DNA of 64,000 bases, taken from Botryllus schlosseri. Lineage: Eukaryota. The DNA lies in assembly GCA_051294905.1 (NCBI GenBank), contig CM119372.1, positions 32,180,001 to 32,244,000 of the forward strand. Reading direction: 5' to 3'. Positions 1 through 64,000 of this stretch are shown here, piece by piece; positions within the stretch are counted from its first letter, which is position 1, and every line of letters starts with the position of its first letter. The position numbers and the translations under genes are program-made. Under the pieces are notes generated by a model. It did not search any database, was not told the origin of the DNA, and saw only the letters and a program-made list of their open reading frames with translations.

Positions 1-7
1 CCTAAGT

Positions 8-1523
8 CAGAGCTCTCAAACACGCGGCCCGCGGGCCGCATGCGGCCCGCCAGAGCATTTCGGGGGCCCGCGACGACATTTTAGTTTTTATTAATTTGAC
101 AATATCCAAGTGTCACATATATTTTTTCTGGTTATAAAGTGAAAATTCCCTCTTAAATTGCTCCGAAAGCCTGAAACTATTCAATAAACTTCACTATCAA
201 ATCCATTTCAAACGCTACCATGCAGTGGAAGATTCACGATTACGCGACATTTCCAATTCATGATGACAAAACCTGACCCTTACACGATTCGTGACTGAAA
301 TTTGTGCGTTGGGCTTGGACGCGACCTTTTTTAGAATTACTCGGACTCGGGCTAACTCGATGGCAAAATTAAAATGACTCGAGTGGACTCGGAGTGACTC
401 GGAATGCCGTGAATTTGTAGGAACCATGGACGAAACAAACTAATCGCGTATCAAGGGAATAGTAATAGATCAGAAGGTCGCAGCATGGTATTTAACTAAC
501 TAAGCAAGTGGTTATGGCACCCATTGGCAATCTGTTAGTTAGGCTTACCATATTTTGGAAATGTAAAAAGAAGACACTTTTTCAGAAATTTCAGACATGC
601 AAAACTGGAGAAGAATTCTCAAAAACCGGTAAATTTTTCCCACTTCGTGATCGGTTGACTAAAAAAAGGTCATCACTTTCGCTCACAGCTAACGTTTTTC
701 TCTCCACATTGCCAGGTGGATGACTAAAAAAAAAAAAAAGGTCTTCTTTTCGCTCAAAGCTAAAATCACCGCTTTTCCCTCCGAAATACCCGCCGGAGCG
801 TCACTTCTCGGCTGACTTGCGGCATATCGCTCGCAATTTGATCTAAATCTGACCTAAATTTTCAAAAGAGAGGCCAAATCCTCTTAAAAGAGGACGTATG
901 GTAAGCCTACTCTTAGTTTCTTCCGTGGTCACTAAACCATGTTATTAAGGCCACTTGGCTGTTCGACGTTCCGACATGTCAATCACTAGGGCACGTTCAT
1001 TAATATATTTATATTATATTTATATTTTTTTCTGCTCCTATATTTGAAGATATTCGGCCATGAGATTTAGCCGACTTATCAGAAGTATACCTAAATCCTG
1101 GATTGGAATTGCAATGCTCAACTTGCAAATGTTTTGATATCAGATCAGTCTCTATTACCAATCTGTTGAATTCAAAATATTCACAATAGCTGCAAAATTA
1201 TAACCCGATAGCTTTTATGATGGCATCATACATTTGTCCGCCCATATGGTGTCTATCAAGTACAACAACAAATCCATTCAAATAGTTACAAATGTGATGA
1301 TTCTTTTCATGCCAGGCCTAAATTGATACAAGAGTAAATCACATTTTGACGACGTGTGTTTACTGTCAGTCTGCCGGATCGGCTCACGTTCAATAAGACA
1401 ATTCATTCCCGCCAAATAAGGCCTACTTGAAAAGACATAGAATACCCCTATAAACGCTGCGGCCCGCGGCGTCGTCAAAACTGAAAAACTGGCCCGCGAG
1501 CACATTTGAGTTTGAGACCTCTG
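8..1523. mobile_element. Non-autonomous hAT-type element (family A)
   Basis: Ends CAGAGCTCTCAAAC / GTTTGAGACCTCTG; TSD (A)CCTAAGT at 1-7 (cut by window edge) and 1524-1531; GCGGCCCGC subterminal motifs; related copy at 17808-20287. Confidence 0.85.
540..909. mobile_element. hAT-type MITE nested in family A element
   Basis: TIR TAGGCTTACCATA / TATGGTAAGCCTA; TSD CTGTTAGT / CTCTTAGT (1 mismatch). Confidence 0.8.
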
Positions 1524-2230
1524 ACCTAAGTTAATCCAGCCCGTGATCCGACCCAGCCTAACCCGGATCCAATTTGAAGCGACGACTTACACCTGAGTTT
1601 TGAAGCACCGAAGTTGCTCAGTATTTCTATTTCGTAACTAATTTTACATATCAAGTACTTGTAATTAGGGTTGCATTCAAAACAAACGATGTTAAAAACA
1701 TGTTTAAACAATGTTCTAAAAAAAAGCCTTTAAAAAATGTGTTTTTAAAAGTTGCAAAATTATGCCATAATTGTGTAAATACTTTACAAAAAACATGTTG
1801 TATGATCCTACGGACAATTACCACCCGATATAGCCGACGTATCGATATGGGATGGTTGGAACCAATGTTCCCTCTAATTTTTCACGAGTCTGCGCAAACA
1901 CGCCAACTCACTGCGCAGGCCATTGGACAGCACTGCGCAACCAGGCCCCCACAGGGTGATAAATCAAGCTTCTGGGGGGCTTCGCCCCCCAGACGCCCCT
2001 TTGGGCTAGACGCTTTTTGCCGATGCTAATCATCTAAATTGGTGTTCGTTTAGTGGGTGTGTCGCCTGATCGCGCGCAGCGCGACAATTTTTAATAATTC
2101 ATGATAGAGTCGGTATATTGCTATCAATTTTTATGCTCTATCCAGTGGCGTAGCAGCCACTTGGCGGCGGTTCTGGCTCTGCGCCAGGGGCGGCAGGCTC
2201 CAAAGGGGCGGCAAAATGAGGCTGCACAGT

Positions 2231-2490
2231 GAGAGATAGAAAGAGATAGGGTATTCTTTTTCGCCTGCACCATTGGGATGATTTGATGACGGAAATGCGA
2301 TACGGACTTTATGGTAAGGTCATCTAGTCAGCACCCCCGTTTTTTCTCATCCGTGATTGCTGAGCGCCTAGCAGCGGGATAACCGCGTGTACCAGTTTTC
2401 GAGTATTCGGTTTGACCCGGCCGGGTATCGAACCCACGCCCCACCGATCAAGAAGCCGGACGCATCACCATTACACTATCCCGCTCGGCC
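2231..2490 (-). mobile_element. tRNA-derived SINE (family S1)
   Basis: Minus-strand head with A-box-like TAGTGTAATGG and B-box GGTTCGATACC; body matches the copy at 33290-33542. Confidence 0.8.
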
Positions 2491-3167
2491 CGGTGTACAC
2501 AGCCGGCTAGAAGAAGCCTAATTGGTAGTCCTATAGCTGGCGTCCCGTGAGGTAAAATTTAATCAAACAGGTCTCAATCGAAAGCTAGTGTCGCGCTGAT
2601 TCCGAAAACACGAAGTAATATGTTAACATGGCGACGGAACCACTCCGAAATAGCCATCAAGGCCGATTGTTCGGAGAGTTCGCAGAAAAAGGAGAATGCC
2701 TGGCGAACAATCAGAGGATGCTGGCCTCAGTGTTGTTGACGAAGTTAGACGATGCATGTTTCAAGCTTTGGACAGATTTAAACTTGAAGCTGAAACTAGG
2801 TTTACTGGCATACACCACTTAAACGATATGTTTGGATTTTTGAATTCCCACGAGCTGCTGCACAGCGAAAGTCAGAATTTATTCACCAGCGCTTTTAGAA
2901 GCACTTATGACGACGAGGCGGACTTTTTGGAGTTACCTACGAAAATTGTCATGCCTTATACCTTCGAATTAGGGATCATATAAATCAGAAGATTGCTAGC
3001 TTTTCGTACAAACCAATATGAGGCCTCTAGGACGAACACAAATTAAAATATGATCATATGAAGTTGTTCAAGTTGAGATTTTAAAAGGGTTAAGAGGCTG
3101 GTGCGGAGCAGCGAAACCACGTTTGCTCGTAGTGCAACAGCGTTTGATGTTTTACAGTGGTTAGTTA

Positions 3168-3410
3168 ATGCAAAGCTACTTGATTCGAGACCATATGCTC
3201 GGCTCGTGTCTGAAACTTTATCTGGCCATTGGTCTTTCAATTGGGAGCTGTGTGAGGAGCTTCTCAAAGCTCAAACTGATTAAGTCTTATTTACGTTCTA
3301 CCACGAATAATGATCAACTATCAGCTCTATCCATTCTGTCTATAGAAAGAGACTACGTTCAAAAACTTGAATTTGAGGATATTATCGCTGATTTTGCTTT
3401 AAGGCGGCTA
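3168..3410 (+). pseudogene. hAT transposase C-terminal dimerisation domain relic
   Basis: KLYLAIGLSIGSCVRSFSKLKLIKSYLRST...LSALSILSIE resembles the hAT motif S.ERSFS.LK..K..LRST; upstream frames are broken. Confidence 0.85.
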
Positions 3411-5258
3411 TTGATTTTCTTTTTGCACAATACACTCATCTTTATTATTTTTGGCCTTATTAACGTTGAAACGGCGAGGCTGAGACGCGGCATATTATTT
3501 GTAATTATTTTTATTGACAAGATTGCTTGAACATGAATCTATGTCGAAATTTGCTGCGGTCTACTTAGGGGGAGGGCGGCATTTTAAGCGAGAGCCAGGG
3601 GCGGCAGCACATGCTGCTACGCCAGTGGCTCTATCTGCTCACGTAATCAGATTTACCGGTTTAGCTGATCGAGTCAGGTGCGTTGGAAAAGGTAGGACCC
3701 CTAAATAATAATTTACCGTCTTCGGGCGTACCTAGTTTTGTCCTCCGTTTTCACATGCTCCGAAGACCATTCCATGTTAAACGGATCGCATTTCTTAATA
3801 ATTTGGCTTGGTGAGGGTATGAGCATCAGAAACTACCCATTGGTTTTGCCTTCATTAAAAGCGATCAGTATAAACAGTGACAAGCAGAACTAGCGAGTAT
3901 TCTTTCAACGTTGGCCACACAGGCAAGCGGCTAGCCATACACATGAAGCGACACAAATGGACGCCTGTAACCGCAAGTACTATAGACGCCGAAACGTAAT
4001 TTTGTGCGACCATCTGTGACGTCACAATGAATCCGTGAGCATGGTGACATATATATTACTAGTAGACGAACGTACCAGAGGACGAGGACGCCCTTCAAAT
4101 CAATACATGCGATCGATGTAGGCCTATACCGCGTTAAAACACTGATGTGACGTCTTAATACCGGCATTGCACTCATTACCATCAGGACAAAATGATACGA
4201 ATATTCAAGTCTGACTGAAGCATGAACAATATTAGCGTATGACCTTATCGACAGAAGATTCCCGTTCAAACGAATCGAATAAAATCAAAATTTGTGCTTC
4301 TTAGAAGCTGATGTAATTCAACGCCCTGCAGTGCGCAGTTGAAGCAGTACCCGATCAACGTTTGCAAGGGGATGGATTTTTTCAACAATATTGGTGCTTG
4401 TACTTGCATATTCTGTATATTATCCTGTCTCACCATACTTGATCAGATTTGCATGATGCAAGTGATGACTTCGAAAATTCACGGCATGTAACTGTACAGT
4501 AAATCTTATGCAATGTTCATGCCACGCGGAGAATATTATTCGTAACTTTCTCGCAGACTAACTTCGAGCTAACCCATTGTTATTTATAACTTTGACAAAC
4601 CATGTTATTTCGCCATTCTCAGAAAAGATTGCGCTATTGAAATGATATCAGTATCGCTCACGCGTGCGAGACCATATACTAAAAGAAAAATCTCTTTCGT
4701 GCGGCACCCGTCATTGCAAATTATCATTTCTTCGCAGAGCGCAATATTTACCATTACGGGTCGCACTTATACCTCGGTTTCAGACTTCAGCGATAACACT
4801 ATTTGCCCCTGGCAATGTTCCCTCTGATTGTTCACGAGTCTACACGCTTGCCCGGTCATTTGTAGAACAGTGCGCTTCGTGTAAAAAAAATCGTCACTTC
4901 AGATTTTTTGTGCGCAGCTTAGATTTTCTGTGCGCAGGGACCGTTTCAGCACTGCGCATTAGCGCACGTGCGCAGCTTAGAGGGAACATTGGTTGGAAGC
5001 CTCAAAATAGTCTGTTCAACAGCAATAGTACGTATATTTCATCTAAGGAGCTATTTTCACCCTCTATTTTCATTTGTCAATGTGAATCCACTATGACGTT
5101 ACAATTGAATATTCGTCACGTCATGGCTTTACAAAAACATTAAAAAAAACAGAAAAACATGCTTTTATTGCGGGCCTAGTTTTAAACATGTTTATTTTAA
5201 ATTGATATTAGTTTTAACTGTAACCCCACTTGTAATTGAGTTGCTTTGTATTTTGCAG

Positions 5259-5390
5259 ATTTGATTATATCTCACCAGCTCCTGATTGGACCAACTGGTC
5301 CTCTGATCAACTCCGACATTTGGACATGGGATAGTGAAATAATAGTTAGAGGAGCCATTAACTCTTACTCCTTGGAATTCCTAGCGAAAA
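5259..5390 (+). CDS. Internal coding exon of an uncharacterised host gene (upstream exons outside window)
   Basis: Acceptor TTGTATTTTGCAG, donor GTGAGT, 132 nt, open frame DLIISHQ...EFLAK, phase 1/1, joins the exon at 6803 in frame (A|CC = Thr); unique sequence between transposons. Confidence 0.72.
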
Positions 5391-6124
5391 GTGAGTTTTA
5401 TACTTATAGGCGTCGAATTTGTATATATAGGCCCAGCGTGCATACACATAACGGTTGCCAAGATTCTGGACAATCACCCAATGCTGTATATCTAAACTAT
5501 GCATCATTGTATACTTTTATTTAGAATCAGGAAAACAGTTTTGAGGCATAGCAGAAGACAACTGCGCTAGGACCACCAATCCACCATTTTCATAATTTCG
5601 GCCACAAATTATTAGTTATACCGAACGAATGTATTTCACGACAAGAAAAGTTTTGTCGATCTGCTAATGCTCAACTCAACATATCATAGGTTTTCCATCA
5701 GAGACAGCGGTAGCGGGTAGAATGGCTCCGTACAACAGGAAACGACTTATATTGTGCTGATCACAACAACATGTCACATGTTAAGGGCGCATATTGTTGT
5801 TAAGAGATTTATTTGTGAAATTATCCGCCAATATCAATGATTCGCGGGTCCTAAGCTTCTAAAGTTCCTATAAGGAGTTCTTGACAAATAGAAAGCGAGT
5901 GGAAACCAATAATGTACCCTGGTCTAGTCCATGCATTTCCGTCATCGTGTGAGTGACGGTTGGGTCAGCAGATGGCAATAAAACTCATATTTTAGCCACG
6001 CTCCGAAAGTTACAGTACGAACCACTAACTTAAAATGTATACTGTATTAGTGTATAAACTGTATAACACTCTTATATTTCTATAGCATATTGAACACTTC
6101 ATGATTCCAGTCGTGTCGACTATG

Positions 6125-6686
6125 CGGAGTTATAACCAAGTCACAAGGCTCCGAGTCACAATCTCACTTTTTTAGTTTTGACTCGAGTCATGTCAAGTCA
6201 TTTTCAATTCACCACCGAGTCAAGTCCGAGTCTAAGTCAGCGAGTAGAGGGTCAAGTCCGATTCATGGTATTATGACTCGAGTCCGAGTCCAAGTCATTG
6301 TGTCAACTGATCCGTTTCCAGATAAAGTCTTAGTAAAACTCTGTTCGGAGATATCGAATGGTTCGCATTTATAATATACTAATTTTCCTCCGTTTTAAAA
6401 GTTTCTGATCGTATTTTCAAGTACCACTACCAATAGACGAAATCCCAATAGTGTGGTTCCGTTACTATTCTTCGAAATTACAATGAAGTGTCGGTCTTGG
6501 CCGTCTGAATCTCGAGTCATATGACTTGATTCGAGTCATGCGCAATGACTCGAGTCCAAGTTGAGTTAATACCCAGATTGACTCGAGTCGAGTCGATTCA
6601 TTTCCGTATTTTGAGTAAATGACTCGAGTCAAGTCGAGTCATCAGAAAATCGTGACTCGAGTCGGACTAGGGTCATTACAACCCTG
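6125..6686. mobile_element. hAT-type MITE with GACTC/GAGTC subterminal arrays (family C), intronic
   Basis: Perfect TSD CGACTATG; right end TTACAACCCTG; longer inverted relative at 45492-47529. Confidence 0.85.
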
Positions 6687-6802
6687 CGACTATGCTACTA
6701 TCACAATGACACCAGAACAGAATTCTTTACGGATAGCAATTCCATTTAAGTCAATGTCTACAACTGTGAACTAAATAAAAACAACCCATTATTTCAATTC
6801 AG

Positions 6803-7227
6803 CCCACGCCTTCCGCAGACCAGACGTATTCGACATCGTGAACCTTCTTCGCTCATTTTTCTGCCACCAATATCCGTGCGAGGCCGGATTCTGCGCCCTC
6901 GCCCGATTGCATACCTCGGAGACAGCTCATGACAGCCTTTACTCCCTGTGGGACGCTACAAACGGAAACTTCCAAAATGGAGAAAGCCCGATAACATCAT
7001 TACGGAATCATATTCCCGATAAAGAGCAGATAACTGAGGTTTTGCGATTCTGGTCGTTTATGATCGACTATTTGGAGAATGTCAATCGCCAAATTTCTGT
7101 GATGGCTGCGTTTCCATACCCGGAACAGCTTGCGATTGCCCTGAAATATTCCTCGTTGGTTACTTGTGTCTGTCAGAAGTCCTTCACGGGTCTGTTTTGC
7201 GAAATTCCTTCTTGTGTCACGTATTAA
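6803..7227 (+). CDS. Terminal coding exon; protein ends in an EGF-like cysteine pattern with a long insert
   Basis: Acceptor ATTTCAATTCAG, open frame to TAA at 7225-7227, CxCx5Gx2C (CVCQKSFTGLFC) EGF signature, downstream AATAAA signals, phase matches the 5259-5390 exon. Confidence 0.75.
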
Positions 7228-7348
7228 ATTTATCAGTAGCACTGCCTGAACAATAGACATAAGTGGATTTCATATCTTCAATTCCGAATCCCGCAATAAC
7301 TTTTATCATGCTCACATCCAAAACCAAATCCGATAATTGCCCGGATTC

Positions 7349-7385
7349 AATAAAGAATTTCTATTCTAATTCGTTTCAGAATAAA
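7349..7385 (+). promoter_or_regulatory. Candidate polyadenylation signals
   Basis: AATAAA at 7349-7354 and 7380-7385 (another at 7576-7581) downstream of the stop at 7227. Confidence 0.45.
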
Positions 7386-8624
7386 TCTTAAGTCCATTTC
7401 CGGCCACAATCCTTAAATCTAGTTCTTTCAAAATCAAATCCACACGTCCACGTTCGTCTTTGCTGTGCACGCAGGCCTATATCAACGGTATGTACTTGTA
7501 CAACGTGTACAGTGCAAATCATTTCTACTTTTTTTTCTCTTTGAATGTATGCATTACATATGTCGGGGCGAAATCAATAAAGGCTACGGCACCAACTGAA
7601 TAATTGTGTGGCTTAGTAAGCCTCTAGTATAGTGACGATGCAGGCCACACATTGGCTTGACGGGTTAATCTTAGCCCATTAGCCTGTAAATGCATATGAA
7701 CAAAAGAGGCATTGCATGCAAATTTTGTAATTTCATCTTCTTATTCAAATAACAATATGGAATAGTGCAACGGCTTCGGATTTGAGTTTTCAGAGGCTAT
7801 CTAGAGCTAATAACCTATTGATATCAAGATACGTAGGGTGCTCTACCAGTAGTCCGGATGACTATGAAAGAAAGTACTGAAAATCTTCAATTATTAGGCC
7901 TATAACACTAATATTTATGGGTATTTTCAGAGGTGGTCAAAGTAGTCAAGAAAGCTACTCAAGTAGAAGTAGAAGTAGCGACGAAAAAAATCTACTCAAG
8001 TACAAGTAGAAGTACTTTTTCCATGAGCAACCTAAAACTACTTGAAGTAGAAGTAGAATTGACTGACTTTAAAAGTACTCAAGTAAGTAAGTAGTTGTGA
8101 AAACGATCCTAATTCGTTCACATGGATTGTAAAAAGGTGCAAATTGAGCTATGCGAAAGGTGACGAGCTTGATTCATATTGATGCATATCAGCAGGTATC
8201 CAATTTTCGATATCACAAAGATAAGCATTCGTCCACATCATGGGATGAAAATGATAGTATTGATAAGGAAATGCGATACTAATCCTCTGTTTACTCAAAC
8301 AGCACGTTTTAGAAAATATCATGGTATTGCGCACTCCCCCATACTATAAGGCCTGTAGTTTAGTCGAAGAGCAATATGGAGATGGTGTGATGGATACGGT
8401 GTAAACACATTGTGCGATTAGTAAACGTTAATCAAAAATATGGTGGACCGTAAAAATGCTATATTGTGTCGCCAAAAGGAACATCTCTACACGCTGGGAA
8501 TCTTCCATTAGTGTTGTTTTGTCATTCGGCTGTTTTACTAGGGATAACTAACCTCCGTAGGTTAGTTATCTATAGTTTTACAACTGATTTTGTGTGTGCT
8601 GTACCGTAACCGTGCGCTGATTAC

Positions 8625-10541
8625 TAGAGATGGTGTTAACCACAGAAACGTTCAGGTTCGTGTGAACGTGAACGTAAACGTCATGACGTTACATGACGTC
8701 TTATTGCTAATTCCAGTCCTATCTTTCAGTGAATTGATAGCCTATATCAGTGGTCGGGAACCTTTTTTTATCCGAAGAGCCATAATGGCCCTATTTTTTC
8801 CATCTCAACTCCCAAAGAGCCATACATGCCAATCAACTGTTACGTCACAATTAAAAATTCATGACGTCATCGTAGCACCAATTCGAACTCACTACATGGG
8901 ATTCCTCGTGTGCGCCATATTTTCTCAGTAAAATCTAGTATTCATTGTTCGGAAATAAAGGTCAAAACGAGAGGTATAGAACAGACGGGCCAAGCCTCAC
9001 CCTTGGTAACGCAATTCATATGTAGCTTAGAATTTATTTCAACTGATATTAATCGAATGTGACTGTCATACTGATTACGAAAATCTATATACTTCTCAAA
9101 GTATTCGGCGGTAAGATAACGTTGCGCTACACGCCTTCATTTTATCGCCGGTACTACACAGAGCTATACTTACCGATCAAGAACGTGGATAGCTATGACG
9201 TTGTGTGTAATTCGAGTTTGTAATTGTCACATTCACAACAGTTCATTTCGCGACGTAGATCAGGAAGACGATGCGTATTTGAAAACTGCGTTTTGAAATG
9301 GGCGGCGCCGTGTCTGCTATGCTCTTCGATTAATCAACGTATCGCACAATTCGAGAGTTCGAGTCTGGTACATAGAATTCGCGAGTGATAGTGGCCGCCG
9401 GCGCGACAGTAACTTAAATTTGATGATTTTGAAGAGAGGGGGTCGGAGCCCCTAAACTTGAAGACAACATTGTCTTTACCTCTCAAAGACATGTTTGCTG
9501 CCACGAGAATAATTATTTTGGCCGTGATTAAAATTTACCAACTACTCGTTGCAATATTGTTCAATTCAATATAAAAATAAATATTTGGCAAAGAGCCATA
9601 TCTTATACCCAAAAGAGCCATCTATGGCTCGCGAGCTATATGTTCCCGATCACTGGCCTATATCAATGTACAGTACACTTGTACAGTGTACACTGTACAC
9701 TGTACAGTGTGTACGATACCTATAGCGACGACTCGGGCCACATAATGCCACAATGCTGAGGTAGCCTACATATTGGCGTTTTAAACGTCGCTAAATGTAT
9801 CAAGTGGGGCAATCAAAGGATATAATAATCCCATAAAATCAATATATTCCGTCGCTTAGCCAACAATTTCGACGACGACTTAACAGTGAATAGAAGCTTA
9901 CGCCTTAACGGTCTAGCGCAGACCGGACAATGTATTCGGCGTCTGAGTATTGCTACATTGATATTAGGCGGAGTGTAAAACGGGTTTCTATACTTGCTAC
10001 TGATTTTACTCCATTAACAAGTTATACAGCAGTAGCCAACACATCAATCGTACGGATTTGGTTTTAATGATTCAGTGAACCTATGAAGTCAAGATTGACC
10101 CCGAACACCTGCTAGATTTTTTTACATCAGAAAACGATATCAATCTCATTGAGTGTTCGAGTAAGCATCATTGCTGACTACGCATTTCGCTCGTGATGTT
10201 GTGTGATTGCGGGTCAAGCTCACAGCAGAGAGTCACAAACGGTAATCAAGCTGGATATTTCGAGCAAACTTTTGTGACAAAGCAAGTAAAACTTTTGAGA
10301 TTGTCAAGGTGCATGCTCGTTTACTGTAGATTGTTATACTGCTAGCGCCATAAATAGAGTAGCCCGCAGTTGAAATGCAATAAAATTGAACGGAAGATGT
10401 CATAATGAAGTGAAAATTGTAATATATGAAAAAGGTTCATAGTGCAGAACCTACCAAGGTTCCGTTGTGAGCGTGAACCTCTAAACATCCGAGGTTCACA
10501 CACAGGACGCGAACGTGAACCTCACGTTCACGCCATCCCTA
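8625..10541. mobile_element. hAT-type element with GTGAAC/GTTCAC repeats, nested in family D
   Basis: Ends TAGAGATGGTGTTAAC / GTTCACGCCATCCCTA; TSD CTGATTAC / CTGGTTAC. Confidence 0.8.
8748..9655. mobile_element. hAT-type MITE with AAGAGCCA repeats (family E), third nesting level
   Basis: TIR CAGTGGTCGGGAAC / GTTCCCGATCACTG; perfect TSD GCCTATAT. Confidence 0.88.
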
Positions 10542-13500
10542 CTGGTTACTGTCGTTCGCGACTCTGTGTACTTGTCATTATCATGTCACAACGACAAAAT
10601 TCTTTCTATATTTCGAACTTTGTTAACCTCATTTACTGGCGTTCACTGCTGAAGGGAGCAAGTCGAAAAGCTTCCAGTGGAATAAATTTGGCAATGTGAA
10701 CGTATTGTTTGCTGCAAGCTTTATTTCTATAAATTGAAGGCATTACTACACTTGCTTTTATGCTTCAACATGTATGTTATCCAGACAAAACAACTGATAT
10801 TAATTAGAAATCAAAATATATGGCACTGAGAATTGCAAAGTGAAATCTAAATCTAAAAACGGAACATGTATTTAATGTCTTTAGTCCAGAACGTTTCGAA
10901 GGTTGGTATGCTGAAACAGCTCTAAAACTAAAGAAAAGTCAAAGTCCACTTTTCCAGATTAGGACATGCCTTGGACAGCTAGATTACGATATGATAAGTA
11001 AATGCTAGATTGCAAAACATCAGTTTATAACATTTTGATAAGCCATATATACTGTGATGAAATATTTGATATGGCGAAGGGCGACAATGCGGTGTGAACG
11101 GAACCACGCCCACCCGCTACCTAAATTATATTCGTGGAATCATAATGGATACTCAGCATTCACTGCGCGCGAAGCGCGAACAAAATTCTCGGCTTAACTC
11201 AACTTTTATGTAAATTAAATGTCGATACTCCGTGAAAACAGCACCGAAATTACACAAGCTATCTTCCTGATTGGAGGATTAAACTACTTCTACTTGACAA
11301 ACTGAAAATAGCGAAAAGTAAGTAAGTAGATCACAAAAAATTATGAAGTAGAAGTAGAAGTAGTGAAATTCAGATCTACTTGAGTAAGTACCAGAAGTAG
11401 AGGAAGACTACTTGAGTACTTCGAAAAAGTAGAAGTACTTCGTTACTGACCACCTCTGGGTATTTTCAATCGATGTTCATGAAAAACTGAATTTAAAACA
11501 TTTTTACATCCAATACCACCGATTTGTAACAAAATATAGCTCGAAATGAGATGTGAAACGCAGAGAAACAATGAACAGATGAGGCACATACGATTCGGCC
11601 GCGTCATTTGTCGGCTAACAAACCACCGAAAATTACACCACAATGCCCTGTCGCAGACCTAGGAAGCAAAGTGTGGCCCGCAGACCAAATGCGGCCCACG
11701 AAATGTTGCTTGGAATTCAAAACACAAAACCTACTGTGTAATGTTACTGCATTGACCAAAACCACAGGCTGCATAAACTGAACCGAAAATTCGTTTACTT
11801 TCAAACCCGTTCAGTGTCCATTAATATGATGCGATTACGCAGCCTACGTACCTCGCATGCGTAATTCATATTCAAAATTACGTCAATGCAGCAAATTATG
11901 CCGTAACAATTCAAGTCACAACAAGTCAACAAACCTTTGTTTCCATTGGCACCTTGCGCATTACACGATCTGTGCTTCAAATGGTTACGTGATACGTTTC
12001 CATATCCCTAATTCGCAAAAAAGTCAATCAATGTCCGTGATTACTATGAGTCATCATCACCTACAACAGTGGTTCCCAACCTTTTTCGGCTCATCGCCCC
12101 CTTTTCAATCTCCACACCGATCATCGCCCCCCAAATTTTGTGAACCGGATAACGAGCATACGAACTGTAATGGCCGGTTGGTTGACTAAAAAAAAAGGTC
12201 AACTTTCCGGCTCGATGTCGAACTTTTACAATTTTGCAGCTAAATTTTCATGGGTTGACTAAAAAAAAAGATCATTTCTTCGAATTGGATCCAATTACGC
12301 AGTTTTAATGCGCCATCGCCCCCTACCGCCCCCTTCGCTATTTTCGCCCCCTGTCGTCCCCTTTGTCCATTTTCTCCCCCCCTATCGCCCCCTTGGTCAT
12401 TTTCGCCCATAGTAGTCGACAAACACCATGAATACTACACAAACAAACCTACAACGGATGAACGGGCATGTCAAAAAAAGAAAGCCGAATGGTGAAATTA
12501 AAAAAAAAAGGTTAGGAGCAATGAGTTTACTGGAGTCAGGGTTAAACCCGTCTTTTTAGCAGTTAGTGCGGAGCAGGTCGTGGTATTTACGGAGTATAGT
12601 TAAACTCGGTCGTATGACAAAAACTCGAAGATATACACTTAGTTAAGGGTGATTGAATTTCAGAAGAGCAGTAAGCTTCGCTTAACAACAAGGCTATTTC
12701 GCCAAAGCTATGTAATGCTCGGAAGGCTGCGGCCAAGACATTAAGCTTTGTAGTAAACCAAATACATTTTAATGTCTTGATGGAAAAACGCGGATAAGAG
12801 GTTTAAAAGAGTTCAAAATGTATCAATTTTAAGATTGTTTCGAAATATCACGGCCAATAAATATTATTTTCGGTAATTAACCGTCACTTTCTCATTCCCT
12901 AATATCAACACATCCACTGCCTAACAGCGTAATTCACTGTGGCGTCCAATTTAGAAAGCAAATTAGTACGCTGGAGAGTATAGCTATTTTTTTTGACTTG
13001 GCCCGTCAACGTATTTCCGCTTCTCATTTGGCCCGCGAAGAAAAATAATTGTCCACCCCTACCCAATCTAATTCGCCAACCGACGGCGCAGTAAGTATCG
13101 TCCGACGGCGAACATGCAGTACAGAGCTTATATACCAGTGGTTGTCAACCCTTTTGTCTTCGCGGACCCCTTTCGGACCGCCACGGACCCCCTCTAGTTT
13201 TCGTTCTAAATTATCTCAATTATCGTGCAACCGTTATCTGTCTCGTGCAAATATTGATAGTCGGCTAGTGATAAACAGCCACAAAATGACTTTTCTCGAA
13301 AATAACATTACAATATATGTAGAAATTGGGTGGACTTTTATTATCTCGAAAATAATTTTGCAGCTGTATTTATTGTCTTGAAAATGCGCGTCTTTGATGG
13401 GATATGAACGAGCGCCGGAAATCCATTTCCACAAACATATATTGGTGGCAAATGTAATATTAACGCGTAACGCTTCCGACTACAGCTTTTGGTGTGTGTT

Positions 13501-13599
13501 TTTAATGAACATATCACGTCCAGCCAGGTAATTTCTATATATGTTCATTATAAACACACATATAACCACTAACCATCTTGAAGTTATTTAGTGGTTATA

Positions 13600-13770
13600 T
13601 CACGGGAGAAAATTCGCCATCTCATCCGCGAAAGCGGTGTCTCACATAAAGCCTAGAAGTGGACCGTGCTATAAGTCGGCAGTTACTAACATAAATGAAG
13701 AATATCGGCCTGGTGTAAATGAACATAGTAGTCGACAAGCACCATGAATACCACAAAACAAACAAACAGG
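13600..13770 (+). mobile_element. 5'-truncated SINE (family S2)
   Basis: Matches the 3' half of 36978-37250 (GCCTAGA...GTGCTATAAGTCGGCAGTTAC...GTCGACAA.CACCATGAATAC) plus an AC-rich tail. Confidence 0.75.
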
Positions 13771-14633
13771 AGAAAATGGATTTCGTGGCGATGTTTCAAT
13801 TCCTGCATTGGGACAGATTAGGAAAAACTTTCAGTAATTTCTTTTTCAAACGACGGTTTACTAATTTTCTGAGACGGACAACTCGAAATCCAAAATGCTA
13901 TCTCCAACATTTCATTTTCCACAAACCCCAAGAAAACATCTCCACACAGCAATATGTTTGCATCGGCAGGCTATTGGTAATTTGACAATGAAAATGAGTT
14001 TGCACAGTCGGATATTTCATCTCAGGCGATCATTTTAATGATGTGAGTCCTAAAATTTCAGCAATTATGAAGCAAAACTGTCTCATGATTTTCTTAACCT
14101 ATTTTTTTTAATTGAGAAAAGCATTCGGTTTGAGCATTTATTCGATACACGAAAACAGAAATAAATCCTAAGGTAAACGTGTCACGTTGCATTCTCTATT
14201 ATACATTGTCGCTGTTTTGAGATGAAATGAAATTGGGGTTGTTATCCCGAAGAAGGTATTTCTGATTGCCATCGTCAAACCAACGTCTACCTACACTAAT
14301 TGGAGTCCAGCTAACACAAAACAAGATTCGCTCACCACTCGACGTCAACGTAAACTAGAGTTAACATATATTTGTGACACAAATTCCGGACGCTCTTTAG
14401 CGCCCACTAGAGGATTCAAAATGATGTATGAGCGCATTGTCGATCAATATGACGTCACACCAGAAAACTTTGTCTATGGATTAGAGGTGGTCACGATCCG
14501 GTTCAGGGGTATGTGGTTGTGTGTTGTAAGATGTAACCAGGGCAGACGCCTGCACATTTTTTCAGTCCCCTCCCGCACAAATAAACACTGATTTAGGGCC
14601 CACCGTATAGGGTAATCGCCGCAACGTCTAGGG

Positions 14634-15506
14634 CAGGGGTGGGCAAACTTTTGAGCTCGCGGGCCGCATTCGACATCTGAGTCCATTCGCGGGCCGCACT
14701 ATAGAAAATTGGCATCATAAACCAAAACGCAATATTGCTGGTATTTGATTATATAGTGAGGACATGGAGATAATATATATGCTTGTTTGAAACAAACCAA
14801 ACATTGCTATGGTGATATCGTACACGCGCCAGAAACTATGGCGAGATGTCATAGGCTGGTCGACCTCAATAACCAATTTGTCAAAACTATAGAGATGAAA
14901 GTCTGTTTTCCCGATTCTTAGAACAGGATTTAAATTTAAATTTGTGAGCAGTGATCTGCTCATAGATTTACTAATTCCGCTTTGGGTTCAGTTCCAGGAC
15001 ACACAATGCTGACAGCATCATTGCCATGTCAGCTTCAAACATGCTTCTACTATATATGTGTAGATTTCGCGTCCCCTTATCGTCATATCACAAAACGCAA
15101 CCAGGATGCTATAGCAAACCTAACGGATAGTTTGGTGGCATGGGAGGTTACGACTATTGATGAGAGATTTAAATATGAAATTCATACTAAATACAGAGCT
15201 AAAATTAAGATTTGGAAGTAAATCGCGCGAAGCGCGAAAAAAATTTCAGTCGAGCTCAGCTACGCGATTCCCTTTAGATGCTTTCATGAACCATAGGGGC
15301 ACGCGTCCCCCAGGTTGAGACCCAATGCCTTATAATTATCATGGCGAAATATACTAAGAAAAAGTTTAATCAAAGCCCTGCATTAATTCGATTTTTAGTA
15401 CGCATTTTATCAATATTTTTAATAAGTTACTTTAGACCCGCGCGGGCCGCACAGAACGGTGTTGCGGGCCGCAAGCGGCCCGCGGGCCGTAGTTTGCCCA
15501 CCTCTG
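14634..15506. mobile_element. hAT-type MITE
   Basis: TIR CAGGGGTGGGCAAACT / AGTTTGCCCACCTCTG; perfect TSD GTCTAGGG; GCGGGCCGC motifs. Confidence 0.88.
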
Positions 15507-16740
15507 GTCTAGGGGCTTGCTATATGCATCTGGTCGTTAAATGATTCGAGTGAGTTCCGCCCACATGATCAGAGTTAGCGGTAGAGCTAGTGGAGGACGA
15601 TGACTTCGACAATGCAAAGAACGTAATTGAACATCGTTAAGTAATCTTCATGTCACAACGACCTTTTATGGTCGCGACTTCATTTCTAATTTGACGTGGC
15701 CCTGCTCCAAATTTGATAAGCTGATTACTAATTGAAGATCGGCACATTTGCCCAGACTTACTCACGACGTATTTTGGAAGCTGATTACGTTCAACATCTT
15801 CGCGAACCGTATAGAATAAAGGCAAACTACCCCTAGATTTAAAACCACTATCTTTGAATAAAGCATCCTAAACCAAATCTATGGATATACCGTTATCTTG
15901 TAATTGCGATTACAATTAGACTTAATTTTGCAAATGAATTATATATTTATTTTTTTTTATCACAGTTTCTGCCAGGGTGATAGTCCCCTTATTAAAACCA
16001 ATATATGTGACACTAAATAGCACGCGGCGCGGATTAAAATTTCATGTAGCGTAAATTTGTCCAAAAACAATATTGTTTGTGTTAATTTATGAAAATATTA
16101 TGAGTTTATTTCAAGTCTTCAAAATTCCAGACATTTTGGCATATTTTAGAAATTCCCCCCGGATGCAGTTTTAACAGTGAAATTCCGGACATGTCCGGGA
16201 AATTCCGGACGTATGGCAACCCTATCGTAAACGTATGAATGAAACTAAAATGTTCGCAAGATGCGTTTATGCCTACGCAATTTCAGAAAAAAATCGTCAA
16301 AAGTTCTGGATCTTGCTAACTTTACTAGAGAATCGCTATAGATAAAAACGAATGTGATCGTTATCATATGGCGCCACTTGACTTCACAATGAAAATCTAA
16401 AGACAAATCTGATATTGCCTTCACGTCTGTGCACGTGTCTGTATATTGTGAGCAGTCATATTTCAGAGCGGCCAAATTTGGAGGAACTATTATCAATGCG
16501 ATTTTAATAGTCTAGTAGAATTTCGTTAAAAAAACTCGGAAATGATTCATTAAGTTGCAAAAGGAATGTGTAGATTGGATGCCTAACCAAAATTAGCCCA
16601 CAATTCTTATTCCCTGCTATATCTAACTCGATTCTATCACTTCCTTGATATCGGGATATGCAAATTTTATTACAAGCCGGTTGGGTATGACAAGCATGGG
16701 TAAAACACGCAGACAGGGCACTCGAAGAGTAGGCTTTGAT

Positions 16741-17163
16741 TAGGGTTTCATTTAAAACAAACGGTGTTTTAAAACACTTTGTTTAAAACATGTTGTAAAC
16801 ACCGTTTTAAACAAAGGCCTTTATAAAAATTGTTTTTTTTATGGTGTAAAATTATGCCACATTTGCGGCAATACTCACCAAAATATATGTCGTATGAGCC
16901 TACGGACAAATACTACCCGATATAGCCGAATTATATCGATATGTGATGGTTAGAACCCTCAAAATAGTCGGTGCAACAGCAATAGTACAGATATTTCGTC
17001 AAAGGAGCTATATTTACCCTATATTTACAATTGTCATTGTCAAATCATTATGATGTCACAATTGGATATTCGTGACGTCATGTATAAAAAAACGCGTTGT
17101 AAACAAGGGCCTTATTTTAAACATGTTTGTTTTGAATTGTTTTTTGTTTTAAATGCACCCCTA
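16741..17163. mobile_element. hAT-type MITE family B, uninterrupted copy
   Basis: TSD GCTTTGAT / GCTTTGAC; collinear with 1666-1862 plus 5000-5228. Confidence 0.85.
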
Positions 17164-17807
17164 GCTTTGACTATGCGAAATGCACAAACATCGTTTCAAG
17201 AATTTAAAATCAAGAATAATAAACCGCAACAATTAATAGTAATTAGCTACGGTGATCGAAGGCCTATTATTAAAATATAATTGACTCTCGCATCGCAATC
17301 ATTACGAAGATTGTGGGTGGGCAATTGAGCACCTTGCCACATGTCGTACGAAGTGTGATTTTAATGAATTTTTCAAACAAAATCTTGTACCAATTCTATA
17401 GGGAATTCGAAAGACTATTGAGATTATGAGTAAATATTAAAAACTATTTGACTACAAGGCAGTCAGGCAAAATAGCGTGTGTCTTAATATCGAGGCATCC
17501 AGAGTAGGGAGTGTAATAATCGGAGCGCGTGAGAGAGCGAGTGTCAAGCAGCGCGTATCATGTACCAATTATATAGGCTATCAAAATATCGAAGCATTCA
17601 AACTAGCGCGCTATTCCTCTGAGCTTTGACATGACGATGATGTAGTGACTTAGAATTGGTACAAACTATTGGTAAATTGTTGAATTTAAACAAAATATTC
17701 AATGTGTTATTAATTATCTTACGCCTACCTTAGTTTATATATGCTTACAGCCTGTGTTTCACCGATATTAATGTCGCATGCGAAAATACATAGCTCAATG
17801 GATATAT

Positions 17808-20287
17808 CAGAGGTTTCAAACACGCGGCCCACGACGGCTTTTGTAATTTCAAGTATTCAACAATATATTCAGGTGACATATATCTTTTTTGAGATATAAG
17901 AATTTAAAGTTCACGCTAAAGCTACGATAAAATCACTGAAATCTATACAAACGTCACTATCACATCACTTTTAAAAGCTACCATGCGGTACAAGATGAGC
18001 TATTACGTCACATTTCTAGTTCATGATGATAACACATGACCCGTTGATGATTCGTGACTGAAAATTGTAATCCGGTTTGGTGCGACCTTCTCGTAAAATT
18101 AGTCGATTTCGGATTGACTGGGTGATTAAATAAATGTCTCGAGTTGAGTCGGTTCAAACGTTAAAATTAGAGGACTTGCGAGTCGGAACGGTGACTTGGC
18201 AATCCTACGGACGCAACGAAACTGTCATGGGGAATAGTAGTATATCAAAAGGTCGTAGCTTGGGTTGCGCAGGGTATATAGCTATATAGACAGGTCAGTA
18301 TGGCAACCATTGGTATTCTGTGACCCAGTGACGTAGGGGAGATGTGGTACCGATGGATCAAAAATTGGAAAATGATGGCTGGCCCCAAAATGTTCAGCCG
18401 AAAACAGCAGATCTTTTGCTGGCTCAGCACTTTGATACAAGCTCTACCTATCGCGCACACATACATGAATATCCGTCTTTTCGAAAAATATTTATGAGCG
18501 TTCAAAATTTGTTGCTCGAACGTATCATCGGTCCCCACCCTGTGGGTCCAATGGCACACGACCCGGGGACCTATGAGACATACTCTCAAAAACTCAGATG
18601 TGACAGCTTTTCTTGCTGTGTATATTATAGTCCAAGCTACAGCAAGCCAAAGAAGAACGTTTGATCGCAACCGTCAAAAAATAGAATTATTATTAACTCA
18701 AATGTTGCCATAAAATCACTTTTCGATTTAGACTCGATCTTATAAATTTGAGGGTACATTCATATTGCCCGAAAATCGACATTGTGACTTCCAAATACCT
18801 AGTTATAGCGATAAAACATCACATGCAATTATTACATAAAGATCTTCTGTACGTAGGCATGTTTCAGTTGTTCCAAAATTAGTATGCTTGATTATTTTGC
18901 TTGATTTGGCTATTGTATCATCGGTCCCCACCCTACGAATTTTATACATGAATCGAAAAAAATTCCACTCAAGGAAGTTATTGAATAAAATAATATGTGC
19001 CATTATATAGCCTGATACAAGCCCTACACTTCATAATAAAAATGATTGCTGGTTTGTTCGTGTTGAAGGTTACAAAGAAAAATGTATGAGTCGATTGAAA
19101 TTTAGTTTACACCCCCCAAAACAGAAAACATCTGTCAGAGACCCCATAGCTCCCGCACGTCGAAATTTTTTGTATGTGAGGAAAGATTTAGCCAGCATGC
19201 AATTGTAGACAAGCTCACGGAATGTAATCATGGAATTATCATAGAGAATTTTTCAAGTATTTTCGGTCCCAGTGATCCATCGGTACCACATCTCCCCTAT
19301 AGTTGGTTACATGCTAGGTGCTGTTGGTTCTCTTCATCCATGTTATTATCGGTGACGAGTAAGGTAGTAGAACGCTCTACAGCTGTAACACCAATGAATT
19401 CTTCGCCATTTGGACATTTCTATTCTAGGGGTTGTTAACCAGAGTCCGTAGACCCCATCGGGGTACGAAGCACCACATCAGTGTGTAAAAGATGCATTGT
19501 GGAATTAGGCCTATATGCTGTGGAATATTTTCTTGGCCAATTCGGTCAACTGGAAGATAGTCTTCGCGCTACGCGCGCTGTTATGTGTACGGGCTTTCTG
19601 ATTTTAATACAGGTACCATCAGGAATTGTGATGATAATGGACAGGGGTTACGAGAAATCATATTGGAAGCATAAGGGGTACGATCGCTAAAAAGGTAAAG
19701 AAGCAACGCTATTACTATGGATCAATAATGCTTACATTTAAGTTGTTATTGATATGTTCCAATAATAATCGAAAGCAAAATCTAACGCTGATTTAATTCA
19801 AGTTTGGCAATGACAGTAACATTAGCGTACTTATCACGACTTTATCAAAGCCAGGATTAGGCTACACCGCTCAAATGCTTTGATATCAGATCAATCTTCA
19901 GTAGATTATAAAATATGTCACATAAAATTGTGGCACGTCAAAGGTCCACTAGCTGCAGCATTATAACCCGACAGTTTTCCGATGTCATGATGCATCCTCT
20001 CGCATGATGTCTATACCTCATTGTCATTAATTGAAAAATTATGCCCGGCACGAAAACAATTTTATTCAAATATTTGAAAACGTGATCGTTTTCCGTGTCA
20101 AGCGTGGATAGTACAATAGTAAATTACATTTCCCCGATGTTTGTGGAATGCCTGTCTGCAAGGTCCCGTCAAATAAGGCGTACTTGAGAACTATACATTG
20201 GATATCCCTATTATTGATGCTGCGGCCCGTGGTGTCATCAAAAACCAGAAAATTTGCCCACGAGCACATTCGAGTTAGAAACCTCTG
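17808..20287. mobile_element. hAT-type family A copy with nested insertions
   Basis: Ends CAGAGGTTTCAAAC / GTTAGAAACCTCTG; TSD GGATATAT / GGATAGAT; homologous to 8-1523. Confidence 0.82.
18336..19297 (+). mobile_element. TA-flanked ~960-bp non-autonomous element, Tc1/mariner/pogo-like (family F)
   Basis: TIR GGGGAGATGTGGTACCGATGGATCA at both ends; TA TSD; other copies at 20297-21254 and 57428-58372. Confidence 0.9.
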
Positions 20288-20296
20288 GGATAGATA

Positions 20297-21254
20297 GGGG
20301 AGATGCGGTACCGATGGATCACTGGGACCGAAAATACTTTGAAAATTCTCTATGATAATTCCATGATTACACTCCGTGAACTTGTCTACAATTGCATGGT
20401 GGCAAAATCTTTCCTCACATACAAAAAAATTCGACGTGCGCGAGCTATGGGGTCTCTCACAGACGATTTTTGTTTTGGGGGGTCTAAACTAAATTTAGAT
20501 CGACATATACATTTTTTTGTGTAACCTTCAACACGAACAAACCAGCAATCGTTTCCATTGTGAAGTGTAGGGCTTGTATCAGGCTATATAACGGCACCTA
20601 TTATTTTTTTCAGTACTTTCCTTGAGTGGACTTTTTTCAATTCATGTATAAAATTCGTAGGGTGGGGACCGATGATACAATAGCCAAATCAAGCAAAATA
20701 ATCAAACATACTAATCATGAAACAAATGAAAGATGCCTGCGTACAGAAAATCTTTATCTAATAATTGCATATGATGTTTTATCGCTATAACGAGGTATTT
20801 GGAAGTCACACTGTCGATTTTCGGGCAATATGTATGTACTTACAAATTTATAAGTTCGAGCGTAAATCGAAACGTGATTTTATGACAACATTTCAGTTAA
20901 TATTTATTCTATTTTTGACAGTTGCGACCAAGCATTCTTCTTTGACTTGCTGCAGCTTAGATTATAATACTGAGCAAGAAAAGTAGTCACATTTGAGTTT
21001 TAGGGTATATGTGTCATAGGTCCCCGGGTCGTGTGTCATTGGACCCACCGGGTGGGAACCGATGACACGTTCGAGCAATAAATTTTGAACGTCCATAAAT
21101 ATTTTTTGAAAAGACGGATATTCATGTATATGTGCGCGATAGGTAGTGCTTGTATCAAAGTGCTGAGCCAGGAAAAGATCTGCTGTTTTCGGCTGAACAT
21201 TTCGGGGCCAGCGATCATTTTCCAATTTTTGATCCATCGGTACCACATCTCCCC
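20297..21254 (-). mobile_element. Family F element, inverted relative to the 18336 copy
   Basis: Same TIRs, TA TSD, reverse-complement collinear with 18336-19297. Confidence 0.9.
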
Positions 21255-21413
21255 TACTACTAACGGTAACGCCTTTTCAGAAAATTTACTCCTGCTGTAG
21301 CCGCTATTGAATATTTCGCATCAAATCGCCAAGTTGACGCATTTCGAAATCAATTAATCAACGTCGTAATTTAGTAAACAAGTCAATCCAATAAGGTCAT
21401 TACTGCAACAACC

Positions 21414-23564
21414 TTATTTCGGGCCATCTTTCCTTTGTCTCCGTATGAAATCTCGAAGATAATTTTTCGTCTCACCGGGCAGTGCGACCTCATCAATACA
21501 TGCAATACTTGAAGTGCGCTCCTTATCATCCATAATAGACAATATATGCTCTGCAGCGGTCGCAACATAGTAAACCATCTCCCTTGGTCGTTTCAGCGCC
21601 TCTTGAAAGATCTTTGACAGGTTCCCCGTATCGCGTAACTTAAACAAATCGTTTCCAATGAGTTCGTGGTCAGATTGCCTCGCTCCTTGTGAATGTACGA
21701 CGATTAATGTGTTGAGCAAAGCGACTATCATCTCCCAATGGTCATTTGACACTGCTTTCCCCACAATCGCACGAGCTTCCTCCGATTGTGTTATCAGCCT
21801 AAGTTTTAGTGAGTTGAGTCTGGATAAGCAGTCATTCACCGCTATCTCGATGGTGTATGCTTGGGAAAGTAAATCCGTCTGTTTAATGTACAATTGGCAT
21901 ATATCGACTAGTTCGTCCTTGCAGTCATCTATCTCACCACCATTCTCACACTCACTTAACCGAAAGTTTGGCATCGCGCCGCGGAAATGACCTGGAAATT
22001 CGGAGTGGAAAAACTGCTCGGCCGGAATACTTTTGCCGTCGAAATGTACGATCAATCGTCCTTTGGTCTTCAGTTTTGCCAGGAAGTCGTTGAACATGAG
22101 GAACCTGTCTAAAATTCGATTCATTGTTGACTTACGCAACATGTAGTACAGAAGATTCCGTCCGTGAGTGTCCAGTTGGTTTAGCAGAACACCATGATAA
22201 TCATCGCGACGGTAAGAGAGAGAACAATAAAATAATCTCCAGTTTTTCATTTCTATTAGTTTGTCTCCAATTTTGCCGATATCTCGCCCTTCCAATATGT
22301 CGTCATTGGGTTCATGATCGATCCGTCCGCAAATATTTTCAAGACATTTAAATACGATGTAGTCTGCATCCATGGGCTCGTCATTAGCGTTTATCTTAGT
22401 ATTGTTTTCTCCACCGCATAAAACAGCATCACACGCCGCTATCACACAAACCCAGAACATAGTATCGCTCGACATCCGGGATTTCAGGATTCTGAAATAT
22501 TCCATATCCTGTGCGACTATGGCTGTATCTGTCTCTGCCAGCATTTTGTTTACAAAGATGCAGCTTCTAGTTACGAAGTGACAAAATGAAATTATATTCT
22601 TTGCTTGACATTTGTCTATCCCCATCATTACGATAATGAATATGATGCGCCTAGTCAAGCTATTCAGATGCAAGGTGCGGTACGTATCCCAAACTCTTTC
22701 ATCACTATTGCCGGACGAAAAGTTTTTTTTGTAGCTTCTGCGCGCCTGTGCCAGAGTATACAGAGCGACTGTCATTGTAAGGGACTGCATTGCTACAAAG
22801 ACCCCGAACCCCAATTGAAGCAAACCGATAAAACTCGATGTTTTATCGACGCACGTTAGAGTGTTGGAAGAATTGCCTGTCCGTAGTTGAAGAAGCTCAT
22901 TTGGAATTATACAAGTTATGATTAGGTTTACGGAAGGTGCTTGACTTAACGACGCATGGAAAACTAATGCACTGAAAATTGCGGTCCAGGCGAGAACAAT
23001 ACTACATCTCCTACTGTAGACCACCCATATGTTAGTATTGTCATATTGGTCAGAAGGTAAGTAACCGCCATGTCTGAAAAGTGTCTGTATATTTCTTCGG
23101 AGAATGCGATGCTTGTCCTTTGAGTCAGCCGTTATCGGTATTACACACGAATTTTGCATCTCTACGGCGGTTATGTTCAATTCCAATATGCTCCGCCCAA
23201 TTTGAGAAATATCTGTGAGCTCTTTCTTGACACCTGTAGCATGTGTCCAGTAATTGGTAACAATAAACGTGACAATGTACGCCACAAAGGCAATCAAATC
23301 ACCGTATCGAATGTGCCAAGGAACGCACGTGTAATTACAATAAGAGTTGACAGTGTCGAACTGAGACCCGTCCAAAACAAGTGGTTCGTTTCGCACATTA
23401 CTTTTGGGCAGGCAGTTGAATTCCATCACAGGAAAAAATGCTGACAAGAACACTACCGCGAGACTGCCCTTAAAGCAATATTCTCTGCAGGTCTCCCACC
23501 ATGGCTTCATTCTCAGATTACCGAGTGTATCCTCCACGCTCAACAGATCAGCAATTAGTGACAT
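21414..23564 (-). CDS. LRRC8/pannexin-like 4-TM large-pore channel protein lacking LRRs, with ankyrin-like motifs and a C-terminal SOCS-box-like segment (~716 aa, single coding exon)
   Basis: Only long ORF in the window; first ATG at 23564 (gaaATG). Motifs collinear with LRRC8A: MKPWWE ~ LKPWWD; FNCLP ~ MICLP; LDGSQFDTVNSYC..VPWHIRY ~ LDRHQYNYVDAVC..LHWFAKY; TNYW ~ SNFW; YSRR ~ YMRQ; YTL....RRSYKK ~ YTL....RRSLKK. Four hydrophobic segments and four extracellular Cys. Confidence 0.88.
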   Translation of the reverse strand: MSLIADLLSVEDTLGNLRMKPWWETCREYCFKGSLAVVFLSAFFPVMEFNCLPKSNVRNEPLVLDGSQFDTVNSYCNYTCVPWHIRYGDLIAFVAYIVTFIVTNYWTHATGVKKELTDISQIGRSILELNITAVEMQNSCVIPITADSKDKHRILRRNIQTLFRHGGYLPSDQYDNTNIWVVYSRRCSIVLAWTAIFSALVFHASLSQAPSVNLIITCIIPNELLQLRTGNSSNTLTCVDKTSSFIGLLQLGFGVFVAMQSLTMTVALYTLAQARRSYKKNFSSGNSDERVWDTYRTLHLNSLTRRIIFIIVMMGIDKCQAKNIISFCHFVTRSCIFVNKMLAETDTAIVAQDMEYFRILKSRMSSDTMFWVCVIAACDAVLCGGENNTKINANDEPMDADYIVFKCLENICGRIDHEPNDDILEGRDIGKIGDKLIEMKNWRLFYCSLSYRRDDYHGVLLNQLDTHGRNLLYYMLRKSTMNRILDRFLMFNDFLAKLKTKGRLIVHFDGKSIPAEQFFHSEFPGHFRGAMPNFRLSECENGGEIDDCKDELVDICQLYIKQTDLLSQAYTIEIAVNDCLSRLNSLKLRLITQSEEARAIVGKAVSNDHWEMIVALLNTLIVVHSQGARQSDHELIGNDLFKLRDTGNLSKIFQEALKRPREMVYYVATAAEHILSIMDDKERTSSIACIDEVALPGETKNYLRDFIRRQRKDGPK

Positions 23565-25809
23565 TTCAGTAGAACCCGCAGAGCTCGTATAATGGACTGA
23601 TCTTAAATAATACGCATTAAAGCTGTTAGATTTTTCGAATCGAATGGTAGTTTGGACAATCAAAATGAGCTCGCACCAAATACAATCAAGTGTAGGACTT
23701 GATCTAGCTGGCTCCGGCGGATATTGTATTGCATCAGTTGCCCATGGGTACTGGAAATTTGCACGAACTTATGACATGATAACTTCTATCGCATGAATGA
23801 TCATAAATATACTATAGTACAGTGCGTTATATATAAGTGCGGCACTACTTCCAGTTGTTTGGTACGATAATTTCACTTCTACCACGCTAGCACTATTTTG
23901 TCACCTTTGACTGTTTTCAATATTTACTACAAAAACTGGGTTTTGAATCGTTTGATGGAGGATAGCGAACGTCGGGGAGTATTTGAGGTTATACTGAAAA
24001 TAAGGTACTATATATATCGCACGTCCGACTATGCAGCCGTTATGGTTTGGGGTGATATAATACCTTACTTCCGAAAATATTTCGAGTTTACGACATCATG
24101 TCCATATTGCACGCTGCCTTAGTAATCCGTAAAACTACCTACGACTAACCGTCATTTTGTAGGATTCACTAGGTAAAAGAATATAATTGTAAATGATCCA
24201 TTCAATTACACAGCCATACTATAAACAGCAAATTATTTAACGAAACGTAACAGCATAACAAGGAGATCTATAACGAAATCACACAACGTAATGAAGACAT
24301 GCCCAGCAAACACAAAACCGTAAAAGGATCATCCGGGATCATCTCGATTAGGTTCTGATTTTCTAAGTGTCGAGGGAATGTCTAAAATACGTAGTAGGAT
24401 GGTCTTGTGGTTATATTCAATCAGAATAAATTCATACTCGGTGTTGTTCCATCTCATGCATTAGGCTTCGTTATATCCGGTAGTTAACCTAATAATGCAA
24501 ATTTTCTATCTCTCGCGGGTACGACTAAAATACGTAGAAAGGATGACTTTGTCGGTACATTCAATCACGATGAATTCTATCCGGTTTTGTTCGATCTCAT
24601 GCGGTAGCTTCGTTCTATCCATTAGAAAACAATGTTCTCCCTTCGTTTTATTGCGTGAGGATGTCACCGGTGTTGTATATTCGTGTTGTTGCTCTAAGGT
24701 CGAATAGTTTTGTTTTTCTCTGATATATATGATCTTCATTATATATATATTCGCTCTTTCGGTAATCTCGCATGTTCAACGAGTATGGTTAATAGTTTTA
24801 TTTAGAGAATAACTAAATAAGTGATATGTTGTACGTTTAGGAATATGATTATCGATGCGTGACTTCTAGAATATTTCGGCGATTCAAATTTTACGTCATC
24901 GCGCCATAAAAAGATTTGAAGCGCAACAGGTCGCAGCCAGGCATAGTTCGCTCTTTCTGTATGGTAAATGCCGTAAATATATAGGAATTGTGACTGACTG
25001 AGGTAGCGGGTTAAAGGTATATATGCAGTAGCATATAGCTTATGGGGTATTTCGAATTGCCTGTAGTATATGACGCCTAGAGCTGTTTGACTTTCTGCAA
25101 AACAGGTGTAGATAACTATAGAAAAGTTTCAGCTTTTCCAGGTTAGAATTAGAGCTAAACCGTTTTTCCGAATTAGATTACAATTATATTGCTGGCATTT
25201 CGCTCTAATTTAGTGAAATTAGACCACTATAATTCGCTTCAAACATCTGAATTACCGGTACCTATACCTACGGTATATCATAATATTTATGCTTGAATTT
25301 TCTAGGTATATAAGTCATATAGATACATTCCTGTAGAACACTGATTCATGATTTTATAAAAGTTGGTGCAAGAATGGACATTTTCAACTTGATGTTGATT
25401 AATGGAGCAAAATTTGATATTTGAGTGCAATTATACCTCGAATCCAGTGACAAGATTATTAATCGTTGAAACCAAACGCAGCTTGATTATGTTGGCCCAG
25501 AGAATTTGGCTAGCCAGACCATATTGATGGAATATGGTCACAGTAAGATAATATTTTGGGCTATTTTACATGAACTTTCTGACATTTGATTTGATATGTC
25601 CACTAAAACAGTTGTTATTCTGCTTTCGAATAAGACCTTAATTGCTGGTTTCAATGGTAACTGTGTTTGTCAAAGGCTGCAAAGGTAATTTCTTTTCCTT
25701 GTTAGATGTTTATTTGTTTGTTTGTGGTGTTCATGGTGGTGGTTCGACTACACTGGTCATTTTACACCAGGCTGGTTCTTATTATTATTATTCCGTATCT
25801 GCCCGATTA

Positions 25810-26645
25810 CCAGTGAACTCGGCACTTAGTGAATTCGGCCGCACAAACTCGGCACTTGGTGAATTCGGCCGTGGTAGATCTCGTAGCGGTACCGGTCACC
25901 ATGATTGGTTACTGGAATGTTTGCCGGTGAACTTGGCACTTTGAGTGGTTGTCAATGTTGTACGGCGGTCAGGGCATGCGTAGATCACACAGTCACGGCG
26001 TGATTAGATCACAGATTGCGTAATTGCGGGAAATAACGCGACGCTCTTCACTTGGTGAACTCGGCCCTTGGAGGAATTGGCACTAGAACACCTTCGCATT
26101 AGAAATGCATTTAGTATGAATGAACAGTATCAAAAAGGAAATTTAAACGTGTCGTGGCTGGTGGTAGATCTCGTAATCTTGGGATCCTTCAACCGTGTTA
26201 TCGAGACACCCTAATCCCAGAGTGGAATCGTCTCTCCAAAGGCAAAAAATAATTTATTTTGACGTGATCATGCGAAACATTTGTTGATGAGGAACACTGG
26301 CTTGTCGTGATCGATAAAAGAAGAAGCGCCGCTTGATGTTCCACAGTTTTGATCTCACATACAACGCCAAGATCCATCTTCTCAAAACTTACACGACACA
26401 GGCCCGTGACTCACGCCATCGATTCCAAGCAGACCGCGCGTGGTCGGTATATTAGCGCTGTGTTATTTACGCAATCCGTGATCTAATCACGCCGTGACTG
26501 CGCGATCTACGGATGCCCTGACCTCCTTACAAGATTGACGAATCACTTGATAATACTATTATTAGTTTGATAATTCATATTAATAGCTGTAAATACACTT
26601 CATTTCAAAATTTCCCGAGGGCCGAATTCACCAAGTGCCGGGTGC
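25810..26645. repeat. Concentric inverted repeats (MITE relic)
   Basis: GGCACTTGGTGAATTCGGCC (tandem, ~25820-25870) vs GGCCGAATTCACCAAGTGCC (~26620-26640); AGTCACGGCGTGATTAGATCAC (25991) vs GTGATCTAATCACGCCGTGACT (26478). Confidence 0.65.
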
Positions 26646-27257
26646 ATCGGCAACCATCTGCCCACTTACAGCACGGCCCACTCCTGGGCTTTTTAAGACA
26701 TGGCTATGCGAATCAGATGGGGAGGAGGAGCCTAGATAAACGGCCAACACTTCGGTAGGAATTATGGAGTCGACGTGTCACGCTAGAACCCACAATTCAT
26801 TGGTGTTTAGCTATAATGGAACGTACCACTACGTTTCCTCGCCATACCTTGTAAAATGAGACCATAGCATTTGGCATTTCGTGTGGCAATTGACTTTTGT
26901 GTGGATAATTGTGTTCGTTTTAGAACTTATCCGAAACTTTTATTCCGTCATAGATTGTATATGATAAAACAATATCGGAATTGATCCTAGAAGAATTCCA
27001 AAGCAACTCACCACAAAGGAGGATTTAAAGAAGTTTGCAAGAGATGTGGTATGTTGAATCTGCTTTGGTATTTTTAAATAGGCCTACTTTGTTGTGCCGA
27101 TAGCAGACAGTATATATAAACGTAAGATGTGGAAGCTGTCAAGGTGTTTTTAGAAATTCAGTCAGTCAAAGTGGACGATCGTATTGCTTGGATTATATTT
27201 AGGCTTATTTTAGCATCTTTGAGATGCAACTCTAAACGTGGACGGTCATGAACAGTA

Positions 27258-27919
27258 GGGCTCTTCAAAAATGACTTTTTTCCTCAAATCGTTCTGGCTA
27301 CTTGATAAAATTGTTAGGTTACCTAATTTAAGCCTACAAACAAAATATGGTTTAAATCCAGCCAGTATCCGCTTTGCTACAAGAGAAGAAAGTTCCTATT
27401 TATTATATAAAAATGAATAATAAAAAATTTGAAGATTTTCTGTTAACCCCATGAAAGTGTTAGGCTGTCTATAGAAACGATGCTCACCAAATTTGGTTCA
27501 ATTCCAACCAGTGGAAGCGAAGTTATTGCTGTCGAAAAATTTGGATTTTAATAAAATAGTACTTACGGTGAGCACAACTTTAATAAGTAAACAAAGAATC
27601 GGTCACCGTAAATACTATTTTATTCAAATCCAAATTTTTCGACGGCAATATCTCCGCTTCCACTGGTTGGAATTGAACCAAATTTGGTGAGCATCGTTTC
27701 TATAGACAGCCTAACACTTTCATGGGGTGAACAGAAAATTTTCAAATTTTTATTACTTATTTATTTTTATATAATGAATAGAAACTTTCTTCTCCTGTAG
27801 CAAAGCGGTTACTGGCTGGAATTGAACCAAATTTTGTGTTTAGGCTTAAATTAGGTAACCTAACAATTTTATCAAGTAGCCAGAACGATTTGAGAAAAAA
27901 AGTCATATTTTAAGAGCCC
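27258..27919. mobile_element. Fold-back (near-perfect palindromic) MITE with TA TSD
   Basis: ~310-bp arms with a ~30-bp loop (~27572-27602); ends GGGCTCTT / AAGAGCCC flanked by TA; decayed relative near 46355-46770. Confidence 0.9.
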
Positions 27920-30871
27920 TAATGTCCATGTCAGAGAAACGTTTTAGGGTAGGCCTACTCATATGTCTCGCAGCGTTCTCTACATAATTGTCAATTGCGA
28001 TACAAACTGTTTGCTTGTATTGGTAAAGCCATCCAACTTCGAATTGTAAAATGTTGGGAGTCTTGATATCAAATTTTTGAAAGGTGCACTTTGAGAAGAT
28101 TTCGGAATCTGTCAAATTATACAATAATTTAGCAAATTCTTTGACATATTTCATCTATTTGGGACTCGATCAACGTAAAAGAATTGGTAATCATTTTATA
28201 CAATATATTGTATTTGTAGTTGAAGTATAGTAATAATTCTTATGGTTACCGCACTTGTAACGATTCACGGCCATAACTGGAATAATTAGAATGATGTAAC
28301 TTTCAAATTGTCATGCATTTTGCAACAACATTGTTCTCAATTTTCAAGGTGCTGACCATTCGAGGAAGAATCACCCACCGGGAATTCACGATCCGTAAAC
28401 GCGGCCGACTGTTTCTCTCCTCAAGCGGAAGCGACAGGGAAGAGGAACGAAGAGAAAAAAGGAGCAGAAATAGCAAGAGTGTGACAAGTCGCGTCTGTTC
28501 GCTTTAATGCGTATTTCCATCCGCGAAGTAGTAGGTGGGAAAACTAATGGGCGTTTGGTTAGGGCTTATATAAGGTTGACTCCAGCGCTGTATTTGCTAA
28601 ATGTTGCTATGAAATAGGGGTGGTGTCATTTGGTATCAATATTGACTATTGAAAGACCATTTGTTAGTGGTCATGGATTTGTTCGGCCAGTATGCAGTAA
28701 TTTCTGATGGTCACTTCCCGGGCTTCTGTTCTCTAACCCCTCATGATTGTTATTCTGCTTCTAGTAAGACTGTCGATTCTAATGTTTTATCGTATCATTT
28801 GTCGGAGGTTTCGCTCGCTTTATTTACAACGTTTTGCTCTCTGCTAGGTCAATTACTGGCTGAGTATCACTACAGCCTAAGAAACTGCACTAATTCTCAT
28901 TTTAATGTCTTGCTGGTTATCTTGCTGTCAATTCTAATAATTTATTAATGTCTATACCAGTGCCGCCACTCAAATGTTTTGTTCTCTGTACATAATATTG
29001 TTAGGTCTTCAGCTTTCCAGGCAGAGTATCATTCCACTTTCTAGACTTGAGTATATATCTCTCCAACTAGCTGCCAAATAACTGATTCATTTGGATTGTT
29101 GAATTGATCATTTTGGACAGAATGTGAAGAAATTTTAGTCAAGAATTCTTTTTGTGTTAGTGGCTGTTTTCAAAGAGTGCTGAAGTAGTCATCGTTGATC
29201 TTGATAATCAAGTAGAAGTGACGATTGAAGTCAGTTCTCTAGTCATATAATATTTAAAAATATAATAATAAAACTTGAAAACTTGAGTGGAAATAGTTCA
29301 GAATCGAATCCATTTTAGTAAGTATGGGCGAAAAAAATGTAGGACTCATTCGTTAGTCGCTACCTCTGCCATTTTCGCAGTACAAATGTCTTAGCTATTA
29401 ATCATCATTTTCATTTTATTTCTGCAGGGTGTTGAAAAAAAAGGCCGCATGCTTGTTATTTAACTGGCTCATCAGAAGATGAAACCTGATGATAAGGACT
29501 GTTTTCACTTTCTTTCTAAAGACATTCGTTCGTTTGTTCGTTTTATTTTTTACAACGGCATTATTGCCAATTCGTTTGAAATTAAATTATCACAAATGTG
29601 ATTAATATGTAGTAAATAATGTGGTGTGTGTACGCAGCCGTGATCAGGTTAAGCCCATAGTGGTAGAAAACAGGTTATTATATCAGGATCTTCTTCTTCT
29701 AACGTAGGATCTACATTCTACTCACCATGTTTAAAGGCTGTAGCATCTGCATAATATTTACATTATTGAAGGACATGGAAAAGACGTTGAATTGAGTCGA
29801 CACAAAATCCCCCTTTCTACGACCTGCCGAGATCTAATATCTACTATATCGGCTCGGCTTTTCTACATCTTTGGTCTGTACTGTGTTTGCTGGGTGGATT
29901 ATGTTGACACTAATACAACACCAACTGGGCGTATCAAAGGGTTCATTTTTCGCAATTTGTAAATTTTTGCCGGTGATCTCCCTCGTCCTGTAAGAGGCTG
30001 TCAGCCTGTTTTCAGCCAATCGGTATGAACACAGGGTAGTACTTATGTAATTTAATCATACGCTATGCTGCATTGTTAACTATTTTACCATTATTCACGA
30101 ATTCCCGAGCAGTCTTTAAATGCGAATCTAATATGCCATTCTAACAATGAAAGACTCAATCAAATCACTGGTGCTTTACATTCATAATATCAATAATGTA
30201 CCAATATTCCATTACAATCAAATCAACTAATAAAAACCTGACATAGGTCTTTGTCGCCGATGAATAGGTTTACAGGAGGTTTTTGTGTCACGAATTTACA
30301 TGAATGATAAGATGAATCGTTCCTCATTTAATACTCCTCTGATCGTGGTCAGATGGACCATAGAAGCTATTAGGAGTGATTAGGGGAATAGATAGATAGG
30401 CTTGAAAGTTAAAGTCAGACATGAAAAAAAGAATAAACATAACTGCCATAAAACCTCCACCAGCATCAAGTGGCGAATGTGAACTTTCGGAGAGCTAGCC
30501 TAATCTAGACCTTCCCAGACAAGTGACCCTCCCCACAACACTGATTTTGTAGTCGCGCAGTCATCGTCTGATCAATCATCTAAATTTGTGACTCTCAAAG
30601 TTCCAGTAAACTTATCCATCAACGACAAAGACCTATGTCATGTTTGGATTTGATTGGTGAATATTAGTTCATACTTGTCGAACACCATGGGTTGAGGCTT
30701 TCAGTTTTAGAATGGCATAGCGATCCGCATTTCATGAGTGCTCTGGTATTCATGAATACCGATCAAATAGTTATTGATGATGGTGAGCGTATGAGATATT
30801 ATGTAACGACTACACTGTGTATACCGAATGACAGAAACAGCCAGCCAGTCTCTTATATACAGGGTTGCCAT

Positions 30872-32323
30872 TAGCGTTGGGACCCCGGGAAATCCCGATC
30901 CCGGGATCCCGGGATTTGAAGCAATCCCGATCCCGGGATTAATCGCAATGAAATCCCGGGATTTATAAACAGCATCTACCAAGGCTTATGTAGCGTCATG
31001 TCTCTTATTTTGGTAATGAAGCAGTGTTACAAACTCGTCTGATTGTCTAAAACAATTCACAATTATATGATAATAAAACCAACTATGGCATAAAATGAAC
31101 TGCACAATCACTTCCGTCGTAGTGTACGGATCGTAGCAGTGTAACTCAGTATCGGGGCGTTGCAAAGACGGTGATGTGGAGGTGAAATACAGGTCGGGAT
31201 AATAGCGAATTTTGAAGATGTCAGTGCGACGAAAAAATCAGTTGTGTGGCAAAATTTTTTGTTTTGTAAATCTACAGAAAAAGCCAAATGAAACTTGTTT
31301 CAAGACGTTTTGAAAGCTTCAGGGTTTAGCACAGCGGTTCCCAACGTAGACGATATCGCCCCATAGTGGGCGATTTTGAAAAATAGGGGGCGATTGGGGG
31401 GCGAAAATCTTAGGACGTTCAGTGAGATATATTTAATCAACACGGCCAAAAAATGCACGTGAACATGGCTTATTCTGCATACGACGCCAAAGTTGACGAA
31501 AAAATGGTCAACTTAACGGCGGAAACCGGTTTTTGGAGCACCTACTCGGAAAAATTACCTTTTTATTTACTAAATTCTTAGGCGATCAAAGTAGTTAGGT
31601 GAATGAATTTCCCGTTTATATGTACTCTTCTTCGGATCCGTAAATATGGGGCGATAGGGGATATGGGGCGAAAATATGTGTCGAAGTTGATGAGGGGGCG
31701 ATGAGTCGAAAAAGGTTGGGAACCACTGGTATAGCACAAAGGGACCGGTAACGTATTTAAGGCCCGTACACGTGGTAGTAATTAAATCAATCCGCATGAC
31801 TCAATCGGGCATGTCATAGAAACATCATTCCTTTTACAAATCGCATAATCCTCGGTTCGATGAACTTATTATAGCCAGTTAACTGCTGTAGACGGGCTAG
31901 CATTTAAACAAATTGCTCCAAAGTGAGCAAATTCGTCGGGCCTTCAAGGCTGACGGCTATAACTTGCCAAGATGTCACAAACGGGTTCGGGACTTCGTGA
32001 TCGAGCACAAAAAAAATCCGCAAGTGTGTGGAAGAAGAGCTTATGGCAATGTAACGGAATGATGGACGTTTTTCGATCACGTTGGACAAATCAACGCCTA
32101 CCCGAAGCAGGCGGTACATAAATTTAAACGCTCTTATCCGGGTGGCTTTCGATCGCTGCGTTTCATTCGTATTCACGGGAGCATGTTTTTGCGTCAACAT
32201 TAAAAGGAATAAATGTTGTCTGTGTAGCTGGTATGCGCATTTTGCTACTTTGCCAATCCCGGGATTGAGGAGCGAAAATCCCGATCCCGGGATTTGAAAT
32301 TTTATCCCGAAGTCCCAACCATA
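30872..32323. mobile_element. hAT-type element with ATCCCGGGAT repeats, inserted at the host's left TIR
   Basis: Ends TAGCGTTGGGAC / GTCCCAACCATA; perfect TSD GTTGCCAT. Confidence 0.88.
31332..31728. mobile_element. hAT-type MITE with GGGGCGA repeats
   Basis: TIR CAGCGGTTCCCAAC / GTTGGGAACCACTG; TSD GTTTAGCA / GTATAGCA; truncated relative starts at ~12067. Confidence 0.85.
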
Positions 32324-32869
32324 GTTGCCATACCGTCCTTATTTCTAAGATTTGTCCTTATTTTGAAGGTCCACGTCTTAGAAAACTCAACTGTCCTTAT
32401 TTCTAAGAAATGTCCTTATTTTCGACTTGCGTCCTTATTTTGTCTTAATTTCAACCACTACAGAACTTCGATCGTTTTCATCTGGTATTTGTGTTGCATA
32501 ATATTCATAAAGTATGCTTTTGTGTCGAGATTTTATGACATCATAAAGGAAAGGAACTCTCGTGACGTACACCCCATAAGATTAGACTTCTAAGTGGTGA
32601 GATAGCTCGGGCCGTGAGTACCAATCTACCACGGCGGACGTCATTTTAGCAGTAAACAGCAGTACCAGGTTCCTGCTGTTTGGTCTACAGCAGAATAAGC
32701 TGAAGCTGTGGGGAAGGCAGCATTTATTGCGTAGTGAAAAAAGGCGCAGTGCAGTCGACACATTGGTTAATAAGTAGTAAAGCTATTAATCATTGATAAA
32801 TTTTTCTAAATCATATTGCACTTGGGCACATAGTTTTAGCTACTAATAAGGCTAAATCTGATTAGTAAA

Positions 32870-33290
32870 AATGAACGGGCGTAAAAACGTTTTTCGTGAC
32901 GATTATGAGAGAGAATTCAAAGATATCTAACGAAGTTTGAAGGGCGAGTGTTTCGCACATAGCAATATTTGCAATTGTGACATCAACCTGTAGGCCATAA
33001 GAAAGACCGCTATTTCAACTCACATTGATACCCAAAAACACAAGGAGTGTGTCATAATGATTAATTTGAGCCAGTCGATGAATAATTTTTCCACAAGTCG
33101 ATCAGCACCAACGACCACAGACGACGAGGCAGCTGCTGCAGAGGGTATCTGGGCATTCCATACTGTCAAACACCAGCAATCATTCCTCACCAACGATTGC
33201 ACATCGCAATTGTTCAAAACAATATTCCCCAATTCCACCATCGCAAATAAGTTTTATTCGGCCAGGACCAAGACTACAAGCATTGTTACT
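32870..33290 (+). pseudogene. hAT transposase N-terminal relic (BED-like zinc finger and following helical region)
   Basis: ...NICNCDINL*...ISTHIDTQKH and AAEGIWAFHTVKHQQSF...LFKTIFPNSTIANKFYSARTKTTSIV; in-frame stop; cut by a SINE. Confidence 0.7.
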
Positions 33291-33542
33291 CGAGCGAGAT
33301 AGTGTAATGGTTATGCGTCCGGCTTCTCGAGCGGTAGGTCGTTATTCGATCCCCGGCCGGGTCATACCAAAGACTCAAAAATTGGTTTCCGCAGCTATCC
33401 TGCTAGGCGCTCAGCAATCACGGATAGCATGGAGGAGAAAAAAAAACGGGGGCGCAGACTAGATGACCTCATGGGGCCGTATCGCAACTCCGTCGTCAAA
33501 GCATCTCGATGGTGCAGGCGAAAAAGAATATCATATCTCTTG
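33290..33542 (+). mobile_element. tRNA-derived SINE (family S1)
   Basis: A-box TAGTGTAATGG, B-box-like TTCGATCCC; body homologous to 2231-2490. Confidence 0.8.
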
Positions 33543-35954
33543 CTCCATACGCTCAAAAATGATTTTGTCTGAACATGGTGTAGGCTTACAGCCTTTTTTC
33601 ATCTTGGCTGACTCCTCTAATCACAACGAGGTGGAGAAGTTTGCTTTATCACCCTATGGGGGGTCGGGGCACGACCAACGTTTTTTTGGGGGAGGGGCTG
33701 ACGAAGTGCTGTTTCGGCCCTGAGTAAAGGTAAACCTAGAGCTGAGCTCTCGTGAGATCCATGAAGCACTTTCTAATAACAAGGAGTTGCTTGAGCAGAT
33801 TGTTTCTGGCGAAAAGTATGGAATGTGATATGCCACGGCTTGTATAAATGCAAAGTAAGTTCAAAAACGTTTTTTTATGCTAATCTAATTTTTCGACTGT
33901 CCTTATTTTTGGGTCTATGTCGATGGCAACCCTGCTTATATATCATCGGTAAAGATTTAAAATTTTCGAAATATCAATCCTTTCATATGCTTGATTGCTG
34001 TTGTACATTTGCCAAGCTATAAATTTTATCCACTTCTTTATTACTCTTGTTTCATTTCGTTATCGATTTGGTTGTTATGTTGTTACGTATCACTCAGTAA
34101 TTTGATTTTTATAATTTAACTGTGCGACTGGATTGTTCATTTATAGTGATATTATTTTACCTGGTGAATCGTGCAAAATGATGATTAGTCTGAGTTAGGT
34201 TTGAAGATTTCTGAGGCGGTATCCCAGTATGCAACATGAAAATGATGTCCTGGACTCAAAATAATTTCCACAGTGAGGTTTTAGATAACCCCAAACCCTA
34301 ACAACTGCAGAAACCCTGGTATTTCTTACATTTGGTAGTCTAGGTAAAATCGCGACAGTCAAATTGCAGGGGAATCACCCATTTTCAGCTGAGATTCTTT
34401 CAGCTCAACATGCACAATTGCACATGCACACATATGCAAGGGATGAATTACAGAAGAAAAGTAGCTAATATGCGATTTTGAGATATACGGGATGGGAAAC
34501 GGCATGGAAACCACAACTTTTTGAAAGTCGGTCAATTCTGAACAACCCTACCACCCATGGCGTCAGAAATAAGTGAGGAATGATTGGATACGCACTTCAC
34601 AGTTTGTTATCATCGGTTTGGTGTATTTATTCGTGTATGCTTTTCTACTCTCGTGTCTCTGAATTATCACGGAATGTGACTTGTGAGAGCGTAGTCTAAT
34701 TAGTTACTGATAGGGTGCATTGTGCAGTACAGGGCATCGAATTGAGTTGTCAACTATTGATGCAATACCTGATTCTCAGTGATAGGCTACTAATTCTGAC
34801 TTTATTCGGGTATTTTAAACGTGGACTCTCTATATTATCGACACTGGACGGACTGTCAATGAACGAACCAACATCGAATTTCAAACCTTCGGCATTTGGT
34901 GGAAGGGAGAATTCTACAGATAAGGTCGTGACATGAGCTCATATTGCTCATGCTGCATAATTGCACCATTTCAAGGTTAAATGCGGCTGCATGGCTTGAT
35001 ATTAATTAGTGCATTGCCAGTATTAAGACGTCACATCAGTGTTTCAATGATGTACACATCAATGAAATGGAGTAAAGTGCGTATAACACGTCATGGACAG
35101 GCGATATGAAGTAATTATGACGTCACAGGATCTAGTGTACCCACGCAAAATGACGGTTCGTCCCGACGGCCCCTATGCGTTCATATCTGCAACGGTTGTT
35201 ACTCACTACTGACTGACAATTCCATCGTTCTCGGAGCCGGAGCAGTGGTATCAACGAGCTCCGAAGCTGGAGCAGGATGTGATTCATCTTAGAAAATAGC
35301 GTCGGAGTTGGACCTGCGGAGCAGTTTAAAATTTGCTCCTGCTCAAAAGCCCGTTATTACCCCACATTGACATATTCATGATGATAAAACATGACTTGTA
35401 GATGATTCGCGACTGAAAATTGTGACTTAGACTTGGACGAGAACTGTCGTAGAATTACTATGACCGGGACTAACTAAGTGACTTCGAAAATGCAGGGAGC
35501 GTAAATGCACATCGTTACGTCAAGTTCATGTCACACGGATGAGGCTATTTATGAGCCGAAATGACGTTCCGCACCAGCAGGTTGCACATTCGGAGGTTTT
35601 CAACCTTTTATGGTCGAGACTCCATTTCCAATTTGAAACTGTTCCATGACCCAGCTCGGAATTTGATACGCTGATCACTATAAAGGTAAGCACCTTTGCC
35701 CAGACTTACTCACGGCCTATTTTGAAAGCAGATTACGTTCAACACCTTCCCCATTCCCAGAATAAAGGCAAAACTCAAACAGTTTTAAAACCACTGTCTG
35801 GACTCACGCATCCAAACGGCCTTGACGGACTCTAGGAATATGCCGTTACCTTATAATTGCGATTACACTTAGACAGTGGTTATTTTTATCTATTTTTGAA
35901 TGCATTTTTTGCTAGGGCGGTGGACCCCATATTAATCTCAATAATGAAACGCTT

Positions 35955-36308
35955 AGGAGTACAGAACCTCATAACACATTTGAATTAAATATTCATATTT
36001 ATTCCCGAAGCTTTTCGGCTGATCCTCGTCAGGGGATATCGTCAGCAATATTGCGAGAATTCGAATAACTATGTTCAACAACAATATATATCGCTAATTA
36101 TGACGTCACACAGAAAATATACAAAGTTAGGAAAACGAGAGAACTGAAGCGTTGGCATGGAGATAGCGAGGCAAAAACAAGTTAATGCGCGATTTTCAAA
36201 TGATACACAAATTCTTTCTGTTGGCATAAACTAGGTTTACTCATAGTGATGATGGTGGACTCAAGAACAGACAAATGAAACAAATTGCGACCCTTAGCCA
36301 ATATAGTC
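35955..36308 (-). mobile_element. 5'-truncated Penelope-like element 3' end (second subfamily)
   Basis: Minus strand encodes ILAKGRNLFHLSVLESTIITMSKPSLCQQKEFVYHLKIAH*, homologous to the GIY-YIG C-terminus at 56015; homologous 3' UTR. Confidence 0.85.
36003..36036 (-). ncRNA. Minimal type I hammerhead ribozyme
   Basis: UCCC-CUGACGA-GG(AUCAG)CC-GAAA-AGCU-UC-GGGA: core boxes, stem I UCCC/GGGA, palindromic loop 3. Confidence 0.8.
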
Positions 36309-36977
36309 CCTACCAGAAATGAATATAAGTAGTACAATTTTACCATTATGTGCGAAAACACCTAATTTGCGTACATGAAGTCAAAATTTGGTCAAAATCA
36401 AGTTGTTTCAGGTCAAAATCTTCCGAATTTTAGGTAAAAATATCGCCCTAGTTATTACACCTCACATAGCTCATACACGTGAGTATGACGTCATAAACGG
36501 TGAAAACATTTTTACCGCCTACGGCGTGCGTAAATTATGTAGGTGGTACGCGAGCACTGCATAAAACCTCGAAGTGGTACGTGGGTGGAGAAAGGTTGGG
36601 AACCACTGCTATAGACTATATCTCATAATTTGACAAACCATGCATACTCTCTACCAAGTAGGTTACAACAACAATTTTACTCAAATATTTATAAATGTGA
36701 TTATTGCTGTGTCAGGCGTTCATTGAAACAATAGTAAATCACATTTTCACGATGTGTGTGGAATGTCAGTCTGCAAGGTCGGCGCTCTTTCACTGGGGCA
36801 ATTTCATCCCGCCAAATAAGGCATATATACTTAATAACATTCAATAATCGTATTGATGCTACGTCTCGCGGTGTCATCGAAACGAGGACATTGATCCCTG
36901 AGCAAATTTCAGTTTGAGACACCTCATATACAGCGTTTTACAGAGCAGACCTGTGCCGAGGATATGGTCTAATATAC

Positions 36978-37250
36978 AGTGGTAAGATAGCGCAGCGGTA
37001 TAATGAGCGGCTGCAACACCAATGGGTGCGGGTCCGAGTCCGACCGAGGTCGACTTCCGAATTTCGATACCTAAGTGGTGGAGATTTACCTAGGCACCCC
37101 CTCGCCACCTCATCCGCGTCAGCGGTGTCTTACAAAAGCCTAGAGGTGGGTCGTGCTATAAGTCGGCAGTTACGGAAAATAAGAAGAATATCGGCCTGGT
37201 GTAAATGACCATAGTAGTCGACAAACACCATGAATACCCTAAAACAATAT
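36978..37250 (+). mobile_element. tRNA-derived SINE (family S2), near full length
   Basis: A-box TAGCGCAGCGG, B-box-like GGTCCGAGTCC; body shared with copies at ~13600, ~26660-26815 (minus) and 43095/55032 (minus). Confidence 0.78.
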
Positions 37251-38197
37251 GGTCCAATATCACCAAGACGCGAGGTCGCGTTATTTATAGTAGTAATTCG
37301 ACTTCTGGGAGACATTCCTTTTCATGTATAGTGGTATACGGAATATCTGCGATAACTTCACAATGTCTTGAGTCCATTTCGCATTTTCCTACAACAGATT
37401 TGACATTTGGAGCTCGCCAGTATCGGATAACATTGACGCAGTGAATCTAGTGGTTTCGCACTGACGAGCCGTATCATTACACTGACTGCACTCTTCTCAC
37501 AACTCCGCAAATGAACGACAACACACGTTTTCTATCCCTGACTAAGTGTGTCCTATCAGCTTATATGCACTCACCGCTAAGCTTCAGATTGGAATTTACA
37601 AACGTTGTGCGAACTATTCGACGGACACCTCGGTATGAGACTGCCTGAATATTATTCTATACATAAGCACATTGAAGGTACAGATAATTGATATGGACGT
37701 GAGATAACAATGGTTCCACCGCGAATTCAAGTACCGCGCTTGACTCGTTTCGTTAAGCTCCTAGCTTAAAGGATACTGTATACTTAGAACGAAGGCAAAG
37801 TACTAAATGAACTACCGTGAGAGCCAAAGATGAATATTCGTGAAAGAATATCGATTTGACGTAAAAAATTTCAAGATTACAAAATTAACTCACTCCTAGG
37901 GTGACGCATGTATTGTAAAAACGTGTGTGATAGGGCACCTGGGGTGAATATGCTGGTAGCTCCGCGTACCGTTATGATGTGGCAGCCTGCATTCGAAATA
38001 ATTCCAATCTCACAACATAATTCACAGTGTGATCACATTAATAGCTAGGAATGGTTCACGTTTCAACTTCGCATCATTCAAAAATAATTTGATAAAAATG
38101 AGAAAACCATGATATTACCTAAGAAAAGACCGAGTTCTGCCTTACATCATACACATCACATTCAATGTAACATTCGTTTCATCATAGTGTCCTAAAT

Positions 38198-38546
38198 TCG
38201 GGTTACAAAACGTTTTTTTGGGATGATTCGTCCTCCTGTTTGAGGTTTTTCAAAATGTCCTCCGAGGACGCCTAAATGTCCTCCTTTTTGACAATTTGTC
38301 CTCCGGAAAAGCTTTTTTTTTAGCCAAGACCATGGATAGATTCGAGTAAAAATGGGCATAAATGACACTAAACCGAAAGTTCGCGGTTCGAAGGTAAGCG
38401 ACGACCTGTTTTTAGTCAACCAGCGCAAAATGTGGAAGAGAAACTGTATTTCGAGAGTTGAGCCGGAAAGTTGACCCTTTTTTAGTCAAGTCAGTAAATT
38501 TTGAAAAACTGTCCTCCTTCCCCTAGTCCAAAATACGGTTACCCTA
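38198..38546. mobile_element. hAT-type MITE with TGTCCTCC repeats
   Basis: Degenerate TIR TCGGGTTACAA / GGTTACCCTA; CCTAAAT duplicated on both sides. Confidence 0.6.
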
Positions 38547-39107
38547 CCTAAATGGTGTTGACACAGCGAGAATTAACGGATTTGCGGCTATTTTTGACAG
38601 GTTTGTCGACCGCAAAATTGTACTGATTACGAAAATATAAATTGTATTCTGCTCATTGCCCTGGAACACTCCAAAATCAGCCTCGATTTTTGCATTGTTA
38701 TGGAGTTATGCATGGTGACGCAACAATGCTGTCTGACAAAACGAGAGTGCAGCTTAGGAGCAGGAACCGGACCGAATTGTTGCGTCATAGTGCAAAACTG
38801 ATTTTGGGGGTTTCCATGGCAATGAGTTGAATAAAAATTGTATTTCCATAATCAGTACCGCAGCAGCTTTCCATTGAGACCCGTTTCATCAAATTTAGAG
38901 CTCGGCAAGCAGGTCAAAATGGCCGTAAAAGTGCCTTTGGCAAAAGGGAAAGGGTGACGTGACCCAAATGCAGTAAGTCGTTCATTCTAGCTGCGTCCAC
39001 ATTCCACACTCCACACTCCACACCACATTATGGTGTCATACTGCTAGCAAACCGCCGGCTCAAATATTTGTCGTGGATCACTGCGTCGCAATCCAATGTC
39101 CTACACT

Positions 39108-40352
39108 CAGGCCCGTAACTGCCGCACCCCAAACCCCCCAATGGGGGGTGGGCGAGCTCGAAGGGGGCCTAAAATTATTTCGTGAATTAGCATAAATTAT
39201 AAAGTATTTTTTGAAAATTTATGCAACTTTTTGAAAAATTTTTCGCGCCTTGCGCGATTTCAAGTTGCCAGTTATCTTGATTTTTGGGTACTCATCCCCC
39301 AAGAATAAATACTCAAGATTTATAGAAATGGGCATATCGGCGTTGGCCATTACTGCACCACGACGCACCAAGACATATTAAGTAGGCCCTGTAACATGCG
39401 ACTCCAACCAAGAAGTGTGCCAGAACGATCGGCAGCGAGAAAACCTTGGCCGGAAAGGACTGCCCTAATGCTGACCGAAAACTTCGTTATATATTACAAA
39501 ATACTGTCTTGGTAATCTGAACCTCACAAGACAAATACCATCCCACAGGGAAAAATTATATGCTAGTGAAGAAATACCAATTTGAAATTGTGTGCGTCTT
39601 TAAGCTTCCTAGCCTACGTTATGGCGATTCTATATATTTTATATAGCAGACAAGAGGTCACGAAATAACATCATGTTTAGGATTTATACCGACGGGCCCT
39701 ACAGTTTCCAAGACACCTCACTCAGCTCTACCGGTAAATCTGATTACTTGAGCAGAGAGGACAAGAAGTTTATAGCAATATATTTGCAATGCCCGATCTT
39801 ATTCACCGATTTTATCATGAATTTTCGCGCATCGCGCTGGCTCACTCGGCAGTAGCCTACCACTCATTCGTGGCAAAAGCGAACAAGATGATGTGGGGTA
39901 GGTTTATCATCCTATGGGAGCCCAAGGCCCAAGATTTTTTGCGGGGCCTGATGAAGTGCTGTTTCGTTCCTGCCAACGGGTATACGCCCGAAGATGTTTA
40001 ATTATATTATTGAGGGGTCCTACCTCTTCAAACACACCTCGCTCAGCTCTACCTTTAAATCTGATTACGTGATCAGAGAGAGGATAGAAATAAAAGCAAC
40101 ATATATGCAATTCCCGATCCTTTTGACCGATTGAACCATGAATTAAGGAATTATTCGCGCTTCGCGCGTTTGGACGAGAAAAGATGACCCACCAAACGCC
40201 CCTCAATGTAGATGAATTGAAAGTAGCGATAATTAGCGAACACTCTAAGGGGGGTCTGGGGGCGAAGCCCCCCAGAAGTTAGCTTCATCAACGTATGGGG
40301 GCCCCAAGACCAACGTTTTGGGGGGGCCTGGCGAAGTGCTGTTACGGCCCTG
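39108..40352. mobile_element. hAT-type non-autonomous element
   Basis: TIR CAGGCCCGTAAC / GTTACGGCCCTG; perfect TSD CCTACACT; internal duplication ~39712-39835 / ~40032-40170. Confidence 0.85.
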
Positions 40353-40769
40353 CCTACACTCCCACAGCAAAAGTCTGCAGATTCGTACGCACAATCGTCC
40401 GTACAAGTTACATGGAGGTGGAGGTATACAATGCTGTACAGTGTACACCTTCACTTCCATTAGCTATCCTACCACGCTATGATAGATGCGTGTATCGTAG
40501 CAGAGGTAGGTTCCAGAGCGAATGAAAAGTTTAGGAAATAGTATGTTTGTCAGTGGTTCTTACCGGTTAATAATCTGGGGGACTCTTACGTTAATCCGCA
40601 AGCCTTTGGGGACTACATATCTCTGCGGAGTCGCAAACAAAACAAAAAGATCCACCTCTTTACACATTTGACTACACATCTAATACATTATTATGAACAT
40701 TACTATGCATGAGTAGTGGTAATCCTGTGCAAAATCAGCGGTCTTGTCTGCCTACAATCGTCAGCTCCC

Positions 40770-41360
40770 TGAGGTGAACATAGCAGACGCTAAGTCACTC
40801 GTCCGCCTATATCCGCGAATACTCTGGCAGGATCTGTACGCTTGTGAAGATAAAGGGATGTAGGCTATTATAAGCATACTATAAGCATAGCTGCATTTCA
40901 ACGAAATTCCCGTCAATGCATGCATATCGGCAATTTGAGGTCATCATGTTCTGTTTGCGCTCCGGCCACTGTAGGCTTAACGCTCATTTGTTTAGAATAG
41001 GATGTTCAGATACTCCGCTTTGTCTTCATTGTAACATCGCCGAAAACGTCAACCATTTTCTACTGAACTGTGCAAGATATGATTTTCATCGGTCAGTTCT
41101 CATTGACTCCTTCCGTAATCATGATATCCCATTCACGACTTATTACTTCTTGGTCCTGCCCCAACTATGAACCCCTGTTGCCGAATTCGTGATATCATCT
41201 CGTAGAACCCTTTAATATTTGATCACTATATAGCCGAGGATGAATTACATTTCAAGTAACTTACACCAGAAGGTAATTATAGAACGGAACGCACCATTCC
41301 TTTACGGGGGATGAGTGCCACTACTACTTTTTACCATACACTAATAATAATATTAATAAT
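40770..41360 (+). mobile_element. 5'-truncated non-LTR retrotransposon (LINE) 3' end
   Basis: ORF2 C-terminal zinc-knuckle-like LRSGHCRLNAHLFRIG...CLHC...ENVNHFLLNC..Y...R; (TAA)n-like tail at ~41342-41360. Confidence 0.8.
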
Positions 41361-41364
41361 GTAT

Positions 41365-43090
41365 GAGGGGTGGGAATCCTGGGGCTCGTGAGCTATATAT
41401 GGCTCTTGTGGGAATAAGATATGGCTTTTGCTCATAGTTCTTGCTCATAATTGGTCAATATTGCAGCAACTTGTTGGTAAATTGTCATCGTGGCCAGTAT
41501 AATTATTGTTGGGATAGTATAAACATGTGTTTTAGAGGTCAAGGCAATGGCGTATTCAGGGTTAGCGGCTCGGATCCCATTTTATAAATCCTCAAATTTA
41601 AGTTTCTGACGCGTCAGTGACTAATATATATGCGAATTCGATGTAGGGCCTACCCGCCACGAAATCGAAATCAAAGTTTATAGTAAACATGGCGACGCTT
41701 ATACAGAGGTGGTCAAAGTAGTCAAGAAAGCTACTCAAGTAGAAGTAGAAGTAGCCAGGAAAAAATCTACTCAAGTACGAGTAGAAGTACTTCTTGAATA
41801 CGCCACCCAAAACTACTTGAAGTAGAAGTAGAATTGACTGACTTTAAATCTACTCAAGTAAGTAAGTAGTTTTGAAAACAGTCTCAATTCGTTCGCATTG
41901 ACTGTCAAAAGCTTCGAATTGAGTTTTGCGGAAGGTGCAGAAAGCTTGATTCGTATTGATGCATCCCACGAGGTATCAATTTTCGACTGAATAAGCATTT
42001 CTTCGCATCATGGGATGCAAATTATAGTATTGATATGAAAATGCGATACTAATCCTCTGTTTACTCCAACAGCACGTTTTAGAAAATATCATGGTATGGC
42101 GACCTTCCCCATATTATAAGGCCCGTAGTTTAGTCGAAGAGCAATACGGGGAAGTTGTATAGGATACGGTGTAAACACTTTGCGCGATTAGTACACGTCG
42201 ATAAAAAAATGATAGCTTTATTTTCGGAAAATACAGGCATTTCCACACTTGCTTTTATGCTTCAACAATCAACATGTATGTTCTGCAGACACAAGAACTG
42301 AAAGTAATTAGAACTCGAAGTATGATACTCGCAATTGAAAGCGAAGTACAAATACCACTTCTAAAAAGCCTAAACTATACTTCTACTTTTGTCCATAAAG
42401 CTTCAGAGGTGATCTGCTAAAACAGGTGTAACGTTCAAAAAGCTGGATTTTTCAGATTAGCAAGACACGTAACGGGCTGCTAGATTACGATATGATAGGT
42501 AATTGCTAGATTGCGAAACGGTAGTTTCGAAAGCTATGGTGGGTCATATTTACTGTGATGAAATATTTGATATGGGTGACAATGCGGTGTGAGCGGAACC
42601 AAGCAATCCGGTACCTAAATTATATTCACTGATACTTTTGTAAAAACATATTTGTCACACCATAACTACTGTGCGCGAAGCGCAACAAAATTTCTGGGCC
42701 TCACTTGACTTTTATGAATATTAAATGTTGGTACGCCGCGAAAACAGCCCCGAAATTCCTCAGACCATCTTTCGTATTGGGGGATTAAACTGCTTCTACT
42801 TGACAAACTGAAAATAGCGAAGAGTAAGTAAGTAGATCACAAAATATTATGAAGTAGAAGTAGAAGTAGAGAAAATCAGATCTACTTGAGTAAGTACCAG
42901 AAGTAGAGGAAAACTACATGAGTACTTCCAAAAAGTAGAAGTACTTCGTTACTGACCATCACCTCTGCGCTTATATGACTATGAAGTTTTCAAATGTAAA
43001 TGGTCTTCCTGGTCTAATGCGAGAAATGAACGGCCGTGAATTCACAATTAAAAATTAAAATTACCAACAACGCCATATCAAGTCACTTAC
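41365..43090. mobile_element. Older inverted family E relative hosting a family D copy (right boundary uncertain)
   Basis: 41365-41600 is reverse-complement similar to ~9430-9655 (GAGCTATATATGGCTCTT...ATAAGATATGGCTTTTG). Confidence 0.6.
41704..42967. mobile_element. Family D element (AGTAGA arrays), short copy
   Basis: TIR CAGAGGTGGTCA; perfect TSD CGCTTATA; collinear with both ends of 7928-11458. Confidence 0.9.
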
Positions 43091-43094
43091 TAGC

Positions 43095-43240
43095 TTTGTT
43101 GTTGTTTTTGTTCGTGGTAATTCATGGTTTTGTCGGCTATTCTGGTCATTTACACCAGGCAAATTTTTCGTCCTTTTATTTTGTAGATGCCGTCTTGTAG
43201 CACGGCCCACTTCTAGGTTTTTATAAGATACCGCTTACAC
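43095..43240 (-). mobile_element. 3' half of a family S2 SINE; the 5' half lies at 55032-55140
   Basis: ...ATAAGATACCGCTTACAC | GGATGAGATGGCGAGG... rejoins into the reverse complement of the intact 36978 copy. Confidence 0.8.
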
Positions 43241-43854
43241 CAGGGGTGTCAAACTTAACTTGCGTCGCAGCCGGATTCAAACCTTCAGATCACTCGCGGG
43301 CCGGATAAATCAAATGATTACAAGATGTTACCTCAAAATCCATGACCTCGTTTTTTTAATACTATATTACTAAGCCTATATACATAATGGTATCTATTAC
43401 ATATATTACGAATCATATTCGCAAACAATGGAATTGGCATAACGTACGATAATTGCCCTGTTAAATAGTTATAAACAGGAAGAACAGTGGCTGCAACGAC
43501 GATTTAACTTGGCATATTTCTATGCTCCCTTTGATTCAGCCGTAATCTGGCGTCAGTCCTGAGTATGCGTTGTGAGGAAATAGCCTCGCGGTCGTTGAAT
43601 CGAGACTCGACTTTCTGTGGAGGACGGCAATCTTTTGAGCCAAAACTGATACAAGAGTGCGATAACAAATATTTGAATTATATTTCTGTGACTATATTTC
43701 TCCGTGTGACCTGCATATACGGTTTCACATTGGCGTTTTTGCTTCTGTGAATATCTACATTTGGCTCATTTTTCACAAACCTCTGACGCCAGTGTGCATG
43801 CGCACTTTTGCCTTTCCGGAATTGGGTGTCAGTGCTTGCGATGCCTGCCTATGA

Positions 43855-44933
43855 CAGGGGCGGGCAACATACGGCCGCGGGCCGGATCCGGCCCGCTGAC
43901 AGTTTCCGTCTTACATGATAACAGTACTTGCTTACGTCAAATTTTAGTGACTGTTTGCCATTATATACGCAGCGTGCGAGAGTGGAGCTTACGCGTAAGA
44001 TCGTCGAATCGAGAAGATCGTCGAATCGAGAAGACTTGTAGTATCTGAATTTACGATGTACTCAACCCTGACATGTTGATATGTTCATATTTTGTTGGTT
44101 TTGTGGTACCGGGCTTATAAAACGCCCTGAAATATTAATTAAGGATTGCACCGTGTGTTGATTGATCAGAGAGAAACAGAAATGGCGGTGTTCTCCAATC
44201 CACACTATGTTCGTCACTATCGGCAAGAATGGCTTTGAAGTGACTTTCCTGTAGGTAAGTTGTTGCCAAACATCATGTTGTCGCCGCTGAATCAGATAAG
44301 CTAATTGAGTAGGCCTAGTTGTCAAGTTACCCTAATGATATCAGCTAACAATTTTCTCTATGGCTCAAGTTATTATCACGGTTTGTACTGACCGTGTGTG
44401 ACTGAGAGTAAAACAATTGGGGTCTGGCTATCCTGGCTATCCTCGCGCGTACAGCCGTCCGACGTAGGCCATTGAGAAGCGCACATTCATACACGCCATT
44501 GTATTCCTTAGTGGTGATCGTAGTTTGCCTTTTCCATGACCATGGCAGTAATTACATCGGCGATGCCGCAGTGTATAGTGACCAAACAAATCTTAGGAAA
44601 TGGCAGTAACGCGCAGGTGCACGCGCAGTCTTTACTAAGGGTTTCTACGTCCGACATGGAACTAGAGTTCAAAGAACTTGTTGACAGATTTGATCGACCA
44701 CAGTTTTCTCATTAAATTCAACAGATATAGAAGTACATTTCGTTATTAAATTCATTGAATTCCGTGTTTGGTTTCAATGCTTAATGAACTTATAGTCTTA
44801 ATTCGTTTTATACGATTTATTCCTTGTATATGTGGATAAATATGCGAATTATGTAGCGATTCAGGAATCCGGCCCGCCAAGTACTTCATATTCGCATATC
44901 CGACCCGCCGACTGGAGAAGTTGCCCACCCCCG
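43855..44933. mobile_element. hAT-type MITE
   Basis: Ends CAGGGGCGGGCAAC / GTTGCCCACCCCCG; TSD GCCTATGA / ACCTATGA. Confidence 0.8.
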
Positions 44934-45216
44934 ACCTATGACTTCAATGGTTTTTTTAAACCTAGTGACCATGACGAGTCTACTACGTTTGGCTTGTCAT
45001 GTTGTTCTTGGCGGTGGCCAATACTATTAGTTGATAACTATAACTAGTAAGCAATAAGAAATTCAGCAAGCTACATATTTAGTTAATCAATGAATAAAAT
45101 TCCTTTAGATTTCTAAACTTATAGCTTTGTAAGAAAATGTAGGTACCGTAATTGTTTCGCAGGAAAATGTAGGTTAAATAAATACCGGAATCTATTAGGA
45201 CTGGGCAAAATCTAGT

Positions 45217-48200
45217 CTCTACAAAAATTGACAAATTCGATCTCAACTCTCAAATGTCCTAAATTGATTTTTTAGAAGAAAAGTCTTGAAGACCAACTGG
45301 TCTTACATAGTACTTTCTGTCTCAAAAGTAAGACCCGAATTGCTGGTAAGTAGTAGCAGTGCTATGGGAGCATCCTTTTCAGCGATAGGTTTTGAGATAA
45401 GAAAAAGCGCGGCAGATCTGAATAGTGTTGGAATATTACTGTGATAATAAGTTTACAAGTCATTCACTAATTCACACCATAGCGTTATTGACAGGGTTGT
45501 AATGACTCGAGTCACGATTTTTTTGTGACTCGACTTGACTCGAGTCATTTTCTTGAAATGGAAAAATGACTCGACTCGACTCGAGTCAATATTTGGATTG
45601 ACTCGCCTTGTACTCGAGTCATTACGCATGACTCGACTCAAGTCATTGACTCGGCTTATTTTATATGACTTGAAGGTGAAGAAATTTGCGAATTACAATG
45701 GTTAGATCAACGCATGTGGCGAATTCTGTCGACATCACTATTTGTCACCACTGCTTTCGTTGCACTAGTCTGATATCAGATATGCCGTCGTAAAAACAAA
45801 AGACAATGGTATATAATAGCAAAGAGCAATGTATTGTACAAAATAATCCCTTGGTGAAGAGGTAATAGTACTCAAGACTTTTCAATTATACAAGCAAAAA
45901 ATCGAAGCAAAGTCCAATTAGAGCCGATGAAATGACTCAGATGGTCAAGTAGCCTACTTGGAAGATACTGATAAGCTCATGTGTAGATTTGAAGGCGATG
46001 ATTCTCTGTATTTTTGGGCGACTTGGATGAGTATCTAATGCTCTTCAGTGTGGTTTAAAATTGCTTTTCAATTCCTGCATCTAATGCACCAGTGGAACGT
46101 GTATCCAGTGGATGTGGATCATTCTAAGGCCATGCCGCCTCCACATATATGAGAATCTCCTTTCCACTTTAGTATTTTTCAAGTATAACTCATTGATTTG
46201 ATTTGCTGTCTGTGAAAACTCACAATACCCTCCGTCCATTTGACGTTTTGTTAGATATGTGCATTGTGCACGTGAGTAATAATGAAGGGCTAATGTTGTG
46301 TGATGTTTGTACAATAGGACCGATCAAAAATAACTTCTTTTTTATTCTACATGATGGCTACTTGATAAAATTGTTACGTTGCATAAAAAGAACACTGAAT
46401 CTGGCTTAATTTTATATGGTGGAATCAATGATATGAGAGGAGAAAATATTGGATTTGAAAATAAGTGGAGTATTTTTAGTGAGAAATGATTTCATATAAT
46501 ATAATTACATACTAGTAGTAAGTCGACTATTTTTTCATATTCAAAATATTCCACTCTAATAACTTCGCTTCTTCTAGTTGGAATTGAGCCAAATTTGCTA
46601 TGAATCATACTTTTACACAATCTAACAATATCATGAGGTAGCCGGTAAAATTCGAAAGTCTCTATTTGCAATTAATTCAAAATATTTTCTCTTGGCATTG
46701 CTTTCTACTGGTTGGAATTGAGCCAAATTTAAGTTCTTTCAGATAATCTTACAATTTTAAGAAGTAACATCCTTTTTAAGATTCTGCCCTCATTTTTAAG
46801 AATTTTTGGTAAATGTAGGGAAAATTCGACCAAGATAACAGTAAATCAGCACTAAAGTAACGCTCCGGCGACTACTTCGGGAGCTGAGCAGGATAGTTGA
46901 CATTTTTCTGGTCAACCACCTGATTTAATGTGAAAGCAAAACCGTACCTCTACATGAACGTTTATTTGTTGATTCACTACCAGCTTGTATCTAGACGTGA
47001 ATTCATAGGTTCTCTATCAGATAGTATGTAGACGTGAATTCGTTAATTCTCTATAAGCTATTTGTGAGCGGTCGTCGATGTGCTAGTAATAAAAACTGAG
47101 TGCTTGCATTTGTGATATATCAGACTGACAGATATTTGATTTAAAGTTCTAAGATTAGTAAAGTTATCGTATTGGCGGCCTGTCTCGTCTATCTGTAGCA
47201 TCGGTAAATGAGGCCAGGAACTGTCCGTTATCTGCCTAAATAAACATGTGCCAAGACTATGATAGGGACAAAATAAGCATGTTTGGCAAGCAAGGAATTC
47301 GATATCACCCAAGCAGGATTAAAAACATAAGTTGAACATGACTTCAATACTGTGACTTGTACTCGACTCGAGTCATGACACTATGACTCGGACTTGACCC
47401 TTAAAACGTTGACTTGGACTCGGACTCGAGTCGGTGATGAATTGAAAATGACTCGACTCGACTCGAGTCAAAACCACAAAAGTCAGATTGACTCGTGACT
47501 TGGAACCATGTGACTTGGTTACAACCCTGGTTATTGAGGTGCTTACCACTTACTACTCAATATGTAACACTCAAAACAATATATACGGCTGTCTGAGTCA
47601 ATACTAGCATTTATGGTGGGTCCGATTATTAAGACCAAGCTAAATTCGTCTTAAAAAGGAGACCAGAAAACTGAAGCACCAGAAATTGTCTTCAGAAGGT
47701 AGTTGTGTCTTCGTCTTGGGTTCTTATCTCATGATAACTTTCTGGTTGATCTCATTTTAAAGACCAGTTGGCCTTATTTCTAAGAACAGAGGCCATAATG
47801 TTTCTTGATTAGCAATATTCGTCTTAGAAACAAGGCCAGAAAAACTGAAGCATCAAAAATTGTCTCGCTCAGCTAGCTGTGTCTGGTGTTCATATCTTAT
47901 GACAAATTTCCGGTTTGATTTTTAAGACCAAAGACCGTATTGTTTCTTGATTAGACAAAATTCGTCTTAAGAACAAGACCAAATAATTGATGCATCAAAA
48001 ACTGTATTTATAAGCACATCTTTCCCATAAGATGCGCTTCTAGGTCTTATTTCAAAGACCGAACAAGCGTGAGAATTTTAGGCTACATAGTTTCAAAAAG
48101 TTGAATCAGTCTCAATTTAAAGACCTCACTTAATTAAGACTGATATTTGCTTAAAATGAGACCAAATCATTCTAATGTCTTAAATTTGATACCAAATTTG

Positions 48201-48219
48201 GTAATTTTTTCTTGTAGTG
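45217..48219. mobile_element. CACTA/CMC-like element with AAGACC/GGTCTT subterminal repeats
   Basis: Right end reads CACTACAAGAAAAAATTACCAAATT on minus; left end CTCTACAAAAATTGACAAATT; many AAGACC repeats; TSD not clean. Confidence 0.5.
45492..47529. mobile_element. Family C hAT-type element (GACTC arrays)
   Basis: TIR CAGGGTTGTAA / TTACAACCCTG; perfect TSD GTTATTGA. Confidence 0.88.
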
Positions 48220-48761
48220 ATACCCCCGAGTAATTTGATTCCGAATGATTATTAGGTTTCAAGGCGAGTATCAATAATTATAATTTCATAACAGTTCAGA
48301 TATGAATATTTTATGTAATAGAAAAAGAAGAGGCGGAAATTTGGTCATTAATATTTATATGTCGGATAGCAACTCTAAAACGTGAAAGAAGTGGAAAATA
48401 TGGACTTTACGGCCTTTAGAATATGGCGAAATGGGTATGGGAGACTGGGGACAATTGTAACAGTTTTTGTATTTTCGAACATTACGTGTTTTTCTCGTGG
48501 ATATTTTATTTCCAAACTTTTATATAAAGAAGCCAACAACTCGATAGTTGATATAAAAACGAAAATGGAACTCAATCAATAATCAATTATGAAAATTTTG
48601 GGTCGCGAAAATCGTCGCGAAAATGTTACAATCGTTCCGTACCCCGGGGCAATTGTAACGCCCACGCGGGGCAATTGTAACAGTGTCATTTATATCTAAA
48701 ACAAACGAAATGAACAACAATAATGGGAGCACAAATTGTACTATTGAATTAAACTAAAAAA

Positions 48762-51446
48762 CAGTGTTGGGATGACTCGAGTCATGACTTGACTCGAGTC
48801 AGACTCGAGTCACCTTTTTCGTATGACTTGACTTGACTCGAGTTACTTTGCTAAAATGACTTGACTTGACTTGACTCGGCCCATCAGAAATGTGGATTGA
48901 CTCGAGACTCGGAGCAAAATTCACGAGTCAATTTCAAGTCATCAAGTATTCGGTGTCGAGGAAAATCAATGTATCTTGCATATGTTCGGATTGTTCGCGA
49001 AACACTGGCGTAATCCGTGAGAGCGACCAGCCATTCAATGATCGTGTTTTACTTAGCCTCCATTGTTTTCTCACAATAGAATTGCCACGAACGAAGTTGT
49101 CGAAGCTTACAGCTTACCTCACGTTGTCGTAAAGTAGTAGTAAAGTTATTTAACACTAGAACGATCAAGTGGCTTTTTTGACGCATTTTCATTTTTGAAG
49201 TGCTGGCATTCAGTCATATCTTACGCTGTTCGGCTGAAACTTCTTGACTTTTATATATTTTATGTAGGCCACCTTACCTATGATTTTCATCACTCATCTA
49301 GTATAAATAAAAAAGTTATATACAGAACTACCTAGAACTACCGAGTGGCCTTTTTGACGTTTTACGGTTTTTCTACCTTAAGGCATCGCAGTTTCATATT
49401 CTTGAAAGTGGTTATGTATCTGCTAAACGCAGAAAAGTCGTTTATAACAACAGAACTTTGTTAATATCGACTTGGTCTATCTGTGTTAGCAACAACATCC
49501 CTTGTAATAGAAGGCTTTGGATCTTCCTCGTTCCGAGTCACCAAAGCTCTGTAATATTATATTTCTGAAACTCAGCGTACGTGTTACAGGACATGACATT
49601 TGAAATGTACCATTAGACCAAGCCGACACCTGTATTGTTCATACTAATATACTAGGATTGTACAAGAGCAAAGGGCCTTTGCTCTGGTCAGCGAGATGGA
49701 TCTTCGGGGGGAGAGGGAGCTGGATCTTGTAAATTGAATGCATATGAGGACTTAGGGCATGAGTGCATTATGTTTAGTCAGACCCTCTCGAGGAACAAGT
49801 TTATGGAAGTCATGAGCTTTCTATTGACATAAGGAGTAAAAAAGGTATAGACTCGATAAAGATAATATTGTTTTCGTTTATTACATGGTCGAAATGCCAG
49901 CAAATAATTGTGGTAAAATGTCAGATGGTGGACGCTGCTGCTACCAAGTATTTGTACAAGGGCGTATCATATTTAGGCAAGGATAGGATCGGACACCTCT
50001 TTTATAACTATACATTTGCCAAGCATAGTAATGTGAAGAGTCTGATGTAATCCATCTTGAAACAATGTTACATGAATGTGGCTGTATACGCTTTGAGAAG
50101 CAAACGAAGTCCCAGTTGACACCATTGTCAAAAGTTGCTTGAAGCTACCCAGGACCAGAAGGAGCACAGGCAGCTTCATGTAGCCACACTTTTCAAAGCT
50201 ATCATCTTGTTGATAAGCGTAAAAGCGAGATGCCAGTGTAGAGATCGAAGTTGTACACATATATATTGAGTTCACTGCAACCGGAGGTAACTGTTTCCTT
50301 CAGAAACAACACAAACAATAAACCAGTGACGGTTAAATGTTATAACGAAACAAAACCAGGGGGATATCATTGGCCAGGTTGCAAGGCAGTATTCTATGAG
50401 GGCACCAACAAGTCGACGATGGTCCGTGCATGTTTTCTTAGAATGTGAATTATCTTCTACTTGCAAAATGCCGATACTATAAAAATATGCAAATCGAGGA
50501 TTAGTTGCGAGATTGCATTATGCAAATCTTATCTGATAAGCTTTGTGATATGCCAGCAATAACCAAGAATGGTGATGTAGCTAAAGCGGGTCAGGAACCT
50601 ACTCCAAATTTTTAAAGAACGTGCTCAAATACCAAATGCGCACCAGAACAACATTAATATGTTACACCAAAAAACGGCGATTTGTTATATAAGTATTGCA
50701 CTAAGGTGTGTCTAAAATAATGTAAGTAGCTGTGAGCGCAATAAACCATGGTGTCCGATGCCGTTTGTTGAGATTTGTGCTGATTTTTAGCTCCGTTGAA
50801 TGCATTTAATCGAAGAAAATTTAACATGCGTCAAAAAAGCCACAAGGTTGTTCTAGGTTGTTCGAAGTTCCGGTAGTTCTAGTGTTAATAGCAGAATATA
50901 TCTATCTGCTCTCTGTTCTTACCTTGGCTAAACATTTTTGTTTTATTGAAATTGAATGCGAATATAGTTTATATTCTTCTCAACCATTGGCGCAGGCTCG
51001 AATTGTATCATATCAATATGGCATTGGTTAATGTATTGCATCCTATTCATTGGCTGGTAACTATAAACTAGGTCTATACAATTACTTACGTAGTTTACCA
51101 GCTCTGTGAGCGATAAAGCGCCTTCTTGCGTGTATATTTAACTCTATATTCGTTCATAGGCTCAGAATCAATGACCACCCAATCTGTATTTCAGACAGCT
51201 AGCAAAATGCAATGACTTACTCATGCCTCATACTTCGAAAAGGCAACTTGACTTGAATTGTGACTTGACTCGTGACTTGACTTGACTTGACTCGACTTGA
51301 CTCGAGTCATTTTCAAAAATCGAGTGACTTGACTTGACTCGAGTAACTTTCGAAAATCGATTGACTTGACTTGACTCGAGTCAAAATGTGCAATGACTCG
51401 AAATGACTCGTGACTCGGTAGTAGTGACTTATTGATCCCAACACTG
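48762..51446. mobile_element. hAT-type element with GACTT/GACTC arrays (family G) containing a piggyBac
   Basis: TIR CAGTGTTGGGAT / ATCCCAACACTG; perfect TSD CTAAAAAA; piggyBac-free inverted copy at 60840-61768. Confidence 0.9.
49154..50884 (+). mobile_element. Decayed piggyBac-family transposon
   Basis: TTAA on both sides; TIR CACTAGAAC / GTTCTAGTG; internal inverted repeat TGGCTTTTTTGACGCA / TGCGTCAAAAAAGCCA; relic peptides TLSRNKFMEVMSFL, SYLGKD, KPVTVKCYNETKPG. Confidence 0.88.
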
Positions 51447-51859
51447 CTAAAAAATAGAAATTTGTATGCTTCCAGGCTATGTCCCCTCGCATTTTTGGAA
51501 TCTGAATATATTATCATCTTTCGTGCCTTCTGCATGAGCTCAAAGTGTACAAGAAACACATTCATTCCATTATCTCCCTACACATATTCGGCCTCTTTTA
51601 CCAAGGTGCTGTAGCTCAGCGTGCATAATGGGTTGGGCATTCGGTCATCTGCGAAGATGCGAAACCGACCTGGCTGAAATATATTTGTTGAATGGGCTGA
51701 TGATAGTGTAGCAAAACGAGGACACAACATTGTGTGGCATCAAAGCTAATGGTATTCTTCTGTTCCGTACAAAATTGAAATAAATTTTTCACACAAGCCC
51801 TGCTCAAAGTCAGGGGATGAGGATTCAGTCATGGACAAGTTCTTAAGTGACCATTGAAT

Positions 51860-53520
51860 CAGACTTGGACAACTAGAAAATTTTTTGCTTTTCTAAATTA
51901 GATTAGAATTAGAATTAGAGCTACACTGTATTTTCCAAATTAGATTAGAATTAGAATTAGAGCTACTAAATTTTTCCAAATTAGATTAGAACTAGAATTA
52001 GAGCTACTAATTTTTTCCAAATTAGACTAGAATTAGAATTAGAGCTACACAGCTTTTTTCAAATTAGATTAGAATTAGAATTAGAATTTCAGAATTCGCA
52101 AAGAATTGAAAATTGAACGAAATTGTGAATTATAAATAAATATAGCGAAAATCAAGCTCAGTTCACATCAAACCACAGTACATTCTCATAAACATGAGAA
52201 TAGGTAACGTCTGTACATCAAGCTTGTCTCATTTTGCACTATACCAGGGGTCACCGACACGCGGACCACATGCGGCCAACGATCTGATTTGTGATTTTGG
52301 AAAAACGAGATAAACAATTTGAAATGCTGAAATTGATTTCAAATATAAAATCATTGCAGTTGTTTCAAAATATTCCTTTTGCCTGTGCCAAACACAACTA
52401 TTACTCACTAGCTGAAATGGTTTCGGCCATGGGAAACATCGTTGGAGAGTAAGCTGATAATAGCATATTGCCTTGACGTAAAATGGCCCAGACAATGCCA
52501 AGACCGAGACGCTTAAAAAACGGCCTAGGGCTTTCCCACAAGATCAACCTTTAGGATGAGATAGTCTTTCAGCTAGTAACATGTCCGCATATCCCTGATA
52601 TCGATTCGTTAGTCGCTGAAAAGCCTGGTCAAGTATCGTGCGCAGCTTGTAGTTCAAAATAAAATTAAGTTTATGATCACGATATTTCATGTTTTATATG
52701 TACTTGATATAATATTACTTCTTTTGTCGTAACCAAGCCATCGCCCATGTTAGTGAGCACAGCGTTGTACTATCGTAAAGCTTTGAAAACATGGTTGCTC
52801 AACTGTGTGTGGGTCATTATGTCTCGATATTGCATTATTGCATGACGGCAAAAAAGCTGATATTGAAGTCATGCCTACGAGTTCTCAACCAGCAGCTTTA
52901 AGATGAAGAAAACTATTTTCTCCTTTCCAGTAACTCAAAACATCGCAGTCCATGATCTCATGCGCTGCTTCGAAATCTCTTTCCACTTCATTCTCTAACA
53001 TATTTTTTTTGGTTAGATCTAAAGCCACCATCCAGTTTTTACTTGATGTAGTTATGGGCTCGAAAGTGAACAAGCTTGTGTAAACTATCTTTTTCATCGC
53101 TACTGTACTGTTTGTGATCGAAACTATAATGTTGTTCGGAGACTACAAGCTACTATGCCAGCATGGCCATTGTTCGTCACGACAAATACTGGTACGGTGT
53201 ATGTAAGTAATGCGATGGCGCCTTGGCACTGGATTTCCCTGTGCGAGAGGGATATTCTTGTTAACTCGGTGCAAAATGCCGCGGACGAAGAGGCATTTCC
53301 AGGAAAATAATGAATTAGATTAGAACTAAAATTAGAGCATAGAAACATTTAACAAATTAGATTAGAATTAGAATTAGAGCTACTAAATTTTTCCAAATTA
53401 GATTAGAATTAGAATTAGAGCATGGAAGCATTTCACAAACTAGATTAGAATTAGATTACTGGCATTTCGCTCTAATTTAGTGAAATTAGACAACTAGAAT
53501 TATCTAGTTATCCAAGTCTG
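51860..53520 (-). mobile_element. hAT element with TTAGAA subterminal arrays and transposase relic
   Basis: TIR CAGACTTGGACAACTAG / CTAGTTATCCAAGTCTG; TSD CATTGAAT / CATTGAAG; minus-strand DVLSYWKGENSFLHLKAA resembles the start of the hAT dimerisation domain. Confidence 0.85.
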
Positions 53521-54189
53521 CATTGAAGGTTGACACAACAAAAGTCGATCAACATGCGGTAGGGTAGTACAATCGCGGGGAAAAACGGACCCTAAGATTC
53601 ACATCACCACTTCTGTAAGGCCGTTCCAACAGAGTATCATGTTAGAATTGGTATGGCCAGGCAGAGTAAGTTCTGGTATTGAACTTCTTACTGTTGCATG
53701 ATTCATCTGCGGTAGATAAATGGTTATATCGACGTATGAACACATATATTCAGCATTGAAAAGATATTTTAACGGGGCAAAAGTAACAGAATGTTACAAT
53801 TGCCCCTGACACGCTCGACCATGATTAATGTCTCAGGAATGTGCCTTCCCGGCGATGCGAGTCCCAGTTTCCCTATCATCACGGTAGACTATGGTAACAT
53901 TGTTCCAGCTACATATAGGCCTATCGCATTGTGACAACTTGAGGTTTTATTCTTCAGAATAAATTATTCCAGATCAGAAAATATTTACTCAAGGGTCCAA
54001 AATTTCGTTTTTTTGAAATTATTCCGGGGTTTCACGTCGTAGCTCAACGTAACTTCGGGCATATTAGAAGACATATCTACCGCATGTGCACTCAAAATAT
54101 GAAGGCGAGTTCTTCATCCTACTAGCGGTATAAGGTCGATTGTGACATTTGCCCCGTGTTACATTTGTCCCCGGTCTCCCCTACATATG

Positions 54190-54510
54190 ACATCGATGAC
54201 GCAGCGTATAGTGATACGGTCATAATATTCTGAAACCAGGATCTGAATATGTGAAAAACAGTTCTAAAGAGCGAAAAGTCAACTATGCGATTTCCAGCCT
54301 AATTGGGCGGCAGATTGCCCAATGCTCATTGATGACATAGTGTACGGCGATACGGTCATAATATGCTGAAACCAGGATCTAAATATGTGGAAACATTTCT
54401 AAAGAGCGGAAAAGCCAACTATGCGAATTCCAGGCTAATCTGGGGGAAGACTGTCTAATGTCGATCGATTACATAGCGGACATACAGTCATAATATGCTG
54501 TACCGGAATC
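54190..54510. repeat. Diverged tandem repeat, ~135-bp unit, ~2.3 copies
   Basis: GATACGGTCATAATAT.CTGAAACCAGGATCT recurs at ~54213 and ~54349, partially at ~54481. Confidence 0.75.
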
Positions 54511-55879
54511 CAAATAAGCCGATAATGGAGACTTTGATTCTCTGTTCGTACACTTGTCATGGTGCCGTTAACTCCATAAAAATCAAACGTCATCGAGGTG
54601 ATAACTTAATTTTGCAATGAATGTAATCTTGAAAGGAACACACCCGTTACTATAAATATACACTCCTTGTATATTGTACAACAATTTTCTGTCACTGATT
54701 TTGTAATATAGTAAGGAAACTAAAATAGTCAATTCATGACAAATATCAGACATTTGGATATGGGATGCTCCCGCATCCGTCGCATACTCCTCCCATACAC
54801 TGGTGGAGTGAAATCATAACACCGCTGTCGAATAGTTTCAATGTGGCCTATGAACATACTGGACATTTGTATCCTGACGGATTATTCAATTGAAATATTG
54901 CTTACTAAATTTTTAAACATTTGTTCGTAATGTGCTGGATATAACAATCATTTTTCCAATCCACTCAGAATTGCTTTGCAGGCCGGATGAAAACATCTGG
55001 TGGGCCGTATGTTTGACACCCTGGATTACACGGATGAGATGGCGAGGAGGAGCCTAGATAAACCTCTAACACTTAGGTAGGAATTTTCGAGTCTACCTCG
55101 ATCGGACTAAAATCCACAACTCATTGCTGTTTAAGCTGTGGATTTTACCACTGGGTTTTGTAGGACCGGCAATAGATGTAGGCAAATCAGTGTCACATCT
55201 ACTGTTCCCTTGTAGAGACGACTCCCTTTCTTAATTGTAAATGTAAGGGTGGGCCACAGAGCTGTTTGAAAAATTGTGGAATTAATGAATAAATAAAGTA
55301 TCTTTATATTTGTTATGTTCATATATTCTAAAATATATTCATATTATCGAATTATACGTAGGCTATATAAAGCTTTTCCGCCGACTCTAATAAGATGTAG
55401 TGGCACGTATTGGGTCACAACGTACAAGTCGAAAATGGGAGAGAAACGGCGGCTTATGTCGCCGGGCTATGACAACCCTCGGCCAACAGCAACGGAAATA
55501 ATTTCGATTATATAATAAATGGAAGTTAATGCTGAAGTAACCAAGTATTCTGGCAGTGTCATACGTCGTATGCCCTTGAAAAGGGTGTATATTAAACTCG
55601 GACTGGAAGTGCATTTGATGAAGATTTACGGTACTTCGGCAGGTCGTAATATTGTAACATAAAATCAGCCACAATGACAATTTATTATCATCAGCAATTA
55701 TCAACTTCCTGTGGAAGTATACGGCACCAACGCAACGAATCGTAGTAGATTGAGGATTTTGCGCCGCACATTAATCTTAAGAGTCGATACAAAAATGTCC
55801 AGCCTAGAAGTCATTGTAGAGCTTCTTGGAGGTACAGAACTTCAATATACAATTAAATAGTATATTCATATTGAAATGA

Positions 55880-55913
55880 ACCCGAATATTTTCGGCTGAC
55901 ACTCGTCAGGGGT
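55880..55913 (-). ncRNA. Minimal type I hammerhead ribozyme (left arm)
   Basis: ACCC-CUGACGA-GUGUCAGCC-GAAA-AUAU-UC-GGGU. Confidence 0.72.
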
Positions 55914-56014
55914 AATCGTCAGCAACTAGTAGAGTATTGGAAAGAACATTGTATATCAACAATCGTATCACAAAATATGACGTCACCAGCATGAAATTTC
56001 GAATGAGAGAGCGT

Positions 56015-56698
56015 TCAATGTACTATTTTTAGGTGATACACGAACTCCTTTTGTTGACAGAGTTTTGGTTGGTGTATTTTGATAAAAGTTGATTCCAAGG
56101 CACACAAATGGAATTGTGAACGGCCTCGACCTACGATTCGAAATCGGTCGTCTCGATAATTATTCGCACAAATCGGATTATCCAACAGATGTTTGCCGAT
56201 GGCAGAATTAATTGCCTTTGATCGATCAGCATCAATCTTAAGTGGATGAGTTAAGGGTGAGCTTTTCACATCGCGTGACGCACGTGTTCTGATAAATCTG
56301 GGGACATGTTGGTTTATGCGGTCCTGCAGACGTCTTGACGTTCTTCCCACGTAGCCACAATCACAGTGGCACCTATATTCGTACACTACATTACTTTGTT
56401 GAAGTGCAGGAAGCACGTCTTTGCGTGTTGAAGGGAGCAGTTGTGTTGTTGTAAAAATCACATTGGTTTTGACTGTATCGTAACATTTACCGACAGCAGA
56501 AATCAATTGTTTTTCAAAGCGGGTGGAAATGGAGCCAATCCAAGGTGGATGGATATAAACATCTTTTATTGTTCGTGCGGTGGGCTCTGTTCGTTTTTCT
56601 GCGTTGAATTGCGTTAATTTCCTCTCCATGCCGCGGCTGATGACGTGTTCAGGGTAACCGTTATCAAGTAAGATTTTTCGGATGTAGTCAAGTTGAGT
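56015..56698 (-). pseudogene. Penelope-like ORF C-terminal fragment: linker with NGYP motif plus GIY-YIG endonuclease
   Basis: Frame extends upstream of the tracked ATG as TQLDYIRKILLDNGYPEHVI; VVYEYRCHCDCGYVGRT..L..RI.QH; SAIGKHL; LESTFI. Confidence 0.9.
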
Positions 56699-56703
56699 TT
56701 AGA

Positions 56704-57156
56704 ACCAATGTGATTTTTACAACAACACAACTGCTCCCTTCAACACGCAAAGACGTGCTTCCTGCACTTCAACAAAGTAATGTAGTGTACGAATATAGGT
56801 GCCACTGTGATTGTTGCTACGTGGGAAGAACGTCAAGACGTCTGCAGGACCGCATAAACCAACATGTCCCCAGATTTATCAGAACACGTGCGTCACGCGA
56901 TGTGAAAAGCTCACCCTTAACTCATCCACTTAAGATTGATGCTGATCGATCAAAGGCAATTAATTTTGCCATCGGCAAACATCTGTTGGATAATCCGATT
57001 TGTGCGAATAATTATCGAGACGACCGATTTCGAATCGTAGGTCGAGGCCGTTCACAATTCCATTTGTGTGCCTTGGAATCAACTTTTATCAAAATACACC
57101 AACCAAAACTCTGTCAACAAAAGGAGTTCGTGTATCACCTAAAAATAGTACATTGA
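56704..57156 (+). pseudogene. Second GIY-YIG endonuclease fragment (right arm)
   Basis: Identical to the left-arm protein except CGY>CCY and NSAI>NFAI. Confidence 0.9.
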
Positions 57157-57257
57157 ACGCTCTCTCATTCGAAATTTCATGCTGGTGACGTCATATTTTG
57201 TGATACGATTGTTGATATACAATGTTCTTTCCAATTCTCTACTAGTTGCTGACGATT

Positions 57258-57291
57258 ACCCCTGACGAGTGTCAGCCGAAAATATTCGGGT
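57258..57291 (+). ncRNA. Minimal type I hammerhead ribozyme (right arm)
   Basis: ACCC-CTGACGA-GTGTCAGCC-GAAA-ATAT-TC-GGGT; predicted cleavage after C57287. Confidence 0.72.
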
Positions 57292-57427
57292 TCATTTCAA
57301 TATGAATATACTATTTAATTGTATATAGAAGTCATTGTACAAAATGTAAGAGTAACATGAATTGATGGTATCATTGGAAACAATGTTCTGACATGGCAAC
57401 TTCAATTGGAACAAGACATACTATGTA

Positions 57428-58372
57428 GTGGGAGATGTGGTACCGATGGATCAAAAATTGCAAACTGATCTCTGGCCCTTTAATATTCAGTCGAGAACAG
57501 CAGATATTTTGCTGGCTCAAAACTTTGACCTAAGCTCTACCTATCGCAGACATTTACATGAATATCCACCTTTTCAAAAAATAATTATGAACGTTCACAA
57601 TTTGCTGCTCGAACGTATCATCGGTCCCTCCCCGATGGGTCCAAAGGCACACGACCATGGGACCTATGAGACGTACGCTCAAACACTCGAATTTCTCATC
57701 TTGTTTTGTTGTGTACTATAATCTAAGCTACAGTAAGCCAATGAAGAATGTTTCGTCGCCACCTTAAAGATTGAAATAGATTACATCATCTGAAATGTTG
57801 GCGTAAAATCACGCTTCGATTGACGCCCAAACTTACAAAATTGAAGGAACTACCCGTAAATCAGCATTCTGACTTTCAAATACCTCGTTATAGCGATAAA
57901 ACACCACAGGTAACGATGATTTGTGGCGTCTAGGATATGTAGGCGTGTTTCTGTTGTTAAGTGATTAGTTGGTCAAAATATTTTGCTTGATTTGGCTATG
58001 GTACCATAAGCTCCCACCCTATAAATATTGTAATTGAATTGAAACTGATCCACTCGAAAATGTATTTAATTAAAAATATGTGGCATTAAATACCCTGATA
58101 CAAGCCCTACACTTCACATTAAAAATTATGGCTGGTTTGTCAGTATGAAAGGTGATATAGAAAAATGTATATGTCGATCCAAATTTATTTTACACCCGCA
58201 AACATAAATCATCTGTCACAGACCCCATAACTCACGCAGGTCGAAGTTTTTCGCATGCGAGGAAAGATTTTGCCAGCATGCCATTGTAGACAAATTCGCG
58301 TACTTTAATCATGGGATTATCACATGTGAATTTTTCAAGTATTTTCGGTCCCACTGTCTCATCGATACCACA
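57428..58372 (+). mobile_element. Older, diverged family F copy
   Basis: Left TIR GGAGATGTGGTACCGATGGATCA; collinear with 18336-19297; right TIR decayed. Confidence 0.85.
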
Positions 58373-60839
58373 CTGTAGGCTACAGCTGGCATATTGAAAA
58401 AATCTTTCTCCACGTCTCTGTAGTATCCCATTAACCAAAGAATTGTTTGAAGCGGGCTCAGATTGGTTATATTATTCCCCACCATGGTGGAACTAGGAGT
58501 GCAATCACAGGGTGGATGGTGTAGGAATTGGATCATTTGGTTTCACGACGTGAGTGGAACAGGCGAAAATACACTATAGTTATACGGTCTTCCAAGGCCG
58601 TAATTGTCGCACCCCAAGCCCTCAGTTGGGGGGCCTCGAAGGGGCATAAAGTTATTTCGTTGGTTGTTTGTTGGAGGAGATTTATTCAACTTGGAAATTT
58701 TCGTCGCGCTTTGCGCGATTTCATATCCCTACAGGCCTGCATTAAACTATGATTAGTAAGAGAAAAACGTGCATATTTCAGAGAAATGGGCATATCGGCG
58801 GCAGCGAAGAAGGCAGCAGAGAAAACTGAAAACTGCTGTACTAGATATTTGAGATATATCTGGTATTTCAGACGGACAGGGTTTTTATTTCCAACCGCGA
58901 CCTCCCCTGTCAACGCCACCGCACACAACGGATCACCACAGCAGTCACAAGTCACAATTCGACCACTGATCACGATTAATTGCTTGTAGCCGATGATAGC
59001 CAAGATGGCTTTTTCATCACAAATCATATGTGTGAGTAGAGTGTGTGTCTTGAGCTTGGTATCCATGGAACCCATAAGGTTGGCTCAGCGAACCCCTGGG
59101 GTCCATGAGATCCTGGTTAAGAACCACTGCTGTATGATTATTAGATGAGTGCTTGTGATATTTATTCTGTATGCTATATTTAGATATATGAAGGACATTT
59201 CAGGACGATCAGATACCGTCTTAATTCGAGTTCACATGCAGGTCCTAGCCGACACATCCCTTTTGAATTTCAATAGATATTTTCCTCATCAACATAAAGC
59301 CGAACCACTACAGGATGTCGTTTCTGATTTAGTATTGATTCTGTTTTGACTGCATTGGTCATTTTTACAATGACGATATTCATTCTTATAATTCATGCAT
59401 TGCTGATTTTCAGTCTTGCCAGCTTGTTGTTCTTGACTTCCTATATGACATCGCTTACGCAGATCGAGGAGCAGAATAAATATACCTCCCGCCGATTGTG
59501 GTGCAATTGTACGGTCAGGAGGATAAGGATAGAAAGCATCGATTACGAATATTTGACATGGTATGACTGTCGGATTTTATATATTAATATTGTCAGAGAC
59601 GAAATCAAGAAATAGTGCTGTGCGAGGAATACACAGCAAAATAATTGGAAAGGATACCGATGGACATCAATCAAACTAGAACACCAAAATTCAGGAGGAT
59701 GCAGTCGATTACACTGGTCTACAACTTTCGAAGAAAAAATTGCGCCAAAAATTTGAATGATTGATTTAGGCCAGGGCGGGCAACTTCTCCATCCGGCGGA
59801 CCGGATAGGGGAACATGAACATGAGTAGGGCCAGATTCCTGAATTTTTTTTTTATGAGTTTAGGGTAACCCCCTCCGTGGGAACGCGCCACAGATCCGCC
59901 CATCCTACCCTGTACTACCCTTTGTACATACAATTCAGAGACGCACACATTCCTGCAGTTGACTGACCGATTCAAGGACGAGCCCAAATCGGTGATATGA
60001 ATGTGATTAAAAATCAGAGTATATATGGCTTCTAGTCGCGTGAAGCGCGACAGCTTTTTGAATAAATGAATGAATTTGATCAATGATATTGCTGAGTGTA
60101 TGAGCAAGTGGTTTCTTCGAAAAATTACAGCACGTATAATTATAATTTTGAACATTGATCATGGCATAAGAACATACATTCATGAGCTAATCGTAGATTA
60201 TTCACTTCGGGCGGGCTCATTCTTAATAATTACTTTGTTGGAAACTCCTGCAACCCAACGGCCTTGAGCTTTTCTATAGTGTATCTATGATACTGTATTC
60301 TCATAATCAAGACACGCACGTAGAGACACTAAGCCGCGCCAAGCGCGAGAAATTGTTTTAGTTTGAATCCATCTGTCCGAAAATATTCCACTATTTATAA
60401 ATATTACGAAAATTCTCGAAAAATTTGGGAATGGCATGGTCCCTTTCGCCTCTGGCTACGTCAATGCGTTAAACATCAGTTGTATTGAAAGGTCGTCTTA
60501 TCTTGCTAATGTTCATGCCTGAAGATGTTTGCGCGAAAATGCCTGTAGACGACGACGCGGGCCTCATCATCTCGTAAGACCGAACACTGTCGGCGGGTCG
60601 CACAAAATCCCGTCGCGGGCCGTGTGTTGCCCGCCTCTTATTTTGGCTAATTTACGGTTGCTGAATCCGATTGTGTGCTCTGAAATTCTCTATCGCGTCA
60701 ATTTTTTTCCGTAAGAATTTTTCCCGTATTCCTAAATTATTCAAATTTTGGTTTTCATTGGTGAAATCACGGTTAGCATACAACAGCAGCAGATCAAATA
60801 TTGCTATTAAAATTGTCTACCATTAAACCTGGGTTGTTG

Positions 60840-61768
60840 CAGTGTTGGGATCAAGTCACTACTATCGAGTCACGAGTCATTTCGAGTCATTGCACATTTT
60901 GACTCGAGTCAAGTCAAGTCAATCGGTTTTCAAAGGTGACTCGAGTCAAGTCAAGTCACTCGATTTTTGGAGGTGACTCGAGTCAAGTCGAGTCAAGTCA
61001 AGTCAAGTCACGAGTCAAGTCACATTTTAAGTCAAGTTGCCATTTCGAAGTATGAGCCATGATTACGTCATTGCAATTTGCTAGCTGTCTGAAATACAAA
61101 TTGAGTGGTCATTGATTCCGAACCGATGAACCAATATAGAGTTACATACGCACGCAAGAAGGCGCTGCATCGCTCACATATACGTAAAACTATTAAACTA
61201 CGTAAGTAATTGCATAGACTCAGTTTATTGTTACCAGCCAAAATAGAGAATAGACAAACGAATAAATAAGATGCAATACATTACCCATTTACAAATAGAT
61301 ATGATACAATTCGAGCATGCGTTGAGGACAATATAAATTATATTCGAATTCAATTCAAATAAAACAAGAAGTTTGGTAAAAGAACAGAGAACAGAAATAG
61401 ACATGGACAACGTAAGCTGTAAGCTTCGATCACTTCGTTTGCGGTCAATTTATTTATGAGAGAACAATCGCGGCTCAGTGAAACTCGATCATTGAATGAT
61501 TGATCGCTTTCAAGGGTTACACCAGCGTTACGCGAACAATCCGAACATATGCAAGATACAGTGATTTTTATCGTCACCGATTACTTGATGACTTGAAATT
61601 GACTCGTGAATTTTGCTCCGAGTCACGAGTCAATCTACATTTCTGATACGTCGAGTCAAGTCAAGTCAAGTCATTTTAGCAAAGTGACTCGAATCAAGTC
61701 AAGTCATACGAAGAAAGTGACTCGAGTCTGACTCGGGTCAAGTCATGACTCGAGTCATCCCAAGACTG
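60840..61768. mobile_element. Family G element without the piggyBac insertion
   Basis: TIR CAGTGTTGGGAT / ATCCCAAGACTG; perfect TSD GGTTGTTG. Confidence 0.9.
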
Positions 61769-61989
61769 GGTTGTTGTAGTACAGAATGAGTAAGTTTTCG
61801 ATAAACTTGAACCCAGTGATTCTCATTTTCATTATTTAAACAAATTTCGGCTTTCCCTACTGACATTACGGTGAGCGTAGAATTGCAACAAATCAAAAAT
61901 TGTTATTAAAATAATCTATTATAATGAAACCTGGTTCGCTGTAGAACAGAAAAACTGAGTTTTCGGTGAACCTGAATCCGGTGGTTTTC

Positions 61990-62310
61990 TATCTTCTTTC
62001 GATTAGGACCTCTTTTTGACCAATAAATCTATACGTGGATGCAACTATTTTTAGTCCGTAGAAGTTATCATCTTTATGGGCCTATACCAGTATTCATATA
62101 AATATTGTGATTAGTAGCTCCATATGAATTTAGTTCCCTATACGTTATGTATCTCTTCTTTCGATCAGGACCTCTTTTCGACCAATAAATCTATACGTGG
62201 ATGCAACTATTTTTAGTCGGTAGCAGTTATCATCTTCATAGGCCTATGCCAAAATTCATTTAAATATTGTGATTAGTAGCTCCATACCTAATTTAGTTCC
62301 CTACGTTATA
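61990..62310. repeat. Tandem duplication, ~162-bp unit x2
   Basis: ACCAATAAATCTATACGTGGATGCAACTATTTTTAGTC occurs at ~62019 and ~62181. Confidence 0.85.
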
Positions 62311-63050
62311 AATTCATCAGTTCTATAATAGTCGATCCTACACGACATATGACATTTTATGGCCTACACCAAATATCATGTGTTTTATGATGGAAGAGAG
62401 CCAGAGATGAGCATTAGTTAATTTCTGATGATGTTTTTATATGGTTTCGAGGCTTCTTCTTAGTGTTTTTCAGGATTAAATGCCAGTTCTGAATTCAAAC
62501 AGCTTTTATTTTTGGTGGTTTCTGATTTGCCGTAATATTTTACTATGAACTAGAGTTGGTCAAAGAGATCGGCGTTGCTACTCAAGTAGCACGAATAACG
62601 CCTCCTACTTCTACTCAATTACAAGTAGAAGTGATAATTTCCAAGACATCTGAAAACTGTTTCAAGTGGAAGACGAAATGAAAGGTCTAAGAAAGTCAGT
62701 AAATATCTAAGTATATTTGGTCGATGGGAGAGTGGTCGCATACATTGAACATTTAGTTGGAGGTTGCTACATACGAAATCGCAAGATACATCGTAGTAGC
62801 TAACGTAAAATGACTATGATGACATCACCCATGAGTAGAATCTTTGAAAATAAATTCAGTTACTGGGATTCTGCAGGTAGCCTAAATCTAATTGATGACC
62901 TCGAAAAAGTAGAAATATTCAGCATATATAATATCTCAAAGACACGATGTGATAGAGCAAAATTAGCGTCAAATTCATATTCAGCGCCCCTAATTAGGTA
63001 AACTTGACCCAAATAAGTTCTGGCGCAAAAATCGTGTAGACCGGTAATAT

Positions 63051-64000
63051 CCCAGCAAACACCCGATGTCCAGTTGACTTCCTGCGGAAAAGACGCAGGA
63101 CGCCCAGTGTTACTTCCCTGGAGTGGATTTGTCGACTACTAGAAGCGTCCTAAACACTTCCTGAGTTGGTCTACTATGGACGTGAAGCGACTCCATATGG
63201 ACTCATTGGATCTGCTGTGAACGTGACATGACTCCCTATGGATGCGTCAGACCTACTGTGGACGCGACGTGACTCCCTATGGATATGTCATTTACCACCT
63301 GTTCTATTCCTCAGGATTACCATATCAGGACTCCCCTCCTAACCTGGTGCAATTACATGGAATTCAACATCATATAAACTAACGAACTGTTTATATTGGG
63401 TTACTGTAAAACGACAATTGCAAAATACAAGTACAACATTAACTAATAAACTATTACTGGTAAACAAAGTTCAGGCTTACGTGAAAAATCGATCAGGAAG
63501 TCACTACGAATAAATGTGTCAGTGGGAATTTGCATGTAACAGCAAGTTCTAAGTCAATTTTATATTACCATTACAAACATTTCAACTGAAGTGCATCATG
63601 AAATTAGAAATAAACGTGTCACATGACTTTGAAAAAGTACAACTGCTAATACAACTAAAACAGGGAAAAGCATGGAGCAATTATAAGTAAAATTTACATT
63701 GCATATTATAAAACGATGCATTATTTGCACCGCATCATGTTAAGAGCGCGAGTGCGTATTCGCAATAAACTTGGTTGCAACAGCAGTTTTCTTCTTGGTC
63801 TTTGTTTTGCCTGAAACATATACAACAATATCAGCAAATCATTTGTAGAGCCACTCTGCTGACATAGCACATGAAATTTGCGTCAGAGCTGCTCTAATTT
63901 CTATTCCCTCATGCATTAATTGTGATCCGCTACTTCTACTTGTGCTGAGTGATAATTTATGACGATACTACAATGTCTACTCGAGTACGGGAGCTTCTGA
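63051..64000. mobile_element. Left end of another CMC/EnSpm-like element (probably runs off the window)
   Basis: Starts CCCAGCAAACAC like 24302; subterminal repeats GACTCCCTATGGA / TGGACG; right end not seen. Confidence 0.5.

Follow-up and report, generated by a model that had tools for sequence, protein, structure and literature searches.

Can a large-pore channel subunit be built on the LRRC8 plan without leucine-rich repeats (LRRs), and what would then occupy their place in the cytosol? This question is raised by a reading frame on the minus strand of the DNA studied here, a stretch of 64,000 nucleotides to which we refer as the window. In LRRC8 proteins, the cytosolic C-terminal domain is composed of about 15-17 LRRs. 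The initial annotation, which gave no strand, described the frame as an LRRC8-like channel in which the LRRs had been exchanged for an ankyrin-like plus SOCS-box-like tail.

The open reading frame (ORF) of about 716 amino acids is uninterrupted from ATG to stop, as had been stated, and the frame around it is open for 784 codons, reaching position 23768. It is the longest of five stop-to-stop frames of at least 150 aa in the window, the second of which comprises 227 aa. Nucleotide similarity to the paralogues spans positions 21428 to 23566 only, i.e., it stops at the ORF borders, and the start (MS...) as well as the C-terminus are common to the ORF, its orthologue P0002, and the paralogues. P0002 is full-length and 80% identical to the 716-aa protein. 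To judge from these sequence comparisons and from the selection estimates given below, the locus is a real, selectively maintained gene with a single exon. The nearest canonical poly(A) signal lies approximately 500 nt beyond the stop, within a repeat. All features are collected in Table 1.

Table 1. Predicted features of the locus, in window positions.
Feature	Residues	Positions	Strand	Basis
Single-exon CDS, 716 codons plus TAA stop (21414-21416)	1-716	21414..23564	minus	ORF listing and translation
LRRC8-type pore domain (N-terminal coil, TM1-4, EL1, EL2, IL1, IL2)	1-351	22512..23564	minus	VIA-align, Foldseek, family profile
Cytosolic N-terminal segment ending in KPWW	1-21	23502..23564	minus	HMMER alignment with LRRC8D N-terminus
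TM1	22-43	23436..23501	minus	model helix 22-43
Extracellular loop 1 (EL1): strand 49-53, helix 66-80	44-87	23304..23435	minus	model
TM2	88-108	23241..23303	minus	model helix 88-108
Intracellular loop 1 (IL1): helices 112-129, 133-139, 150-166	109-178	23031..23240	minus	model
TM3	179-211	22932..23030	minus	model helix 179-211
Extracellular loop 2 (EL2): strands 215-220, 234-240	212-242	22839..22931	minus	model
TM4 and cytosolic extension	243-283	22716..22838	minus	model helix 243-283
Intracellular linker, counterpart of LRRC8 IL2: helices 294-314, 318-333, 335-343, 345-351	284-351	22512..22715	minus	model
Membrane-proximal helical module common to all subfamilies, ending in GRN-LLYY	352-476	22137..22511	minus	hhalign
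Subfamily-specific part	477-716	21417..22136	minus	C-terminal model, A5 invariant columns

Splicing onto downstream LRR exons, which the initial annotation had named as an objection to its own reading, was checked with Pfam on the window frames of at least 70 aa. Besides the ORF itself and six opposite-strand frames inside it, which were left out, these amount to 137 of 144 frames, none of which gave an LRR or any other Pfam match; missing LRR exons are rejected on this scale, exons shorter than 70 aa being missed by the scan. With the same 137 frames blank, the ORF stands alone in repeat-rich, gene-poor surroundings, and a decayed fragment of the family is located about 8 kb outside the window. 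Cargo of a mobile element is ruled out as well, since the paralogue similarity does not extend past the ORF and the repeats on either side of it are dispersed, unrelated elements.

For the N-terminal ~280 aa, the LRRC8A motifs that had been claimed are present (KPWW at residue 20, CLP at 51, LDGSQ at 64, NYW at 104, YTL at 269, and RRSYKK at 275), and the cysteine pair of EL2 corresponds to C218 and C238. An alignment with LRRC8D by HMMER covers the KPWW segment and residues 62-109; TM2 is the top-scoring stretch in this comparison, as it is against the Pfam family Pannexin_like (PF12534). On the latter, the query alone reaches only 15.1 bits at a cut-off of 25, and nine of the 36 scanned proteins (the query and 35 relatives) pass; hence, it is the family profile and the structure prediction that carry the placement of the query. 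The family profile A4, composed of 21 sequences, matched 26 sets of LRRC8 chains at E-values of 1.4e-21 to 1.4e-12, the top match being LRRC8D across TM1-TM4 and the range for LRRC8D, A, and C being 1e-21 to 1e-18. It further matched 24 sets of pannexins at 1.4e-5 to 2.4e-4, with pannexin-1 and pannexin-3 at about 1e-5, and LRRC8 and pannexin chains make up 50 of 50 matches at E<=0.01. The pannexin match is weaker than that of LRRC8 by 16 orders of magnitude in E-value and by about 4 Z units in the structural comparison. The Innexin profile PF00876 matched neither the query (E up to 10) nor the 35 relatives (E up to 1 or 0.01), and a Protein Atlas search with the query yielded no usable match. 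In a protein-language-model search, the pore domain of paralogue L016 adjoins pannexin clusters (score 0.94).

The predicted structure points in the same direction. In the full-length AlphaFold model (pLDDT 80.5), residues 1-351 were superposed by VIA-align on residues 2-413 of the human LRRC8A chain 7xzh_B, with 310 residues aligned (Z 17.5, rmsd 4.6 A); residue 413 of this chain, at the end of the structural alignment, is where the LRRs would begin. Z scores for 26 LRRC8 entries range from 15.5 to 17.5, compared with 13.1 for pannexin-3, 13.0 for INX-6, and 13.1 for connexin-32 (12-13 for pannexin-1, -2, -3, and INX-6). Foldseek gave 58 matches to the full-length model at E<=0.001, and every one among the matches listed is an LRRC8 chain (E 2e-6, prob 1.00; TM-scores on pore-only chains reach 0.70). 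The resemblance to LRRC8A-E holds element by element as far as LRRC8A residue 413 and includes an N-terminus of about 20 residues carrying KPWW, an EL1 with a strand and a helix, and an EL2 with two strands, followed in both cases by a large folded cytosolic C-terminal domain; identity in the structural alignment, however, is only 12-16%. Pannexins and innexins share the four-helix large-pore fold, the cap made of the EL1 strand and helix and the EL2 hairpin, and two conserved cysteines in each extracellular loop, but their C-termini are short, unlike the folded domain of 365 residues in the query. For LRRC8A, passages of PMC6363415 describe three helices in IL1 and four in IL2, and the model of the query shows the same counts. 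Profile and structure are thus in agreement with the initial annotation in that the N-terminal half is LRRC8-type and pannexin-related, and residues 1-351 are modelled as an LRRC8-type pore domain with all LRRC8 elements, among them an extracellular cap stabilised by disulfides.

An alignment of 33 family sequences shows no variation at the four cysteines C51, C76, C218, and C238, of which each extracellular loop carries two, nor at L14, P21, and E24. Sequons are found in both loops (NYT at 77 in EL1, NSS at 231 in EL2). Compared with the orthologue P0002, the N-terminal segment (20 of 21 residues identical) and TM1 (21 of 22; together 95%) are the most conserved parts, while the extracellular loops are identical to 89-90% and IL2 and the C-domain to 69-80%. 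The N-terminus and TM1 line the pore in LRRC8, as stated in the passages of PMC6363415, which also assign the extracellular constriction to Arg103 in LRRC8A and to Leu or Phe in the other subunits. In the query, the position equivalent to this selectivity arginine of LRRC8A, and to Leu or Phe of LRRC8C/E/D, is occupied by Gly66, which HMMER pairs with the Phe of LRRC8D 'LDFQQY'; close relatives carry G, Q, D, V, or K. A ring of basic or bulky residues as in LRRC8 was not found here, and with glycine instead of the LRRC8A arginine, strong anion selectivity would not be expected.

The cytosolic half differs from that of LRRC8. No L..L.L..[NC] core occurs in the whole protein, nor does one with a relaxed hydrophobic pattern, and the claim that the remaining ~430 aa are devoid of LRRs holds: Pfam detected no LRR in any of 36 proteins (E-value limits of 10 for the query, 1 for 17 relatives, and 0.01 for 18 more). 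The C-terminal model (pLDDT 85.3, pTM 0.86) shows an irregular alpha-helical solenoid instead, unrelated to LRRs. The C-termini of the query subfamily (A5) and of the C3 cluster (A6) were aligned by hhalign with a probability of 91.7% (E 8e-7, 132 columns, query residues ~339-476), and the invariant columns of A5 include the motifs HFDGKS, W-E-x-I-V-A-L-L-N, and V-x-TAAEHIL. Residues 548-716 are modelled as an ARM/HEAT-like helical stack, in which 130-155 residues superpose on importins, beta-catenin, SF3B1, and the SPIN90 ARM domain with an rmsd of about 4 A; the best scores are Z 8.1-8.2, and alignments of about 140 residues have Z 6-7.7. According to the VIA-align calibration, the Z scores of 6-8.2 are within chance for helical repeats, and no sequence signal accompanies them. 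In total, the C-domain had no Pfam family match, a search of the PDB with its profile stayed blank up to an E-value of 10, its model had no Foldseek match at E<=0.001, and the rows listed by VIA-align are generic HEAT/ARM ones (Z <=8.2). By prediction, the C-domain is a 365-residue alpha-helical solenoid of no recognised family. Of the proposed replacement of the LRRs, their absence and the presence of a different cytosolic domain in their place are borne out. That the protein is domain-swapped is doubtful: with an LRR in 0 of the 36 scanned proteins, the family may never have had one.

What remains of the initial reading is the identity of the tail as an ASB-like module, i.e., ankyrin repeats and a SOCS box through which a large-pore channel would recruit an Elongin B/C-Cullin-5 ubiquitin ligase. 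The model indeed shows three helices in the last 50 residues, I-D-E-V-A-L-P-G-E-T-K-N-Y-L is the stretch that hhalign pairs best locally with the Cul-box half (L-P-x-P ... Y-L) of the SOCS boxes encoded in this genome, and D-x-x-G-R-x-L-L-Y-Y loosely recalls, by eye, the TPLH turn of ankyrin repeats. Yet the hhalign match has a probability of 0.8% over 17 columns, and the Elongin-binding BC box (L-x-x-x-C-R-x-x-I) falls outside it; where L, C, R, and I are invariant in six of six SOCS boxes of the genome, the tail has H673, I677, M678, and K681 at matching spacing. A genome search with the Pfam family SOCS_box (PF07525) revealed six loci, none of which belongs to the family, and neither Ank, the profiles of tandem 33-residue repeats, nor SOCS_box was detected in the 36 proteins at the thresholds given above for LRRs. 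The 50 rows listed in each VIA-align comparison are free of ankyrin and SOCS-box chains. Among all rows listed for the C-domain model, the sole ankyrin-containing ones are two DARPin-armadillo fusions (Foldseek E 0.03-0.14, TM about 0.23), in comparisons that covered residues 352-545 almost entirely as part of a larger unit. The likeness to ASB proteins is thereby limited to 17 columns at the extreme C-terminus and an all-helical, repeat-like character, set against the lack of a BC box, of an Ank or SOCS_box profile match, and of a structural match among the rows listed. We consider the ankyrin and SOCS-box assignments highly improbable.

A gene without function would have to be weighed as well, namely a recent duplicate that is no longer expressed and in which a stop codon has yet to arise. 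Almost no RNA reads map to the locus: Over positions 21404-23972, depth is zero in two runs, except for the bin closest to the 3' end in the single-cell run, where the mean is 0.73 (about three reads). The lone position in gene-poor, repeat-rich DNA, the decayed fragment nearby, and the fact that several paralogues are pseudogenes would fit such a silent copy. However, the reads were raw samples of about 6% and 3% of the two runs, and the copy is old, since its closest paralogues are only 60% identical (dS ~1.1). Despite this age, all 784 codons of the frame are open, a full-length orthologue exists, and both domains show a dN/dS of about 0.25 (overall 0.24-0.25 against L002 and L003, 0.20-0.21 for the pore domain and 0.28-0.29 for the C-domain). 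Paralogues L004, L007, and L008, in contrast, are frame-broken and give the picture of unconstrained copies. Of the expression and purifying selection that the initial annotation had asked for, selection is found (dN/dS of 0.20-0.35 against the paralogues) and expression is not seen in the reads sampled. A dying copy appears clearly unlikely.

Somewhat less unlikely, though still doubtful, is a non-conducting oligomeric membrane scaffold that retains the fold of the pore domain, in which fast-evolving receptors or signalling platforms, e.g., of innate immunity or self/non-self recognition, would bind cytosolic partners by their solenoid. Large tandem arrays with pseudogenes and variable tails are a birth-and-death pattern typical of recognition genes, and the family combines a large tandem array and pseudogenes with C-terminal tails varying from 300 to 1063 aa. 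ARM/HEAT-like solenoids, moreover, are usually protein-binding, and the residue at the constriction changes among close relatives. If the protein were a mere scaffold, conservation would be expected at the subunit interfaces; instead, the pore-lining N-terminus and TM1 are best conserved, within the family at large as well as in the orthologue, and the extracellular loops, with 89-90% identity in the orthologue, are not hypervariable.

In our view, the gene product is probably one subunit of an oligomeric channel with a large pore, equipped with a new regulatory domain in the cytosol. The predicted protein would pass the membrane four times, with the helical solenoid following the pore domain at the point where LRRC8 enters its LRRs. 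By homology, subunits would form a hexamer- or heptamer-like ring whose large central pore would have the N-terminus, TM1, and the EL1 helix as its lining, and the solenoid would be suspended beneath this pore in the manner of the LRRs of LRRC8, where it might act as a regulatory or partner-binding module. Mixing of paralogous subunits, as in LRRC8 heteromers, is plausible.

The paralogues that the initial annotation suggested looking for are numerous. A search of the genome with two single proteins as queries revealed at least 60 loci, mostly intronless and arranged in tandem arrays, some of them pseudogenes; the gene is one member of this lineage-restricted birth-and-death family. Lrrc8 genes, by contrast, are not known from invertebrates according to the passages of the review PMC6363415, and the present family, with its 60 or more intronless genes in a non-vertebrate, differs from them in this respect. 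In the literature passages surveyed, no description of LRR-less or invertebrate LRRC8 relatives was found. An exact mature let-7 sequence, located inside a let-7 match of the host genome, indicates that the host is a bilaterian, let-7 not being known outside the Bilateria. Within this genome, no canonical LRRC8 was detected (best PF12534 match 33 bits), and searches for Innexin, COX1, GFP, Bindin, mir-2, and mir-103 gave no match. These blanks do not demonstrate absence, because the same genome search found only two Pannexin_like matches, although hmmscan puts at least nine proteins above the cut-off; its sensitivity is low.

A complete LRRC8-type pore, up to the last linker helix, which continues into another kind of folded domain in a large non-vertebrate family, would constitute a natural experiment on the role of the LRRs in VRAC gating and volume sensing: the same pore with a different cytosolic sensor. 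Passages of the reviews PMC6363415 and PMC3928549 derive LRRC8 from the fusion of a pannexin-type pore with an LRR domain as chordates arose; to judge from the present family, the LRRC8-like pore is either older or more modular than this 'pannexin plus LRR' account implies. A further-reaching proposal, which we rate as rather improbable and put forward tentatively, is that the family, expanded to at least 60 intronless genes in a non-vertebrate bilaterian in whose genome neither a canonical LRRC8 nor an innexin was detected, represents a third branch of the pannexin/innexin/LRRC8 channels, related to vertebrate LRRC8 as its LRR-less sister or a precursor form, that it supplies the large-pore channels of the host, possibly junctional ones, and that the solenoid is a gating sensor replacing the LRRs. 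Echinoderms and hemichordates are reported, in passages of PMC6391747 and PMC9949713, to have neither innexins nor connexins and yet to show electrical coupling. If the host belongs to such lineages, the channel proteins missing there would have an obvious candidate in this family.

The exact protein sequence of the query is absent from the collection searched, and word-indexed protein searches miss the family: With the query and the 33-sequence set A7 (5437 candidates), only P0002 was found, whereas an exhaustive search gave 13 relatives. The nine relatives that were looked up are all sequences from run assemblies or metagenomes.

The minus-strand ORF encodes a protein of 716 aa from ATG to stop, as listed and translated from the sequence, and lies within an open frame of 784 codons. 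Since only 5 stop-to-stop frames of at least 150 aa occur in the 64-kb window, with a runner-up of 227 aa, this frame cannot be attributed to chance. Contigs of sequencing run X17 match the ORF with 0–2 differences, although X17 is possibly the assembly's own source sample and hence not independent. All LRRC8A motifs listed in the initial annotation, namely KPWW (position 20), CLP (51), LDGSQ (64), NYW (104), YTL (269), and RRSYKK (275), were recovered in the protein, together with the proposed Cys pair of the second extracellular loop EL2 (C218 and C238). The reported lack of leucine-rich repeats (LRRs) was likewise borne out, as no LRR core pattern, relaxed form included, occurs anywhere in the protein.

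Compared on its own, the protein scores 15.1 bits (E 0.012) against the Pfam model Pannexin_like, whose cut-off is 25 bits, with no further family up to E 10, and matches LRRC8D chains in the PDB at E 0.0036. A 16-sequence full-length alignment retrieves 26 LRRC8 chain sets (E 1e-10 to 6e-7). When 21 sequences are aligned over the membrane domain only, LRRC8D (TM1 to TM4) is reached at E 1.4e-21, LRRC8A at 9e-20 and LRRC8C at 2e-18, followed by pannexin-1 and pannexin-3 at 1.4e-5 to 2.4e-4; LRRC8 and pannexin account for 50 of the 50 matches at E 0.01 or better. At the level of sequence, the LRRC8 placement is thus weak from the single protein, but decisive when its relatives are included.

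Modelling of the full-length protein with AlphaFold2 (mean pLDDT 80.5, pTM 0.71) points in the same direction. Up to E 0.001, Foldseek yields 58 matches in the PDB (best E 2.1e-6), with an LRRC8 chain in each row among the matches listed and TM-scores of up to 0.70 on pore-only chains. By VIA-align, residues 1–351 superimpose on residues 2–413 of human LRRC8A with Z 17.5 and rmsd 4.6 Å over 310 aligned residues; 26 LRRC8 entries reach Z 15.5–17.5, ahead of pannexin-3 (13.1), connexin-32 (13.1), and INX-6 (13.0). The superposition thus stops at the start of LRRC8A's LRR region. The review PMC6363415 describes for LRRC8A an N-terminus of about 20 residues, an EL1 made up of a strand and then a helix, a pair of EL2 strands, and three helices in the first (IL1) and four in the second intracellular loop (IL2); the model contains every element of this list. 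Judged from these models and profiles, the N-terminal half, which the initial annotation had called LRRC8/pannexin-like, is homologous and by predicted structure equivalent to the LRRC8 pore domain, to which it is nearer than to pannexins or innexins. Residues C51, C76, C218, and C238 as well as L14, P21, and E24 are invariant among 33 aligned family sequences. The constriction position, occupied by Arg103 in LRRC8A (PMC6363415) and Phe in LRRC8D, aligns to Gly66, with G, Q, D, V, or K in close relatives.

For residues 352–716, we considered the ankyrin plus SOCS-box-like tail proposed initially, but this ASB-like module is not supported. Neither Ank nor SOCS_box profiles of Pfam match the protein or any of 35 relatives, while the same SOCS_box model, as a positive control, recovers six genuine boxes elsewhere in the genome (37–46 bits) and not one within this family; across the alignment of the six, L, C, R, I, and P do not vary. 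When a profile of these boxes is set against that of the C-domain, the top-scoring local match pairs the stretch I-D-E-V-A-L-P-G-E-T-K-N-Y-L of the tail with the L-P-x-P ... Y-L half at a probability of 0.8% over 17 columns, leaving the BC box uncovered. The motif likeness noticed before is therefore real in terms of sequence, yet insignificant. Pfam assigns no family to this region, and a 9-sequence C-domain profile matches nothing in the PDB up to E 10. When residues 335–716 are modelled separately, the result is confident (pLDDT 85.3, pTM 0.86), but Foldseek lists nothing at E ≤0.001, and its top rows are generic armadillo and designed repeats with TM of about 0.2. VIA-align gives a single row at Z ≥8 against 48,161 representatives (8.1, 72 residues) and another among Foldseek's top list (8.2, rmsd 11.7). 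Residues 548–716 superimpose on about 140 residues of ARM/HEAT proteins (rmsd about 4 Å, Z 6–7.7), which by VIA-align calibration is the chance range for helical repeats. Because the confident model finds no clear solved relative, we describe the C-domain as a predicted irregular alpha-helical solenoid belonging to no recognised family.

The genome (495.5 Mb, 219 contigs, the window being on contig C2) was searched for further members. At E 0.001 or better, the protein itself yields 32 matches, and the paralogues L016 and L009 as queries yield 74 and 59, respectively; combined, these searches delimit at least some 60 separate loci. The majority consist of one open frame (300–1063 aa) and lie in tandem arrays, and several copies carry stops or frameshifts. 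Close relatives of the protein are two intact C7 genes, at 60% identity, and a C12 gene, at 41% by genome search. Locations of these and other features are collected in the table below.

Genomic features of the LRRC8-like gene, its family and its surroundings
Feature	Contig	Position	Remarks
LRRC8-like ORF	C2	window 21414-23564	minus strand
Main family arrays	C3	23.53-24.05 Mb
Other family arrays		12.2-12.9, 18.1, 26.3-26.7, 29.7-29.9, 35.03 Mb
Other family arrays	C7	26.79-26.92 Mb
Other family arrays	C14	22.8-22.9 Mb
L004/L006	C7	26.906-26.917 Mb	pseudogenised, one stop or frameshift, beside intact genes
L007, L008	C7		decayed pieces, several stops, within the same 26.906-26.917 Mb stretch beside intact genes
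L025	C2	32252106-32252375	~8 kb past right end of window, same strand
L026, L027, L028	C3	26.31-26.70 Mb	780-1063 aa
~970-bp element, inverted copies	C2	window 18333-19300, 20294-21257	90.6% identical, just 3' of gene
~970-bp element, third copy	C2	window 57425-58372	78% identical, 36 kb off
Upstream element	C2	window 24302-24828	527 bp, ~740 bp upstream of start codon
Internal tandem duplication of upstream element	C2	window 24358-24478, 24501-24620
GT..AG splice joint	C2	window 25682 to 26952	RNA reads of two runs
Putative small internal exon	C2	window 26952-27037	flanked by loose read ends
L038	C11	13146872-13146939	let-7 locus
L039	C9	17372761-17372974	two tandem let-7-like hairpins ~140 bp apart

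The module directly behind the pore domain (residues ~339–476, ending in G-R-x-[IL]-L-[YF]-Y) is homologous between the protein's own subfamily and the principal one on C3, with an hhalign probability of 91.7% and E 8e-7. As this module is common to the subfamilies and the remaining tail is specific to each of them, the family architecture is an LRRC8-type pore followed by a shared helical module and a variable helical tail. In the long tails of L026, L027, and L028, for which Pfam gives no match, a W-x-x-[LIV]-x-x-L-L ... S-I-L-[FY]-Y-A motif occurs 2–3 times. Duplication of the C-terminal module as a unit may be possible; the L028 tail also bears a proline/serine/alanine low-complexity insert. 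The fragment L025 resembles residues 581–668 (38% identity, one internal TGA and one TAA) and, by its sequence, looks like what is left of another family copy here.

Among the 36 proteins scanned with Pfam (the protein and 35 relatives), nine pass the Pannexin_like cut-off and none has an LRR or other recognised C-terminal domain. The initial reading of a replaced LRR domain holds insofar as another domain stands in place of LRRs; since none of the scanned members has LRRs, replacement itself is doubtful and may be the wrong history, and the pore may have been joined to the helical domain independently of the LRR fusion. According to the reviews PMC6363415 and PMC3928549, no Lrrc8 genes are known from invertebrates, and the genes originated with the chordates, when a pannexin-type pore was fused to an LRR domain. 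No canonical LRRC8 was detected by the Pannexin_like genome search (best match 33 bits), which speaks against a vertebrate; this search is of low sensitivity, with 2 matches versus at least 9 proteins above the cut-off. The equally insensitive search for Innexin gave no match, and neither did those for GFP, Bindin, COX1, mir-2, and mir-103, blanks that are no proof of absence. As sampled by 1.84 billion representative proteins, this large family is lineage-restricted and narrowly distributed: exhaustive HMMER picked up no more than 13 relatives with E ≤0.001 (5 of them with E ≤1e-30), and those looked up all derive from metagenomes or run assemblies. When a paralogue's pore domain was used in a language-model search, it found pannexin clusters and, as a lead only, one 'hypothetical protein' cluster with mixed Innexin/Pannexin_like labels, commonest in Chordata. 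In our literature searches we came across no account of LRRC8-type proteins that lack LRRs; paralogues above the Pfam cut-off would probably carry automatic labels in public databases.

In functional terms, the subunits would assemble as a ring with a central large pore, and heteromers among paralogues are conceivable. Because the constriction Arg is replaced by Gly, the predicted pore would show weak or no anion selectivity, while the solenoid may play a regulatory or partner-binding role. An LRR-less LRRC8-type family is of solid interest for VRAC/pannexin evolution and gating research.

The gene is intact and constrained. Against the C7 paralogues, dN/dS (Nei-Gojobori) is 0.24–0.25 overall at dS of about 1.1, with 0.20–0.21 in the pore domain and 0.28–0.29 in the C-domain, which is evidence for selection on the gene; the two C7 genes compared with each other give 0.35. 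Nucleotide likeness to the paralogues spans 21428 to 23566 and ends at the ORF borders, which are flanked by unrelated dispersed repeats. The shared C-terminus and stop codon suggest that the protein ends at 21417. One full-length orthologue, P0002, is 80% identical; conservation is strongest along the N-terminus and TM1 (95%), whereas IL2 (69%) and the C-domain (74–80%) have diverged furthest. N-terminus and TM1 line the pore in LRRC8, according to PMC6363415, and by analogy this pattern fits constraint on pore-lining elements.

Two RNA runs under the same species label were sampled (about 6% and 3% of reads). Depth over 21404–23972 is zero in both, save for the 3'-most bin in the single-cell run (mean depth 0.73, about three reads). 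The orientation of these reads would suit a minus-strand transcript under what we take to be 3'-tag library chemistry; they are too few for an expression claim.

Splicing onto downstream LRR exons, raised initially as a counter-explanation, finds no sign nearby, because Pfam (E 0.001) matches none of the 137 other open frames of at least 70 aa in the window, LRRs included; seven frames were excluded, the ORF itself and six opposite-strand frames inside it. Apart from the LRRC8-like gene, the window is gene-poor and repeat-rich. The ~970-bp element is classed as a dispersed repeat because its read depth is in the thousands; partial copies (80–81%) lie beside the C7 paralogue L002, and the two inverted copies could represent the arms of a single insertion. 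The upstream element, which draws RNA reads, is 97.9% identical to C3 sequence about 230 bp upstream of L016, oriented likewise with respect to its gene, L016 being a very distant paralogue. The element is most probably mobile and young; a regulatory cassette shared with L016 is possible. Farther upstream, the splice joint and loose read ends suggest that a transcript of the plus strand has a small internal exon, in a region (25682–27037) with no Pfam-recognisable frame. Elsewhere in the genome, all three let-7 matches in L038 and L039 score 42.6–46.3 bits, under the Rfam gathering score. L038, a full-length let-7 match, contains the exact canonical mature let-7, whose presence presumably indicates a bilaterian.
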